Source: the human T2T-CHM13v2.0 reference genome, Homo sapiens. From it: a stretch of 64,000 bases of DNA. The stretch's first letter is position 1. Every line of letters begins with the position of its first letter. This document shows, in pieces, positions 1-64,000 of the stretch. The stretch is taken from NCBI RefSeq assembly GCF_009914755.1, contig NC_060934.1; one strand, given 5' to 3'. The notes below the pieces were generated by a model. The model did no database searches. It had not been told where the DNA came from and saw nothing but the letters and a program-made list of their open reading frames with translations. Made by a program: the position numbers and the translations under genes.

Positions 1-497
1 GAGAGTTCCTTGTCAAGAACCCCATGGCTCTGTGCTGGTATGAGTTGAGTTGTGATAGCACTGATTATTTCAGATAATGATGAACAATAGGCAGGATGAG
101 TACAAATCATACCCTCCACTACAGGCCTGTGGCATCAGCGTAGGAGGCAGCCACTTAGCTTACTAGGAGGTGTAGCTCGTTGACATGCACCCCTTCTCTT
201 CCTCCTCTTCCATTTAGTGGTTCCTGGATGCTGTTATCCAATAACAGAAATAAAGTCTCCTGGCTCCCCAGTTTTGAGGAGAACTTTAAGTGCAATTGCC
301 CCTGAGGGAAGTAAAACATTGACCTAAACTGACATTGAGGCAAAGGTTTCCAGTGGATTAGGCCTCCAATTCTTAGCCTTCTAGAGCTGTTGTCTACTCA
401 GATTTAAATGAGCATTTAATATAGTCCATTAAAAGTCTGGAAGCAGCAAAAATAACAGTTGGGAGGCTCAAAGGTAAATGTTGTGGCTCCATTTGTT

Positions 498-862
498 TAT
501 TTTTTTAGAACTTTTTTTTTTTGGTTTGGGGTTATACGTGCATGTTTGTTATATAATTGCGTAGTGGTAAGTCTGGGCTTTTGGTGTACCCATCATCTAA
601 ATAGCGAACATTGTACCCAAGAGGTACTTTTTCAACCCTCACCCCTCTCCTACTTTTTCCCCTTTTTGAGTCCCCAGTGTCTGTTATTACTTTGTGTCCA
701 TGTGTACCCATTGTTTAGCTCCCACTTACAAGTAAGAACACACAGTATTTGATTTTCTGTTTCTCAGTTAATTCACTTAAAATAATGGCCTCAAGCTCCA
801 TCCACATTGCTGCAAAAGACATGATTTCATTCTTTTTATGGCTGCATAGTATTCTATGGTGT
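498..862 (-). mobile_element. L1PB-like LINE-1 3' UTR fragment
   Basis: T-rich tail, then L1 3'UTR reverse-complement motifs (CCCATTGTTTAGCTCCCACTTACAAGT, GCTGCAAAAGACATGATTTCATTCTTTTTATGGCTGCATAGTATT). Confidence 0.85.
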
Positions 863-2490
863 TGTGTTTCTATGTGTGTGTTTCAAAGGTAAAATTTTAA
901 GACAGTGTGAAATAAAATAATCATTTGCCTTTCAATGAGATTGAAAGAATGAAACACACATTCCTGTGAAAAGAATTTGAGAACCAGAGTAAGAGTGGGA
1001 GGAAACGGAGAGCAATCATTTAGACACTGGCTGCAGGAGGGGACCACAATGCTGACTGTCTTAGCTTCACTTCACTGTCCTTTGTAAAAGCAGTGCCACA
1101 GTCTAGGCTTGCTTTGGCTAGTCTGTCACTGACGTTTTTCTCAGCCTGTCAGTTTCTCTTCTGAGTTGTCTATGTAGCACCCAACACAGCATCTCTAGCA
1201 GGAGGAAAACCATGTTATTTCCTTCATTTAACCTTAAGAACAAAGGTCACCCTGCGGGTAACTTGTCTTCTACTAAGACAGCCTGTGAGTTTACAGTGAC
1301 GTGTGACAGCCAGCCAAAAGTCTTAATGGAGACCTTGCTTTGACTGAGCAGAATTCCCCCAGGGGCTGCATTAGCCTCCCAGACTGCAGGGCACAGGCAG
1401 TTCTGGGGATTCTCTGGGTCAGTGATAAAGAAGTTGTCATACTGAATCAATCCCAGAGCACAGACAGCCGATGAAGTACATGAGTTTATATTGGCAATAA
1501 AGGCGACAAAGGCTATCATAGTTTACCGTGTTGTTTTTTTGTTTCTGTTTTTGTTTTTTACTAAGTGCTTTTCTGTTCCAAAAAAAAAAAAGTAAAAGAT
1601 GCTCTCCTTTTTTGTCTTACCTCTGCACCCCACAACTTGCCTTATTAACGTGCATGGGGGTCTGTGGATTTTTTGGAGATGAAAGCAAGGGGGAGTGAGA
1701 AGTGTATAATAAGAATGATTGAATTAGAGGACCGGGGCTAGAATGGAGGGGTAAGTGAGGGGTGCCCAAAGGCTACAGAATATCCTGGGTTGTTGGGGCA
1801 CCAGGCAGGCTGCTGGAGAAATGTCTGGTTCTAAAATAGCACTGTCCCTCTCGATTGGCATGTACCCTAAGAGAGAAAAAACATCAGCCAGATTCTCCAC
1901 ATAGACTAATAAAAATATGACTTGTTCTCTCCCTTTTCTCATTCTGTTTTTTACACACTGGGAAGGTGGACAATCCCATGGGGGAGTCTCTTTGGGGGTT
2001 GGGGGAGAGCAGGGAACTACTTCCTTCTCCTTCTACCTGTTGTCCTCACACAGGGAAGGCATGGCTGGCTGTTCTTATTCATTCAGCTCTTCCTCTACGT
2101 AACCAGCATGTACCTGGACCCTCCCTGGAGCCAGGTGGCTCCTAGGTGCCAGGGGTGTTGCAGAAACACAGAGGCATGCCCTGCCCTTGGGAGAAAGGGA
2201 CCCAGCCTTACCATGCTGTGCTAAGTGAGAGAGGAGAGGAAACTCAACCTAGTCTGGAGGCCAAGTAAGACTGTCCAAGACAGGGGATACAGAAGCCAAG
2301 ATTGGAAGGATGAGTGGGCCTTGGTCATTCTTCCAGGCAGAGGAAGACTCTTCCAGGTGGAGGAAACTCACCTTTAGAGGCAGAGTGCAGCTTACAAAGA
2401 GGGCTGCACAGGGGTGTGATGGGCCACATCTGAGGTCAGTCACCAACATGCACAATTCCACCTTTTTCCTTGACATTGGTTTAGAATACT

Positions 2491-2923
<433 letters not shown>

Positions 2924-3199
2924 TAGGTCCATGGCAATTCTCCTTTTCAGTTAAGTTCATCCCCCAAAGAAGGAAATCACTGCTGGGCAAGCTGCCAGTC
3001 TTGATGTGCAACATTCACTTCCAGCTGCCTGTGGAGCAGGACTGTGGACATTTGTAGATGCTGGGATGCTCAAGGGAGATTTTGGGTGAGTAGATGTAGG
3101 TTTGAGAGTCACTAGATCTATTGATTTATTGAAGAAATAAGATCTATCTGCAGGAATGCCTAGAGTGAGAAGAAAAGAAATTATAGACCCGACCTGTGA

Positions 3200-3310
3200 C
3201 AGAAGAAAGAGAACCCTACAAGAAATAAGAAAAGAAAAAAGAAGAGGGAAGAAAGGAAAGAAAGGAGGAAAGGAAGGAAGAAAGGGGTGAGGAAGACAGA
3301 AAAAGATCAA
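3200..3310 (+). repeat. GA-rich polypurine low-complexity tract
   Basis: AAGAAAAGAAAAAAGAAGAGGGAAGAAAGGAAAGAAAGGAGGAAAGGAAGG. Confidence 0.8.
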
Positions 3311-3624
3311 GGGGAGGTTGAAAATGACAAACATGAAATTGCTCAGAAACAGAACAAGCGGTCAATGCTACAAAGAGGTCATGTAGCTAAGAAAAAAGAA
3401 GAGGTCCTTGGATTTAGAAATAATTGGATCTTTAGCAACCTTGGCAAAGGCAGTTGCAGCGGTTGTCATGAGCTGAGATGTAGATGGGAAAACAAGAGTT
3501 TACCAGTGAGGGAGATGTGGGGGGGAGGGAAGTCGTGGATGTTTCATACAGGCTTTTTGTTATTGTTATTGTTTTAATATTGTAGAGATTTGGATATGGT
3601 AAAATGCTATTAGGAATAGAAAAA

Positions 3625-3851
3625 GGAGATGAGGGGAAAACTGATGAAATCCAAATAAAGTGTGGTGTTTAGTTCACAGTATTCTACCAACATTGTTTCC
3701 TTAATTTGGGCTGATACACCAAGGTAATGTACCAAGATACCATGTGCATGCTAGGGAAAGATGGGTAAGGGTATATAGAAATTCTCTGTACTATTTCTGC
3801 AACTTTTCTGGAAATCTATAGCTATTCCAAAACAAAGGGTTTACTTTAAAA
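3625..3851 (+). mobile_element. L1MC-like 3' end
   Basis: GGGTAAGGGTATATAGAAATTCTCTGTACTATTTCTGCAACTTTTCTG matches old L1MC/ME 3' terminus. Confidence 0.75.
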
Positions 3852-4855
3852 TCAGTTATTGGGAAGGTGCTTCTAGAGATGGAATGGTAACCTAGGGCAG
3901 AGAAAGGTGCAAGACTGGCAGGAAGGCAGGGCCGATGACCAGACCCAGGAGGAAAGTTTGGGCAGAGAGGAATACCTTTGTAGAATTGCCTGTGGGAAGT
4001 TCAAAGCCAGCTCGTAGACAGTATCTGCTTTCTCTGTCAAGGAGAAGGTCCTATCATTGGTTAATATGGGGGAAGGGAGAAGCACAAGATTTAGGAGGTG
4101 GAAATTCTTTTAAAAACCGTGTTATAATGGCAGGGAAAGAATACCTAGGGCAATGCTTAAGAATGTCAGAATGCCAAGGATGGGCTTTTAGGTACTTTCT
4201 TGGCTGCCAGTTATCAATATTCTATCTGTCACTTTAAAATATTCAGCCTCCGGTTGCATATGCCACAGTCCAGGTTAATACTGTCAGATTGTCTTCTTGC
4301 CCTATTCCAAGGAAAAAATTAAACTGAAAGCAGCCTTCTAGATTGACTGATGTCCAATGAGGGTGAGCTGAACTTTCAGTTGTCTAGATTTATAGTAACA
4401 GACACAGACACATCCATAAAATTCTCTAACCTCATTTCAATTACGGCTTTCAAAGGTAAGTTAAGGCCATATTTGAATTTGCACTCTATTGTTCATGCTT
4501 TGCCTGTCTTACTCTGGCTCTAAGCAAATCTTCCTCATCCTTCACAGCCCGGCTCAGTTGGTTCCTTTTCTGCAATCCCACCTCAGGCAATGTGTCTCTT
4601 CCTTCCTGGTGCATTCACACCACTTTATATCTTCTTCAACTAGAGGTAGTGTGGATCTCACTGAATTGCAGTCGCTTGCTTGTTTATTTAATGCTCTGGT
4701 AGTGCTAGATTAGAATAAATACATAGTACCTTTCAAACACTAAATATGAAAGTATTTCCTTGTAAAGGTCACTGTAAGTGGTGATTGGAGAGTTTCTTAT
4801 TCATGTAGCCTACATATGCTAGCACCCAGATACATTTTATTAAAAATGTTTGGCT

Positions 4856-5188
<333 letters not shown>

Positions 5189-6181
5189 TCATTTCCTTTC
5201 CTTTCCCTCCTTTTTTCTTCTTATAGAATATAATATACACATATCAGTTGGACTACGCCAACATTTTCGTGTTTTAACATATTTTATTATGCTCCCACTT
5301 CATTTTAGTGCGTTAATGACACTCTGGTGGCTATCATGACCAAATTAAACAAGAAATGGTAGAGGAAAACTGAGATAAAGACAGCATTGCACGCAGACCT
5401 CCACTGAGTCCATATTCAGAATGGAAGTCTTGCTGAATTGCAATTTCCAAAACCATGGTCCCTCACTCAGAAGGAACCACTCTCATTTCAGTCCAGAGAG
5501 CTTCTAGGGCAGTAGGGCATCTGAGACAAGGGGATACTCAGGTTCTTACTCCTCACTCTGAAATTCTCAGATTGCTTGTTCTGTGAATACTTGGCAGCAA
5601 GCCTAGGGCCTTGTGAAAAGAGGGCAGTGGAAGAAGGAAATGGAGACTCTGGACTGATGTGGGAGCAGCGGCCACAGAGGAAGAGGTGGTGAGATGCAAT
5701 AACAGATTGGAGATCTGGAGCAAGAACTCTGACTGTGCGAGTGAAAAGTGACTATAGTTTTAGTTTGGAGATGTCATTTCCCAGAGCTAGTGTGCTGCAG
5801 GCAATATGAAAGGTCAATGCAAAAGAGTCAGCCAGAGAGTTCCAGGAAGGTAACACAGGGCTCTCCCCAGCTGTCCAGACAGCTGTCGCTGACAAATGGT
5901 GTCTGTTTCTCGCTCCCACAGCACATCCTATGTGCTAAGTATGACCAGCAAGGGAAGATGAGAAACCACTCTCAATGCCTAAAGCTGTGAAGGGCCTATG
6001 ACCCTTTGTCTTCCATTTAGAGAGGTATGATCACTTGAGTACTTTGCTTTAGGGTTTGTGGGATGTATTATGTATGTTCGTATAGAGAGATGTATGGAAT
6101 GAACAAGACCAGTTTTAGCTTAGATGCATTTAAATAGGATTCATGTTTACAATTGAAAGGCAAGACATTTTTTATCCCACA

Positions 6182-6459
6182 ATTTTTTTTTTAAGAGACA
6201 GGATCTTTCTCTGTCACTCAGGGTGAAGTGCAGTGGTGTGATCATGGCTCACTGCAACCTCAAAGTCCTGTGCTCAATTGATCCTCCCATGTCAGCCTCC
6301 AGAGTAGCTGGGACTTTTTTTTTTTTTTTTTTTTTAAAGAGATAGGGTCTTGCTTCATTCCCCAGGTTGTTCTCAAACTCCTGACCTCAATAAAGTGATC
6401 TTCCTGTCTTAGCCTCCTAAAGTGCTGGGATAACAGGCATGAGCCGCTGTGCCCTACCC
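6182..6459 (-). mobile_element. AluJ with internal deletion next to an expanded central A-tract
   Basis: Reverse Alu; GTAGCTGGGAC runs directly into a long T run. Confidence 0.9.
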
Positions 6460-6891
6460 TTATCCCACAATTCTTAGAGAAAACAAAACAAGCAAAACAA
6501 GAGGCTAATGAGAAATTGGCTCATCTCCATGTGAAAAATAAACTTTGAAACCACTAGTCACAAGTGGATCTTGTTCTGAGAATGAAGCATAACTGATGCT
6601 TGACCTGCCCTTTCGGGAAGCTGTGTTTAGCCGTGATAACCTTTGCATGCAGTCTGCTGCAGTGCTGGGTCACAGCTGAGACCCCTTGGGAATGTCACCA
6701 TTCCCACGGTAGCTCCAGTAGGAAGGCTACTGTGAATGCTTGCGCTGTCATAGACCTGCTGTCGGCATCAGGCTGTTACCAGCTCCTGCTAAGACAAACA
6801 CAGTGAAGTCCAGCATGTACCCAGCACTGGATGGACCATGAATAATTTCATACCCACAGATAGTGGCAATAGTGTGATCTTTAAGAATTAA

Positions 6892-6896
<5 letters not shown>

Positions 6897-6930
<34 letters not shown>
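6897..6930. repeat. (CA)n microsatellite
   Basis: About 16 CA units flanked by short TA runs. Confidence 0.95.
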
Positions 6931-6936
<6 letters not shown>

Positions 6937-7420
6937 GTAAGTGACAATAACAGCACCCCTTTTTCCTCCCCAGTAAATCATCCAGAGAGCAAGTTTGCTG
7001 ACAGCAGATGCCAAGACAATTGTCTTTGCACCTCCAGGGCTGCTACAGAGTCAGAGCCAAGTCCCTAAGCCTAATTAGATGTCTCCCCATACAAGGCTTA
7101 AACAAGCACATGGGGAAGCCAGGTCTCTGATGAGTAAAGAAAGAGAACACAGGCTATATCAGGGTCATGTGGACAGGCATTGGTCACAGATACAGATGAC
7201 TCATTTTCAGTCTGAGATGTTGAAAGAAATGGAAATGACTCCCCCATCTCCCAACCTCCAGCCCCACATTCAGTGTCTATTGTCATTGGTTTGGGTCTGT
7301 CTGGGTGAAGGCTTATCTCATCAGAGAGGAATCTGAGAGTCTCTAATAAGGAAGGTGGCAAATGTCAAGTGTTAGGTGTGCATGTTTGAAGCTAGGGTCA
7401 TTTTTTTTTTAAGTTATTTA

Positions 7421-7814
<394 letters not shown>

Positions 7815-8926
7815 TCATTCATTCATTCATTCAACAATATTCATTCATACATGCCAAGTGTGCAGGCACTGTCTTATGCTCTGGGAGCAGATGACAGTGT
7901 TCATTAACACAAGGCTTTAGTTCCAAACCCTATTCTTTCGGTGCTACCCAAAGAGAGCTGACCTGAATCTAGAGGAGCCTCTTCAACTAGAACGACTGCA
8001 AAATTCTGCCCCATGACACCTTTCTCCTTGGCCACCTAGTTCCTTCCTTCCTGACCTTCTCCAGGACACAGTACTTGCTTGAACTTGTTGACATCTCAGA
8101 CACAATTTTTACAGGGCACAATCCAGAAAGAGAGGGCTTCCAAGAAATGCCAATCCCAGGGTCAGTCCTCCAAGAGAAGATTCCAGAATGGGTGACTTAA
8201 AGAGGCTTTGTCATGTGGACTCTGAAGTCATTGACCCTTTGCTCCACACCCAGCTACTCAAGGACAAAATGTCCTCAGCTTTGACCCTCTTCTGCAACAC
8301 AGTGACATTTAGGTTTTTTTGTTTGTTTGTTTGTTTTTGTTTTTGTTTTTGTTTTTCCTGCCCAGCACACCTTAAGGAGGACTCAGGTAAAAGGAGAGGG
8401 ACTAGAAGCCCTTTTGTAGGGTTTCATTTGTGACCATGGAGATCCAGCTTCAGAGGTAGACATCGGACACTTTTGCTTTAGTCTCTGGTCATCCACTTTT
8501 AGCTTCTCTGTCCTTTCTTTTGGTAAGGTCGCTGACTGGCTAGATTGATTAAAGTGTATTCTATTTCTGGACTGATAAAATTTTGTTTTGAAGGCAACCT
8601 GAGCTTTTTGGGTGGACATAGGATTCACTGGTCTCCTTGAGGTCTTTCAGGTTAATGACTTGTGGTGCGTCATCAGATCACATTAGACTTGGCCTTAGAA
8701 TGATTAGATACCAAGCTTATAAGAATCTTTGAAGACATTAAGGCTAATTCCTTCTTTTGTCTCTCTATTTATCTCTTAAATCCCCTCTGCCACACTCTGA
8801 GATATAGTTGTCTGACCTCCTTTTGAACAGTCAGTGACAGGGACTTCTCTGTCTCAAGATGGCCCAGTCAGTCCACTGATAGCTCTAATGGACAGAGTTC
8901 TCCTGTGATGGGAACCTGGTTTCAGC

Positions 8927-9280
8927 TGATATGGCCTGGCTGTGTCCCCACCCAAATCTCATCTTGAACTGTAGTTCTCATAATCCTCATGTATCATGGA
9001 AGGGACACAGTGAGAGGTAATTGAATCATGAGGGAGGGTTTTTCACATGCTGTTCTTGTGATAGAGAATAAGTCTCATGATTTTATAAAGAACAGCTCCC
9101 CTGCACACACTCTCTTGCCTGCCACCATGTAAGAAGTGCCTTTGTTCCTCCTTTGCCTTCTGCCATGATTGTGAAGCCTCCCTAGCCATGTGGAACTGTG
9201 AGTCCATTATACCTCTTTTTCTTTATAAATTACGAAGTCTCAGGTGTTTCTTCATTGCAGTGTGAAAATGGACTAATACA
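8927..9280 (+). mobile_element. THE1 (MaLR) solo LTR
   Basis: TGATATGG..GCTGTGTCCCCACCCAAATCTCATCTTGAA through GGACTAATACA; flanking CAGC direct repeat. Confidence 0.92.
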
Positions 9281-9998
9281 CAGCTTATATTAAACTTTTT
9301 GTTTGTTTTAAAGTCAAAACATCACTCTCTTTATATAGAACCATTTCAACAACTGGCAAATTTGTCTCTGGTGAAGTGCATATGTTGGGATTTCTATACC
9401 CAATAGAAAATGAATGATTTCTCTTAGGGATTTGGTCAGGGACACAGAACACCCCTTTCCTGCAGCTGGAGCTCAAAACAGACAACTGTGGGCTCATTGA
9501 AGTCCTATTTTCTGATCCAGTGAGAAGATTCCATCAGAGAGAGAACTTGTGTTTTCCTGACTCCATCTGCTTGAATAATTTAGCTTAAGATTCCAGCACA
9601 TTGTTGTCACTTCCTTCTCTCATGGTTGGTGTTGCCTATCCTCTCTTGTACTGATATTTTAGGGCCAGTGCAAGGCCATATTTCTTAAGCTTCACCAAAT
9701 ATTTCTTAAGCTTTGCCAGGGAAATGAGAATCCAATCAGTAGAAGGCTCAAATAGCCTCTGTTCAAAATGTGTGATACTTTGAGTTGGGGGCTGAGCATG
9801 TTATTCTTTCTGCAGGCCCATGAGTTTCTTCGGGGAGGGTGTTCAGGGATGAGCAGGTGCACCCCCCTGGCTGTTTGGTTGCAGGTTAGTGCCCATTGTC
9901 TTTTCAGAACAGAAGCCCCATGAACATGGTTCATAGTTAACCACTCCTAGCATTATTAGCAAAACAGTGCTGTTTGCCAGGTTGTGGCTGTGTGGACT

Positions 9999-10868
9999 TG
10001 TAACATAATAAGAAATATATATTTGGTCTTCATCTCTTGTTCCTGACACAAGAGCTTGTAAGACCCTTGGAATCCTAGTAGTGATAAATGTGTCTTTTTG
10101 TGTGCTAATGGATGATTGGTGGCTGGGGCTCCTAGATAGCTTCAGGATGGGAGTTGCAGTTGCCAGAGGTACCAGCCATGTGATGAGAGTGTCAGAACTT
10201 TCACCCCCCACCCCCCACCAACAGCCTCCTGGGAGCAGAGAGTGGCTGGAGATGGCCAATAATTTAATCAATCATGACTACATAATGCAACCTCTGGCCA
10301 ATAATTTAATCAATCATGCCTGCATAATGCAACCTCTGTAGAAACCCTAAAAGAAGGGGTTCAGAGAGCTTTCAGGTTGGTGAACAAGTGGAAGTACCAG
10401 AAAGGTGGCATCCCCAGAGAGGGTATAAAAATCTCTGCACCAGCTCTCATACCTTGACCTCCATACCTCCTCATCTGACCGTTCATTTGTATCCTTTATA
10501 ATATCTTTTCTAATAAACCAGTAAATGTAAGTAAAGTGTTTCCCTGAGTTCTGAGAGCTGTTATAGGAAATTATCTAACCTGAGAAGGGGGTTATGGGAA
10601 TTCTCATTTGGTAATCAAGTCAGACCTAAGTCTGGGTGACATGGGGACCCTCTCTTTGGAATTGGCATCTGAAGTGGGAACAGTCTTGGGGGACTGAACC
10701 CTTAACCTGTGGGGTCTGTGCTAACTCAGGTAGTTAGTGTTAGAATGAAACTAAATTGTAGGTCACCCAGTTGGTGTCTACAGAGAACAGGAGAACTCCT
10801 GGGTATGGAAAATCCACACATTTGGTGTCAGAAGTGTAGTGAGCATAGAAAAACAATTTCCTTTTTAA
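9999..10868 (+). mobile_element. MER21-family LTR
   Basis: Starts TGTAACATAATAAGAAATATATATTTGGTC; internal AATAAACCAGTAAATGTAAGTAAAGTGTTTCCCTGAGTTCTG. Confidence 0.8.
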
Positions 10869-11107
10869 TGTCTTTGACTCAAGAGTGGAGAACATTAGAA
10901 TTCAGCAGATCTTGAAGATTATAAGGGGGATGCTTTTAATGACAGAAAATGTTGCTAAGGAACATGGCGGCCTGAAATAAGGTAAAGGAAAACCTATCCA
11001 GAACTAGGCACACCAGCTACAAACAAAGGAAAGGATGATATAATACTTAAAAACAAACCAAAACAAAACCTAGTTTTGATGCATATTGTAAGGTAAACCA
11101 AGAAAGA

Positions 11108-11484
11108 CTTTTATTTTATTTTAATAGTTTTGGGGGAACAGATGGTGTTTAGTTACATGGATAAGTTCTTTAGTGGTGAGTTCTGAGATTTTGGCACACC
11201 TGTCACCCAAGCAGGGTACACTGTACCCAATGTGTAGTCTTTTATCCTTCACCCCACTCCCAGCCTTCCCCCCGAGTCCCCAAAGTCCATTGTATCATTC
11301 TTATGCCTTTGCATCCTCATAGCATAGCTCCCACATGTCAGTGAGAACATACAATGTTTGGGTTTCCATTCCTGAGTTACTTCACTTAGAATAACGGTCA
11401 CCGGTTCCATCCAGGGTATTTAGGCTCGTTCCATATTTTTGCAATTGCAAATTGTGCTGTTATAAACATGTGTGTACAAGTGTC
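11108..11484 (-). mobile_element. L1PB1-like 3' fragment with TSD
   Basis: L1PB 3'UTR (AGTTCTTTAGTGGTGAGTTCTGAGATTTTGG); TSD CCAAGAAAGAC(T/C)TTT on both sides; internal deletion near 11415. Confidence 0.9.
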
Positions 11485-11541
11485 CCAAGAAAGACCTTTT
11501 AAAATAAGAACTCTGTGCTCCGAATGGTGAGAAAGTCACAC

Positions 11542-12407
11542 TGTGGTAGGGTGGATAATGGCCCCTCAAAGATGCCTACATCCTTATATGGCAAAGGGAA
11601 CTTTGCAGCTGTGTTTAAATGAGGGGTTTTGAGATGGGGAGATGGTCCTGGATTATCTGGGTGGGCCCTAAATGTGATCACAGGCATCTTTGTAAGAGGT
11701 GGCAGAAGGAGATTTGACTACACACAGGATAGGGTGATGGAATGACAGAAGCAGAGATGGAGAGATGTGTCGGAAGAAGGAGGAAGGGGTTGCAAGCCAC
11801 AACAACAGGTCACCACTAAAAGCTTAAAAAGGCAAGGAAATGGTTTCTCCCCCTGGAGCTCACAGCAGTAACCAGCCTTGCTGACACCTTGACTCTAGCC
11901 CAGTGAAACTGACTTCAGACGTCTGACCTCCAGAACTGTAAGGGAACAAATCTGAGTGGTTTTTTGTTTGTTTTTGTTTTTTAAATTTGAGTATATTTAA
12001 TTTATTGAAAATTTTAAATTGGATATTATTTGTTGCTTTTATTTCCAATGGCAGTGGCATTTGGAAGTGAAATTTAAAATGTAGGATTAGGAAGTAGCTT
12101 TCACGTTTACCTTTATTTTTTGCAAATACCTATTCATATACATAGATTTTCAACTATGTTTTCATAGGATTTAATGGAAATTGTCAAAAATGTCTCAAGA
12201 TAATTATGATTTTTAAATGTTATATTTAGAATTACTGATCAATTTATGATCAAAACTGCAAACAATAATTGTAAATATTTTGAAGTTGGTGATACTGTAT
12301 TTTTCCCCACTATTTGCTACTCTGATTCTTTTTTTTTTTTTTTACTTTAAGTTCTAGGATACTGTGTTTGGGGTAATTTGTGGCGGCAGCAATGGGAAAC
12401 TAAGATA
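11542..12407 (+). mobile_element. MLT1D-like MaLR LTR, interrupted at 11960-12362
   Basis: TGTGGTAGG..ATAATGGCCCC start; CTGACCTCCAGAACTGTAAG; resumes GTTTGGGGTAATTTG..GGAAACTAAGATA. Confidence 0.85.
11960..12362 (-). mobile_element. Severely 5'-truncated L1PA with about 345-bp 3' transduction
   Basis: Minus strand: GTATCCTAGAACTTAAAGT (L1PA terminus), A15, unique DNA, AATAAA (12006-12001), second A-rich tail (11982-11960). Confidence 0.8.
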
Positions 12408-12669
12408 ACTGTCTTTACTTTTTAAAGTAATTAGAGGAAAGTTGATGAAAATCTTGGAGACTGATCAAAGGAAACTACAATATAACTACCAGAATGACCA
12501 AAGAACAAATGAAAAAGTCTAATCATGAAAATGAGGTGTGGAAGTGAATTTTAAGTCTTCTCTATAAGAAGAAAATGTAGGATTTTTAAATGCCTCTATA
12601 GTGTAAGAGGAAGATGTAAAGATGATACCGATTTTGTGACAAAATGAGAGCAGTAGAGTCTGAGTTATT

Positions 12670-12830
12670 TTAGAAGTAGTGACCTTAAGGTCACCTTATT
12701 TGTCCTGTCAGATGAGCAAAATTAGACATAGAGAACTCAAGGAAACGTTCAAAGTCAGACAGTAGGACCATAGCGAGCTGGGACCACACCTTGCTTCCTG
12801 CCTCCAAATTTCATGCCTCCAGCGCTTTTT
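12670..12830 (-). mobile_element. MIR/MIR3 relic
   Basis: Degenerate core CAGATGAGCAAAATTAGACATAGAGAA..CAAAGTCAGACAG. Confidence 0.5.
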
Positions 12831-13254
12831 CTCCTACTCCAGGATTAAAAAGTTTGCAAATAATCTGTATGAAAAAGAAAAGTGGTGCAGATGATTCAAT
12901 TGCACCTCAGTAACAGGCCTATATCCAGTCTCCTTTATGACACTGTTTCTGAGTCTGAACAAGGGAGCAGGAAGACATTACTGAAATTTGCAAATGCTAT
13001 TAAACTAGGATGTGGCGTTAGCTGTTATGGAAAAAAAAATAATGAATTTAGAAATATTCTTAAATTTTAGAAATTTTTAAAAGTAGATTTACTTAGAGAA
13101 AACTTAAAAAAAAAATCCAGTAGCCAAAATAGCATTATTTTGAGAGATCTGGAAACTTGGCCTGTTTTTCCCATTGTACAGAAAGGAAAATGTCTTTGAG
13201 GTGAAATATCCCAAATTTTTAGTCCCAAAAGTGTTCATATTACTTAGAAATGTG

Positions 13255-13380
13255 GAAGAAGAAGATGGAGAAGGAGGAGAGGAAGCAAGACAGAAGGAAG
13301 ATAGATAGGGAAAGAAGGAGAAGGAGGAGGAAAAACAGCAGCAATGTCAGTAGAAGCAGAAGGAAAAAATAAGGAAACAA
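13255..13380 (+). repeat. GA-rich low-complexity tract
   Basis: AAGAAGAAGATGGAGAAGGAGGAGAGGAAG... Confidence 0.75.
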
Positions 13381-14592
13381 CTTACAAAGGCTGGCAATTT
13401 CTTGCTTTCCTTCTTCTCTTTCAGCATACATAGGCATGCCCCTGATCAACAAATATTTACTAAGCCAGTGCCAGGCCCTGGGTTAGGCACTAGAGAGGCA
13501 TCAGGAAATAAAACTCCCGGAGCTTCATTCTAGTGGAGAGACATGAAAGAAATTATAGATATATTAAGGGCCGATACACACTAAGTCCTGCCTTCTGCCC
13601 TCAACCCACCTCCTCTCTGCATTCTGCAAGGATCAGTCTCTTTTGACTGTCGCTGGACTTTTCCAACTCGTTTAATACATTTCCAAGCTTTTGAAAGACT
13701 TTTCTGAGTGAATTGCAGCTTAACAAAGTTCACTTTTATGCTGTGTTCCATGTTTCGAAGGCAGAGGCATCAGTTTTCCCTGAGCCTTTAATCATCCTTC
13801 AGGACTTGCCATCTCAGAATGAGGTGCTGCCCTTCTGTGATCATGGAGGGAAGAAGTGGAACACGCCCTAAGTGACTGTAGACAGACTGGATTCATTTCT
13901 GGTCCCTGTCTCTTTCCAGCTCTGTGGCCTTAAGCAAGTAAATGAATTCCTACAAGCTTAGGGTCTGGGATCCAAAGAGGCCCAATAAAATAATACTCCT
14001 CTTTTCTGCAGGAGTTTTGATCAGCTGAGAATTGATGCAAAGTAGTAAAGCAAATGGGTGTCAAAACAGCACCTGTATTCTGAGTCAAAGGGAATCTGGC
14101 TTATATATGAAGGCCAATAAACTTTCTCATACTGGATTTCAAAATGCGCATACTTACCCACACCCCATCACTGTGGTCCTCGATCCAGGCAGACCTCCCC
14201 ATACTGAGGCAGAGACTGCACCTGGCAAAGCAGCTGTGAAAATCAGCTCAGGTGCATTGGTCCTCAGGAAAAAGAAGGAAGAAGGGGAATCTACACAGGC
14301 TCAGTATCTCCTCCCTGTTCCTTAATTAGATTCAGTCAGTTCTCCCACCCAGGGCCGGGATGGGTGGAGGGGGCTGGGAAAAAATAAAATACAGGGGCAG
14401 AAGTGTAGCCACTTAATTTCTCTGCATACAAAAGGAGGCAACAGAAGTCAAGAAAAGTCTAATACTTGAGTTTCTTGTCTTTGAAACAGGATTAATACAC
14501 ATCTCATATGAAAATGATGACCATGCTAAGAATGATAGAGAATGCTGTCAATATTTCCATATGAGATGTGCATTAGTCCTGTTTCAAAGGTA

Positions 14593-14991
<399 letters not shown>

Positions 14992-15052
14992 TCAATCTTT
15001 ATCTCTCTTCCTCTGTGTTTAGAGAAAGTTATTTGAGACAGCAGTCTATCCT

Positions 15053-15342
15053 ATTTATTTATCTGTTTATTTATTTATTCTTTTTTTGAGACAGGGTTTC
15101 ACTTTGTTGCCCAGCCTGGAGTGCAGTCACGTGATCTGGGCTCACTGCAGCCTCGACTTCCCAGGTTCAAGCAATCCTCCCACCTCAGCCTCCCGAGTAC
15201 CTGGATCCAGAGGCATGTACCACCATGCCTGGCTAATTTTTATATTTTTTGTAGAGACAGATTTTCTGATGTTGTCCAGGCTGGTCTTGAACTTCTGATC
15301 TCAAGTGATCCTCCCACCTCAGCCTCCCAAAGTGCTGGGATC
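15053..15342 (-). mobile_element. AluJ with rearranged 5' end
   Basis: Reverse AluJ; TSD GTCTATCCTATTTATTT at 15044-15060 and 15382-15398. Confidence 0.9.
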
Positions 15343-15484
15343 CTATTTATAAATTGCTATGCTGGGATCCCAAAGTGCCTGGTCTATCCTATTTATTTTA
15401 ACTGCCTGAAAATTTTTACTATAAGTTATTTCTGTTCCAGCAGTAGTTCCATTTTCTCTCACAAGGCTCACCCTAGCAAGTCAT

Positions 15485-15487
<3 letters not shown>

Positions 15488-15526
<39 letters not shown>
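15488..15526. repeat. (GT)n microsatellite
   Basis: About 19 GT units. Confidence 0.95.
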
Positions 15527-15527
<1 letters not shown>

Positions 15528-16619
15528 CCAAATGTTTTCTATACATTGAGGTTCTCCTCTTGCATTACCACTGATCATTATTCTATTTAAAGTGTAACGT
15601 GAAAATATTATGAGAATTAGTGCCACACAAAACTAGTAGTAAATCAGAGGTAGATTTTGAAGGATCAAAATCAAATTTTATTTTCCTGTGAGAGAAGGAT
15701 GACATGCTGTGAGATGCTCATATGTGATTGAAAGTGATTATGTGAGCTCATGAAAGTAGAATCTTAAGGAAGACAAAATGGTGATGCACTAGGCTTTTGG
15801 TTATATATTTTCAGGATGAGATTTATAAACCCTCTGTCCTTTCCCAGAATAAATGCTTCTGAATGTTTTCTTGCTTTGAGCTCCCTGAATGTCACCTGGT
15901 TTCCGTGTTGGGGGTTCTGCAGCAGATTCCCATATAAACAGATGTGCTATTCAGGCCTCCGGAGACAGTAAGATTCTTTTTCAGGCTTACTTCTGAAACT
16001 AGTGCGCGATAAACCAAATGTCACATTGAACATAAGACTTGGGAGGAAATACACATATAAAACAGCTAATTAAATGGAAAAAATGGTAATCATAAGCTTG
16101 CCTAATTCAATCACTGAAGGACTTGTGCTGTTAAACTTTAGGCCAGATGCAGTAACTCGTCCACCCAGCAGACCAGCATCATGGGCTGCTGGCAGGGTAC
16201 TTGATATCTGTTAAAAAGCATAGCTTAAAAGAAACAATGGCTAAGCTGTCTACCTCTGTAGGCTTGGCTGGCTTTTGCCTAATCATCAAGCATTTCAGTC
16301 CCTCTTTGAGACATTGTGCTTGTGTATTTCACAAGGAAGCCACATCTGGCAGCTCCTTCGAGCAGCACAGGGTCCCCTGAGAGCAGTTTAGGCTTGGTAG
16401 GGCCACGGTCCAGATCGACTGGGGGAGGAAACATTGTTTCTAGCTCTTTCTTTGAAAGCAAATCACATATTCTAGTGGAAAATATTGCTTTTCAAACAGT
16501 TACCTGAGAAAGCAGCTTCCCAGAATTTGCGGTGAATTTTAGTTTTCCGTGGCATGATAGATCTTTCTCTTTGCTAATTGCTTGATGAATTGTTCATCAT
16601 GCAATTAGCAAATGATGAT

Positions 16620-17305
16620 TTGTTCATTTATTTGTTTATATAAATGTATATGGTCATTCATTTAATAAGTAGTTATTGAGCACCTACTGTTTGCAAGACA
16701 TTACTCTAGGGTCTGGGGATGGAGTACTGAACAGGGCATGACAGGATCCTTGTTCTCCTGTAACTTAAAGTCTTTGAAGATGGAAAACGGTCAATGAGCA
16801 AGGAATTACACTCATACAATTACATAGTGCTTACTACGTGTCATGCCCCCAACAACCTCATGAGGTAGATACCATTATTATCCGCATTTTACAGACAAGG
16901 AAACTGAGACACTTATAGCTCAAGGGTTCACATAAGTAGTAAAGACCTTGAACACAGGCAATATGGTTCCAGATTTTGTTTTGTTCACTTCCACATTGAA
17001 AATTTAAAAAGGGCAAGGTGATAGCCACTCTGTGGCCATCTTACCTGGAGAGGTCTCAGAAGGCCCCTCTGTCTGAGGAGATGACCTATAAGTTGAGGTC
17101 TGAATGACAAGTCAACTATGCAAAGGTCTAGACAACGAACTGTAAGGGCAGAGGTTCCAGCGTACACAAGCTTGGCATGATAGAGGACCAGAAAGAAGAT
17201 CAGTGTGCCAGGCAAGGCAGAAAGAAGAGGTACAAGATGAGGTGGTTATGCAGAGGCCAAATCAGGTAGGGCCTTGTAAGCCAAGAAAAGGAGATGGAAT
17301 GTTTA
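16620..17305 (-). mobile_element. L2 fragments with a nested MIR (about 16815-16975)
   Basis: L2 3' end TTATTGAGCACCTACTG; MIR core CATTTTACAGACAAGGAAACTGAG; L2 GTAGGGCCTTGTAAGCCA. Confidence 0.7.
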
Positions 17306-17470
17306 TTATTATTATTTTAATATTGCTATGCTAAGAAATAAAATGAAGTAAATTGTAAAACACAAAATCTCTCATTTATTGTCAATTATTCATGCAATTC
17401 TTCATGGCTAACCACCACAAAGTCTGCATCAGTTAGAAAGAAAAAAATATGAACTCACTGAAATAATGGA

Positions 17471-18435
17471 TTTTATTTTATTTTTTATTTTTTTTTATTT
17501 TAGACTAAGGGGGCACATGTGCAGGTTTGCTGCATGGAGATATTGTGTGATGCTGAGGTTTGGGCTTCTGCTGAACCCAATAGTGAGCATAGTACCCAAT
17601 AGGTAGTTTTTCAATACTTGCTCACTTCCCTCCTTCCTCACTTTTGGAGTCCCCAGTGTTTATTTTCCCATCTTTAAGTCCACGTGTACCCAGTGTTCAG
17701 CTCCCACTTGTAAGTGAGAACATGTAGTATTTGGTTTTCTGTTCCTGTGTTAATTTGCTTAAGATAATGGCCTCCAGCTGCGTCCATGTTGCTGCAAAGG
17801 ACGTGATTTCATTCTTTTTTTTGTGGCTGCGTAGTATCCATGAGGTATATTTTCTTTATTCAATCCACAGTGGATGGGCACCTAAGTTGCTTACATCTCT
17901 TTGCTATTGTCAGTAGTGCTGCAATAAACGTATGAATGTAGGTGTCTTTTTGGTGGAACAATTTATTTTCCTTTGGATATATACCCAGTGATGGGGTTGC
18001 TGGGTCAGATGGTAGTTCTGTTTTAAGTTCTTTGGGAAATCTCGGAGCTGATTTCCACAACGGCTGAACTAATTTATATTCCCACTGATAGTGTATAAGC
18101 ATTCCTCTTTTTTTGGGAAATCTCTGAGCTGATTTCCACAGGGGCTGAACTAATTTATAATCCCACTAATAGTGTATAAGCATTCTCCTTTTTCTACAAC
18201 TTTGCTGGCATCTGTTATTTTTTGACTTTTTTGCTAATAGCCATTCTGACTGGTGTGAGATGATATCTCATTGTGGTTTTAATTTGCATTGTTCTGATGA
18301 TGACTGATGTTGAGCATTTTTTTCATATCTTTCTCGGTCACTAGTTTGTCTTCTTTTGAGAAGTGTTTGTTCATATCCTTCACCCACTTTTAAATGGGGT
18401 TATTTGGTGCTTTTCTTATTGATTTATTTATGTTT
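17471..18435 (-). mobile_element. L1PA15/16-like 3' fragment
   Basis: L1 3'UTR and ORF2 end; TSD CTGAAATAA(T/G)GGATTT at 17458-17473 and 18436-18451; internal 81-bp tandem duplication. Confidence 0.9.
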
Positions 18436-19299
18436 CTGAAATAAGGGATTTAAAAAATCAACCCCAGGATCTTTAAATATATATACAGAAAAATGTCAAC
18501 CTTCTATAACATCTGTTTCTATGTCATCTTATATAGTTATTATCTAAATATGCAAGCTAAAAAATTGTCGAAAGTCCTCATGAAGGGTGGTGGTGCTTCC
18601 AAAGAGCTATGTCCACATTTGTTCTACATCCTGTATTATTTGCTCTCAACTCGGCAGCAGACATTTTTTCACATTCGAATGTTTCTAAAACTGGTTTGCA
18701 TCTTACAGTCAAGATGCACACAGATATACTAGCAAGATAATTGGCAGGGCCTTTCAGAAATTACAATTTCTGCATCTTGCTTGGAAAGGGCAATATGAGA
18801 AGTGAGTTATTTACAATTTGCACAGAAATCAGAGTCAGTGAAATAGACTTTTCCAGTGTATCTGTGATTCATCAGGAAAAAGACATTGGAGGACATTCTC
18901 TTTTCCTTCATTGCACTCGAGCTCTGATTTACATAAGTTAACTCAGTGGGAACATGGACTCCTGAGGGTGAGGCCTGGATTTCCTGCCCTTAACAATCAT
19001 GTGACCTTGTTGTATGTTTCACCTTCTTAGATGGCCCTTTGGTATTGAGCCTGTCCTTCCTCACGTGTGCCTCCCCTTGGTCTCCTGAAGATACACCCAA
19101 TTATACAGGAGTTCTAGTTCATTGTCTTTTTTGCAATTAAAGAATACATGCATATCTTAAGTCTGGTGGAACTATCATCATATTGAATGTAGCAACAGAA
19201 TATTCTATTAAATACTTTTCTATAATTTTCTATAGTTCCTACTTCTAGGCTGCAAGCTAACTCACCCCGCCTGCTTCTACCATGTCTTACTTATAACAA

Positions 19300-19530
19300 C
19301 AACTAGCATTTATTGGGTTCTTCCTAGGGGTCAAACATTATGTTAAATTCATTACATGGATGTTCTTGTATAATTCCTACAATAATTCTGAGTGATAGGT
19401 ATCAGCATTAGCTTGTCCATTTCATGGATAAACAAACTGAGCCCCAGAGGGAAAGAGTGACTTGTCCTTGATCGCATAACCAGGAAACAGCAAAGCCAAA
19501 ATTTGAATCTAGAATCTGGGGACTTTGGTG
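19300..19530 (-). mobile_element. MIR
   Basis: CTAGCATTTATTG...CAAACTGAGCCCCAGAGGGAAAGAGTGACTTGTCC. Confidence 0.7.
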
Positions 19531-19940
19531 TGTCCTCCACTCACCTATGCCCTTGCCCTTCACCCCTGTACCTAAATTGACCTGGAGAAAGAAGAGTCAC
19601 TGTGTCAAGGCCATCCCATCTAACATTTACCTACACCCTGTCTTGCACTGATCATAGTGTGAGCTTTATCCACCAACTAGACTGGAAACTCCTTGAAATA
19701 GGAATTATGTCTAATAATCTTCCTGCACCCTCCCAATGCCTGACACAAATGTCCACATGGTCATGATAGGGGGATGGATTATCCCTGGTCAGCTATAGGA
19801 AACCTCATCAGATTGACCCAAAAGTGTCTGGTTACCTATCACAAACGAGCCCCACTTTCCTTTCTCATGGGTGGGGTTAGTTTCATCTTCTCGTATTTTA
19901 CTTTAATATATGGCAGATATGCAGTTTCTTAAAACTTTTG

Positions 19941-20400
19941 TGTATCAGTAAGAGTCCTGGCAGGAAACAGATGGTTTACTCAAGCTGGGAAATTAAGGAG
20001 CATTTACTAAAGGGATTGTTTGCAAAGGCTTGGACAGTAAAGGATAATGCAGTCCTCCAGGGCTGGAGGATACAAGAGCTGTCACTACCCCCCTGTCTAA
20101 AGGGACAAAAAATGGGGCCAGTTACCAGACTCCAGAAAAGACCAGCTGGCAAGAGCTGTGGCAGTTGGTAAATGAAACAACCAGAGCAGCCCGGCAGGGA
20201 GGGCAGGGAGAGAGCAGAAGAATGCACACCTGGGCTTCTCCCTCCTCCAACTTCCATCTCTGCTGGTGCCTCCTCTTGGCTGAAGGTAACCAGAAGCTGA
20301 GGGGCAAGTGAGTCCTTGGTGCAGTCCTGAAGTTGACCTCCTGGGACAAAGGTGACATGGAGAAGGGCAAAGAAGGCATTTGGTGGAGAAAGGGGTTGAT
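19941..20400 (-). mobile_element. Ancient MaLR/ERVL-type LTR relic
   Basis: TGTATCAGTAAGAGTCCTGGCAGGAAACAGATGG and CCAGAAGCTGAGGGGCAAG resemble old MLT1 LTRs. Confidence 0.45.
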
Positions 20401-21686
20401 ATTCATCACAGCTTGTGAGAAAAGTCAGGACTGTCGCCTGCAGGGTCCAAAAATGTAATTGATGAAAATAGCTTAGCTCTCGCTTATTTAATACAATTTT
20501 CATTCATTCATCAACTATTTGTTGATGGTCCCATATGTGCCCAGCAAAATGTACAAATTGAACCAGAATCTTCTAGTCTTAAAAAAAAAAAAAGTGCAAC
20601 TTTAGAGATTTGTGAAAACATTCACTGTTAAAAGCCACTTGAGCAATATAATGTATCCTCAACTCTGGGCCTAATACACAAACAACTTTGAAGAAATGTG
20701 TGTGTGGGAGTGTTGAATAACTGGTAAAAATTTAACATATAAACTTTCCCAGAGGCTGTTAAACCCTATTCTCATGGAGCATTTTCTTTATGATTTTTAG
20801 ATAGTAATATTTTAGCATCATCTTACCCCATACCACTGACATTTACTATTTGTTTTTACATTAAAAAACATGAGTTCTGAAGTCCTGAGATGTTATCTCT
20901 TTTCAAAGTAGCCAAATAGATTATATTAATCATTACTTTCTAGTTGGCAGATATAAAAGACCTGGTTGCACAACTGTGTGAGTTTCTTTAGAGCATCCTG
21001 GCCTTAAATTCCTACTTGGGATAATAATGAAGCAAAAATAAATAAGAATAAAGGTGCTTAGAAGAATTGATAAATATGAAATTGGAACCATATGTAAGGA
21101 CCACCCTTGTTTTTAGGTTGTTGCTATGACAGGTAAATTGAATACCATAAGAACCTGGTATGAACGATTGGTTGATTAGCTAGAACTATGGGCAGTTTAT
21201 AATAGCACAAAAGCTGTAGAGGCTTTGCCTTAGCATCACAACATTGCTGCTGATTGCTATTATTTTGGCAGTTTTACTTCTCATATAATAAAATCAGCTT
21301 ATTATCTGCTAGGCGTTGTGGAGCTAGGGTCTGCTCGCTTGCATCCCAGCTTTACGTCTTCCCTGCAAGCTGTGTAATCACATTCTGCAGGGAGAGTTGA
21401 AGAGAGAAATGAATAGAGTTTCAGACCAAATAATATTTTTTGAAAAACTTCAGAGGACAATGCCATCTTTACCGGAAGGGTGCGTTAGTTTCTGAGATGA
21501 CTGTACTGCTTTGGACTAGGGTTCCAGAGACCCAGGACGTGCTCCTGGCTAGGTGACCAGTCACTGCTCCTAGAGCAGGGCTCCTACCTCTCCAAGCCTT
21601 TATTTCTTCTATTGTAAAATCATTGCACTTACTTTTAATGATCACTAAGTTTTTTTCCAGTTCTAAAATTACATGATTTTCTGTTA

Positions 21687-22706
21687 ATTGCAACAAAAGC
21701 CAAAATTCACAAATGGGATCTAATTAAACAAAGAGCTCTGCACAGCAAAAGAAACTATCATCCAAGTGAGCAGGCACGCTACAGAATGGGAGAAAAGTTT
21801 TGCAATCTACCCATCTAACAAAGGTCTAATATCCAGAATTTACAAGGAACTTAAACATATTTAAAAGAAAAAAAAATCCCATCAAAAAGAGGGCAAAGGA
21901 TATGAACTGACACTTCTCAAAAGAAGACATTTACACAACCAACAAACATATAAAAAAAAGCTCAACATCACTGATCATCAGAGAAATGCAAATCAAAACC
22001 ACAGTGAGATACCATCTCATGCCAGTCAGAATGGCGATTATTAAAGAGTCAGGAAACAATAGATGCTGGTGAGGCTGTGGAGAAAAAGAAACACTTTTAC
22101 ACTGTTGGTAGGAATGTAAATTAGTTCAACCATTATTGAAGACAGTATAGTGATTCTTCAAGGATCTAGAACCGGAAATACCATTTGACTCAACAATCCC
22201 ATTCCTGGATATGCACTCAAAGAACTATAAATCATTCTACTATAAAAACAGATGCTGCATATGTTTACTACAGCACTGTTTACAATAGCAAAGACATGGA
22301 ACCAACCCAAATGCCTATCAGTGATAGACTGGATAAGTAAAATGTGGTACATGTACACCGTGGAATACTATGCAGCCATCAAAAAGAATGAGATCATGTC
22401 CTTTGCAGGGACATGGATGAAGCTGGAAGCCATCATCTTCACCAAACTAACACAGGAACAGAAAACCAAACACCATATGTTCTCACTTGGGAGTTGAACA
22501 TTGAGAACACACGGACAGGAGAGGGGAACAACACACACTAGGGCCTGTTGGGGGGTGAGGGGTGAGGGGAGGGAGCTTAGAGAATGGGCCAATAGGTTCA
22601 GTAAACCACCATGGCACACGTATACCTATGTAACAAATCTGCACATTCTGCACATGTATCTCATTTTCTTTCTTTTCTTTTTTTTTTTAGAAGAAATAAA
22701 GAAAAA
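21687..22706 (+). mobile_element. L1PA (PA8-PA11-like) 3' kilobase
   Basis: ORF2 C-terminal remnants ([34 protein letters not shown]), 3'UTR and A-tail. Confidence 0.93.
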
Positions 22707-22727
22707 TATATTAAGTGGTCTTTAAAG

Positions 22728-22790
<63 letters not shown>
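22728..22790. repeat. Compound (TA)n(TG)n(TA)n microsatellite
   Basis: Directly visible; abuts the AluY tail. Confidence 0.95.
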
Positions 22791-22807
<17 letters not shown>

Positions 22808-23089
22808 TGAGACGGAGTCTCGCTCTGTCACCCAGGCTGGAGTGCAGTGGCACAATTTCGGCTCACTGCAAGCTCTGTCTCCCGGGTTCACGCCATTCTC
22901 CTGCCTCAGCCTCCTGAGTAGCTGGGACTACAGGCACCCGCCACCACACCCGGCTAATTTTTTGTATTTTTAGTAGAGACGGAGTCTCACCATGTTAGCC
23001 AGGATGGTCTCGATCTCCTGACCTCGTGATCCGCCCACCTAGGCCTCCCACAGTGCTGGGATTACAGGCATGAGCCACCGCGCCTAGCC
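22790..23089 (-). mobile_element. AluY
   Basis: Diagnostic GCAAGCTC, TTCACGCCATTCTCC, GTTAGCCAGGATGGTCTCGATCTCC; TSD AAAGTATAT. Confidence 0.93.
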
Positions 23090-24049
23090 AAAGTATATTT
23101 TTTTAAAGTTCTGTAGCATAAAACACTAAAAACAAATGCAAATAAATTCATCTAGCCTCCATGGATAAAATCTGTCATGGATACTGAGGGTGGGGTTGAT
23201 GACTCCAAAAACCTACAAGCTGTTCATATTACCTCCATCACATTGGGTGCATTTCTATTTAAGATAAGTACAGTCTATGTTCTATAAATAATGAGTGATG
23301 TACATAAGTACAGTCTATGTTCTATAAATAAATGATTGAAAAGCCTAGGAAAGTGATGGCACCTTCCGTGTGTGGAATTCTTGGCCAGTCCGAAAGCTGA
23401 GAAAGGCAAAATATGGATAAGGAAGCACTTACAGACGATGGGCTTATTTGTAATTATTAAACTGACTTCAGGTCAATAAGAATGGACATGTTTATCCAAA
23501 TATCAGACTTCTGCCCACCTCAGATCACTGCGAGAAAAACACATCTAAGCATTTTGAAGAGCTGCTAGCAAACATCTTCTTTAAAGAAATGTATTTTGTC
23601 TGTACTCACTCGACATTTATCGGCTCTGATTTCACCTGAAATTCTCAATTTAATATGCAGTGTAACCAAAAATTCTATAAACTAGATGATTGTATCTCTC
23701 AGACCAAAGTATATTAGCAACAAACTGGGAGTCAGGTTAAAAACAAAAACATGAAACACTTGGAAGTGCATATAACAGCAAGGGAAGTGAGACTTCAGAG
23801 ACAGTATCTGTGGTATTGATAAAACAAATAAAAGGTACACAGAAAATCATATAATTAATGTTTATAATAAAGTTCCTGTATAATTAATTATATACTATTT
23901 GCACCTGCATATATTTAAGAAGCAGTGTATAGTATTATCTATAAAGGCTTTCATTAAAATAATTAATTTTTCTTTTGGTGCTATGAGTTTCAAACATTTT
24001 TTAAAATCACTTTTCTAGAAGAACTGAAGCCCACCTAATGGTGGATAAA

Positions 24050-24510
24050 TGTCAGGGTCCCAACAGAAAACAGATGGCACATACACATTATGATAATCTA
24101 GATGGTTTGATAATAAAGGTCCTGATTACAAAAGAGACTGCAAGGTAGATTGCAGGACCTAATAGGAGCCATGATGTATCCCCAATCCCTGTCCAAATGG
24201 CAAGAGGAAGAATCTTCTAGAACCAGGAAACAGTAAAAATACAGCAGGCAGCCTGAGGACCTTCTGTTAAAGCACACAGCAACACTGGGAGCCACCTCAC
24301 AGGAGGGAAGCAGGTCAGTAAATTATCTGGCTACAGTCTTCTCAGTTATTCCAGTCAGCTCCTGGGGTCCTCATTCACTAAACACAGCTAGAAGCCAGAG
24401 GTCATGGGGACCCATGATGTCACCCATAAAGGTCAGCCTCCAGGGACTGAGAGAATGGTAGGGAAAGGTGGAGTGTAGAATTGAGGGTCAAAGAAAGATA
24501 TCTTGCATAC
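24050..24510 (-). mobile_element. Ancient MaLR/ERVL-type LTR relic
   Basis: TCAGGGTCCCAACAGAAAACAGATGGCAC and CTAGAAGCCAGAGGTCATGGGGACCC; resembles the relic at 19941. Confidence 0.45.
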
Positions 24511-24514
24511 TACC

Positions 24515-24996
24515 TGTACTGGGTTATATTACATTACCCCCCGGCCCCAACAAGAGATATGTCTAGGTTCCAGCCCCAGTACTTGTGAATGTGACCTCAT
24601 TTGCGCTCTTGCAAATGTAATTAGGTTGTGATGAAGTCGTAGTGGATTAGCGTGGGTTCTAAGTTCAATCACTGGTGTCTTTATAAAAGGAAGCAAAGGG
24701 AGATTCAGACACAAAGACACAGAGGATACACACAGAGAAGAAGGCTGTGTAATGCTAGAGGCTGAGATTAGAGTGACGCCTGTAAAGCCAAAGAACACCA
24801 GGGATTCCCAGCAACCACCAGCTCCTGGGAAGAAGCAAGGAAGGATTCTTCCCTGGAGCTTTCAGAGGCAGCGTGGTCCTGCAGACACCTGGATTTCAGA
24901 CTTTAGGCCTCCAGAACTGTGAGATAATACATTTCTGTTGTTTCAGGCAACACAGTTTGTGATAATTTGTTATGGCAGCCCCAGGAAACTAATACA
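24515..24996 (+). mobile_element. MLT1C-like MaLR LTR
   Basis: TGTGAATGTGACCT...GGCCTCCAGAACTGTGAGA...TTTGTTATGGCAGCCCCAGGAAACTAATACA. Confidence 0.88.
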
Positions 24997-25062
24997 CACA
25001 GAAAGCACTCATGTTGTTTAGGGCCATGATAATACAAATACAGTTGAAGTCTCCTTTCATTC

Positions 25063-25390
<328 letters not shown>

Positions 25391-26600
25391 TGATGTAATT
25401 ATAGGGACGGAGCTTTTTAGGAGTGAGGGAGGAGCGCACCTACTATGACTGAAAAATGGTGTTCAAAATCCCTTGGGTTGGAGAGTAGCATGGGGACACA
25501 AACAAACACTCCCATACCTGGCTGCTTGGTGGCACACTGACCACCCAGCCTTCTGGTTTACCTGAAACTCAATCCTAGAACCAAGGCTCCAAATTCCCTG
25601 TGGTTGGCCCATCTTTTACTTGTCTTCCTTCCAGATTCTGTCCTCTGTCACGATATACATCCGGCAGTACTGTCCCAATTCTGTTCACCAGAATCTGCAC
25701 CTTACCTAGCCCCACTATCCCATGTTTTATATGTTGCTTACAAAATGGAAAAAGAAAAAGAAGCCAGGTTATAAAAGGTGGCTGAGAAGAGGCTCCATAG
25801 AACGGCCCATTAGTCTACTTATTTTTTCCCCATGGCACCTTAACTTAATTTGGCATCATCATAAGTAAATGGGAACTTCTGCTTCAGGCCAAATTGGGAT
25901 AACAGGGCCCAGGTTTACCTTCCCAATAAAAACAACTAATAACCTGGTGAAAATATAAGAAATAATGATTTTCAGACATTGGGGAGCAAGCAATGTAGGA
26001 CAGGGATGCCTGAGAGAGGGGAAACAAATGAGATGAACCCTGGGATTGTCCCAGTTTATTTCCAGGAATGGGTTTCCAGACTTTAGCACAGGGAGAGGGA
26101 ACCCAGTCAAAACTGAGAGGAATTGCTGAGCTAAGAAGATGAAGTTGAGAGTTCAGGGCAGGCCAAGTGTCGAGAGTTCACAGGGCATGGTATTAGTAAA
26201 GAAAGAAGTGAATACAAAGAGAGCACTGGAGATACAGAGAAGGCCCCTCCCATCTTCTGCTTAGTATAACCAGCATCTATATGTTGGGAAACTTCTTAAG
26301 GTTGGAGAATGAACCACTCAAAAGGTCACGCAGAACTTTCCTCAGAGCTCACGCAAGACTTGGAATAGTCGGTGTTTCCACCAGGCAAAATAGGAATGTG
26401 TCATAATATATAGGGAATCAGATAGAGTGCTTCGATGGGTATTGAGCCAGGCAAAGTCAGGAAAAACAATCAGCTCTAGAATAAAGTCTGCTCCAGTGCA
26501 GTTAACTAATCTTAAATGCAAGCCTTGATTGAATCAAAATGTTTCCAGGTAACTAAATATGCCCAAGAACAAAGCTCGTACATAGGTAAGTATGTATATA

Positions 26601-26975
26601 CACCGAGACCTCTATGTCTGTGCATTCTGCATCCGTGGTTTCAACCAACTACAGACCAAAAATATTGAAAAATTTAAAATAAAAATAGCAGTACAACAAT
26701 AAAAAGATACAAATTTTAAAATTTGTATTACTTTGTATATAATACAGCGTACAACTATTTATATACAATGTAGCATAACAACTATTTACAGGGCATTTAC
26801 ATTGCATTAGGTTTTATAAGTCATCTAGAGATGATTTAGAGTAAAAAAAAAAGGATGTGCCTCGGTTATGTGCAAATACTACACTATTTTATATAAGGGG
26901 CTTGAGCATCCTCAGATTTTGGTACCCATGGGAGAGTTCTGGAACCAATCCCCCTTGGATACCAAGAGATGACTG
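26601..26975 (-). mobile_element. MER2 (Tigger-derived non-autonomous DNA transposon)
   Basis: Ends GGAACCAATCCCCCTTGGATACCAAGAGATGACTG; TA on both flanks. Confidence 0.85.
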
Positions 26976-28347
26976 TATATGCATACGTATATGCCATATT
27001 CAACAAGGTAAACTTCACAAGGTATGACATTCAATAAAAATTAACAGTTGTGGAAGAAAGCAGGGAAATATGACCTGTAATGAGAAAAAATACATTTAAA
27101 ACAATCCAAAAATAACACAGAAGATAGAATTAGTGTATTAGGACATTAAAACAGCTTTTATAACTATATCCCATAGAGTCAAGAAAGTAAAGAAAAACAT
27201 ATTTGTATCAAGAAAGACATAGAAGATAGGTTGTGCTAAGTTAAATACTATAAGCCCTAACACCACCACTTAAAAATAAATACAGCTAATAAGCCAACAA
27301 ATACGTATAATGTAATAACAAAATAAAAATCCAAAAGAAGTCAGAAAGTAAAAAAGGAGCAAAAAGCAATTGGAACAAGTAGAAAAAATAGCAAGAGGAT
27401 AGATTTAAACCCAACAATATATTTTTAAAATCACATTAAATGTAAACAGTTTAGACATCCCAGTTAAAAAGCAGGGAGTGTTAGAATCAACAATCCCTAT
27501 ACGGGGAGGCATGCATGTGTGTGGTGCATACTTCAAATTTAAAGATACAAACATATTACAAGTAAAAAGATAGAAAAAGGTCTACCATGCTAACACTATT
27601 CAAAAGGAAACTGTATAGCTATATTAAATATCAAATGCAGTAGATTGTAGGAGAAAGAATATCACCAAGGATAAATATAAAACAATATTTTTATATTTAT
27701 ATAACAGTACATAAAATATAATTTATTTTTAATGATAAATGGATCAGTCATCAGGAGGACATCACAATCCTACATGTTTACATGCACCTAATAACAGAGC
27801 TTCAAAATACACAAGGCAGAAACTTACAATTATAATTAGAAATTTCAGCAGTTGTTACTTAATTAGTGATAAAACAAGTAGACAGAGAATCATCAAGTAT
27901 ATAGAAGACTTAAACAAGACTTCAACTAAATTGACCTAAGGAACATACATAAAACATTCTTCCCAAAAACAGAATATACATTCTTTGTAAGTGCATACAG
28001 AACTGGAACTTTTACTAAGAAAGGCCATATTTTGGACGAGTAGCTATATTAAATATAAACTATTTATTAAATATTAATATTTACTGTTTAGTAAATATGA
28101 CACATATTAAATATATAATATTAAATATAAACTATATTAAATATAAACTGTGTAGCTATATTAAATATCAGATGCAGTAGATTTTAGGAGAAAGAATATC
28201 ACTAAGTATAAGAGGTTTATTTTTTAATGATAAATGGATCAATCATCAAGAGGATGTAACAATCCACGTGTTCATATGCACCTAATAACAGAGCTTCAAA
28301 ATACATGTAGCAGAAATTCACAATTATAATTAGAAATTTCAGCAGTT

Positions 28348-28668
<321 letters not shown>

Positions 28669-30994
28669 AGAAATTTCAGCAGTTGTTACTTAATCATTGA
28701 TAAAACAAGTAGAGAATCATCAAGTATGTAAGACTTAAACAAGACTTCAATTAAATTGACCTAAGGAACATGTATAAACATTCTTTCCCAAAACAGAATA
28801 TGCATTATTTGTAACTGCACATGAAACTGGAATTTTACTAAGATAGGTCATATTTTGGACAAGACAGAACAAGTCTCAGCAAATTTAAAAGGATTCCATC
28901 ATACAATGTATATTCTGTGACAAGGGAATTATTGATTTAACAATCAATTACAGAAATATCTTTGAAACTTCACTCAACTAGTTGGAAATTAAACAACACA
29001 CTTCTGAATAATCCATCATCAAAGGAGAAATCAGTGTGTAAATATCTATTTTACAAACTCTTTCTGACTACTGTCATAACATTTCAATTTCTTATTTCTA
29101 TTTCTGTTTATGACTGTGCCAAACTAAATGAAACAATCAAAACCTAATGCTTCTGAACCTTCTTCCAAGTTTCTTGATAGAGCAGCTCTGTCTGCAGGCG
29201 CCTGCAGAGAAAAGTGGTTCAAGTGCCTACAGCCCTGCTAGAGGTAAAGCATAGGACATTACATTACTTACTTAGGCATGGGCAAAGCTTTCGAGGCAGA
29301 GACTTCAAATATTTAACTATGGTTGTTCAGACAGTCAAATTATGGGTAATTTTTGTTTTTCATAGTATATTTGAAATTTTTAAAATATTATCTACAGAGT
29401 TAACAATACGTTTATAAACAGGGAAAACATCATTTTTATTACAAACAAATATGGAAGGCTTCTGGGTTCACGAATGGTGATGTAGATTGGATTGAACAAA
29501 TCGTGTAATGTAATAGCAAGTATAACTCTTAGCAGAATATAAACAACAATTATTCAAAGTTACTACTGAGTGACCAAAAACACACAGAAACTGGAGGAGG
29601 TTTGACCCTGGATAATGGGACCACATTGAATCGGACCAACATTTATTCCACTTTTTCCATAAGGCTACCCCCTTGTCTGGGTAGCACTGGATGATGAGAA
29701 CTTAAATATGTTTGCATTCATACTGGTTTGACATGTCACAGTGACTGGAAATTGAGGATGACCATCTCGGGGAGGTGACCACAGAATGTAGAGTGCACAT
29801 ATTTGCATAAAAAATCCCCTAAGAATTTTAGCTGACCCCTGAACATACATGGAGAATCCCAGGAGCCCAGCAAAAAGTGGCAGGTGAATGATTTAAAAAG
29901 CTCAGTAGTTCAAGTACTGCACGGCACTTAGAAGAGAGTTTGGAACTTAAATTTAGTCATGTTAGAAGGCCTTGGTAAACATAAAATTTTCCATTGAAAT
30001 TTCAAAAAGCCAAACCTTAGGAATCAATTCTATATCCCAAGACTAAACATTCATCCTAAAAATAAATGTAAAAGTGAAACAGACTTGCCCTAACCAAAGG
30101 AGAAAACAATCTTCCACAACGTCAGGACAGTCAACCAATAATTCAACTGCCTGCTAGAACAAAGATCTACACCGCACAGAGGAAGAAAAAAGAATCCAAA
30201 GCCTCTACAATATGTAATTTACTATTTGATTAATAATATGAATAATATGCAACTCAATACATATTACATATAATTATACTACAATTGAATATAGTAACAT
30301 GGAAATTGTGTCAGTATATAATCAAGATACTAGACATGTGAAGAAACAGACGTGACCAAGAATGAAGATAAAAAACTGACTAGAAACTGTCAATGAGATG
30401 CCATGGATTTGGAGACTAGCAGACAAAGACTTTTAAATAGCTTCTATAAATATATTTAAGAATATAATGGAAAAGGTGGTAATAATCAGTGAACAATGAG
30501 GAATACCAGAAGAGAAATGAAAACTTTCAAAAAGAACCAAATAGAAATTCTAAAAGTGAAAACTATAACAACAGAAATTGTAAAATCCTCTGGCTAGGCT
30601 TCACAGATTGAAACAGAAAACAAGATCTATTAATTTGATTTCAGATCATCAGAAATTATACGTTATGAAAAGTAGAGTTAACAAACAACTTCAGTGGAGC
30701 AGAAAAAGTATCTGAAGAAATAGTAGCCCCCCAAATCTCTAAATTTATGAAAAACCTAAACTTACCCATCAACAAATCTTAAGACAACCAATTCTGAGAA
30801 ATCAAACACACAGTCTCTCTCAAGCACATCACAGTAAGATTGCTAGATGTCAAACACAAATTCTGAAAGCAGCCAAAGGAAATGATACATTATATACAAG
30901 GTAACAAGGATAGGCAAGGATGCATACTCTCCTGACTTCTATTCAACACAGTATTGAAAATCCTAGTCCATGCAACATGTCAAGAAAAAGAAAC

Positions 30995-31311
30995 AGTCTG
31001 GGCACAGCGCTCATGCCTGTAGTGCCAGCACTTTGCAAGGCCAAGGTGAGAGCATCACTTGAGGCCAGGAGTTCAAGATCAGCCTGGACAACATAGTGAT
31101 ATCCTGTCTGTACCAAAAAAAAAAAAAAAAAACTAAAAAAATTAGCTGGGCATTGTGGCACACATACCTGTAGCCCCCAGCTACTCAAGAGGCTGAGGTG
31201 GGAGAATTGCTTGAGTCTGGGGCTTCAAGGTTGCAGTGAGTTATGATCACGCCACTGCAATTTAGCCTGGTGTCAGAGTGAGACACTGTCTCAAAATTTA
31301 AAAAAAAGAAA
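30995..31311 (+). mobile_element. AluJ
   Basis: TCACTTGAGGCCAGGAGTTCAAG..AACATAGTGA. Confidence 0.92.
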
Positions 31312-32311
31312 ATTCACATATATTTTATACATGTGGAAATATAAGGAGGAATAAGAGAAGGGAAAATAAAAAGTAAAAGCTGTTTATATTTACAGATGAG
31401 ATGGTTGTTTATTTCGAAAATCCTAAGCAATGTACAAAACAACTACTAGAACAAATAAATTTAGCAAGGCCTTGGGATTCAAGAGCAGCATATAATGATC
31501 AATTGTATATTTATACAGTAGCAGCAAATAATTATAACATGAACTATTTTAAATAAAAAGTAGCTAAGAATAAATTTAACAAAAGATGTGAATACATGTA
31601 CACTGAAAACTATAAAACATTTCTGATAGGATAAATAGATGATCTAAATAAATGAAGAGATATACCATGCCCCTGGATTAGAAAGTCAATATTCTTAAGA
31701 TGTCATTTCTCCCAAAATTTATCCATAGATTTGGTGCAATTTTGATTGAAACTGCAACAGGCATTTTTGGCAATAGGCAATAAATTGATGAATTTATTCT
31801 AAAATTTATATTGAGAATCAAAGGCCCTAAAATAGTTTAAAACATCTTGAAGAACAAAATTGGAAGATCCATACTACCTGATATCAAGACTTCTATGAAG
31901 CCAAAATAATCAGGACAGTATGGCAGTGTGGTAAGGATAAGCAGAGAATGGATACATAAAAGGTCAATTGATTTTTTTACCAAAGTGCCAAGGCAATTCA
32001 ATAAGGAAAGAAAGTCCTACCTACACATGACGTGGGAACAACTGGATACACAATGAAAAACTAAACTTTTCCACCTACTTCATCCCTCACATACAAATTA
32101 ATATTGGGTGGACCCAAAAATAAAAGCTAAAACTAAAAAACATCTAGAAGCAAATATAGGTCAATCTCCTTACTAAACTGGCTAAGCAAAATTTTCTTTA
32201 AGAAAAGATACCAAAAGCTCTAAATGTAAAAGAAAAAATTGACAAATTGGACTTTACCAAAATTGAGAACTTCTCATCAAAAGATAATGGGCATTAATAA
32301 ATGAATAAGTA

Positions 32312-32600
32312 GGCCGGGCACGGTGGCTCATGCCTGCAATCCCAGCACTTAGGGAGGTGGAGGTGGGCAGATTGCTTGAGCTCAGGAGTTCAAGACCTGC
32401 CTGGGCAACATGGGGAAACCCCATATCTACTAAAAATACAAAAATTACCCAGGTGTGATGGCACACACCTGTATTCCCAGCTATTTGGGTGACTGAGGCA
32501 GGAGAATCACATGAGCCTCAGAGGCAGAGGCTGCAGTGAGCTGAGATGGCACCACTGCATTCCAGCCTGGGCAAAAGAGTGAGACCCTGTCTCAAAAAAA
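32312..32600 (+). mobile_element. AluJb-like
   Basis: Full dimer; TSD AA(A/G)TGAATAAGTA. Confidence 0.93.
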
Positions 32601-32942
32601 GAAGTGAATAAGTATATCAGAATATGTAATAAGCTCTAAAAAAAAAAGCAACAAAAAATACACAAAACATCTAATTAAACAGTTGAAAAATACTTGAGCA
32701 CATGCTTCACCAAAGATATACAAATAATGATAAACATGTATAAAAGTGGTCAACATCATTGGATATTAGGGAAATGCTAAATAAATCCACAATATGTCAT
32801 CATTTCACACTAACTAGAATGGCTAAACTTAAAAAGATTAACAACACCAACTATGGGTGAGAATATTAAGAAACTGGAACCGTCATGCATTGGTGGTACA
32901 GATATAATGGGAAAAAAAGTTTGGCAGTTTCTTATAAAGTTA

Positions 32943-33369
<427 letters not shown>

Positions 33370-34188
33370 TTATTCACAATATCAAAGTGGAAATAATGAA
33401 ATTTTCATCAGTGGGAGAGGATAAACAAACTGTGCTATGTTCATAAAATGGAACACAACACAGCAATAAAAGAGGTAAATATTGATACCTGCAACCACGT
33501 GGATGAATCTAAAATCATTAAGCAAAAGAAGGCAGACACACACTAAATACTGTATTATTCCATTAATATGAAGTTCAAAAAGAGAGAAAACTAATTTATG
33601 GTGATAGAAATTAGAGCAATGGCTGCTTATGGAAGGAGGTAGGCATTGATTGCACAGGGACATAAGGGAATTTTCAGGAATGATGGAACTGTTCTGTTTC
33701 AATTGTAGTGGCGGTTACGAAGTGTATACATTTATCAAAACTCAACACATTTTACGTTTAAGATCTGTGCAATGCAAATTTTACTTCAAAAAACTCATCT
33801 CAGGGAACTCCAAGGGGTTATTAAAGTTCTTTTATTATGCAGGGGAGGTTTTTTAAATCAAATGTTGTTTAATATAAAATAAGTGGTGCATTTGCTGGAA
33901 CCTGGAAATGATTCTCCTGTACTTCATTTCTAATAGTAGTAATAGTTATTATTTTAAAGCAGGATTCCATACAAAAATATGACAGGGGTGTGACAGGGCT
34001 ATTCACAGGAAAGAAGTAAAGAGTCTAATCTGGCATATGAAGGCTAATCGCAACTGGGTGAGTGCTCTATTTATATCCTTCTACCTGTTTTCAGCTCCTA
34101 GGTCACTTTAAAGCCTGGATTTTACATCCTGAGACTATTTGACTGTAGAGCTTACTCTAGTGGTTACTTAAGTTCCATGTCAATAGTA

Positions 34189-34290
34189 TTAGGCTGGTGA
34201 AATAGTAATTGTGGTTTTTGCCATTAATAGTTATGGTTTTTGCCATTAATAGTTATGGCAGAAACCACAATTACTTTTTCAACAACCTAA
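34189..34290. mobile_element. MADE1 (Hsmar1 MITE) with 22-bp internal tandem duplication
   Basis: TA|TTAGGCTGGTGAAATAGTAATTGTGGTTTTTGCCAT ... ATGGCAGAAACCACAATTACTTTTTCAACAACCTAA|TA. Confidence 0.9.
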
Positions 34291-35010
34291 TAGTTATAAA
34301 CCACAAAGAATGCATTTTTACCATATCCAGTTTATGAAACGTGGCTCACTTTCTTCTGGCAGCTTCCTAGACTTCTCTACAGCCTTCTGCCCAAGGAAAA
34401 TCCATGCATGCTGTGTGCCTCCAATGTCTCTTCCGTTTAAAAAAAAAAAAAAAAAAAAAGTAAAGGAGCTATTTGGCATATAGGAAAAAAAAAAGTAAAA
34501 GAGCTATTTGGCATATAGGAAAAAAAAAAGATTGTGTAGAAAACAACCTGACTGAGTCTCATTAGGGCTTCCTGATTTATTTCAGGGGTTCAGATCTGTG
34601 TAAGTGTTTAATTATATATGCATTCATTTTTAATTTATATTTTACCCATATACACAGCCATTCTAGAGTTTAAATTCCCTTACTTATAACAAGATATTTT
34701 CAAGCAAATATAATTCATGTCTTTACCTTCCAGAGAAATTAAAAAACAGTATGGCACTGTGTCGAAATGATCACTGCTAAGTGTTGTTTTCATCATTTAA
34801 AATATCATTATTATTATTATTGTTATGCTTACCTGCAGGACAACATTATCATCACATAACAGCCTACATAAAAACTCTTCAAGAGCCCATAACAACACAT
34901 CTTTCTGATAGGTAAAACATTTTGTTAATATTCTAGTTTGAAGGAATGGGGTCAGGAAGAACTTTGGAGAGACCATTTTTATTTTTTTGAGTAAGAATTC
35001 AAATACTATA

Positions 35011-35389
35011 TGACATGGTTTTGCTGTGTCCCCACCCAAATCTCATCTTGAATTGTAGTTCCTACAATCCCCACGTTTCGTGGGAGGGACCCAGTGGGAG
35101 GTAATTGAATCATGGGGGTGGTTACCCCCATGCTGCTGTTCTCATGATAGGGAGTGAGTTCTCATAAGATCTGATGGTTTTAGAAGGCGCTTTTCCCCAT
35201 TTTGCTTGACGCTTCTCCTTGCTGCCACCATGTGAAAAAGGATGTGTTTGCTTCCCCTTCTGCCATGATTGTAAGTTTCCTGAGGCCTCCCCAGCCATGC
35301 TGAACTGTGAATCAGTTAAACCTTTTTCCTTTATAAATTACTGAGTCTCAGGTATGTCTTTATTAGGAGCATGAGAACAGACTAATGCA
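35011..35389 (+). mobile_element. THE1D-like solo LTR
   Basis: TGACATGGTT..CCCACCCAAATCTCATCTTG through ACAGACTAATGCA; 5-bp TSD CTATA. Confidence 0.93.
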
Positions 35390-35834
35390 CTATATAAGGA
35401 TTGAATGTTTATAACATGAGAATGAATTCATTCATCTCTAATAAAATGTATTTATGACTAGAAGAAAAGATGTAGTTAAATAAAAAGCTTCCAAAGAACC
35501 TTTGTTTAGCTGGCCAAAACCATGATTATGACTTTCAGCAGTAAGTATTGATCTCATTAGCCAATTTCCCATTTCTTTGACTTGCAATTGGAGTAATCAC
35601 GTTATGTGCAATCCATAGATAAATATGCCAGGCTTTCCTTTTAGCCGGTCCTATACATTTCATCTCATACCAAAGCTTTCACCTAATTACTCAAAGCAGC
35701 AAAAGTACATTATTTTACATTTCATAATCTTTCCTCTCCTCTTTCTTTATTTCAACAAGAGATATCAGTAGGTGGTGACATCACAGGAGCAAACTGCAGT
35801 AGTGTTAAAATTATAAAATTGCCATTAAATTATT

Positions 35835-36040
35835 TCATTTAATAAATATTGATTGATTGCCTTACTATGTGTCAGGCACTGCTCTTGGCATTGAGACACA
35901 GATGGGAACCCAATGGATAAAAATGTTGCCTGCCTAAAGCTTATATTCTAGTGTAGGGATACAGACAGTAAACAAGGTAAGTACATATAGGACATCATAA
36001 ATGGTGACAATTAGAACAATTATAAAGAAACATCTAAATA
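35835..36040 (-). mobile_element. L2 3' fragment
   Basis: TAAATATTGATTG..TACTATGTGTCAGGCACTGCTC..AGCTTATATTCTAGTG. Confidence 0.7.
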
Positions 36041-36304
36041 AAGGGAAATTACTGGCTCCCATCATCTGCGAGCCCTGACTGAGAAGAGGTTCTTTTTCCT
36101 TAACTGATAAACTCAGGTCCTTCCAATATTGGTCATTTACTTAATCACAACATGGGCTCAGAAACGTGTCTTCCACCTAATCTGATATGTTATCTGAGTT
36201 CTTACACACTTCTTACACACAAAATTATATTAGCTATTGCCAATTTGTTTGCTTTCGTGAGGTTGTTTGGACTGAGTGTTTATTGCACCAGTGGGAACCT
36301 GGGA

Positions 36305-36510
36305 AGTTAGTCTGTTAGTAGGTAAGGGCATAGATTCTGGTTCAAATCCCAGCTCTCACCAGCTGTGTGACCATAGGCAGAATACTGAACTTCTCTGTGC
36401 TTCAGTCTCTTTAGCCACAGAGAGGGGATATTATAGTACCAACCGCATAGGGTTGTTGTAATAATGTGTATTCAAAGCAGTTAGAGCAGTACCTGACAAA
36501 TAGTTTATTA
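36305..36510 (+). mobile_element. MIR
   Basis: GGTTCAAATCCCAGCTCTCACCAGCTGTGTGACC..CTCTGTGCTTCAGT. Confidence 0.75.
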
Positions 36511-36794
36511 AATAAAACAATACAAAGAAGATTACTTTGAGCATCTGCTTACCAGGGTTTCAAATTTAGGTTAGATTGAAGGTCATGTTCAATGCCTCAC
36601 CCACACCTAAAATATTGCCAGTAACTGCCACTTTGTTAACTACATACCTTGGAATGATGCTAGATTTAGTGAGGTTTTTTGTGAAACTTTGAAGAGATGA
36701 TGGATGTGTTTCCTAGTTACAATGTGATTTTGAGGGGAAAAAAAGAGTTTCTGTATCAAAAAGGCTTATCTGCTGTGTATTCATTATTGCCATT

Positions 36795-36990
36795 TTCCCT
36801 CCACAAGAAGGTAAGCTCCATGAAGGCAAGGTTTTTAGTTTTGTTTGGTTTTGGTTTTTGCTTTGTTTCTGTTGTTTACAAATGTATCCCACATACCTAG
36901 AATAGTATATATGGCACGTGGTAGGCATTCAATGCAATGGTTCAATAAATGAATAAAATAATAGATAAACAAGTGAATGAATAAATGAGA
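36795..36990 (+). mobile_element. L2 3' end
   Basis: GTAAGCTCCATGAAGGCAAGG..TGGCACGTGGTAGGCATTCAAT..TGAATGAATAAATGA. Confidence 0.75.
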
Positions 36991-38059
36991 AAAAGCAACA
37001 TTTAAAACCTGGTTATTAAACCAGGTTTAATTTCAGCTTAGTCACTACACCCAGTAGGGCTCCATGACTTACCTATCTATAAAATATACTCACTTCTGTA
37101 ACTTTTTTGAATGCTAATGTATACAAGGTAATCTGCTAAACTGTGAGCCCTCAAAAAACTCACAATTTGGTAGCACAGATATGAAAGGTACCTAAATAAA
37201 TAATGCAATGTACTCTAAAAAGAAAAAGAAAAGGAAAGCGAGAGAGAACTGGCGGAATCAGAGAAGATTCCTTACTGACCTTTCACCTTTTAGGGATACT
37301 TGAATTGATTCATATGATCCTCCCATGAAGTCTTCTTCAATACATTTGTTGAAAATTAAGATATTTGTGAATTTCACAAACCGTGTGAAACCCTGACAAA
37401 AAATACCTGGGAAATTCTAGCAAAACAAGATACCCTCATGTACAAAAGCAAAGAAGCCATGAAAGAGGACAGTTGTTTTCTGGGAAACTCGGATGAGATT
37501 TTGTAAGCCTGATTATTTTTTAGTTGATTTATATGTATTTACAGTTTCAGTTGTTTGTTACTTCTCAAAGTTATTTATGTTATTTAGTTTGTAGAAATAC
37601 ACACGACTGTGTGACATACGCATGGTGAGAATTTGTTTCCCTGACAATGATTACTTATATTTGTACAGAATAACATTACAAATGCATTAAATCCAGACAC
37701 CCAGAAGAAATTGCAGCCATAAATTTTATTTGCTAGAAAAAAAATAGACAGGAACATTTTTTTCTTTGTTTTACCTTTTTTTAAGATTAATTTTTATGAT
37801 ATTAAAGAAAAGACTGCCTGGTGTGTTTAAAAGCAAGTATACTAAAAGTCATTTATGATCATGATAATGCAAGTACTGTGAATGAAATTTTTTATTTTAA
37901 AAAGTTGAAAAGTGTTCAGTGTTGTATATAAAAAGTGAGAAATATTGAGGTGAGAAAATTAGAACTTCTTTGTAATTAAATGCTCTAGTTTGTTTGCTGA
38001 ACCATCGTCAGATGTATTATGAAGTGAATACGGTGAACTGGCATTAAACTCTGGAATCA

Positions 38060-38295
38060 CAATGATAGCACCTACCACTTACTGAGCATTCCCTTTACGT
38101 CAGGAATTCTTCTAAGGCCTTTGTATTTACTAACTCATTGCATGCTTATAAGACTCCTGTGAGGTAGATGATTTTATCATCTCAAGCGTAGATTAATAAA
38201 TCAAATGAGAAGCATTGGGAAATTGCAATCGTTCAGGGCCAGTAAGTGATAGAGGAGAAATCTGAACCAAGACCCCTCTAATCCCACAACCCTGA
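38060..38295 (-). mobile_element. MIR
   Basis: ATAGCACCTACCACTTACTGAGCA..TAACTCATT..CCTGTGAGGTAGATG. Confidence 0.65.
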
Positions 38296-38924
38296 ATGAC
38301 TCTACACCACCGTGTTGACCCACCATGATAGTAGTGGTGATTTGTAGTTGTAATCATGGCAGTGATCCAGCCTCTGCCTATAAAGTTTGGGGATTTCTTC
38401 CCCATAAGATTACTAGCATTTCTTTGGTAATCATTACATTGAAGTGCTGTAGAATTCTGTGAATAATGTATAAAAAGCAGCTTACAAAAAAAGTTCAAAT
38501 GCTAAATCTTGGCAAATTTTGAACATGTCTTCTATGTTTTCATGGTGTTAGCTTTCAATCACATCATTTTTTTTTTATTTTTTTCCCTTGGAATGTAATC
38601 TCATCATTTCTAATCCACTGAGGTTTTAAACACATAAACGACTCAATCACAGACAGGGATACGGGAGGGAAAAAAAAACACGTATTGAGCACGAAAATTG
38701 GGCCGGGCCTACTCTAGGGGTTTACTGGCTTTATCTCAAATAATATACAAAATAATTATATTGTTCATGCATGCATGCATTCATGCATTGATGAATTTCA
38801 AGTTGGAGATGTATAGGTAAAAATGGGTTAGGGTTAGAAGCTGGGAGGGGACTGACCCTGGGCTCAAAACTATGAAAAGGGATGGGGTGGGGATGGCTTT
38901 GGGATGACATTAGAGACGGTTTAT

Positions 38925-39470
38925 CACTATCTGAAAAACTGTATATTTTACTTACTTGTTTATTGTCTGTTTCTCTCTAGTAGAACATAATCTCCATGAG
39001 GGCTCAGATTGTTTTTTGTTTTCTTTACTGTTGTATTTTCAGGGTCTACTCTAGAACAAGGCCTAGCATACCATAGGCATAAATACTTTTTGAGTGAATG
39101 AATAAAAGAATGAATCATTTCATAAATATTTATTGTGTGGTGCCAGTCACTCCACTGGTGCTGGGGTGTTCATGATGTGAGACACTGCCCTTCTCTTAAT
39201 AGAATTATGGTCTAGTATAAGAGATGAACAAACAACAGGATATTATCGTTTGGTATGAAAGGCAGTACTGTGAGAACAGGAATTCCAAAAGCTCTGGTGT
39301 GATCCTGTGGACCTAATCCCATTCTGGGGAGGCAGAGTGGCTTTCTTAGATGAGGCAAGAGCATCTAAGCTGAAACCTAGGCAATAGGGGAGTAGCCAGA
39401 CAAGTAGGCAAAAGGAAATAAGAAGAACAAGGCTGAAGGCTAGGAGGAAGCACAGCTTCTCCTAGGAACT
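38925..39470. mobile_element. Two L2 3' ends, tail to tail (plus to about 39114, minus from about 39115)
   Basis: AATCTCCATGAGGGC..CCTAGCATACCATAGG..GAATGAAT, then TCATTTCATAAATATTTATTG..TGGTGCTGGG. Confidence 0.65.
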
Positions 39471-39545
39471 CCAAGGTTGCTAGTAATGTCCTCATTTTAG
39501 TTATGAGAAAATTAAAGCTCAGAAAAGTAAAATGATTGGCCCAAG

Positions 39546-39934
<389 letters not shown>

Positions 39935-42384
39935 TCAAATCCCCTCCGCAAGTGGCAATAGCATTTTCCAAATGGAAAATGGTGACTGTTTAATTCCTGC
40001 CTAGTATCCTTCATCTCATCTCTTACTATTGAAAATATTCCTCAGAGAACTGCAAAGCTAACTTTTCATTGTTTTTCTATGTGGTATAGGCTGGGACCAA
40101 GGTAAACATACATGAAGTTGTATTCACTTTCTTAGGACTCCAGAGATCCATTGTGTGGACTAAGATGTACATTTAATCAGTGTAGCTTAAAGGATTAGAA
40201 GAATTCACCCGCCTTCCCGAAAGGCTGATGTTTCCCCTGGGGAACGGCTTACATATGGGGATTATCATTGAGAATCATTACTTAACAATTTGCTCTACCA
40301 AATTCTGCAATAACCAGAGACTAACTCTAATGGAAGATTGGGGATGTTTTAAGATAATACCATCTGCGATCCCAGCATTTATTCCACATGATGTCTTTGC
40401 CTTCTTCGGGAGACTTCATTTATCCTTGCCCACAGAACCACACATTTTCTGAGTTGGAAGTGTTTCTGTCCTTTTATTTTGCATTTCTGGGATAACCATT
40501 GCTTCCCGTGTTCTGGATTTTGCTGTCTTCCCTTCACCTTTGTGTGTTCAGCGGGTGTCTCACAAAGGTAGGAATCTGTAAAAGGTAGCCGGATTTAATC
40601 TGTCTTTGAAAACATGGGGGGCTATAATAAGGTCCACTGCTGAGAGAAATCACTCTGAATGCTTCAAACAGGCAATTCTAAGTACCTGAATGCTCAAGGG
40701 TTTTTCTATCATAGCATTATTGACAAGACCCTTCAGTACTCTTCCTGGCCATTTTCTCCATTTAGGGACAAGATTGGGAAAATCTGAGTCTCAGCTTAAG
40801 CTCTGCCATCTAGAATTATTTCACCTTCGTGAGCCTCAGCGTCCTAACCTGTAAAATGGGAATGGTAACAGTGGATTTGCCTATTTTTGTGTTGTTACAA
40901 GGAACAAATGAGATGTATGTCAACATACTTGTAAACTATAAAGTATTCTGTAGATGTAAGCTGTTAATATTGCTATTACTACCCATGGATTGAGATACAA
41001 GTGGATATTTTCATTTCAGCTTTCTTATTATGACAAGTGGTCATTTCAAGCATGAGGACTTGGCTCAGATGGTGTAGAAACATGCTGCTGAATGTCAGTA
41101 ACACCTCTGTAACACTTGGACTGCATTCATTCACAAAAGTGAAGAAGAACACCACCAAATGCAGGAATTTTGCATGAGGAGTTCTATTAATGTCACTTCT
41201 TGTCTACTTCCTGAGAGAAGACAGTTGAGAACTTCTAGAATTCTGATCAGTGATATCTTACATATTTTTTAAAGGACTAACTTTAGAACTGAGGACTTTG
41301 TAAATAAGAAGTAAATTATCCAGAAGGTATAACATAACAGTTAAGAGTTTGGGCTTTGGAGTCAGCCCAATGTTCTAACAGTGTTTTAGTTGGGATTGTA
41401 TTAGCTTATGCTTCATGAAAAAATTAACCGTGAAATATCAGTGGTTTAACATATTATGCTTGTTCTTTTGTAAAAACTGATGCAAGTCAATAACGATTCT
41501 CCTCCATTCAGTGTCTCAGGAATCCAGGGTCCTTTCAGCTTAAGACATTATCTCAATATATGGCTCTCAACATACCAAGGAAAGGGGAAAAGTTCATATA
41601 AAATAGATACATTAGCTGTTGAATGGCTAGAGGTATCAGCTATGATTGCCATCTATGTTTCATTGTCTAGAAAAGTTATATGGCTTTGCCCAACTACCAA
41701 GATATGGGTAGTGTAGTCTTCCCCTGTTGCCAGGAAGGAACGGACCATTAAGGGGAAACATTAGGCATATTTTCTATACCCGACTCAACTAGCCAAGTGA
41801 GTTTTGGCAACTTAGATGTTTTCATGCATAAAATAAAAGTAATAGTAGTTTCTACTTTATATGGCTATTAGGCACATAAAATGAGATAATGTACATCCAA
41901 CATGTAGCATACCTGGCACAGAATAAGTGCATAATTAATGTTAGATAATATTATTGTTGTACTGATTAATGGATTAATTGACCCATACTCAGTTATATCA
42001 AGTGTTAATGAAGAAACTCCACGGCTGACCTCTGAATTACTTGGAGATTTCTCAGCACCAGAACCAGCTTTATTTCCAGAAGGCTTTACCTTTTTTCCCA
42101 CAATTATGAAAAAGTTATACATCTTACAATTTCTAGAGTATCAAGAGTTTCTCAGTGAAGCTCTTCTCTTGCTATGAAACCAACAATCGTTTAATTTAAA
42201 TCTGTTTTATCCAAAGGTCAGATGAAAATGCATTTGTGTAATAAGATGTCAACTCCTGAAGGGTTTGTTATTTTCCATATCCACTGAGCAAGAACATGGT
42301 GGGCCATTTCCAGGGGGCTGCTTTGTTTGTATTTAAAACCATCTGAGCTTTCTTCTTCTAGTAAGTCAATAGACGGAAAGATTA

Positions 42385-42862
<478 letters not shown>

Positions 42863-42904
42863 CTAACATGTAGATTATCTGCTCTATGCTGGGAACTTGA
42901 CATG

Positions 42905-43420
42905 TCACTTTAATCCTCGGAGCAAACTTGCAAGGTGAGTTTTATTCCTCAGTTTGCAGATAAGAAAACTGAGTCTCAGAAGGGCTGAGTAACTGGCCCA
43001 TGGTCTCAAGGCTAGTAAATGGCATGGCTTGGATTTGAACCATGTTTTAAGGGAGAGGAAAAATAATAGAAAGAACATACACTTTGAACCAAGAAAGAAC
43101 TGAGTTTGAATCTTGGCTTTGCTACTGATTAACATGGTATCTAGATTAAGTTACTTAGTCCAGTTTATCTATCTGTAAAAGGAAGATAATAATAATAATA
43201 ATGGGCAATAATAACAAGTTATGTAGGACTTACTGTGCCCAGTTTTTTATATGCCTTATGTATATTGCTCTACTTAATCCACACAACCACCTGATTGAAG
43301 CAGGCAACATTATTGTCCCTCTTTTATAGAACACAAAAGTTCACAGAGGGGGTAAGCGGCAGAGCATGAATTCAAAACCAAGTGACTGGCTCCAGAGTCC
43401 AAGTCCTTAGCTGATAGCTG
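42905..43420. mobile_element. Cluster of three MIR fragments (-,+,-)
   Basis: GCAGATAAGAAAACTGAG; GAGTTTGAATCTTGGCTTTGCTACT; TTAATCCACACAACCACC. Confidence 0.65.
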
Positions 43421-44745
43421 CCCTCCATTCACAAGAATAATTGTATCCAGAACAAATGAGAGAACATATAAAGTGCAATGCATGCCTATTTTAGGGCAAA
43501 TACATGTCGTTATCACTTTTCTACTCTACAATACTGGTGTGGTATTTCCAAGGGGATAGCTTCCCTCCAGGAAGAAGCAATCTAACTTGGGAACCATGGA
43601 GCATTGACCCAGCTATGAATGATGCTTCGCTCCTTTTATCCATCAAAACGTTTCCATCTCACCCTTATATTGTCTTGGATTCTATTCTTCTATGGAACAG
43701 ACATTTGCAATTTCTCCCAGTGTAAAGGAAATCAAATACAGGATGGGACTGTGCTGTCTCCGTTAGTCTGTAGCTGGTAGGTCGTCTGCCCAATGGGAAG
43801 GCTGCGGGTGATGATGTGGGAGGAGATTAAGGCATTTGAGAGACCATCCATCAAACGGCAAGTTAGCTGGATAGTATAATTGCTTGGAGATTTTATCATA
43901 TATTTGGCTTTTTTGCTAAAGGAGAGCTTAACTATAATCCTTTTAAATTGATTAGCCATTATTTCTGTTGTTGAGCCAAGTTGTTAAGAATCCGTAGTTC
44001 CTCATTCCCTTTCGGTTCATTTTATCACAGAAATCTGAAAGATGAAGGCAAGTTCTACTTTCAGACGTGCAGTTAAATGGACAGAAACAATCAGAGGCCT
44101 GCAATCTTTAGATTCGAGATGGTATCTAATGAATTGGGAGGGCACTGTGAAAGAGAGTACCCTTTTCTAGCTGAACAGAGAGATGATTAACTACGTTGAC
44201 TACAAAGAGCAGTCATTGTAAGTTACTATGGAAATATTTTCCAAACCTCTAGGCAAAAGCACAGGCTCAGTGAAGACAAATAACTCTCAAAGTTCTTTTT
44301 TTAGGTGAGTCCATAAGGGAGCTGCAACTTAGGAACACTCTCTAATGGCCTTCTTTTAATCTTCCTTTATGACACTGAATTTAAAAAGTAAAAGTCAGGG
44401 TTAAGAGAGAAAGCAGTCTTTTAGGATAGCTTTGTGTCCTTACCTCTCACCCCAAATTTAAGACCTAGAAAATAAACAGTACACACACATTCACACACAC
44501 ATACACACACACTTACTTTAGCATTGTGTATCATAGGAATTGCTAGCTGTCCTTGGTGACTTATAGGAACATTAGAGTAGTTTCATTCAGCAAACATAAT
44601 TGAAGACATATCCTGTTCAAGGCAGTGGGCTAATTACCTCACTGCATTAAAAAAAAAATGTCTACAGCAGTCACCTTGATACTGCCTTCTAACCCCCTTC
44701 TAATCAGTTACCAAATCCTGTTGACTCTACTGCAAAGACATTCCC

Positions 44746-45154
44746 TGTATTCGTCTGTTTTTGCATTGCTGTAAAGGGATACCTGAGACTGGGTAATTTG
44801 TAGAGAAAAGAGATGTACTGGGCCACGGTTCTTCAGGCTGTATGAGAAGCATGGTGCCAGCATCTGCTTCTGGCAAGGACCTCAGGAAGATTCCAGCCAT
44901 GGCAGAAGGCAAAGGGAGCCAGTGTATCTCGTGGCAAGAGTGGGAGCAAGAGAGTGATTTGGGGAGGTGCAAGGCTTTTTAAACAACCAGCTCTCCCATG
45001 AACTCAGAGAACTTACTCATTACGAGGACAGCATCAAAACATTCATGAAGGATCCATCCCCATCCCCAAATACCTCCCACCAGTCTCCACTTCCAAAACT
45101 GGGGACTACATTTCACCATGAAATTTGGAGGGGACACCCATCCAAACTCTATCA
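44746..45154 (-). mobile_element. MST (MSTB-like) MaLR LTR
   Basis: TGTATTCGTCTGTTTTTGCATTGCTGTAAAGGGATACCTGAGACTGGGTAATTT..CATCCAAACTCTATCA. Confidence 0.9.
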
Positions 45155-45601
45155 TCACCTTCACTTTCTTCCAGTTGCCACCCATGACTCGGGCCTGCAC
45201 CACCCCACTGGCTCCTCACCAGGCTCCCCATGCCATTCCCCTTCCTTTGAACATCAGTCTGTCCTTTCAAAGGCAGATTTCATTCTGTGACGGCTCCATT
45301 GAGAACTCTTCAGTGATTCCCAGCTGCTCTAAGCAGAACAACGGAATCCACCTCACGCTTTCCAGAGTCCCGTGTGTGCTGGCCCTCGTGTGCCTGGCCA
45401 GTATCCCCACATATGCCCCTTCTGGCTTCCCTGCTCTCCAGTGTCACTTGCTGTCAGTCGTTTCCTCCAACAAGCCCTGTCGTTTCCTACCTCATAGTCT
45501 TTATGGATCTGTGACTTCTGCCTGCACAACTTTTCACCCTGACTTCACCTAGCTAACTCCTAGTCATCCTTTAGGTTCTTACCTTAAATATTATTTTCTC
45601 A

Positions 45602-45991
<390 letters not shown>

Positions 45992-47425
45992 TCACCTATT
46001 TCTCTATCATCATGGTTTAGTTACATTCTTAGTTGCATAATTAATTTGCAACCCCCACAAAAAACAAACCAACAAATCTTCAGAAGAAGGTGGCTGACTG
46101 CTGTGTCCTCAGCACCCCACATACAAGAGTTGCTAAATATTTCCTATTCGACAAATAAATGAAATTACATTCCATTCCCTGAGAGAATGAGAATATTTGC
46201 AGGTAACCTCACATGAAGAAGCAGAAAAAGTAATACTTTGGGAGTATACTTAAGAGAGCCATTAATTCCCTGTAGTGGGACTGATGAAATCTCCATAGAA
46301 TTAAAGTGGACTTTTAAGGACAAGGAGAATTAAGAGATGCAAAATAGAGGGAAGGTCCTGCCTATTCCAAGATAAGTGGTTGGCCAAAGCAGGCAAGCAT
46401 ATGTCACTTTTGAAGAATGGTGAGAAGTCAAATCCAGCTCATACATAAGGTGCTGTAGCAGACTGGGTGCAGGTGGGTGGGAGGAAGACTGGGTTGAAAG
46501 ATGGCTTTGAATGCCACACCAAAAAATTGGGGCAAGCACATAGATAAGAGGCAGGCTTCAATGTCCTTGTGAGGGAGTACACAGGATTTTAGCAGTGCTT
46601 TATAAGTGGGTAAGAATGATCCAGATGAAAAATAGTGAAAAGCCTGGACTAGGCTCATAGTAAGTACAATGAAAGCAAGGAACAATTTAAGAGACAGTGC
46701 ACAAAGCAAGGTTTCTTTGTATATTGAAATCAAATGCACATTTAATATCAATTTGTTGAGAAAAACGTGACTTTTCCCCTGTGAACAATTCATTCTTTTA
46801 AAACAACATTTTCTAAATTTTCTGGAAAATGAGAGAAAGAGAGAGAGAGAGAGAGTGAGAGATTGTTTGGTTGATTGTTTCTGTTGCAAGATGAAAAACT
46901 TAACCCGAGCGAGTTTAGGCAAAATGGGGAATTTACAGGCTCTCATACCATGCGAAAGCTGATTTGCTGCTGGAAGCTCTTTTTATTTCTTGCTATCTTT
47001 CATCTCTGCTGTACTTTGGGCGTCAGTTTTTACTCTCGCAGACAGGCTCTTCCTGAGCTGTTTCATGCACAGGTTGTCACCACACTTCTTTTAGGTGCTA
47101 GTAGAAAACTACTGGAAGGTTCTCAGTGATCTAGTAGGGTGTCTCATCCACTACCGAGCCTGGAAGATGTGCTCTGTGCCAGCCACTCTCTCGAACCATG
47201 GGCCTGACATTGTCTGCTGGACTGGATCTCAAAATAAAGAAACATTTCATTATGGAAAGAAGGAAAAGGTGAGGCAAAGCAGTGGATGTCGGCTCCATAT
47301 ACTGTGACCTATGTGCTGAATAGGTCATATTTGGGGGCTGTAGGTCAACACAGTGTAGGGGAGGAAAAGATTCCCTTTCTTACCTATTGCCTGGTTCATG
47401 GCTGAGGCCTCTATAATAAAAGATA

Positions 47426-47703
47426 TGCTGGGCACAGTGGCTCATGCCTGTAATTCCAGCACTTTAGGAGACTGAGGCAGGAGGATTGTTTGAGGCTAGG
47501 AGTTCGAGACCAGCCTGGGCAACATAGCAAGGAATTATCTCAGTTTAAAAATTAGCCAGGCGCAGTGGTGCATACCCTTAGTCCCAGCTACTCTGGAGGC
47601 TGAGGCAGGAGGATCGCTTGAGCCCAGGAGTTCAAGGTTGCAGTGAGTGCCGCTGCACTTCAGTCTGGGTAACAGAGTGAGACCTTGTCTCTTAAAAAAT
47701 AAA
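47426..47703 (+). mobile_element. AluJ
   Basis: GGAGGATCGCTTGAGCCCAGGAGTTCAAGG; small internal deletions. Confidence 0.92.
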
Positions 47704-48089
47704 TGAATGCATAGATTTCTAAATGACAGATAAGAGAAAAACACACACATTTATTTATTTCATGTAAATTTTACATGACATAGGAGCCTTCCAAAATGAA
47801 GACCCAAAGAAACAGGGAAACTTGTGTATTTTTATGCTAAATTTGATGAAGAGTGGACAGTCCATAGGGAGGTATGACTGGACAAAGTGGGTAAGATCTA
47901 TTGTCCAATCTTATTGTTAATTAAGTGGGTGATTAACTCGGGGGAGCTTAGCAAGCCCTGTTTGTTCAGATTCTCCTTGGCATCTCCTTGTCTTCGAGGA
48001 TAAGGACGTTTCTTTCCTCTGGGTATAGGGAGAATATCTCTGGAATGAAGGTCTTTTGACCTACTTCAGAGAGGAAGGTCATAGACTTC

Positions 48090-48812
<723 letters not shown>

Positions 48813-49863
48813 TGAATGTAATATTTCTGCTTCTTCTGATCCTACTGTGCTTCATAATTAAATAATGTCCTAGATAGCCAGGGCCAATAAATAAATGGAA
48901 TCAATATTTTACTTAACAAAAACAAAAATAGATGAATATGGCTAGCTGCTTAATAGTTCATCTCATATTTCATGTAATCATTCTTACATTGTTTATTTTA
49001 CAATAAGAAAATGGGAGCTGACATCTGTGGATATGAACTACTGTATCTAAGGACAGATAGTTTAAAACATAAATACTTAAAAGAGATATATTGCTAGCCT
49101 TCAGATATCAAAGTCACTAAAATATGAAATTACACTGCATTGAGAATGTTCAAATTATATTTTTATGGATTATAAATTATAAAATTTTTATAAAGCCTCC
49201 AGAGAATTTTAGAATTTGTATTGGAAGCCATTCTGTGGAATTCCATAAAACACTTTAAAGGTAGGAATTTTCATAGGTCACTAAGGACTTCTGTAGAGCC
49301 CCATAAAAATGCAATTTCCATAAAATATCATGTTAATGCATTCCCAGTTTATTTATCTTCTTGCCTTTCCTCCAGCTGTAACCTAACAATCATCCTGTCT
49401 TTTCCTTTTTACGTTGCTTTCTTGCAGTTGTATCCAGATGTAAATGAGTGCATTCATTATATTTCATATGCCCTTTTGAGGACCTTATTATCCAAAAATA
49501 ATATTTGAAATGGCACCAAGAAACATTTTTTAAAGCCATTGGCCAACAGTGCCATGCGTGGGGAGCAGGTTGAAGCAGAGACCTAAAAACATTTCTAAAT
49601 AAAATGATTAGAGAGCCATGAATTTAATGGCAGCCTCTATAACTGTAGAAAAATTATTTTGCAAGCCCTGCATTCAGAGGTGTCTCTGGTGCTCTCTGTG
49701 TGTGTGCCATAGGTTGGCTGGCAAAAGCACATTTTCCCATGTGTTCTTATACTTATAAACTATCTTTAAAATAACCCTTCAGCTTTTTTGTAATGTGATA
49801 AATCAAACAGATCCAATTAAGCTTAGGAAAACTGTTCTTTTTGGCAGCAGCTGAGCTAAGGTG

Positions 49864-50277
49864 GTATATGAGTTTCAAAAAGTTGCCGTAACAAAGCACT
49901 GCAGAGTGAGTGGCTTAAGCAGAAACATATCATCTCACAGTTCTAGCGGCTGGAGTACAAAATCAGGTGTGGGTTGGGCTGAATCCTTCTGAGGGCTGTG
50001 AAGGATCTATTCCAGACCTCTCTCCTTGGTTTGCAGGTGCTCGTCATCTCCCTCTCTCTCTTCACTTTGTTTTCCCTCTATGTACCTGTTTCTGTGTCTA
50101 AATTTCCCCTTCTTATAAAGATACCAGTTGTATTAGATTATAGTTCACCCTAATGATCTCATTTTATCTCGATTACCTCTATAAAGACCCTTTCTCCAAA
50201 TACAGTCATATTCTGAGATACTGGAGGTTAGGCTTTAAACGTAAGAATGTTGGGGGCACTCAATTTAACCCATTACA
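49864..50277 (-). mobile_element. MLT1A/B-like MaLR LTR
   Basis: TTGCCGTAACAAAG..TCTCACAGTTCT..CACCCTAATGATCTCATTTT..TTAACCCATTACA. Confidence 0.85.
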
Positions 50278-51206
50278 AATGTGTTGCCCTGGCCGTCTGG
50301 CCGTGCAGGCTGACTCTGACCAATGGAATTACTAGGCATTATTCTCATGTAGAGTAGTGAAGAAATGTAGGCCCTAGAGTTGAAGAGCCTGGATTAGAAT
50401 ATTGCTTTGGCCCTTCTTACCTGTCTGACCAACGACATAACCTCACATAGCCTCAGTTTCCACATCTATAAAATAGGGGTATATGAAGTACCTACTTCAT
50501 TGAATGTTCTGAGGCTTAACTGAAAGTGCTTAATCACTAGAACAGATATTAACTCAAACATGGCACCTTCTTGTTATTTTTATCATCACCAAGTTGTCTA
50601 TCTGTTGTTATTATTGCCCTTCTTTGTTGGAAATTTTCCATAATAACACATTTTATATGCATGTTAACACAAAAAATGGGAATTCTCTTGGTCTATTTCA
50701 GTATTTATAGCTCCGATGAACTTCAAGAAACTATGACTGAAAGATACTATATATTGTGTCTCAAATCTGATTATTCTTAGAAAACTAGTGACAGATTGAA
50801 TGACCCTACCCCGTATCCCACCCAAGGAGTACATATAAAATATTCTGATTCCATCTATGCCTTAAAAATTACTTTGCCCACACAGAACTGGATGGGAAGT
50901 TAACTGGATTGGAAATTCTAGTCCAGATTCTACTACTTGAGGTCTGTGTCTGTTTCCTCTTCTGTATAGAAAAAGATAACTGACTTGAAGCTAAAATTTT
51001 ATATTTTTTAGAACGGAACATGACCAGCTCCCCTTTAACTAGTTCCCTGTAATCAGGCAGAGCATACAGGGAGGTGGACACCAGGTCAGATCTTGTGTCA
51101 TTTGTATTGGATATTTTACATGTAGAATGTTATTAGAATATAAAATCTCTAAAAGAAAAAAGAAAAGATTTTCAGGTACCAGGTTGTGATCTTCTTAATT
51201 CAAGTA

Positions 51207-51288
51207 TTAGGTTGAACCATAGTGAAACATACAATATTTGACCTTTTTTCGACCTACAAAAATAATGGTTTCATATGGTTCAGCTTAA
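51207..51288. mobile_element. MADE2 (mariner MITE)
   Basis: TA|TTAGGTTGAACCAT...GACCTACAAAAAT..TTTCATATGGTTCAGCTTAA; about 80-bp palindromic MITE. Confidence 0.85.
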
Positions 51289-51509
51289 GAGTTGAATTTT
51301 TTAAATACATATTTTAAGTTTTGGGATACGTGTGCAGAACGTGCAGGTTTGTTATATGGGTATACACGTGACATGATGGTTTCCTGCACCCATCAACCCA
51401 TCATCTACATTAGGTATTTCTTCTAATGCTCTCCCTTCCCTTGTCCCCCACCCCTTGAGAGGCCCCGGTGTGTGATGTTCCTCTCCCTGTGTCCATGAGT
51501 TATCATTGT

Positions 51510-52028
51510 TCAACTCCCACTTATGAGTGAGAACCTGCAGTGCTTGGTTTTCTGTTCCTGTGTTAGTTTGTTGAGAATGATGGCTTCCAGCTTCATCCAT
51601 GTCCCTACAAAAGACATGAACTCATCCTTTTTTATGGCTGTAGAGTATTCCATGGTGTATATGAGCCATATTTTCTTTATCCAGTCTATCATTAATGGAC
51701 ATGTGGGTTGGTTCCAAGACTTTGCTATTGTGAACAGTGCCGCAATAAACATAGAGGTGCATGCATCTTTATAGTAGAATGATTTACAATCCTTTGAGTA
51801 TATACCCAGTAATGGGATTGCTGGGTCAAATGGTATTTCTGGTTCTAGATCCTTGAGGAATTGCCACAGTGTCTTCCACAATGGCTGAACTAATTTATAC
51901 TCCCACCAACAGTGTAAAAGCGTTCCTATTTCTCCGCATCCTCTCCAGCATCTGTTGTTTCCTGACTTTTTAATCATAGCCATTCTAACTGGCATGAGAT
52001 GGTATCTCATTGTGGTTTTGATTTGCAT
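51510..52028 (-). pseudogene. L1 ORF2p C-terminal fragment (open 172-aa frame; non-functional)
   Basis: [38 protein letters not shown]; lacks the EN and RT domains. Confidence 0.9.
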
Positions 52029-52054
52029 TTCTCTAATGAACAGTGATGATGAGC

Positions 52055-52378
52055 TTTTTTTCTTTTCTCTTTTCTTTTTTTTTTTTTTTGAGACAGAGTC
52101 TCATTCTGTCACCAGGCTGGAGTGCAGTAGTGCAATCTTGGCTCACTGCAACCTCCGCCACCCAGGTTCAAGAAATCCTCCTGCCTCAACCTCCCAAGTA
52201 ACTGGGACTGCAGGCGTGCACCACCACGCTCAGCTAATTTTTTCTTTCTTTTGTATTTTTAATAGAGACGGGGTTTCACCATGTTGGCTAGGATGGTCCC
52301 CATCTCTTGACTTCATGATCCACCCGCCTCAGCCTCCCAAAGTGCTAGGATTACAGGCATGAGCCACTGTGCCTGGCC
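52055..52378 (-). mobile_element. AluSc-like inserted in the L1
   Basis: TGTCACCAGGCT and GGATGGTC..ATCTCTTGAC; TSD GATGAGCT(T/G)TTTTT. Confidence 0.92.
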
Positions 52379-52747
52379 GATGAGCTGTTTTTCATATGTT
52401 TGTTGGCTGCATAAATGTCTTCTTTTGAGAAGTGTCTGCTTATGTCTTTCGCCCACTTTTTGATGGGGTTGTTTTTTTTTTTTTGTAAATTTGTTTAAGT
52501 TCCTTGTAGATTCTGGATATTAGCCCTTTGTCAGATGGATACATTGCAAAAATTTTCTCCCATTCTGTATGTTGCGTGTTCACTCTGCTGATAGTTTCTT
52601 TATTAGATCCCATTTGTCAATTTTGGCTTTTGTTGCCATTGCTTTTGGTGTTTTAGTGATGAAGTCTTTGCCCATGCCTATGTCCTGAATGGTATTGCCT
52701 AGGTTTTCTTCTAGGGTTTTTATGGTAGAACACTATGTAACAGTTGA

Positions 52748-53031
<284 letters not shown>

Positions 53032-53043
53032 AACAGTTGAATT

Positions 53044-53080
53044 CTTAATCCAGTGCCTTAGACCACTTGGCCATGCAACC
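53044..53080 (-). pseudogene. Tailless retropseudogene of the tRNA-Leu(AAG) 5' half
   Basis: Minus strand GGTTGCATGGCCAAGTGGTCTAAGGCACTGGATTAAG vs recalled tRNA-Leu-AAG 5' GGTAGCGTGGCCGAGCGGTCTAAGGCGCTGGATTAAG: 32/37, four of five mismatches at CpG; flanked by direct repeat AACAGTTGAATTCT. Confidence 0.88.
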
Positions 53081-54240
53081 ACCCATAACAGTTGAATTCT
53101 AAGAGACAGAAAGAATACGAACTTTATCTTGAAGCTGGTTATAGTGGGATGACTTCTATTAGAGGCAAAGGAACAGAAAATGACTTTACCCCGTCCCCCA
53201 GCTGCACATTAAAGGTGAAAATATAGTCACACAAACTATCACTGTGGAGTTGCAGCATTTTAAATGTTATAAACTGCATTTCTGTGATTAGGACCAACTG
53301 GAGAACAAGTGCAGCCTGAATTAGCAAAAATAAAAATACACAAACACACACACATGTATAATTTTAGAATGTTGTTTCAAAAAGGGTTTAAAGCTGTGCC
53401 TGGCAGATTGGACAAACATCATGCTGCATCCGGAGGGCCTCTGCGTGTGTCCTCTGGGAAAGCGTGACCTGCAGATCCCAAGGGCTCATAACCAACTGTA
53501 TGTTTCATAACTAACTGAGTGCAGTCTCACTGGCAAATGCCCTATAAGGCCTCTTGTTCCTGGGGCCGTCAACGGCAGCAGAATAGAAGGCAGTTTAGTC
53601 ATTGTGGATAGAGAGGCTTGTACTTTGGATGCCTTTTTGTTTCCAGCTAGTTTCCACCTTAAAGCCTGGACCTGGACATCACTCTACAGCTGTGTGTGGA
53701 AGGAGCTAGAGATCACATCAGGGTGTTTTAAGTAACTGGAATTCTGCTACATTTGAAAACAATTAGATCAGAAACAAAACGTTGCCATCTCAAGGTGCTT
53801 ATCTTGAGGTCTACAAGGATGCAGGAAGCAAAATAAAAGAGCAAAGGCATAGCAGTAAATGGATTTTTAAAATAACCCACAGCTACACATCTTCAGCACA
53901 GAGGGAGTGGGAATGCTGCCTTCTGTGGTGACCTGGAGTTATATAGGGCCCAGTTTCTAGTGCTTGAGGCTAAGGATACTGGGGAAAGAAGCACCATACT
54001 CTGTACCCACAGGGTCTCTGCAGAGTTTGCCATCCTGTTACCTTAACATCTTTAAAATGCCCACTAACTTTCAGCAAGAGTGGGTAAAAGTGTCCCTGTA
54101 ACAGACACTGATTTAATGGCTTGACCTTGACAGCCATGATTCTTTCTAACCATGACACCATGGCATGTCTTAGCCCATATTGCCAACATTGCTCCTAGGA
54201 CACTGGTTGTCAGTGGAGCTGCTGAGCACATCCCTGCTGG

Positions 54241-54388
54241 CAGACCTGGCTTTATGAGTGTGTGGGCTGTGCAGTCTCACTGAGCCCTGTGCTTAGAAGG
54301 GCCCTGTGCCTGGTTTAATGATCTGTTGTCTCCATCTGGAGATTCTTAATTTTTGAATAAGAGCCCCACATTTTCATTCTCCCCTGAG
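54241..54388 (+). mobile_element. MER91A (hAT-Tip100 MITE)
   Basis: GTGCTTAGAAGGGCCCTGTGCCTGGTTTAATG..TTCTTAATTTTTGAATAAGAGCCCCACATTTTCATT. Confidence 0.8.
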
Positions 54389-56071
54389 ATCACGCTGACT
54401 GATAGACAACAAGCCTCTGTGGGCACTACCTTTGGAGAGGATCTGCCAAGAGACTGAGCAAAGGCTGTAAGCATTGTTCGTGGAATTGAGATTAATCTAA
54501 AAAATGGGCGTGGGGGTAATGGGACTCTGAAGTCTCTAAGAGAGCACTGTTTGGAGAAAGTTTCATAGAAAAGCACATGGGAAAAGGAAGGGCCGGGTCC
54601 ACATACCAACCCACCAGGGTGGGCTGCCGCCAGTATGACACACGTGTGCTCTCTCAAGCAGTAGCCATCAGACTACCTGCTGTCTACCGTCAGCTGACAG
54701 CAGGTGCTCTTCCCCTGCCCTGCCCTGCAGTTTGCAGCCTTCATTCTTGCTATGAAGCAGATGTATGAAGCTTGAGAATAAAAACGATGCTCTCATCTCC
54801 TCTGGCATACAGTCAATACTTGTTTTCCCAAGCTCCATTCCTCCCTAGACCTTCTTTAGTCTTCCAGAGAAAGAGGAAGAAGACTGGAGATTATAGTTTT
54901 ATGATTTAGACTGGTGAAGGCCTCTGTAACCATTCATCCCGAAGAAAGTAATAATGTAGTAAGGAACTATGAAGGGACTATGTGATGATGTAATTAATTC
55001 TTTTTGGGCAGGGATTCAAATGAATATTATTCAACCATCACAGGCAGTTTTGGTTTTAATCTCTGCAATATGTAGGCCATGTGCTGCTTCAAAAAGTATA
55101 GAGTCTTTGGTTTGACAAGTGACCCTTTTATTTTAAAACTAAATACATATTGGAAAAGTGGCTAATCTGGTGTTATCATAAAATTTTGATTTTATACAAT
55201 CAGTATTAATAAATAAAGAATTATTAAGTTTTAAAAGAAAAAACACTTGGAAATATAGAAGACCCTCCCCTTTTAAACAACTCCTCAAAGAAAAAGTGAA
55301 AACAAATGGCAAAAGTGTTAGAAAATGATAATCATAAAAACATGACATATGACTAAATATGTCATCTTTAATGCTTTACCCATCGAAATTAAATGAAGGA
55401 AAATAAGGGAACTAAGAGTCCAGTTCGATAAGTAGAAAAACAACTATAAACAAACCTAAGAAAATAGCAAGATAACAGAAATGAATAAGAAGATGGTATG
55501 AGGTTTTAGAAAATTACATGGTAATTTATTATAACAAAAACAAATAACAGAAGGAGACATATTTGCAATACATGTGTCTTTCAGGAAAAGCATGAATTTC
55601 TTCAGGTTTATTTTTAATAGAAAAATAATAGAAGTGCAAGAAGTCCACAGAAAAAGAAATACAAATGGCCAATACATAAATGCAATGATACTTGACTTCA
55701 TAAAGAAATTGTATTTAAAGTGGAAGTGTATTCAATATCACTTATTAGAATGCTAGGTAGTATTGCCAAAGATGTGGGGAAATAGCATCCCTCTACTGTG
55801 CTGGTAGAAGTGTAAATACAAACAGTTTTGGAGGACAATTTGACACTATTATTTTGGAAAGACATACAATAATGCATTTATTTTTTAATGTTTTTCATTA
55901 ACAGAAAAATTCTGAATTACAAAAGACAAATTTAACCTGCTTATTGATATTGTTTAGAGGTGAATATTTACATTTTATTTGATAATATATAATTTGGTCC
56001 TCTAATTGCTTAGGCACTTAGACATTAGGTAAGTTCTAGTGTCTCAAGCAACTCACAGAATAATATATTAA

Positions 56072-56072
<1 letters not shown>

Positions 56073-56115
<43 letters not shown>
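56073..56115. repeat. (TG)n microsatellite
   Basis: About 21 TG units. Confidence 0.95.
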
Positions 56116-56118
<3 letters not shown>

Positions 56119-56129
56119 GAGGACATGCC

Positions 56130-56233
56130 TTTTTTAAAATTTTACTTTAAGTTTTGGGATACATGTGTGGAATGTGCAGGTTTGTTACATAGGTATACAT
56201 GTGCCATGGTGGTTTGCTGCAACTATCAACCCG
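56130..56233 (-). mobile_element. Short L1PA 3'-terminal fragment
   Basis: TACTTTAAGTTTTGGGATACATGTG..GCAGGTTTGTTACATAGGTATACATGTGCCATGGTGGTTTGCTGC. Confidence 0.88.
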
Positions 56234-56970
56234 AATTTGACTCTATTAATTCTCCTGCAGATAACCTATCCTATGTATATACTCACAAAGTGATAATCCC
56301 AACAGAATACCAAAGTATGCATATGTGTGTGTGTGTGTATATTTATAAATTCATATGTATGTGCATATATAAATCTAAGAATCTATATTGCATCAAAGGC
56401 AACGCTTAAAACATTCTAAGTATACATGTTGAGGAACATAGTTTAATATATGATGAGGCATTTACAGAAAAGAATAGCAAGAAACTGTTTAACAATGAAT
56501 GAAGTTGATGGGTATATGCTTGATAGGGAAGGCTCTGCAAGAGTTATAGCTCATTTCTTTTTCTTTCTTGGCTACGTAGACGGGTTTTATGTAAGCTGAC
56601 TTATGGAAAGCACCCAGTGCTGTCTTCTTTTTTGTGGTTGTTTTTGACAGCTTTATTGAGTCATAATTCACACAGCATACTATTCATCCATTTGAAGTGT
56701 ACAGTCTGGTGGTATTTAGTCTATCCACAGAGTTGTGCAACCAACACCAGAATCAATTTTTGACCTCCTCATAAGAAATCCTGCATCCATTAGCGGTTAC
56801 TTCCCATTACCACCCAACCCCTGGCCCTAGACAATGACGAATCTACTTTTTGTCTCTGTATATTTGCCTCTTTTGGATATTTCATACAAATAGAACTATA
56901 CAATGGGTGGTCTTTTATGACTGACTTCTTTAATTTTGCATCATGTTTTCAGATTTCATCCATTATGTAG

Positions 56971-57514
<544 letters not shown>

Positions 57515-57976
57515 GAAACTCTATGTTTAACATTTTGAGGAAAGGCCAAACTGTTTTTCAAATTGGCTGTACCATCTTACAGTCCCATCACAATGCATGA
57601 GGGTTCTAATTTCCCCACAACCTCACCAAAATTTGTTATTATCTGTATTATATTAGAGTCATCCTAGTGTATGTGAAGTGATATTGTGATTTTGATTTCC
57701 ATTTCCATAATGCATTTTGAGCATCTTTTCATGTGCTTATCGGCTATTTTTATATTTTCTTTGGAGAAACGTCTATTCAGATCTTTTGCTCATTTTTAAT
57801 TGGTTATTTATATCTTTACTATTGGTCTGTAAGAGTTCTTTATATATTCTGGGTAAAAGTCCCTTTATCAAATATATGGTTTTCAGATATTCACTCTTAT
57901 TCTATGGATTGTCTTTTCATTTTCTTAATAAAATCACTTGCAGCACAAAAGTTGTTAATTTCTGTTGAAATTCAAT

Positions 57977-58324
57977 TGTATTAGTCTATTTTCATGCTGC
58001 TGATAAAGACATACCTGAGACTGGGTGGTTTAATGGACTCACAGTTCCACGTGGGTGGGGAGGCCTCACAATCATGGCAGAAGGCAAAGGGCACATCTTA
58101 CATGGTAGCAGGCAAGAGAGAGAATGAAAGCCAAGCAAAAGGGGTTTTTGCCCTTATAAAACCATCAGCTCTTGTGAGATTTACTCACTACCATGAGAAC
58201 AGTATGGGGGAAACTGCCCCCGTGATTCGATTATCTCCCACCAGGTCTCTCCCACACCACATGGGAATTATGGGAGCTATAGTTGAAGATGAGGTTTGGG
58301 TGGGGACACAGCCAAACCATATCA
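57977..58324 (-). mobile_element. THE1B/C solo LTR
   Basis: TGTATTAGTC..GCTGCTGATAAAGACATACCTGAGACTGGG..GGGGACACAGCCAAACCATATCA; TSD (T/C)CAAT. Confidence 0.93.
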
Positions 58325-58485
58325 CCAATTAATTGATTTTTTTCTTTTATCATGTGTGCTTTTGTTCTTGTATTAGAGGTCAAATGCAAGATCCCAAAGG
58401 TTTACTCCCAAGTATTCTTCTTAGGGATTTATAGTTTTAGCTCTTACATTTAGTTCTATGTTCTATAATCAAATATGATTCAACT

Positions 58486-58869
58486 TTTAAAAAGAAGAAA
58501 AGTTTGTCATTTGCTATCTGGAGGAACCTGGGCAACATTAGGCTGAAGGAAGTAAGTCAGGCACAGAAAGACAAATATCACATGATCTCATTTGTGTGTG
58601 GAGTCTAAAAAGTCAAACTTGTAGAAGTAGAGAGTAGAGCAGTGGTTACCAGGAGCTGGGCGAGGTGTTGCTTGGAAGGGGTAAATATTGGTCAAAGGGT
58701 ATAAAGTTTCAGTTAAACAGAAAGGATATGTTTTTGAAATCTATTGCACAGCATGATGACTATAGTTAATAATAATGTATTGTCTACTTGAAAAGTGCTA
58801 AGACAGTAAATCTTAAATGTTCTTTCCACACACACAAAAATGATAACTATGTGAAATGAAGAATGTGAA
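58486..58869 (+). mobile_element. L1MA8/9-like 3' UTR (its terminus reappears at about 60740-60780)
   Basis: AGGCACAGAAAGACAAATATCACATGATCTCA..GACTATAGTTAATAATAATGTATTG. Confidence 0.8.
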
Positions 58870-60355
58870 TGTATACCCAAAATAAAATTCTAAGGCCACC
58901 AACCAACTGAATAGACCCCTCCTCTCTGCCAAGGGCATTCTACAGTAAACCTAAAACACTAGTTCAGGCCATGATAGGCATAGGTGGCTGGACATACCTC
59001 ATTTCGTCAGCAGCGGAAAGTCTGTACAGGTCTGCAGCAACCTCAGTTCTTGCCTCCTCAGGAGAAATAATTCAACTGAGGGGGGGATAAGGCAGAGTGA
59101 GGAGACCAAGGCAAGTTTTACAGAAGGAGTGAAAGTTTATTAAAAAGCTTTAAAGCAGGAACAAAAGGAAATAAAGTGCACTTGGAAGAGGGCCAAGCGG
59201 GCGCTTGAGAGATCAAGTGAATGATTTGACCTTTGACTTAGGGTCTTACATGTTGGCATACTCCAGGGTTAAATTACTTCTCCCCTGAGTCTTCCCTTGG
59301 GGTTGTTTTCCCGTGTGCACAGTGGCCTGCCCGCCCTTGGGAGGGGCCGCGTGCACAGTGTGTTTATGAGGTTGTACACATGCTCTTTTGAGGCGCTCTT
59401 CCCTTACCAGTTGAATATTCCTAGAAGGTCATTTGCCAGTTAAACTCCACCATTTTGCATCTTAGTGCTCATGCTTGAGCCCACTCGCCCAATTCCTGAG
59501 ATCTTATTGGGAAGCTGCTGATCACCAGCTTCAGGTGTTTCTATCTATTGGGAGACAACCTTTCCCTGGCCCCCATGGCAACAAATTATTACTTTAGAGA
59601 GATGGCTAAAAAATGTGTGATCATCACCTACCTGATTGGTTGGGGGGGAACCTCCTCTGCCCTGTTCATGTCTGCCTCACTACCTACAGTAACAACTATA
59701 CCTTCCTTCCCTTGGAATTCAGTCATGGCTGACCAGTATTAACATTAAAACAGAGACCTTAAGAATGACAAAACAGACTCTATAGCAATTGGATACCAAC
59801 ATGACAGATTGTAGACTCTGAGAGAAATCAAAGTATTTTACCCTAAAATATATTTTTTGACATATTTTGAAATGGTCCTGCAAAGCTATCTCTTGTGGGG
59901 AAAATCTACATTATGTAGAGAATCCCCTTCCCTTCCCAGGTCTTTTTCTTGATCCAGGAGAAAATTAAGAGGTTGGCACCTTTTTAAGTCTGAAAAGAAA
60001 TATTTACCACCTATTCTCTCTGAAAACTGCTACCTGGAGGCTTCATCTGCATAATAAAAACCCTGGTTTCCACAACCCATTTTCTTAACCCAGACACTCT
60101 CTTGTATTGATTCCAGGTCTTTAATCAGAAAATTCTGGAATCCACCTATGACCAGGAAGTCCCCACTTCAAGTTTTCCCACATTTCTGAACTGAACCAAT
60201 GAATATCTAACATTTATTGATTGATGTCTTACGTCTCCCCAAATGTATAAAACCAAGCTGTAGCCTGACCACTTTGGGTACATGTTCTCAGGATCTCCTG
60301 TGGCTGTGTCATGGGCCATTGGTCGCTCATATTTAACTCATAATTAATCTCTTCA
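58870..60355 (+). mobile_element. MER4 (D/E-like) ERV1 LTR, interrupted and 3'-truncated
   Basis: TGTATACCCAAAATAAAATTCTAAGG..CTAGTTCAGGCCATGAT; resumes TTAACATTAAAACAGAGACCTTAAG..AAATGTATAAAACCAAGCTGTAG. Confidence 0.85.
59004..59694 (-). mobile_element. MER50-like ERV1 LTR nested in MER4
   Basis: GGTCTGCAGCAACCTCAGTTCTTGCCTCCTCAG..CACTTGGAAGAGGGCCAAG..TCATGTCTGCCTCACTACCTACAGTAACA. Confidence 0.75.
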
Positions 60356-60356
60356 T

Positions 60357-60723
60357 GTCAACCATTGTGGAAGACAGTATGGCAATTCCTCAAGGATCGA
60401 GAACCAGAAATACCATTTATCCCAGCAATCCCATTACTGGGTATATACGCAAAGAAATATAAATCATTCTACTATAAAGACACATGCACATGTATGTTTA
60501 TTGCAGCACTATTTACAATAGCAAAGACATGGAATCAACCCAAATGCCCATAAATGATAGACTGGATAAAGAAAATATGGCACATACACACCACAGAATA
60601 CTATGCAGCTGTAAAAACGTATGAGATCATGTCCTTTCCATGGACATGGATGAAGCTGGAAGCCATCATTCTCAGCAAACTAACACAAGAACAGAAAACC
60701 AAACACTATGTATTCTCACTCAC
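60357..60723 (+). mobile_element. Internal L1PA fragment truncated at both ends
   Basis: TCAACCATTGTGGAAGACAG through TATTCTCACTCAC; no 3'UTR end or poly(A). Confidence 0.88.
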
Positions 60724-60810
60724 TATAAATAAATATAGATATATGTAAATTTTATTATACTTCAATAACCTGGAAAAAAAGATTCTGCTTGAATTGAAAA
60801 GGTTCTCTTT

Positions 60811-61265
60811 GAACCAACCCAAAGACACATGCACACATATGTTTATTGCAGCACTATTTACAATAGCAAAGACATGGAACCAACCCAAATGCCCATCAGT
60901 GATAGATTGGATAAAGAAAATGTGGCACATACATACCATGGAATACTATGTAGCCATGAAAAGGAATGAGATCATATCCTTTGCAGGGACATGGATGAAG
61001 CTGGAAGCCATCATCCTCAGCAAACTAACACAGGAACAGAAAACCAAGCACTGCATGTTCTCACTCATAAGTGGGAGTTGAACAATGAGAACACATGGAC
61101 ACAGGGAGTGGAACAACACACACTGGGGCCTGTTGGGGTTTGGGGGTGAGGGGAGGGAATTTAGATGGCAGGTCAATAGATGCAGCAAACCACCATGTCA
61201 CACATATACCTATGTAGCAAACCTGGAACTTAAAGTAAAATTTAAAAAAAATTTTAGAAAAGAAA
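60811..61265 (+). mobile_element. L1PA (PA8-PA11-like) 3' end
   Basis: ORF2 end ([26 protein letters not shown]), 3'UTR, GAACTTAAAGTAAAATTTAAAAAAA. Confidence 0.9.
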
Positions 61266-61469
61266 AGTTTCCATTTGAAAAGCCATCTTTGATTTTTTTC
61301 TCTTTCACTTCAAAATTGTGATATCACTTTGTCAGCTAATACTGATGAATTTAAAGTTTTTTCCGCATCCTTGTTATGTAGATGCAGAGAATTAAGTTTA
61401 GGAGGGAAAAAAATAGCTCTAAAGAGGGAAAAGAGAATTATTGAAGAATTTTAGCCTATCGTTATAATC

Positions 61470-61650
61470 GTAGCTACCATTTATTGTGCACTTATTCTGC
61501 CTTGCATCTATTATTGTGTTTGATTTTAAAAACAACCTGTTTCACAGATTAGGAAACTGAGACTAGAAAGATTAAGTAATATCCCCAAAGTCATGCTATT
61601 TGTAAATGGTAGAGCTGGGATTCAGAATCAGATCTACCTGAATCTAAAAC
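61470..61650 (-). mobile_element. MIR
   Basis: TAGCTACCATTTATTG..CACAGATTAGGAAACTGAG..AGAGCTGGGATTCAGAA. Confidence 0.7.
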
Positions 61651-62687
61651 CCAAAGATAGATTACCGTTCATTCCTGAAGTGGTTCCCAACCTCCCATAG
61701 GGATTGTGCAGAAATTCTATGAAAAGCATCATACATTAGAGAACAAATACATGGATTTGTGCAGATAAAAGACATTATTTGCCCACATCGAGGAAGATCA
61801 GTTAGCAAATTCTTATGTCATTGAATATACTTCAAACAAGCACTGTGTTCACTTCTGCAAAGGTTATTCCTTATCACCGGGAATCAGAGGTAATGACGAG
61901 AAACTGTGGTTCATGTTGAATGCCTATTTGCTTCTCTCAAATCAGATTTCACATGTCTGTCAGCAATTTTTTTCCTATAGGACCACTTCTAGTCAAGGAA
62001 AAAAAAATATGACTTGGAAAAAAAAAACCCTCTCATTTCACCTCTAGAAGGAAATGAAGACACCTTCCGACCAGTCCTGCATGTTCAACTCTCTGGGACA
62101 ATCCTAGAATCAGATGTTAACCAAATAGCCCCCAAATACATGAAAAATGTTTAAAATGTTGAAAATGGAAAAGGATGAGACTGCTTTGGAATACAATTTG
62201 GGTTTATTCATTAACCAAAAGAAAGATGCATTTGTATTGATTATGCATCTACCCCAGACTGAAAAACACAGATGTAGAGGACTAGTTCTTAGCTGTAAGG
62301 CACCTCATTACTAATGCTGCATGATGGAGGTTTTACTATTGGGCAGAGGAGTGAAAGCGTGTGTTGTGAGAAAGTGGGTTTGAAGTCTATGCCCAACAAC
62401 TCCTAAGATGCTAACCTTGGAGAAATTACAAAATTCTTCAAATTTCAGTTTGTCTATAGAATGAGGATGCTAACAACTATACAATACATAGCCTCAAGAG
62501 ACCAGGGGCCTGGGCTTTATATTAGCTTATTTCCAGGTTTAATCCTGGTTCCTTCCTTTATTTCAACGGTGTGATATTGGACAAATAGCTAGGCTCTCTG
62601 GACCTCAGTTGTTTTCTTCTACAAATGCGGTTATTAATTTAAAAGGGTTTATAAGGATGAAGTAAGATAACATGCACATACAATTAA

Positions 62688-62857
62688 GGCTGGGCCCAGC
62701 ACAGTGGCTGACACCTGTAATCCCAGCATTTTGGGAGGCCGAGATGGGAGGATCACAATATAGTGATTCCTGGGATCACTATATTGCCCAGGAACTTGAG
62801 ACCATCCTGGGCAATATAGTGACACCTCGTGTCTGCAAAAAATAAAAAATAAATAAA
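62688..62857 (+). mobile_element. FLAM/AluJ left monomer with templated inverted insertions
   Basis: GGCTG..CAGTGGCTGACACCTGTAATCCCAGCA..ACCATCCTGGGCAATATAGTGA plus A-tail. Confidence 0.88.
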
Positions 62858-64000
62858 TTGAGCCTGCTCAGCTCATATTATATGCTGAAAAATGTGTGCA
62901 TCATTTATTGTTTATTGTCATCATTATGACCACTGCTACTGCTGCTACTATGTGAAACACCAAGTACGACGCCAGCCATAAAGTAGGAACTCAGTATAAG
63001 CTACTTCTTTCTCCCTACTTTATAATATGAAAGAATACTCATAAGGGTAATGATTATCCTTCCCCCCCCCATAGATAGGCATCTGCTCTTTGGCCATAAT
63101 GCAAATGTGGAATATTTATGGCTCTTTTTCACGAGCCCTGGGTGTAGCTGTGCTATTTCTTTCTCTTTAGCAGCTAATTTCAGAGTTTTAGTTGAATTAC
63201 TCAATGCACATTGCAGACAGCATGCCTTTCCTGGGTCAGTGATTTATACAGCTGATATACACAGAAGGAAAAGAGCTAAGGAGATGGCATGCCAATGTCC
63301 CTACTTTTTACATGGGAAATGTGTATTTTCAATTTAGAAACACCATGAAAGTCACTGGCCCCAGAGGCAGATACTATTTTTATCAAGAGAAGTTGGCCCC
63401 TCAAACTTTGTTTGCTAGCTGATTTTACTGCTCCGTGGGTCTCTTGTCTGGCTCCCCGCACTCCTTTCTGACTGGAAGTGAGATCTCGTTTCAGGGAAAT
63501 GCTTGGCTGGCGGGCAGGCAGGACACATTGTATAAAAAGCTAGTATCTGAAATTAAGATTTCAACCTGCTGTCCCAGCAGGAACTTCTTCCAAATTTTTC
63601 TTCCTAACCTTCAAACTAAATGAGAAACACCAAATTTTCTTTGAAAATAAAAGGTAAATAATGAAACATTTCCTTGGTTCTGATTAAAATGCACAGGCCA
63701 ATGCTTCCTTAACTTCCTTGTATGAGTGAGTCAAAGGATCTCAAAAAGAGGAGCTCAGATCACTTTCAAAGCACTTACCAGGGTAGAAGGGACTTCCCAT
63801 GTCACATGCTGTTGGTGGGAAAGAATGTGAAGGTCAAGTATTCCATGCTAACTTTGAGATACCATTGATTATACTCAGAGCCTCACGGGTGCCTACTACC
63901 ACTGAACAACACACCTCCTCCATATTATATTTGTGTTCCTGGAGTCAGGGATGTCTATTCTTTTTGCTTTCCTTCTACTTGAAAATGTTACAATGGACCC

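What the first reader, a model, noticed from the sequence alone, without database searches (positions are those of the whole stretch)
11960..12362. L1-mediated 3' transduction of about 345 bp of foreign DNA, inside an MLT1D LTR
Seen: the MLT1D breaks after GTGGTTTT and resumes at ACTGTGTTTGGGGTAATTTG. On the minus strand the insert reads: about 19 nt of L1PA terminus (GTATCCTAGAACTTAAAGT), A15, about 345 bp of AT-rich non-repeat DNA (12328-11983), AATAAA at 12006-12001, 18 nt, then a second degenerate poly(A). Known: two tails with a downstream poly(A) signal is the signature of L1 read-through into its source flank. Inference: MLT1 carries TTTT/AA here, the canonical L1 endonuclease site. About 5 bp (AAGCC in my recalled consensus) are lost with an AC microhomology, so the site shows a deletion rather than a TSD. 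The captured DNA tags a long-dead source L1 elsewhere in the genome and would look like unique sequence in annotation.
Basis: partly seen in the sequence, partly recalled or inferred. Interest (0 to 1): 0.75.

Follow-up and report, generated by a model that had tools for sequence, protein, structure and literature searches.

The report
L1-carried NRG3 intron copy in LTR
A 403-base insert inside an ancient retroviral LTR in a KIAA1217 intron is a retrotransposed copy of unique NRG3-intron DNA attached to the last 19 bases of an L1 element; it is an ordinary kind of event, but the L1 expected at the source is missing.

Summary
The structure is real and sits at the stated coordinates. On the minus strand it reads: MLT1-type LTR, 19-nt L1 3' terminus, A15, 346 nt of AT-rich DNA ending AATAAA+18 nt, a 23-nt degenerate poly(A), then LTR again.

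The 346 nt has one paralog, in NRG3 intron 1 (chr10:82,916,025-82,916,376, minus). Homology starts right after A15 and stops at the cleavage site. So the window copy is an RNA-derived copy of that locus, with 11 substitutions and one 6-nt indel (3.18%).

The nearest same-strand L1 ends 2.0 kb upstream, has a different terminus and tail, and spans only about 4.5 kb with an inverted 5' end. The 19-mer also belongs to old L1 terminus classes (9.6-12.7% pairwise substitution), while the copied segment is young.

- **Best reading (about 0.5):** 3' transduction from a progenitor L1 never fixed at the source.
- **Rivals:** a later insertion into the tail of an old 19-nt L1 stub, or a template switch.

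Primate presence/absence data would decide. This is an ordinary kind of event with no evident function.

The parts
11542..11963 (+). Left (5') part of a solo LTR of MLT1 type (ERVL-MaLR). The last four T's (11960-11963) may belong to the LTR or to the insert's tail.
   Evidence: 2,386 first-look candidates, of which 40 were scored; the other copies are 69-80% identical, and one hit reaches query base 3; colinear weak matches to the SAMMSON exon-2 LTR that PMC11007075 names MLT1D. The start coordinate is approximate.
11960..11982 (-). 3' poly(A) tail of the insert, 23 nt, interrupted by three C's.
   Evidence: The source locus has T8A6 at this point instead, so the tail is not templated there.
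11983..12328 (-). 346-nt retrocopy of unique DNA from NRG3 intron 1 (chr10:82,916,025-82,916,376, minus strand, antisense to NRG3).
   Evidence: only two places in the genome; exact homology boundaries; 11 mismatches plus one 6-nt indel, 3.18%; no exon and no other gene at the source.
12001..12006 (-). AATAAA poly(A) signal, 18 nt before the tail. It is conserved at the source, where a T-rich stretch follows the cleavage point.
12329..12343 (-). Internal pure A15 between the L1 terminus and the copied segment.
   Evidence: The source has ...TTTAAG here, so the A run is not from the source; the boundary is ambiguous by the three bases AAG.
12344..12362 (-). L1 3' terminus, 17-19 nt. The outer two bases could equally be LTR sequence (microhomology).
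   Evidence: 423 copies against 0 for the control; the copies lie at L1 3' ends before A-rich tails; the comparator element contains the printed '3' L1Hs primer' string. AC at that LTR position in 5 of 10 copies.
12361..12405 (+). Right (3') part of the same LTR; the end coordinate is approximate.
   Evidence: the right anchor aligns just beyond the left anchor in other copies; bases 7-41 of the piece align colinearly to the print-named MLT1D copy.

Best explanation
What is shown: the L1 retrotransposition machinery (target-primed reverse transcription) inserted a cDNA into a T-run/AA site of an old MLT1-type solo LTR, in an intron of KIAA1217 and antisense to the gene. The template RNA came from the minus strand of NRG3 intron 1, 59 Mb away on the same chromosome. 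It was cleaved and polyadenylated 18 nt after an AATAAA.

What is inferred as most likely: the RNA was a read-through transcript of an L1 that sat immediately upstream of the copied segment at the NRG3 locus. That L1's end ran straight into a pure A tail without its own AATAAA, so transcription continued to a signal about 340 nt downstream. Reverse transcription stopped 19 nt into the L1, and the 5' end was joined with 2 nt of microhomology and loss of about 5 nt of target. The progenitor itself was a polymorphic insertion that was never fixed, so the reference now shows the empty source site.

Dating: 3.18% between copy and source is about 1.6% per lineage. With a recalled hominoid rate of 1.0-1.2e-9 per site per year this gives roughly 13-16 My. 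The Poisson range on 11 changes gives about 7-28 My.
For: - **Layout.** L1 end, A15, unique DNA, AATAAA+18 nt, second tail.
- **Single source.** Homology begins right after the A run and ends at the cleavage site; the source has no tail.
- **Endonuclease-like source boundary.** On the sense strand the boundary reads TT|AAGA, one mismatch from the recalled L1 endonuclease site TT|AAAA. Only 5.6% (8,370 positions) to 7.6% (2,326 positions) of random 5' ends on that strand give a boundary this good.
- **Target in the LTR.** In the 10 of 29 LTR copies holding the commonest 11-nt gap between the anchors, 8 have a T-run in the first four bases and 7 have AA next.
- **Print priors.** 3,669 L1 transductions against 274 processed pseudogenes among 19,166 somatic events (PMC7058536, passages). 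Non-reference progenitors are documented (PMC9311842, passages).
- **Short L1 stubs are rare.** 0 of 59 sampled L1 ends are 50 nt or shorter. This makes the nested rival, which needs a pre-existing 19-nt L1, improbable a priori.
- **No AATAAA at the junction.** The A15 junction lacks one, which fits obligatory read-through.
Against: - No L1 abuts the source in T2T-CHM13. Within 200 kb upstream, none of the 3 same-strand L1 termini has a directly attached A run.
- No sibling copies of the 346 nt exist.
- The terminus class looks older than the event. Median pairwise substitution divergence of the last 419 nt:
  - window-type copies: 12.7% (11.9% for those with a direct A run);
  - CCCAG type with direct A run: 10.6%;
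  - C..G types: 9.6-9.8%;
  - the commonest, youngest class (C..A): 5.6%;
  - the 346-nt pair: 3.18%. P(11 or fewer changes) is 0.015 if the true value were 6% and 0.0003 if it were 8%.
- L1 3' UTRs probably mutate faster than this AT-rich DNA, and L1 copies also differ through their different masters, so the gap is overstated. It still remains.
- The 8 other genomic copies with the same terminus plus at least 8 A's are old, at 72-85% identity to the NRG3-intron L1.
- The second tail carries three C's while A15 is pure.
Confidence: 0.5

Rival explanations
1. Two sequential insertions (nested). An old L1 insertion truncated to about 19 nt plus its A tail already sat in the LTR. Much later, a 5'-truncated retrocopy of the NRG3-intron RNA was inserted into that A tail in the same orientation. 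Its target duplication is hidden among the A's.
For: This accounts for the age gap without special pleading: old terminus classes at 9.6-12.7% pairwise against 3.18% for the copied segment. It explains why no L1 abuts the source. Pure A runs of 16 or more do persist in old L1 copies (12 of 12 loci, though they were chosen for that feature). The degenerate downstream tail could be the remainder of an old tail. Sequential versus contemporaneous arrival is a recognised distinction (10.1101/2025.02.02.635956, section 20 read).
Against: It needs a very short L1 stub as target, and 0 of 59 sampled L1 ends are 50 nt or shorter. The endonuclease-like hexamer at the source boundary would then be a coincidence of 5.6-7.6%. 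The RNA would have to be an unannotated transcript mobilised in trans, a class about 13 times rarer than transductions in the PCAWG counts.
Confidence: 0.2
2. Template switch in a single event. Reverse transcription started on the poly(A) of the NRG3-intron RNA and copied 346 nt. It then jumped to the poly(A) tail of a second RNA that ended in an old-type L1 3' end, and copied A15 plus 19 nt before joining to the target.
For: It explains an old-type L1 end in a young event, and a source without an L1. L1 chimeras with other RNAs are documented: 253 candidates, attributed to RNA ligation or template switch (10.1101/2025.02.02.635956, section 20). RNA carrying exactly this terminus plus an A run was mobilised recently elsewhere (the L040/L045 pair is 99% identical). 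The bases AAGA at the junction allow microhomology.
Against: In the catalogue I read, the extra RNA sits at the 5' side of a longer L1 part, and most cases are small RNAs. An arrangement of 19 nt of L1 plus an A run 5' of a cellular RNA fragment is not described in the sections read. The source-boundary hexamer would again be a coincidence. Prior frequency is low.
Confidence: 0.12
3. Read-through from the existing L1 2.0 kb upstream of the source. The distal 346 nt would be mobilised either as an orphan transduction into an old L1 stub's tail, or after splicing or an internal jump.
For: A same-strand L1 of the youngest terminus class does lie 2.0 kb upstream of the source. The 2-kb spacer is old repeat plus unique DNA, not a later insertion. 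Orphan transductions are documented (PMC7058536).
Against: That L1 spans only about 4.5 kb and its 5'-most 0.5 kb is inverted relative to its 3' part (one comparator copy). It therefore has no 5' promoter region. Its terminus differs at 2 of 19 bases, and its tail is ATAATAATAAT..., not A15. No GT donor follows its tail, so splicing cannot produce the observed junction. Several AATAAA hexamers lie in the spacer.
Confidence: 0.05

Closest known systems
L1 3' transduction (partnered, severely 5'-truncated)
   Same: L1 3' end, internal A run, unique downstream DNA, a downstream AATAAA with the cleavage site shared by the source, a second poly(A) tail, and insertion at a T-run/AA target. The 346-nt length lies within the 7-997 nt reported for polymorphic human transductions (PMC9311842, abstract).
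   Different: No L1 stands at the source in this genome. There is no TSD, but a deletion of about 5 nt. Only 17-19 nt of L1 remain. The L1 terminus class looks older than the copied segment.
Orphan L1 transduction
   Same: Unique DNA from downstream of an L1 locus is mobilised with little or no L1 sequence (definition in PMC7058536).
   Different: A recognisable L1 terminus and A run are present here. The only extant upstream L1 is 2 kb away and is a 5'-inverted, truncated copy.
Chimeric L1 retrogenes (U6/L1 type; template switch or RNA ligation)
   Same: Two RNA-derived parts in the same orientation, inserted at one site.
   Different: In the catalogue read the non-L1 RNA lies 5' of the L1 part and is usually a small RNA. 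Here the L1 piece is 5', is only 19 nt long and carries its own A run.
MLT1 LTRs of the ERVL-MaLR group (host element)
   Same: Dispersed family with thousands of candidate copies at 69-80% identity. Colinear with a copy that print names MLT1D.
   Different: The subfamily could not be assigned. This copy lacks a stretch near its 5' end relative to most relatives: most hits begin at query base 43.

Membership tests
L1 3' transduction | L1 3' end plus A run, followed by non-L1 DNA and a second poly(A) tail, all in one orientation | tested here: met
   L1 identity of the 19-mer.
L1 3' transduction | Poly(A) signal 10-30 nt before the second tail, with the cleavage site shared by the source locus | tested here: met
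   AATAAA plus 18 nt in both copies. Homology ends exactly there, and the source continues with T8A6.
L1 3' transduction | The transduced DNA has a paralog lying immediately downstream of an L1 in the same orientation | tested here: not met
   A paralog was found, but unique DNA lies upstream of it. The nearest same-strand L1 ends about 2.0 kb away. This was tested in one genome only; a lost polymorphic progenitor cannot be excluded.
L1 3' transduction | L1 part and transduced part arrived in one event (same age) | tested here: inconclusive
   346-nt pair 3.18% against terminus classes at 9.6-12.7%. Nineteen nt cannot be dated on their own, and primate presence/absence is not available.
L1 3' transduction | Hallmarks of endonuclease-dependent insertion: T-run/AA target and a target-site duplication | tested here: inconclusive
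   The target motif is supported by family counts (8 of 10 with a T-run, 7 of 10 with AA). There is no TSD; at least 5 nt of target are missing.
MLT1 / ERVL-MaLR solo LTR | Homology along its length to copies named MLT1 in print or in a repeat library | tested here: met
   Five colinear matches of the left piece and one of the right piece (73-87.5% identity) to T2T chr3:70,049,180-70,049,623. This corresponds to the SAMMSON exon-2 LTR listed as MLT1D in PMC11007075. It is one comparator, and the hg38-to-T2T offset was inferred from the match itself and from the gene start.
MLT1 / ERVL-MaLR solo LTR | Assignment to subfamily MLT1D rather than another MLT1 subfamily | not testable with these tools
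   No repeat consensus library is on hand, and building a consensus is barred.
Chimeric retrogene by template switch | The 5' partner is a (usually full-length) cellular RNA fused to a 5'-truncated L1, Alu or mRNA 3' part | tested here: not met
   The 5' partner here is 19 nt of L1 3' end with A15, compared with the description.
Processed retrocopy of a host gene | The source is an annotated, usually spliced, transcript | tested here: not met
   No exon and no minus-strand gene is annotated within chr10:82,905,000-82,927,000.

The most novel reading that the evidence does not exclude
The insert records an unusual route: either a retrocopy that homed into the A tail of a 19-nt L1 stub, or a reverse-order L1 chimera in which the enzyme jumped from a cellular RNA onto the poly(A) of an RNA ending in an old L1. 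Under either route, an unannotated polyadenylated antisense transcript of NRG3 intron 1 existed in the germline of an ape ancestor and was mobilised in trans.
Probability: 0.3. Interest if true: 0.3.

Novelty: new member of a known kind. Interest (0 to 1): 0.2.

Why it matters
The direct consequences are small. The insert is deep in a KIAA1217 intron and antisense to the gene, with no exon in the window. Its AATAAA is on the non-coding strand.

Its value is as a worked case. A unique-looking 346-bp stretch is absent from the RefSeq list of masked repeats of 100 bases or more, yet it is a retrotransposed duplicate of NRG3 intron DNA. Such stretches can mislead mapping and conservation analyses.

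If the transduction reading holds, the insert is the only surviving trace of an L1 that once sat in NRG3 intron 1 and was never fixed.

The case also shows that the 'two tails plus downstream signal' signature alone does not separate a single transduction from sequential insertions. Source-site and age checks are needed.

Tried and rejected
**1. Spliced read-through.** The source boundary ends in AG, so I looked for an upstream L1 end followed by an A run and G|GT. A scan of 210 kb (chr10:82,910,000-83,119,999) for the 19-mer with up to 4 mismatches found 3 minus-sense termini and 1 plus-sense terminus. None of the minus-sense ones has a direct A run. Rejected within 200 kb.

**2. The 2-kb-upstream L1 as donor.** Rejected, for the reasons given under the rival explanations.

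**3. A later insertion separating that L1 from the source segment.** The spacer is an old repeat (70-76% identity, first ~850 nt) plus DNA with no other match. Rejected.

**4. Sibling transductions.** None; there are only two places in the genome.

**5. A young L1 sub-lineage with the same peculiar end.** Of 423 window-type termini, only 9 are followed by at least 8 A's. The 8 others are old. The one 99% pair (L040/L045) has its next-best relatives at 86-88%. Rejected.

**6. Known RNA family in the insert.** Rfam gives 0 matches at E up to 1.

**7. The reverse direction, with the window as source.** Rejected, because only the window copy has tails.

**8. Not examined.** I did not open supplementary tables. 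Those of PMC9311842 and of 10.1101/2025.02.02.635956 may list this locus or comparable cases. I did not search print for this specific locus, so I make no claim that it is unpublished. The L1 subfamily ages, mutation rates, the L1 endonuclease consensus and my reading of the LTR as MLT1 type by eye are recalled, not from calls.

Full report
**Observation**

An LTR-like sequence runs on the + strand to 11959 (...GAGTGG), is followed by T's, and resumes at 12361/12363. Read on the minus strand, the 403 nt between contain:
- a 19-nt stretch (12362-12344);
- a pure A15 (12343-12329);
- 346 nt of DNA with 24.9% G+C (12328-11983);
- AATAAA at 12006-12001, 18 nt before the tail;
- a 23-nt A run interrupted by three C's (11982-11960).

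The window lies in a KIAA1217 intron, and no exon is annotated in it (gene table given with the finding).

**The 19-mer is an L1 terminus**

It occurs 423 times in the genome (213 + 210), against 0 for the reversed control. In 15 of 15 sampled places it is followed by an A-rich tail. In 12 of 15 the preceding DNA aligns over at least 300 nt with the last 419 nt of a long repeat in NRG3 intron 1.

That repeat is L1 by print. A 19-nt string from it occurs in 9 papers, all on LINE-1 (listing). One of them prints it inside the '3' L1Hs Primer' (PMC4297411, passage).

**The 346 nt and its source**

The genome holds one other copy, at chr10:82,916,025-82,916,376 on the minus strand, at 95% identity with E 2.9e-157 (matches in closed regions are not shown). 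This lies in NRG3 intron 1, antisense to NRG3. No exon and no other gene lies within 82,905,000-82,927,000.

The alignment shows three things:
- Homology begins directly after the A15. The start is ambiguous by AAG, because the source reads ...TTTAAG|AATCAG.
- Homology ends exactly 18 nt after the shared AATAAA.
- The source continues with T8A6 and unrelated DNA, while the window copy continues with the A-rich tail.

The window copy is therefore the RNA-derived copy and the NRG3 locus is the source. The two differ by 11 substitutions and one 6-nt indel, 3.18%. Rfam finds no RNA family in 11400-12600.

**The host element, the 'old virus remnant'**

The left piece (11540-11959) found 2,386 first-look candidates. 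The 40 that were scored include the window itself; the other copies are 69-80% identical. Most hits begin at query base 43 and one reaches base 3. This is an old, abundant dispersed family.

I named it from print. PMC11007075 (passages) lists an MLT1D LTR forming exon 2 of SAMMSON and calls MLT1D part of the 'old ERVL-MaLR superfamily'. Using the T2T gene start, I fetched 1.5 kb around the expected place. The two window pieces give five plus one colinear matches, at 73-87.5% identity, spanning about 444 nt there.

This shows an MLT1-type LTR. It does not separate MLT1D from its sister subfamilies, which needs a repeat library that I do not have. No internal retroviral genes are present, so this is a solo LTR.

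Age:
- Pairwise identity near 72% to even the best-scoring relatives implies roughly 0.17-0.2 substitutions per site per lineage.
- At a recalled mammalian rate of about 2e-9 per site per year, that is of the order of 80-100 My.
- A preprint title reports MLT1D elements in cattle (listing only), which fits an element older than the spread of placental mammals.

**Target site**

I aligned the two anchors separately to 29 other copies. The commonest number of bases between them is 11, seen in 10 of 29 copies; under strict anchoring it is 5 of 9. Among those 10:
- 8 have at least three T's in the first four positions;
- 7 have AA next;
- 5 end in AC.

The window can supply at most TTTT and AC of these 11 nt, so at least 5 nt are missing and there is no target-site duplication. 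Projection onto the print-named MLT1D copy also gives 5 nt.

**Is there an L1 at the source?**

No, not where the transduction model needs it.
- Upstream of the source segment lies unique DNA.
- A same-strand L1 ends about 2.0 kb upstream. Its terminus differs from the window's at 2 of 19 positions, and it continues ATAATAATAAT... rather than with a pure A run.
- The RefSeq mask and my reading place its other end at about 82,922,898, so it spans about 4.5 kb.
- Relative to another L1 copy nearby, its 5'-most 0.5 kb is in the opposite orientation to its 3' part (one comparator at 66% identity). It is a 5'-inverted, truncated copy.
- The 2-kb spacer is an old repeat (70-76%, first ~850 nt) plus DNA with no other match, so it is not a later insertion.
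- A scan of the 200 kb upstream found only two further minus-sense L1 termini, both with ATAAT-type tails. This also removes a spliced read-through model.

**Age of the L1 piece against age of the copied segment**

A degenerate search over the two variable positions found 25,726 termini against 0 for the control. In the 100 listed rows I counted about 71 of the NRG3-L1 type (C..A), 25 of type C..G, 2 of the window type and 2 of the fourth type.

| Terminus class | Median pairwise substitution divergence, last 419 nt |
|---|---|
| C..A | 5.6% |
| C..G with ATAAT tail | 9.6% |
| C..G with direct A run | 9.8% |
| CCCAG type with direct A run (one mismatch from the window; common) | 10.6% |
| Window type with direct A run | 11.9% |
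| Window type, any tail | 12.7% |

The window's terminus, with its directly attached A run, therefore belongs to old classes. The 346-nt pair stands at 3.18%. P(11 or fewer changes) is 0.075 at a true 5%, 0.015 at 6% and 0.0003 at 8%.

L1 3' UTRs carry more CpG than this DNA, and L1 copies descend from different masters, so these numbers overstate the gap. The gap remains even so.

Only 9 of the 423 window-type termini are followed by at least 8 A's. The 8 others are old, apart from one 99% pair discussed under 'Noticed in passing'. No young lineage with this end was found.

**Weighing the explanations**

For a single 3' transduction from a progenitor that was never fixed:
- The layout is canonical.
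- The source boundary reads TT|AAGA, one step from the recalled endonuclease site. Random 5' ends reach this in only 5.6-7.6% of positions.
- Transductions are far commoner than trans-mobilised cellular RNAs: 3,669 against 274 of 19,166 somatic events (PMC7058536, passages).
- Non-reference progenitors are documented (PMC9311842, passages).
- The nested rival needs a 19-nt L1 stub as its target, whereas 0 of 59 sampled L1 ends are 50 nt or shorter.
- An L1 whose end runs straight into A's lacks its own AATAAA, which would force read-through.

Against it:
- The source site is empty.
- There are no siblings.
- There is an age gap.
- The downstream tail is degenerate while the internal A15 is pure.

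I put the alternatives as follows:
- transduction from a lost progenitor: about 0.5;
- sequential insertion into an old stub's tail: about 0.2;
- a template switch onto an RNA ending in an old L1: about 0.12;
- involvement of the 2-kb-upstream L1: about 0.05;
- other routes: the remainder.

That the insert is an L1-machinery retrocopy of the NRG3 locus is close to certain.

The method that would settle this is arrival order of adjacent segments in multi-species alignments. It is described in 10.1101/2025.02.02.635956 (sections 19 and 20 read). That preprint also places L1PA4 after the ape/Old World monkey split and L1PA5 at about that split.

**Date of the insert**

The pair is 3.18% apart, about 1.6% per lineage. 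At a recalled 1.0-1.2e-9 per site per year this gives roughly 13-16 My. The Poisson range on 11 changes gives about 7-28 My. The insert is much younger than the LTR that hosts it.

**Verdict**

This is an ordinary class of event with no evident functional consequence, so interest is low.

Noticed in passing
L040 (chr1:168,032,901-168,034,227) and L045 (chr18:78,674,492-78,675,818): Two old-type L1 3' ends are 99% identical to each other over 819 nt, while their next-best relatives are 86-88%. Both have the window-type terminus followed directly by A15 or A13 and the same ~15 nt of flank. In the chr18 copy a second A15 and unrelated DNA follow. This looks like a recent re-mobilisation of an old L1 3' end from the chr1 locus with a very short 3' transduction.
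   Followed up: partly
L003/L047, chr10 about 82,918,395-82,922,898 (NRG3 intron 1, minus strand): An L1 of the commonest terminus class spans about 4.5 kb. Its 5'-most 0.5 kb is inverted relative to its 3' part when compared with another L1 copy. That is the pattern expected of a twin-primed, dead-on-arrival insertion (mechanism recalled).
   Followed up: partly
L003 about 7540-8390 (chr10:82,917,540-82,918,390): The ~850 nt immediately downstream of that L1 belong to an old dispersed repeat: 1,421 first-look candidates, with the scored full-length matches at 70-76% identity. The family was not named.
   Followed up: no
window 11326-13021: The RefSeq soft-mask list has no entry between 23,943,326 and 23,945,021. 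Neither the MLT1-type LTR nor the 403-nt insert is flagged as repeat there.
   Followed up: no
L054, chr10:82,998,507-82,998,541 (plus-sense L1 end in NRG3 intron 1): An L1 end of the CCCAG type with a direct A16 lies 82 kb from the source segment, but on the opposite strand. It cannot have been co-transcribed with the source segment in the needed orientation.
   Followed up: yes
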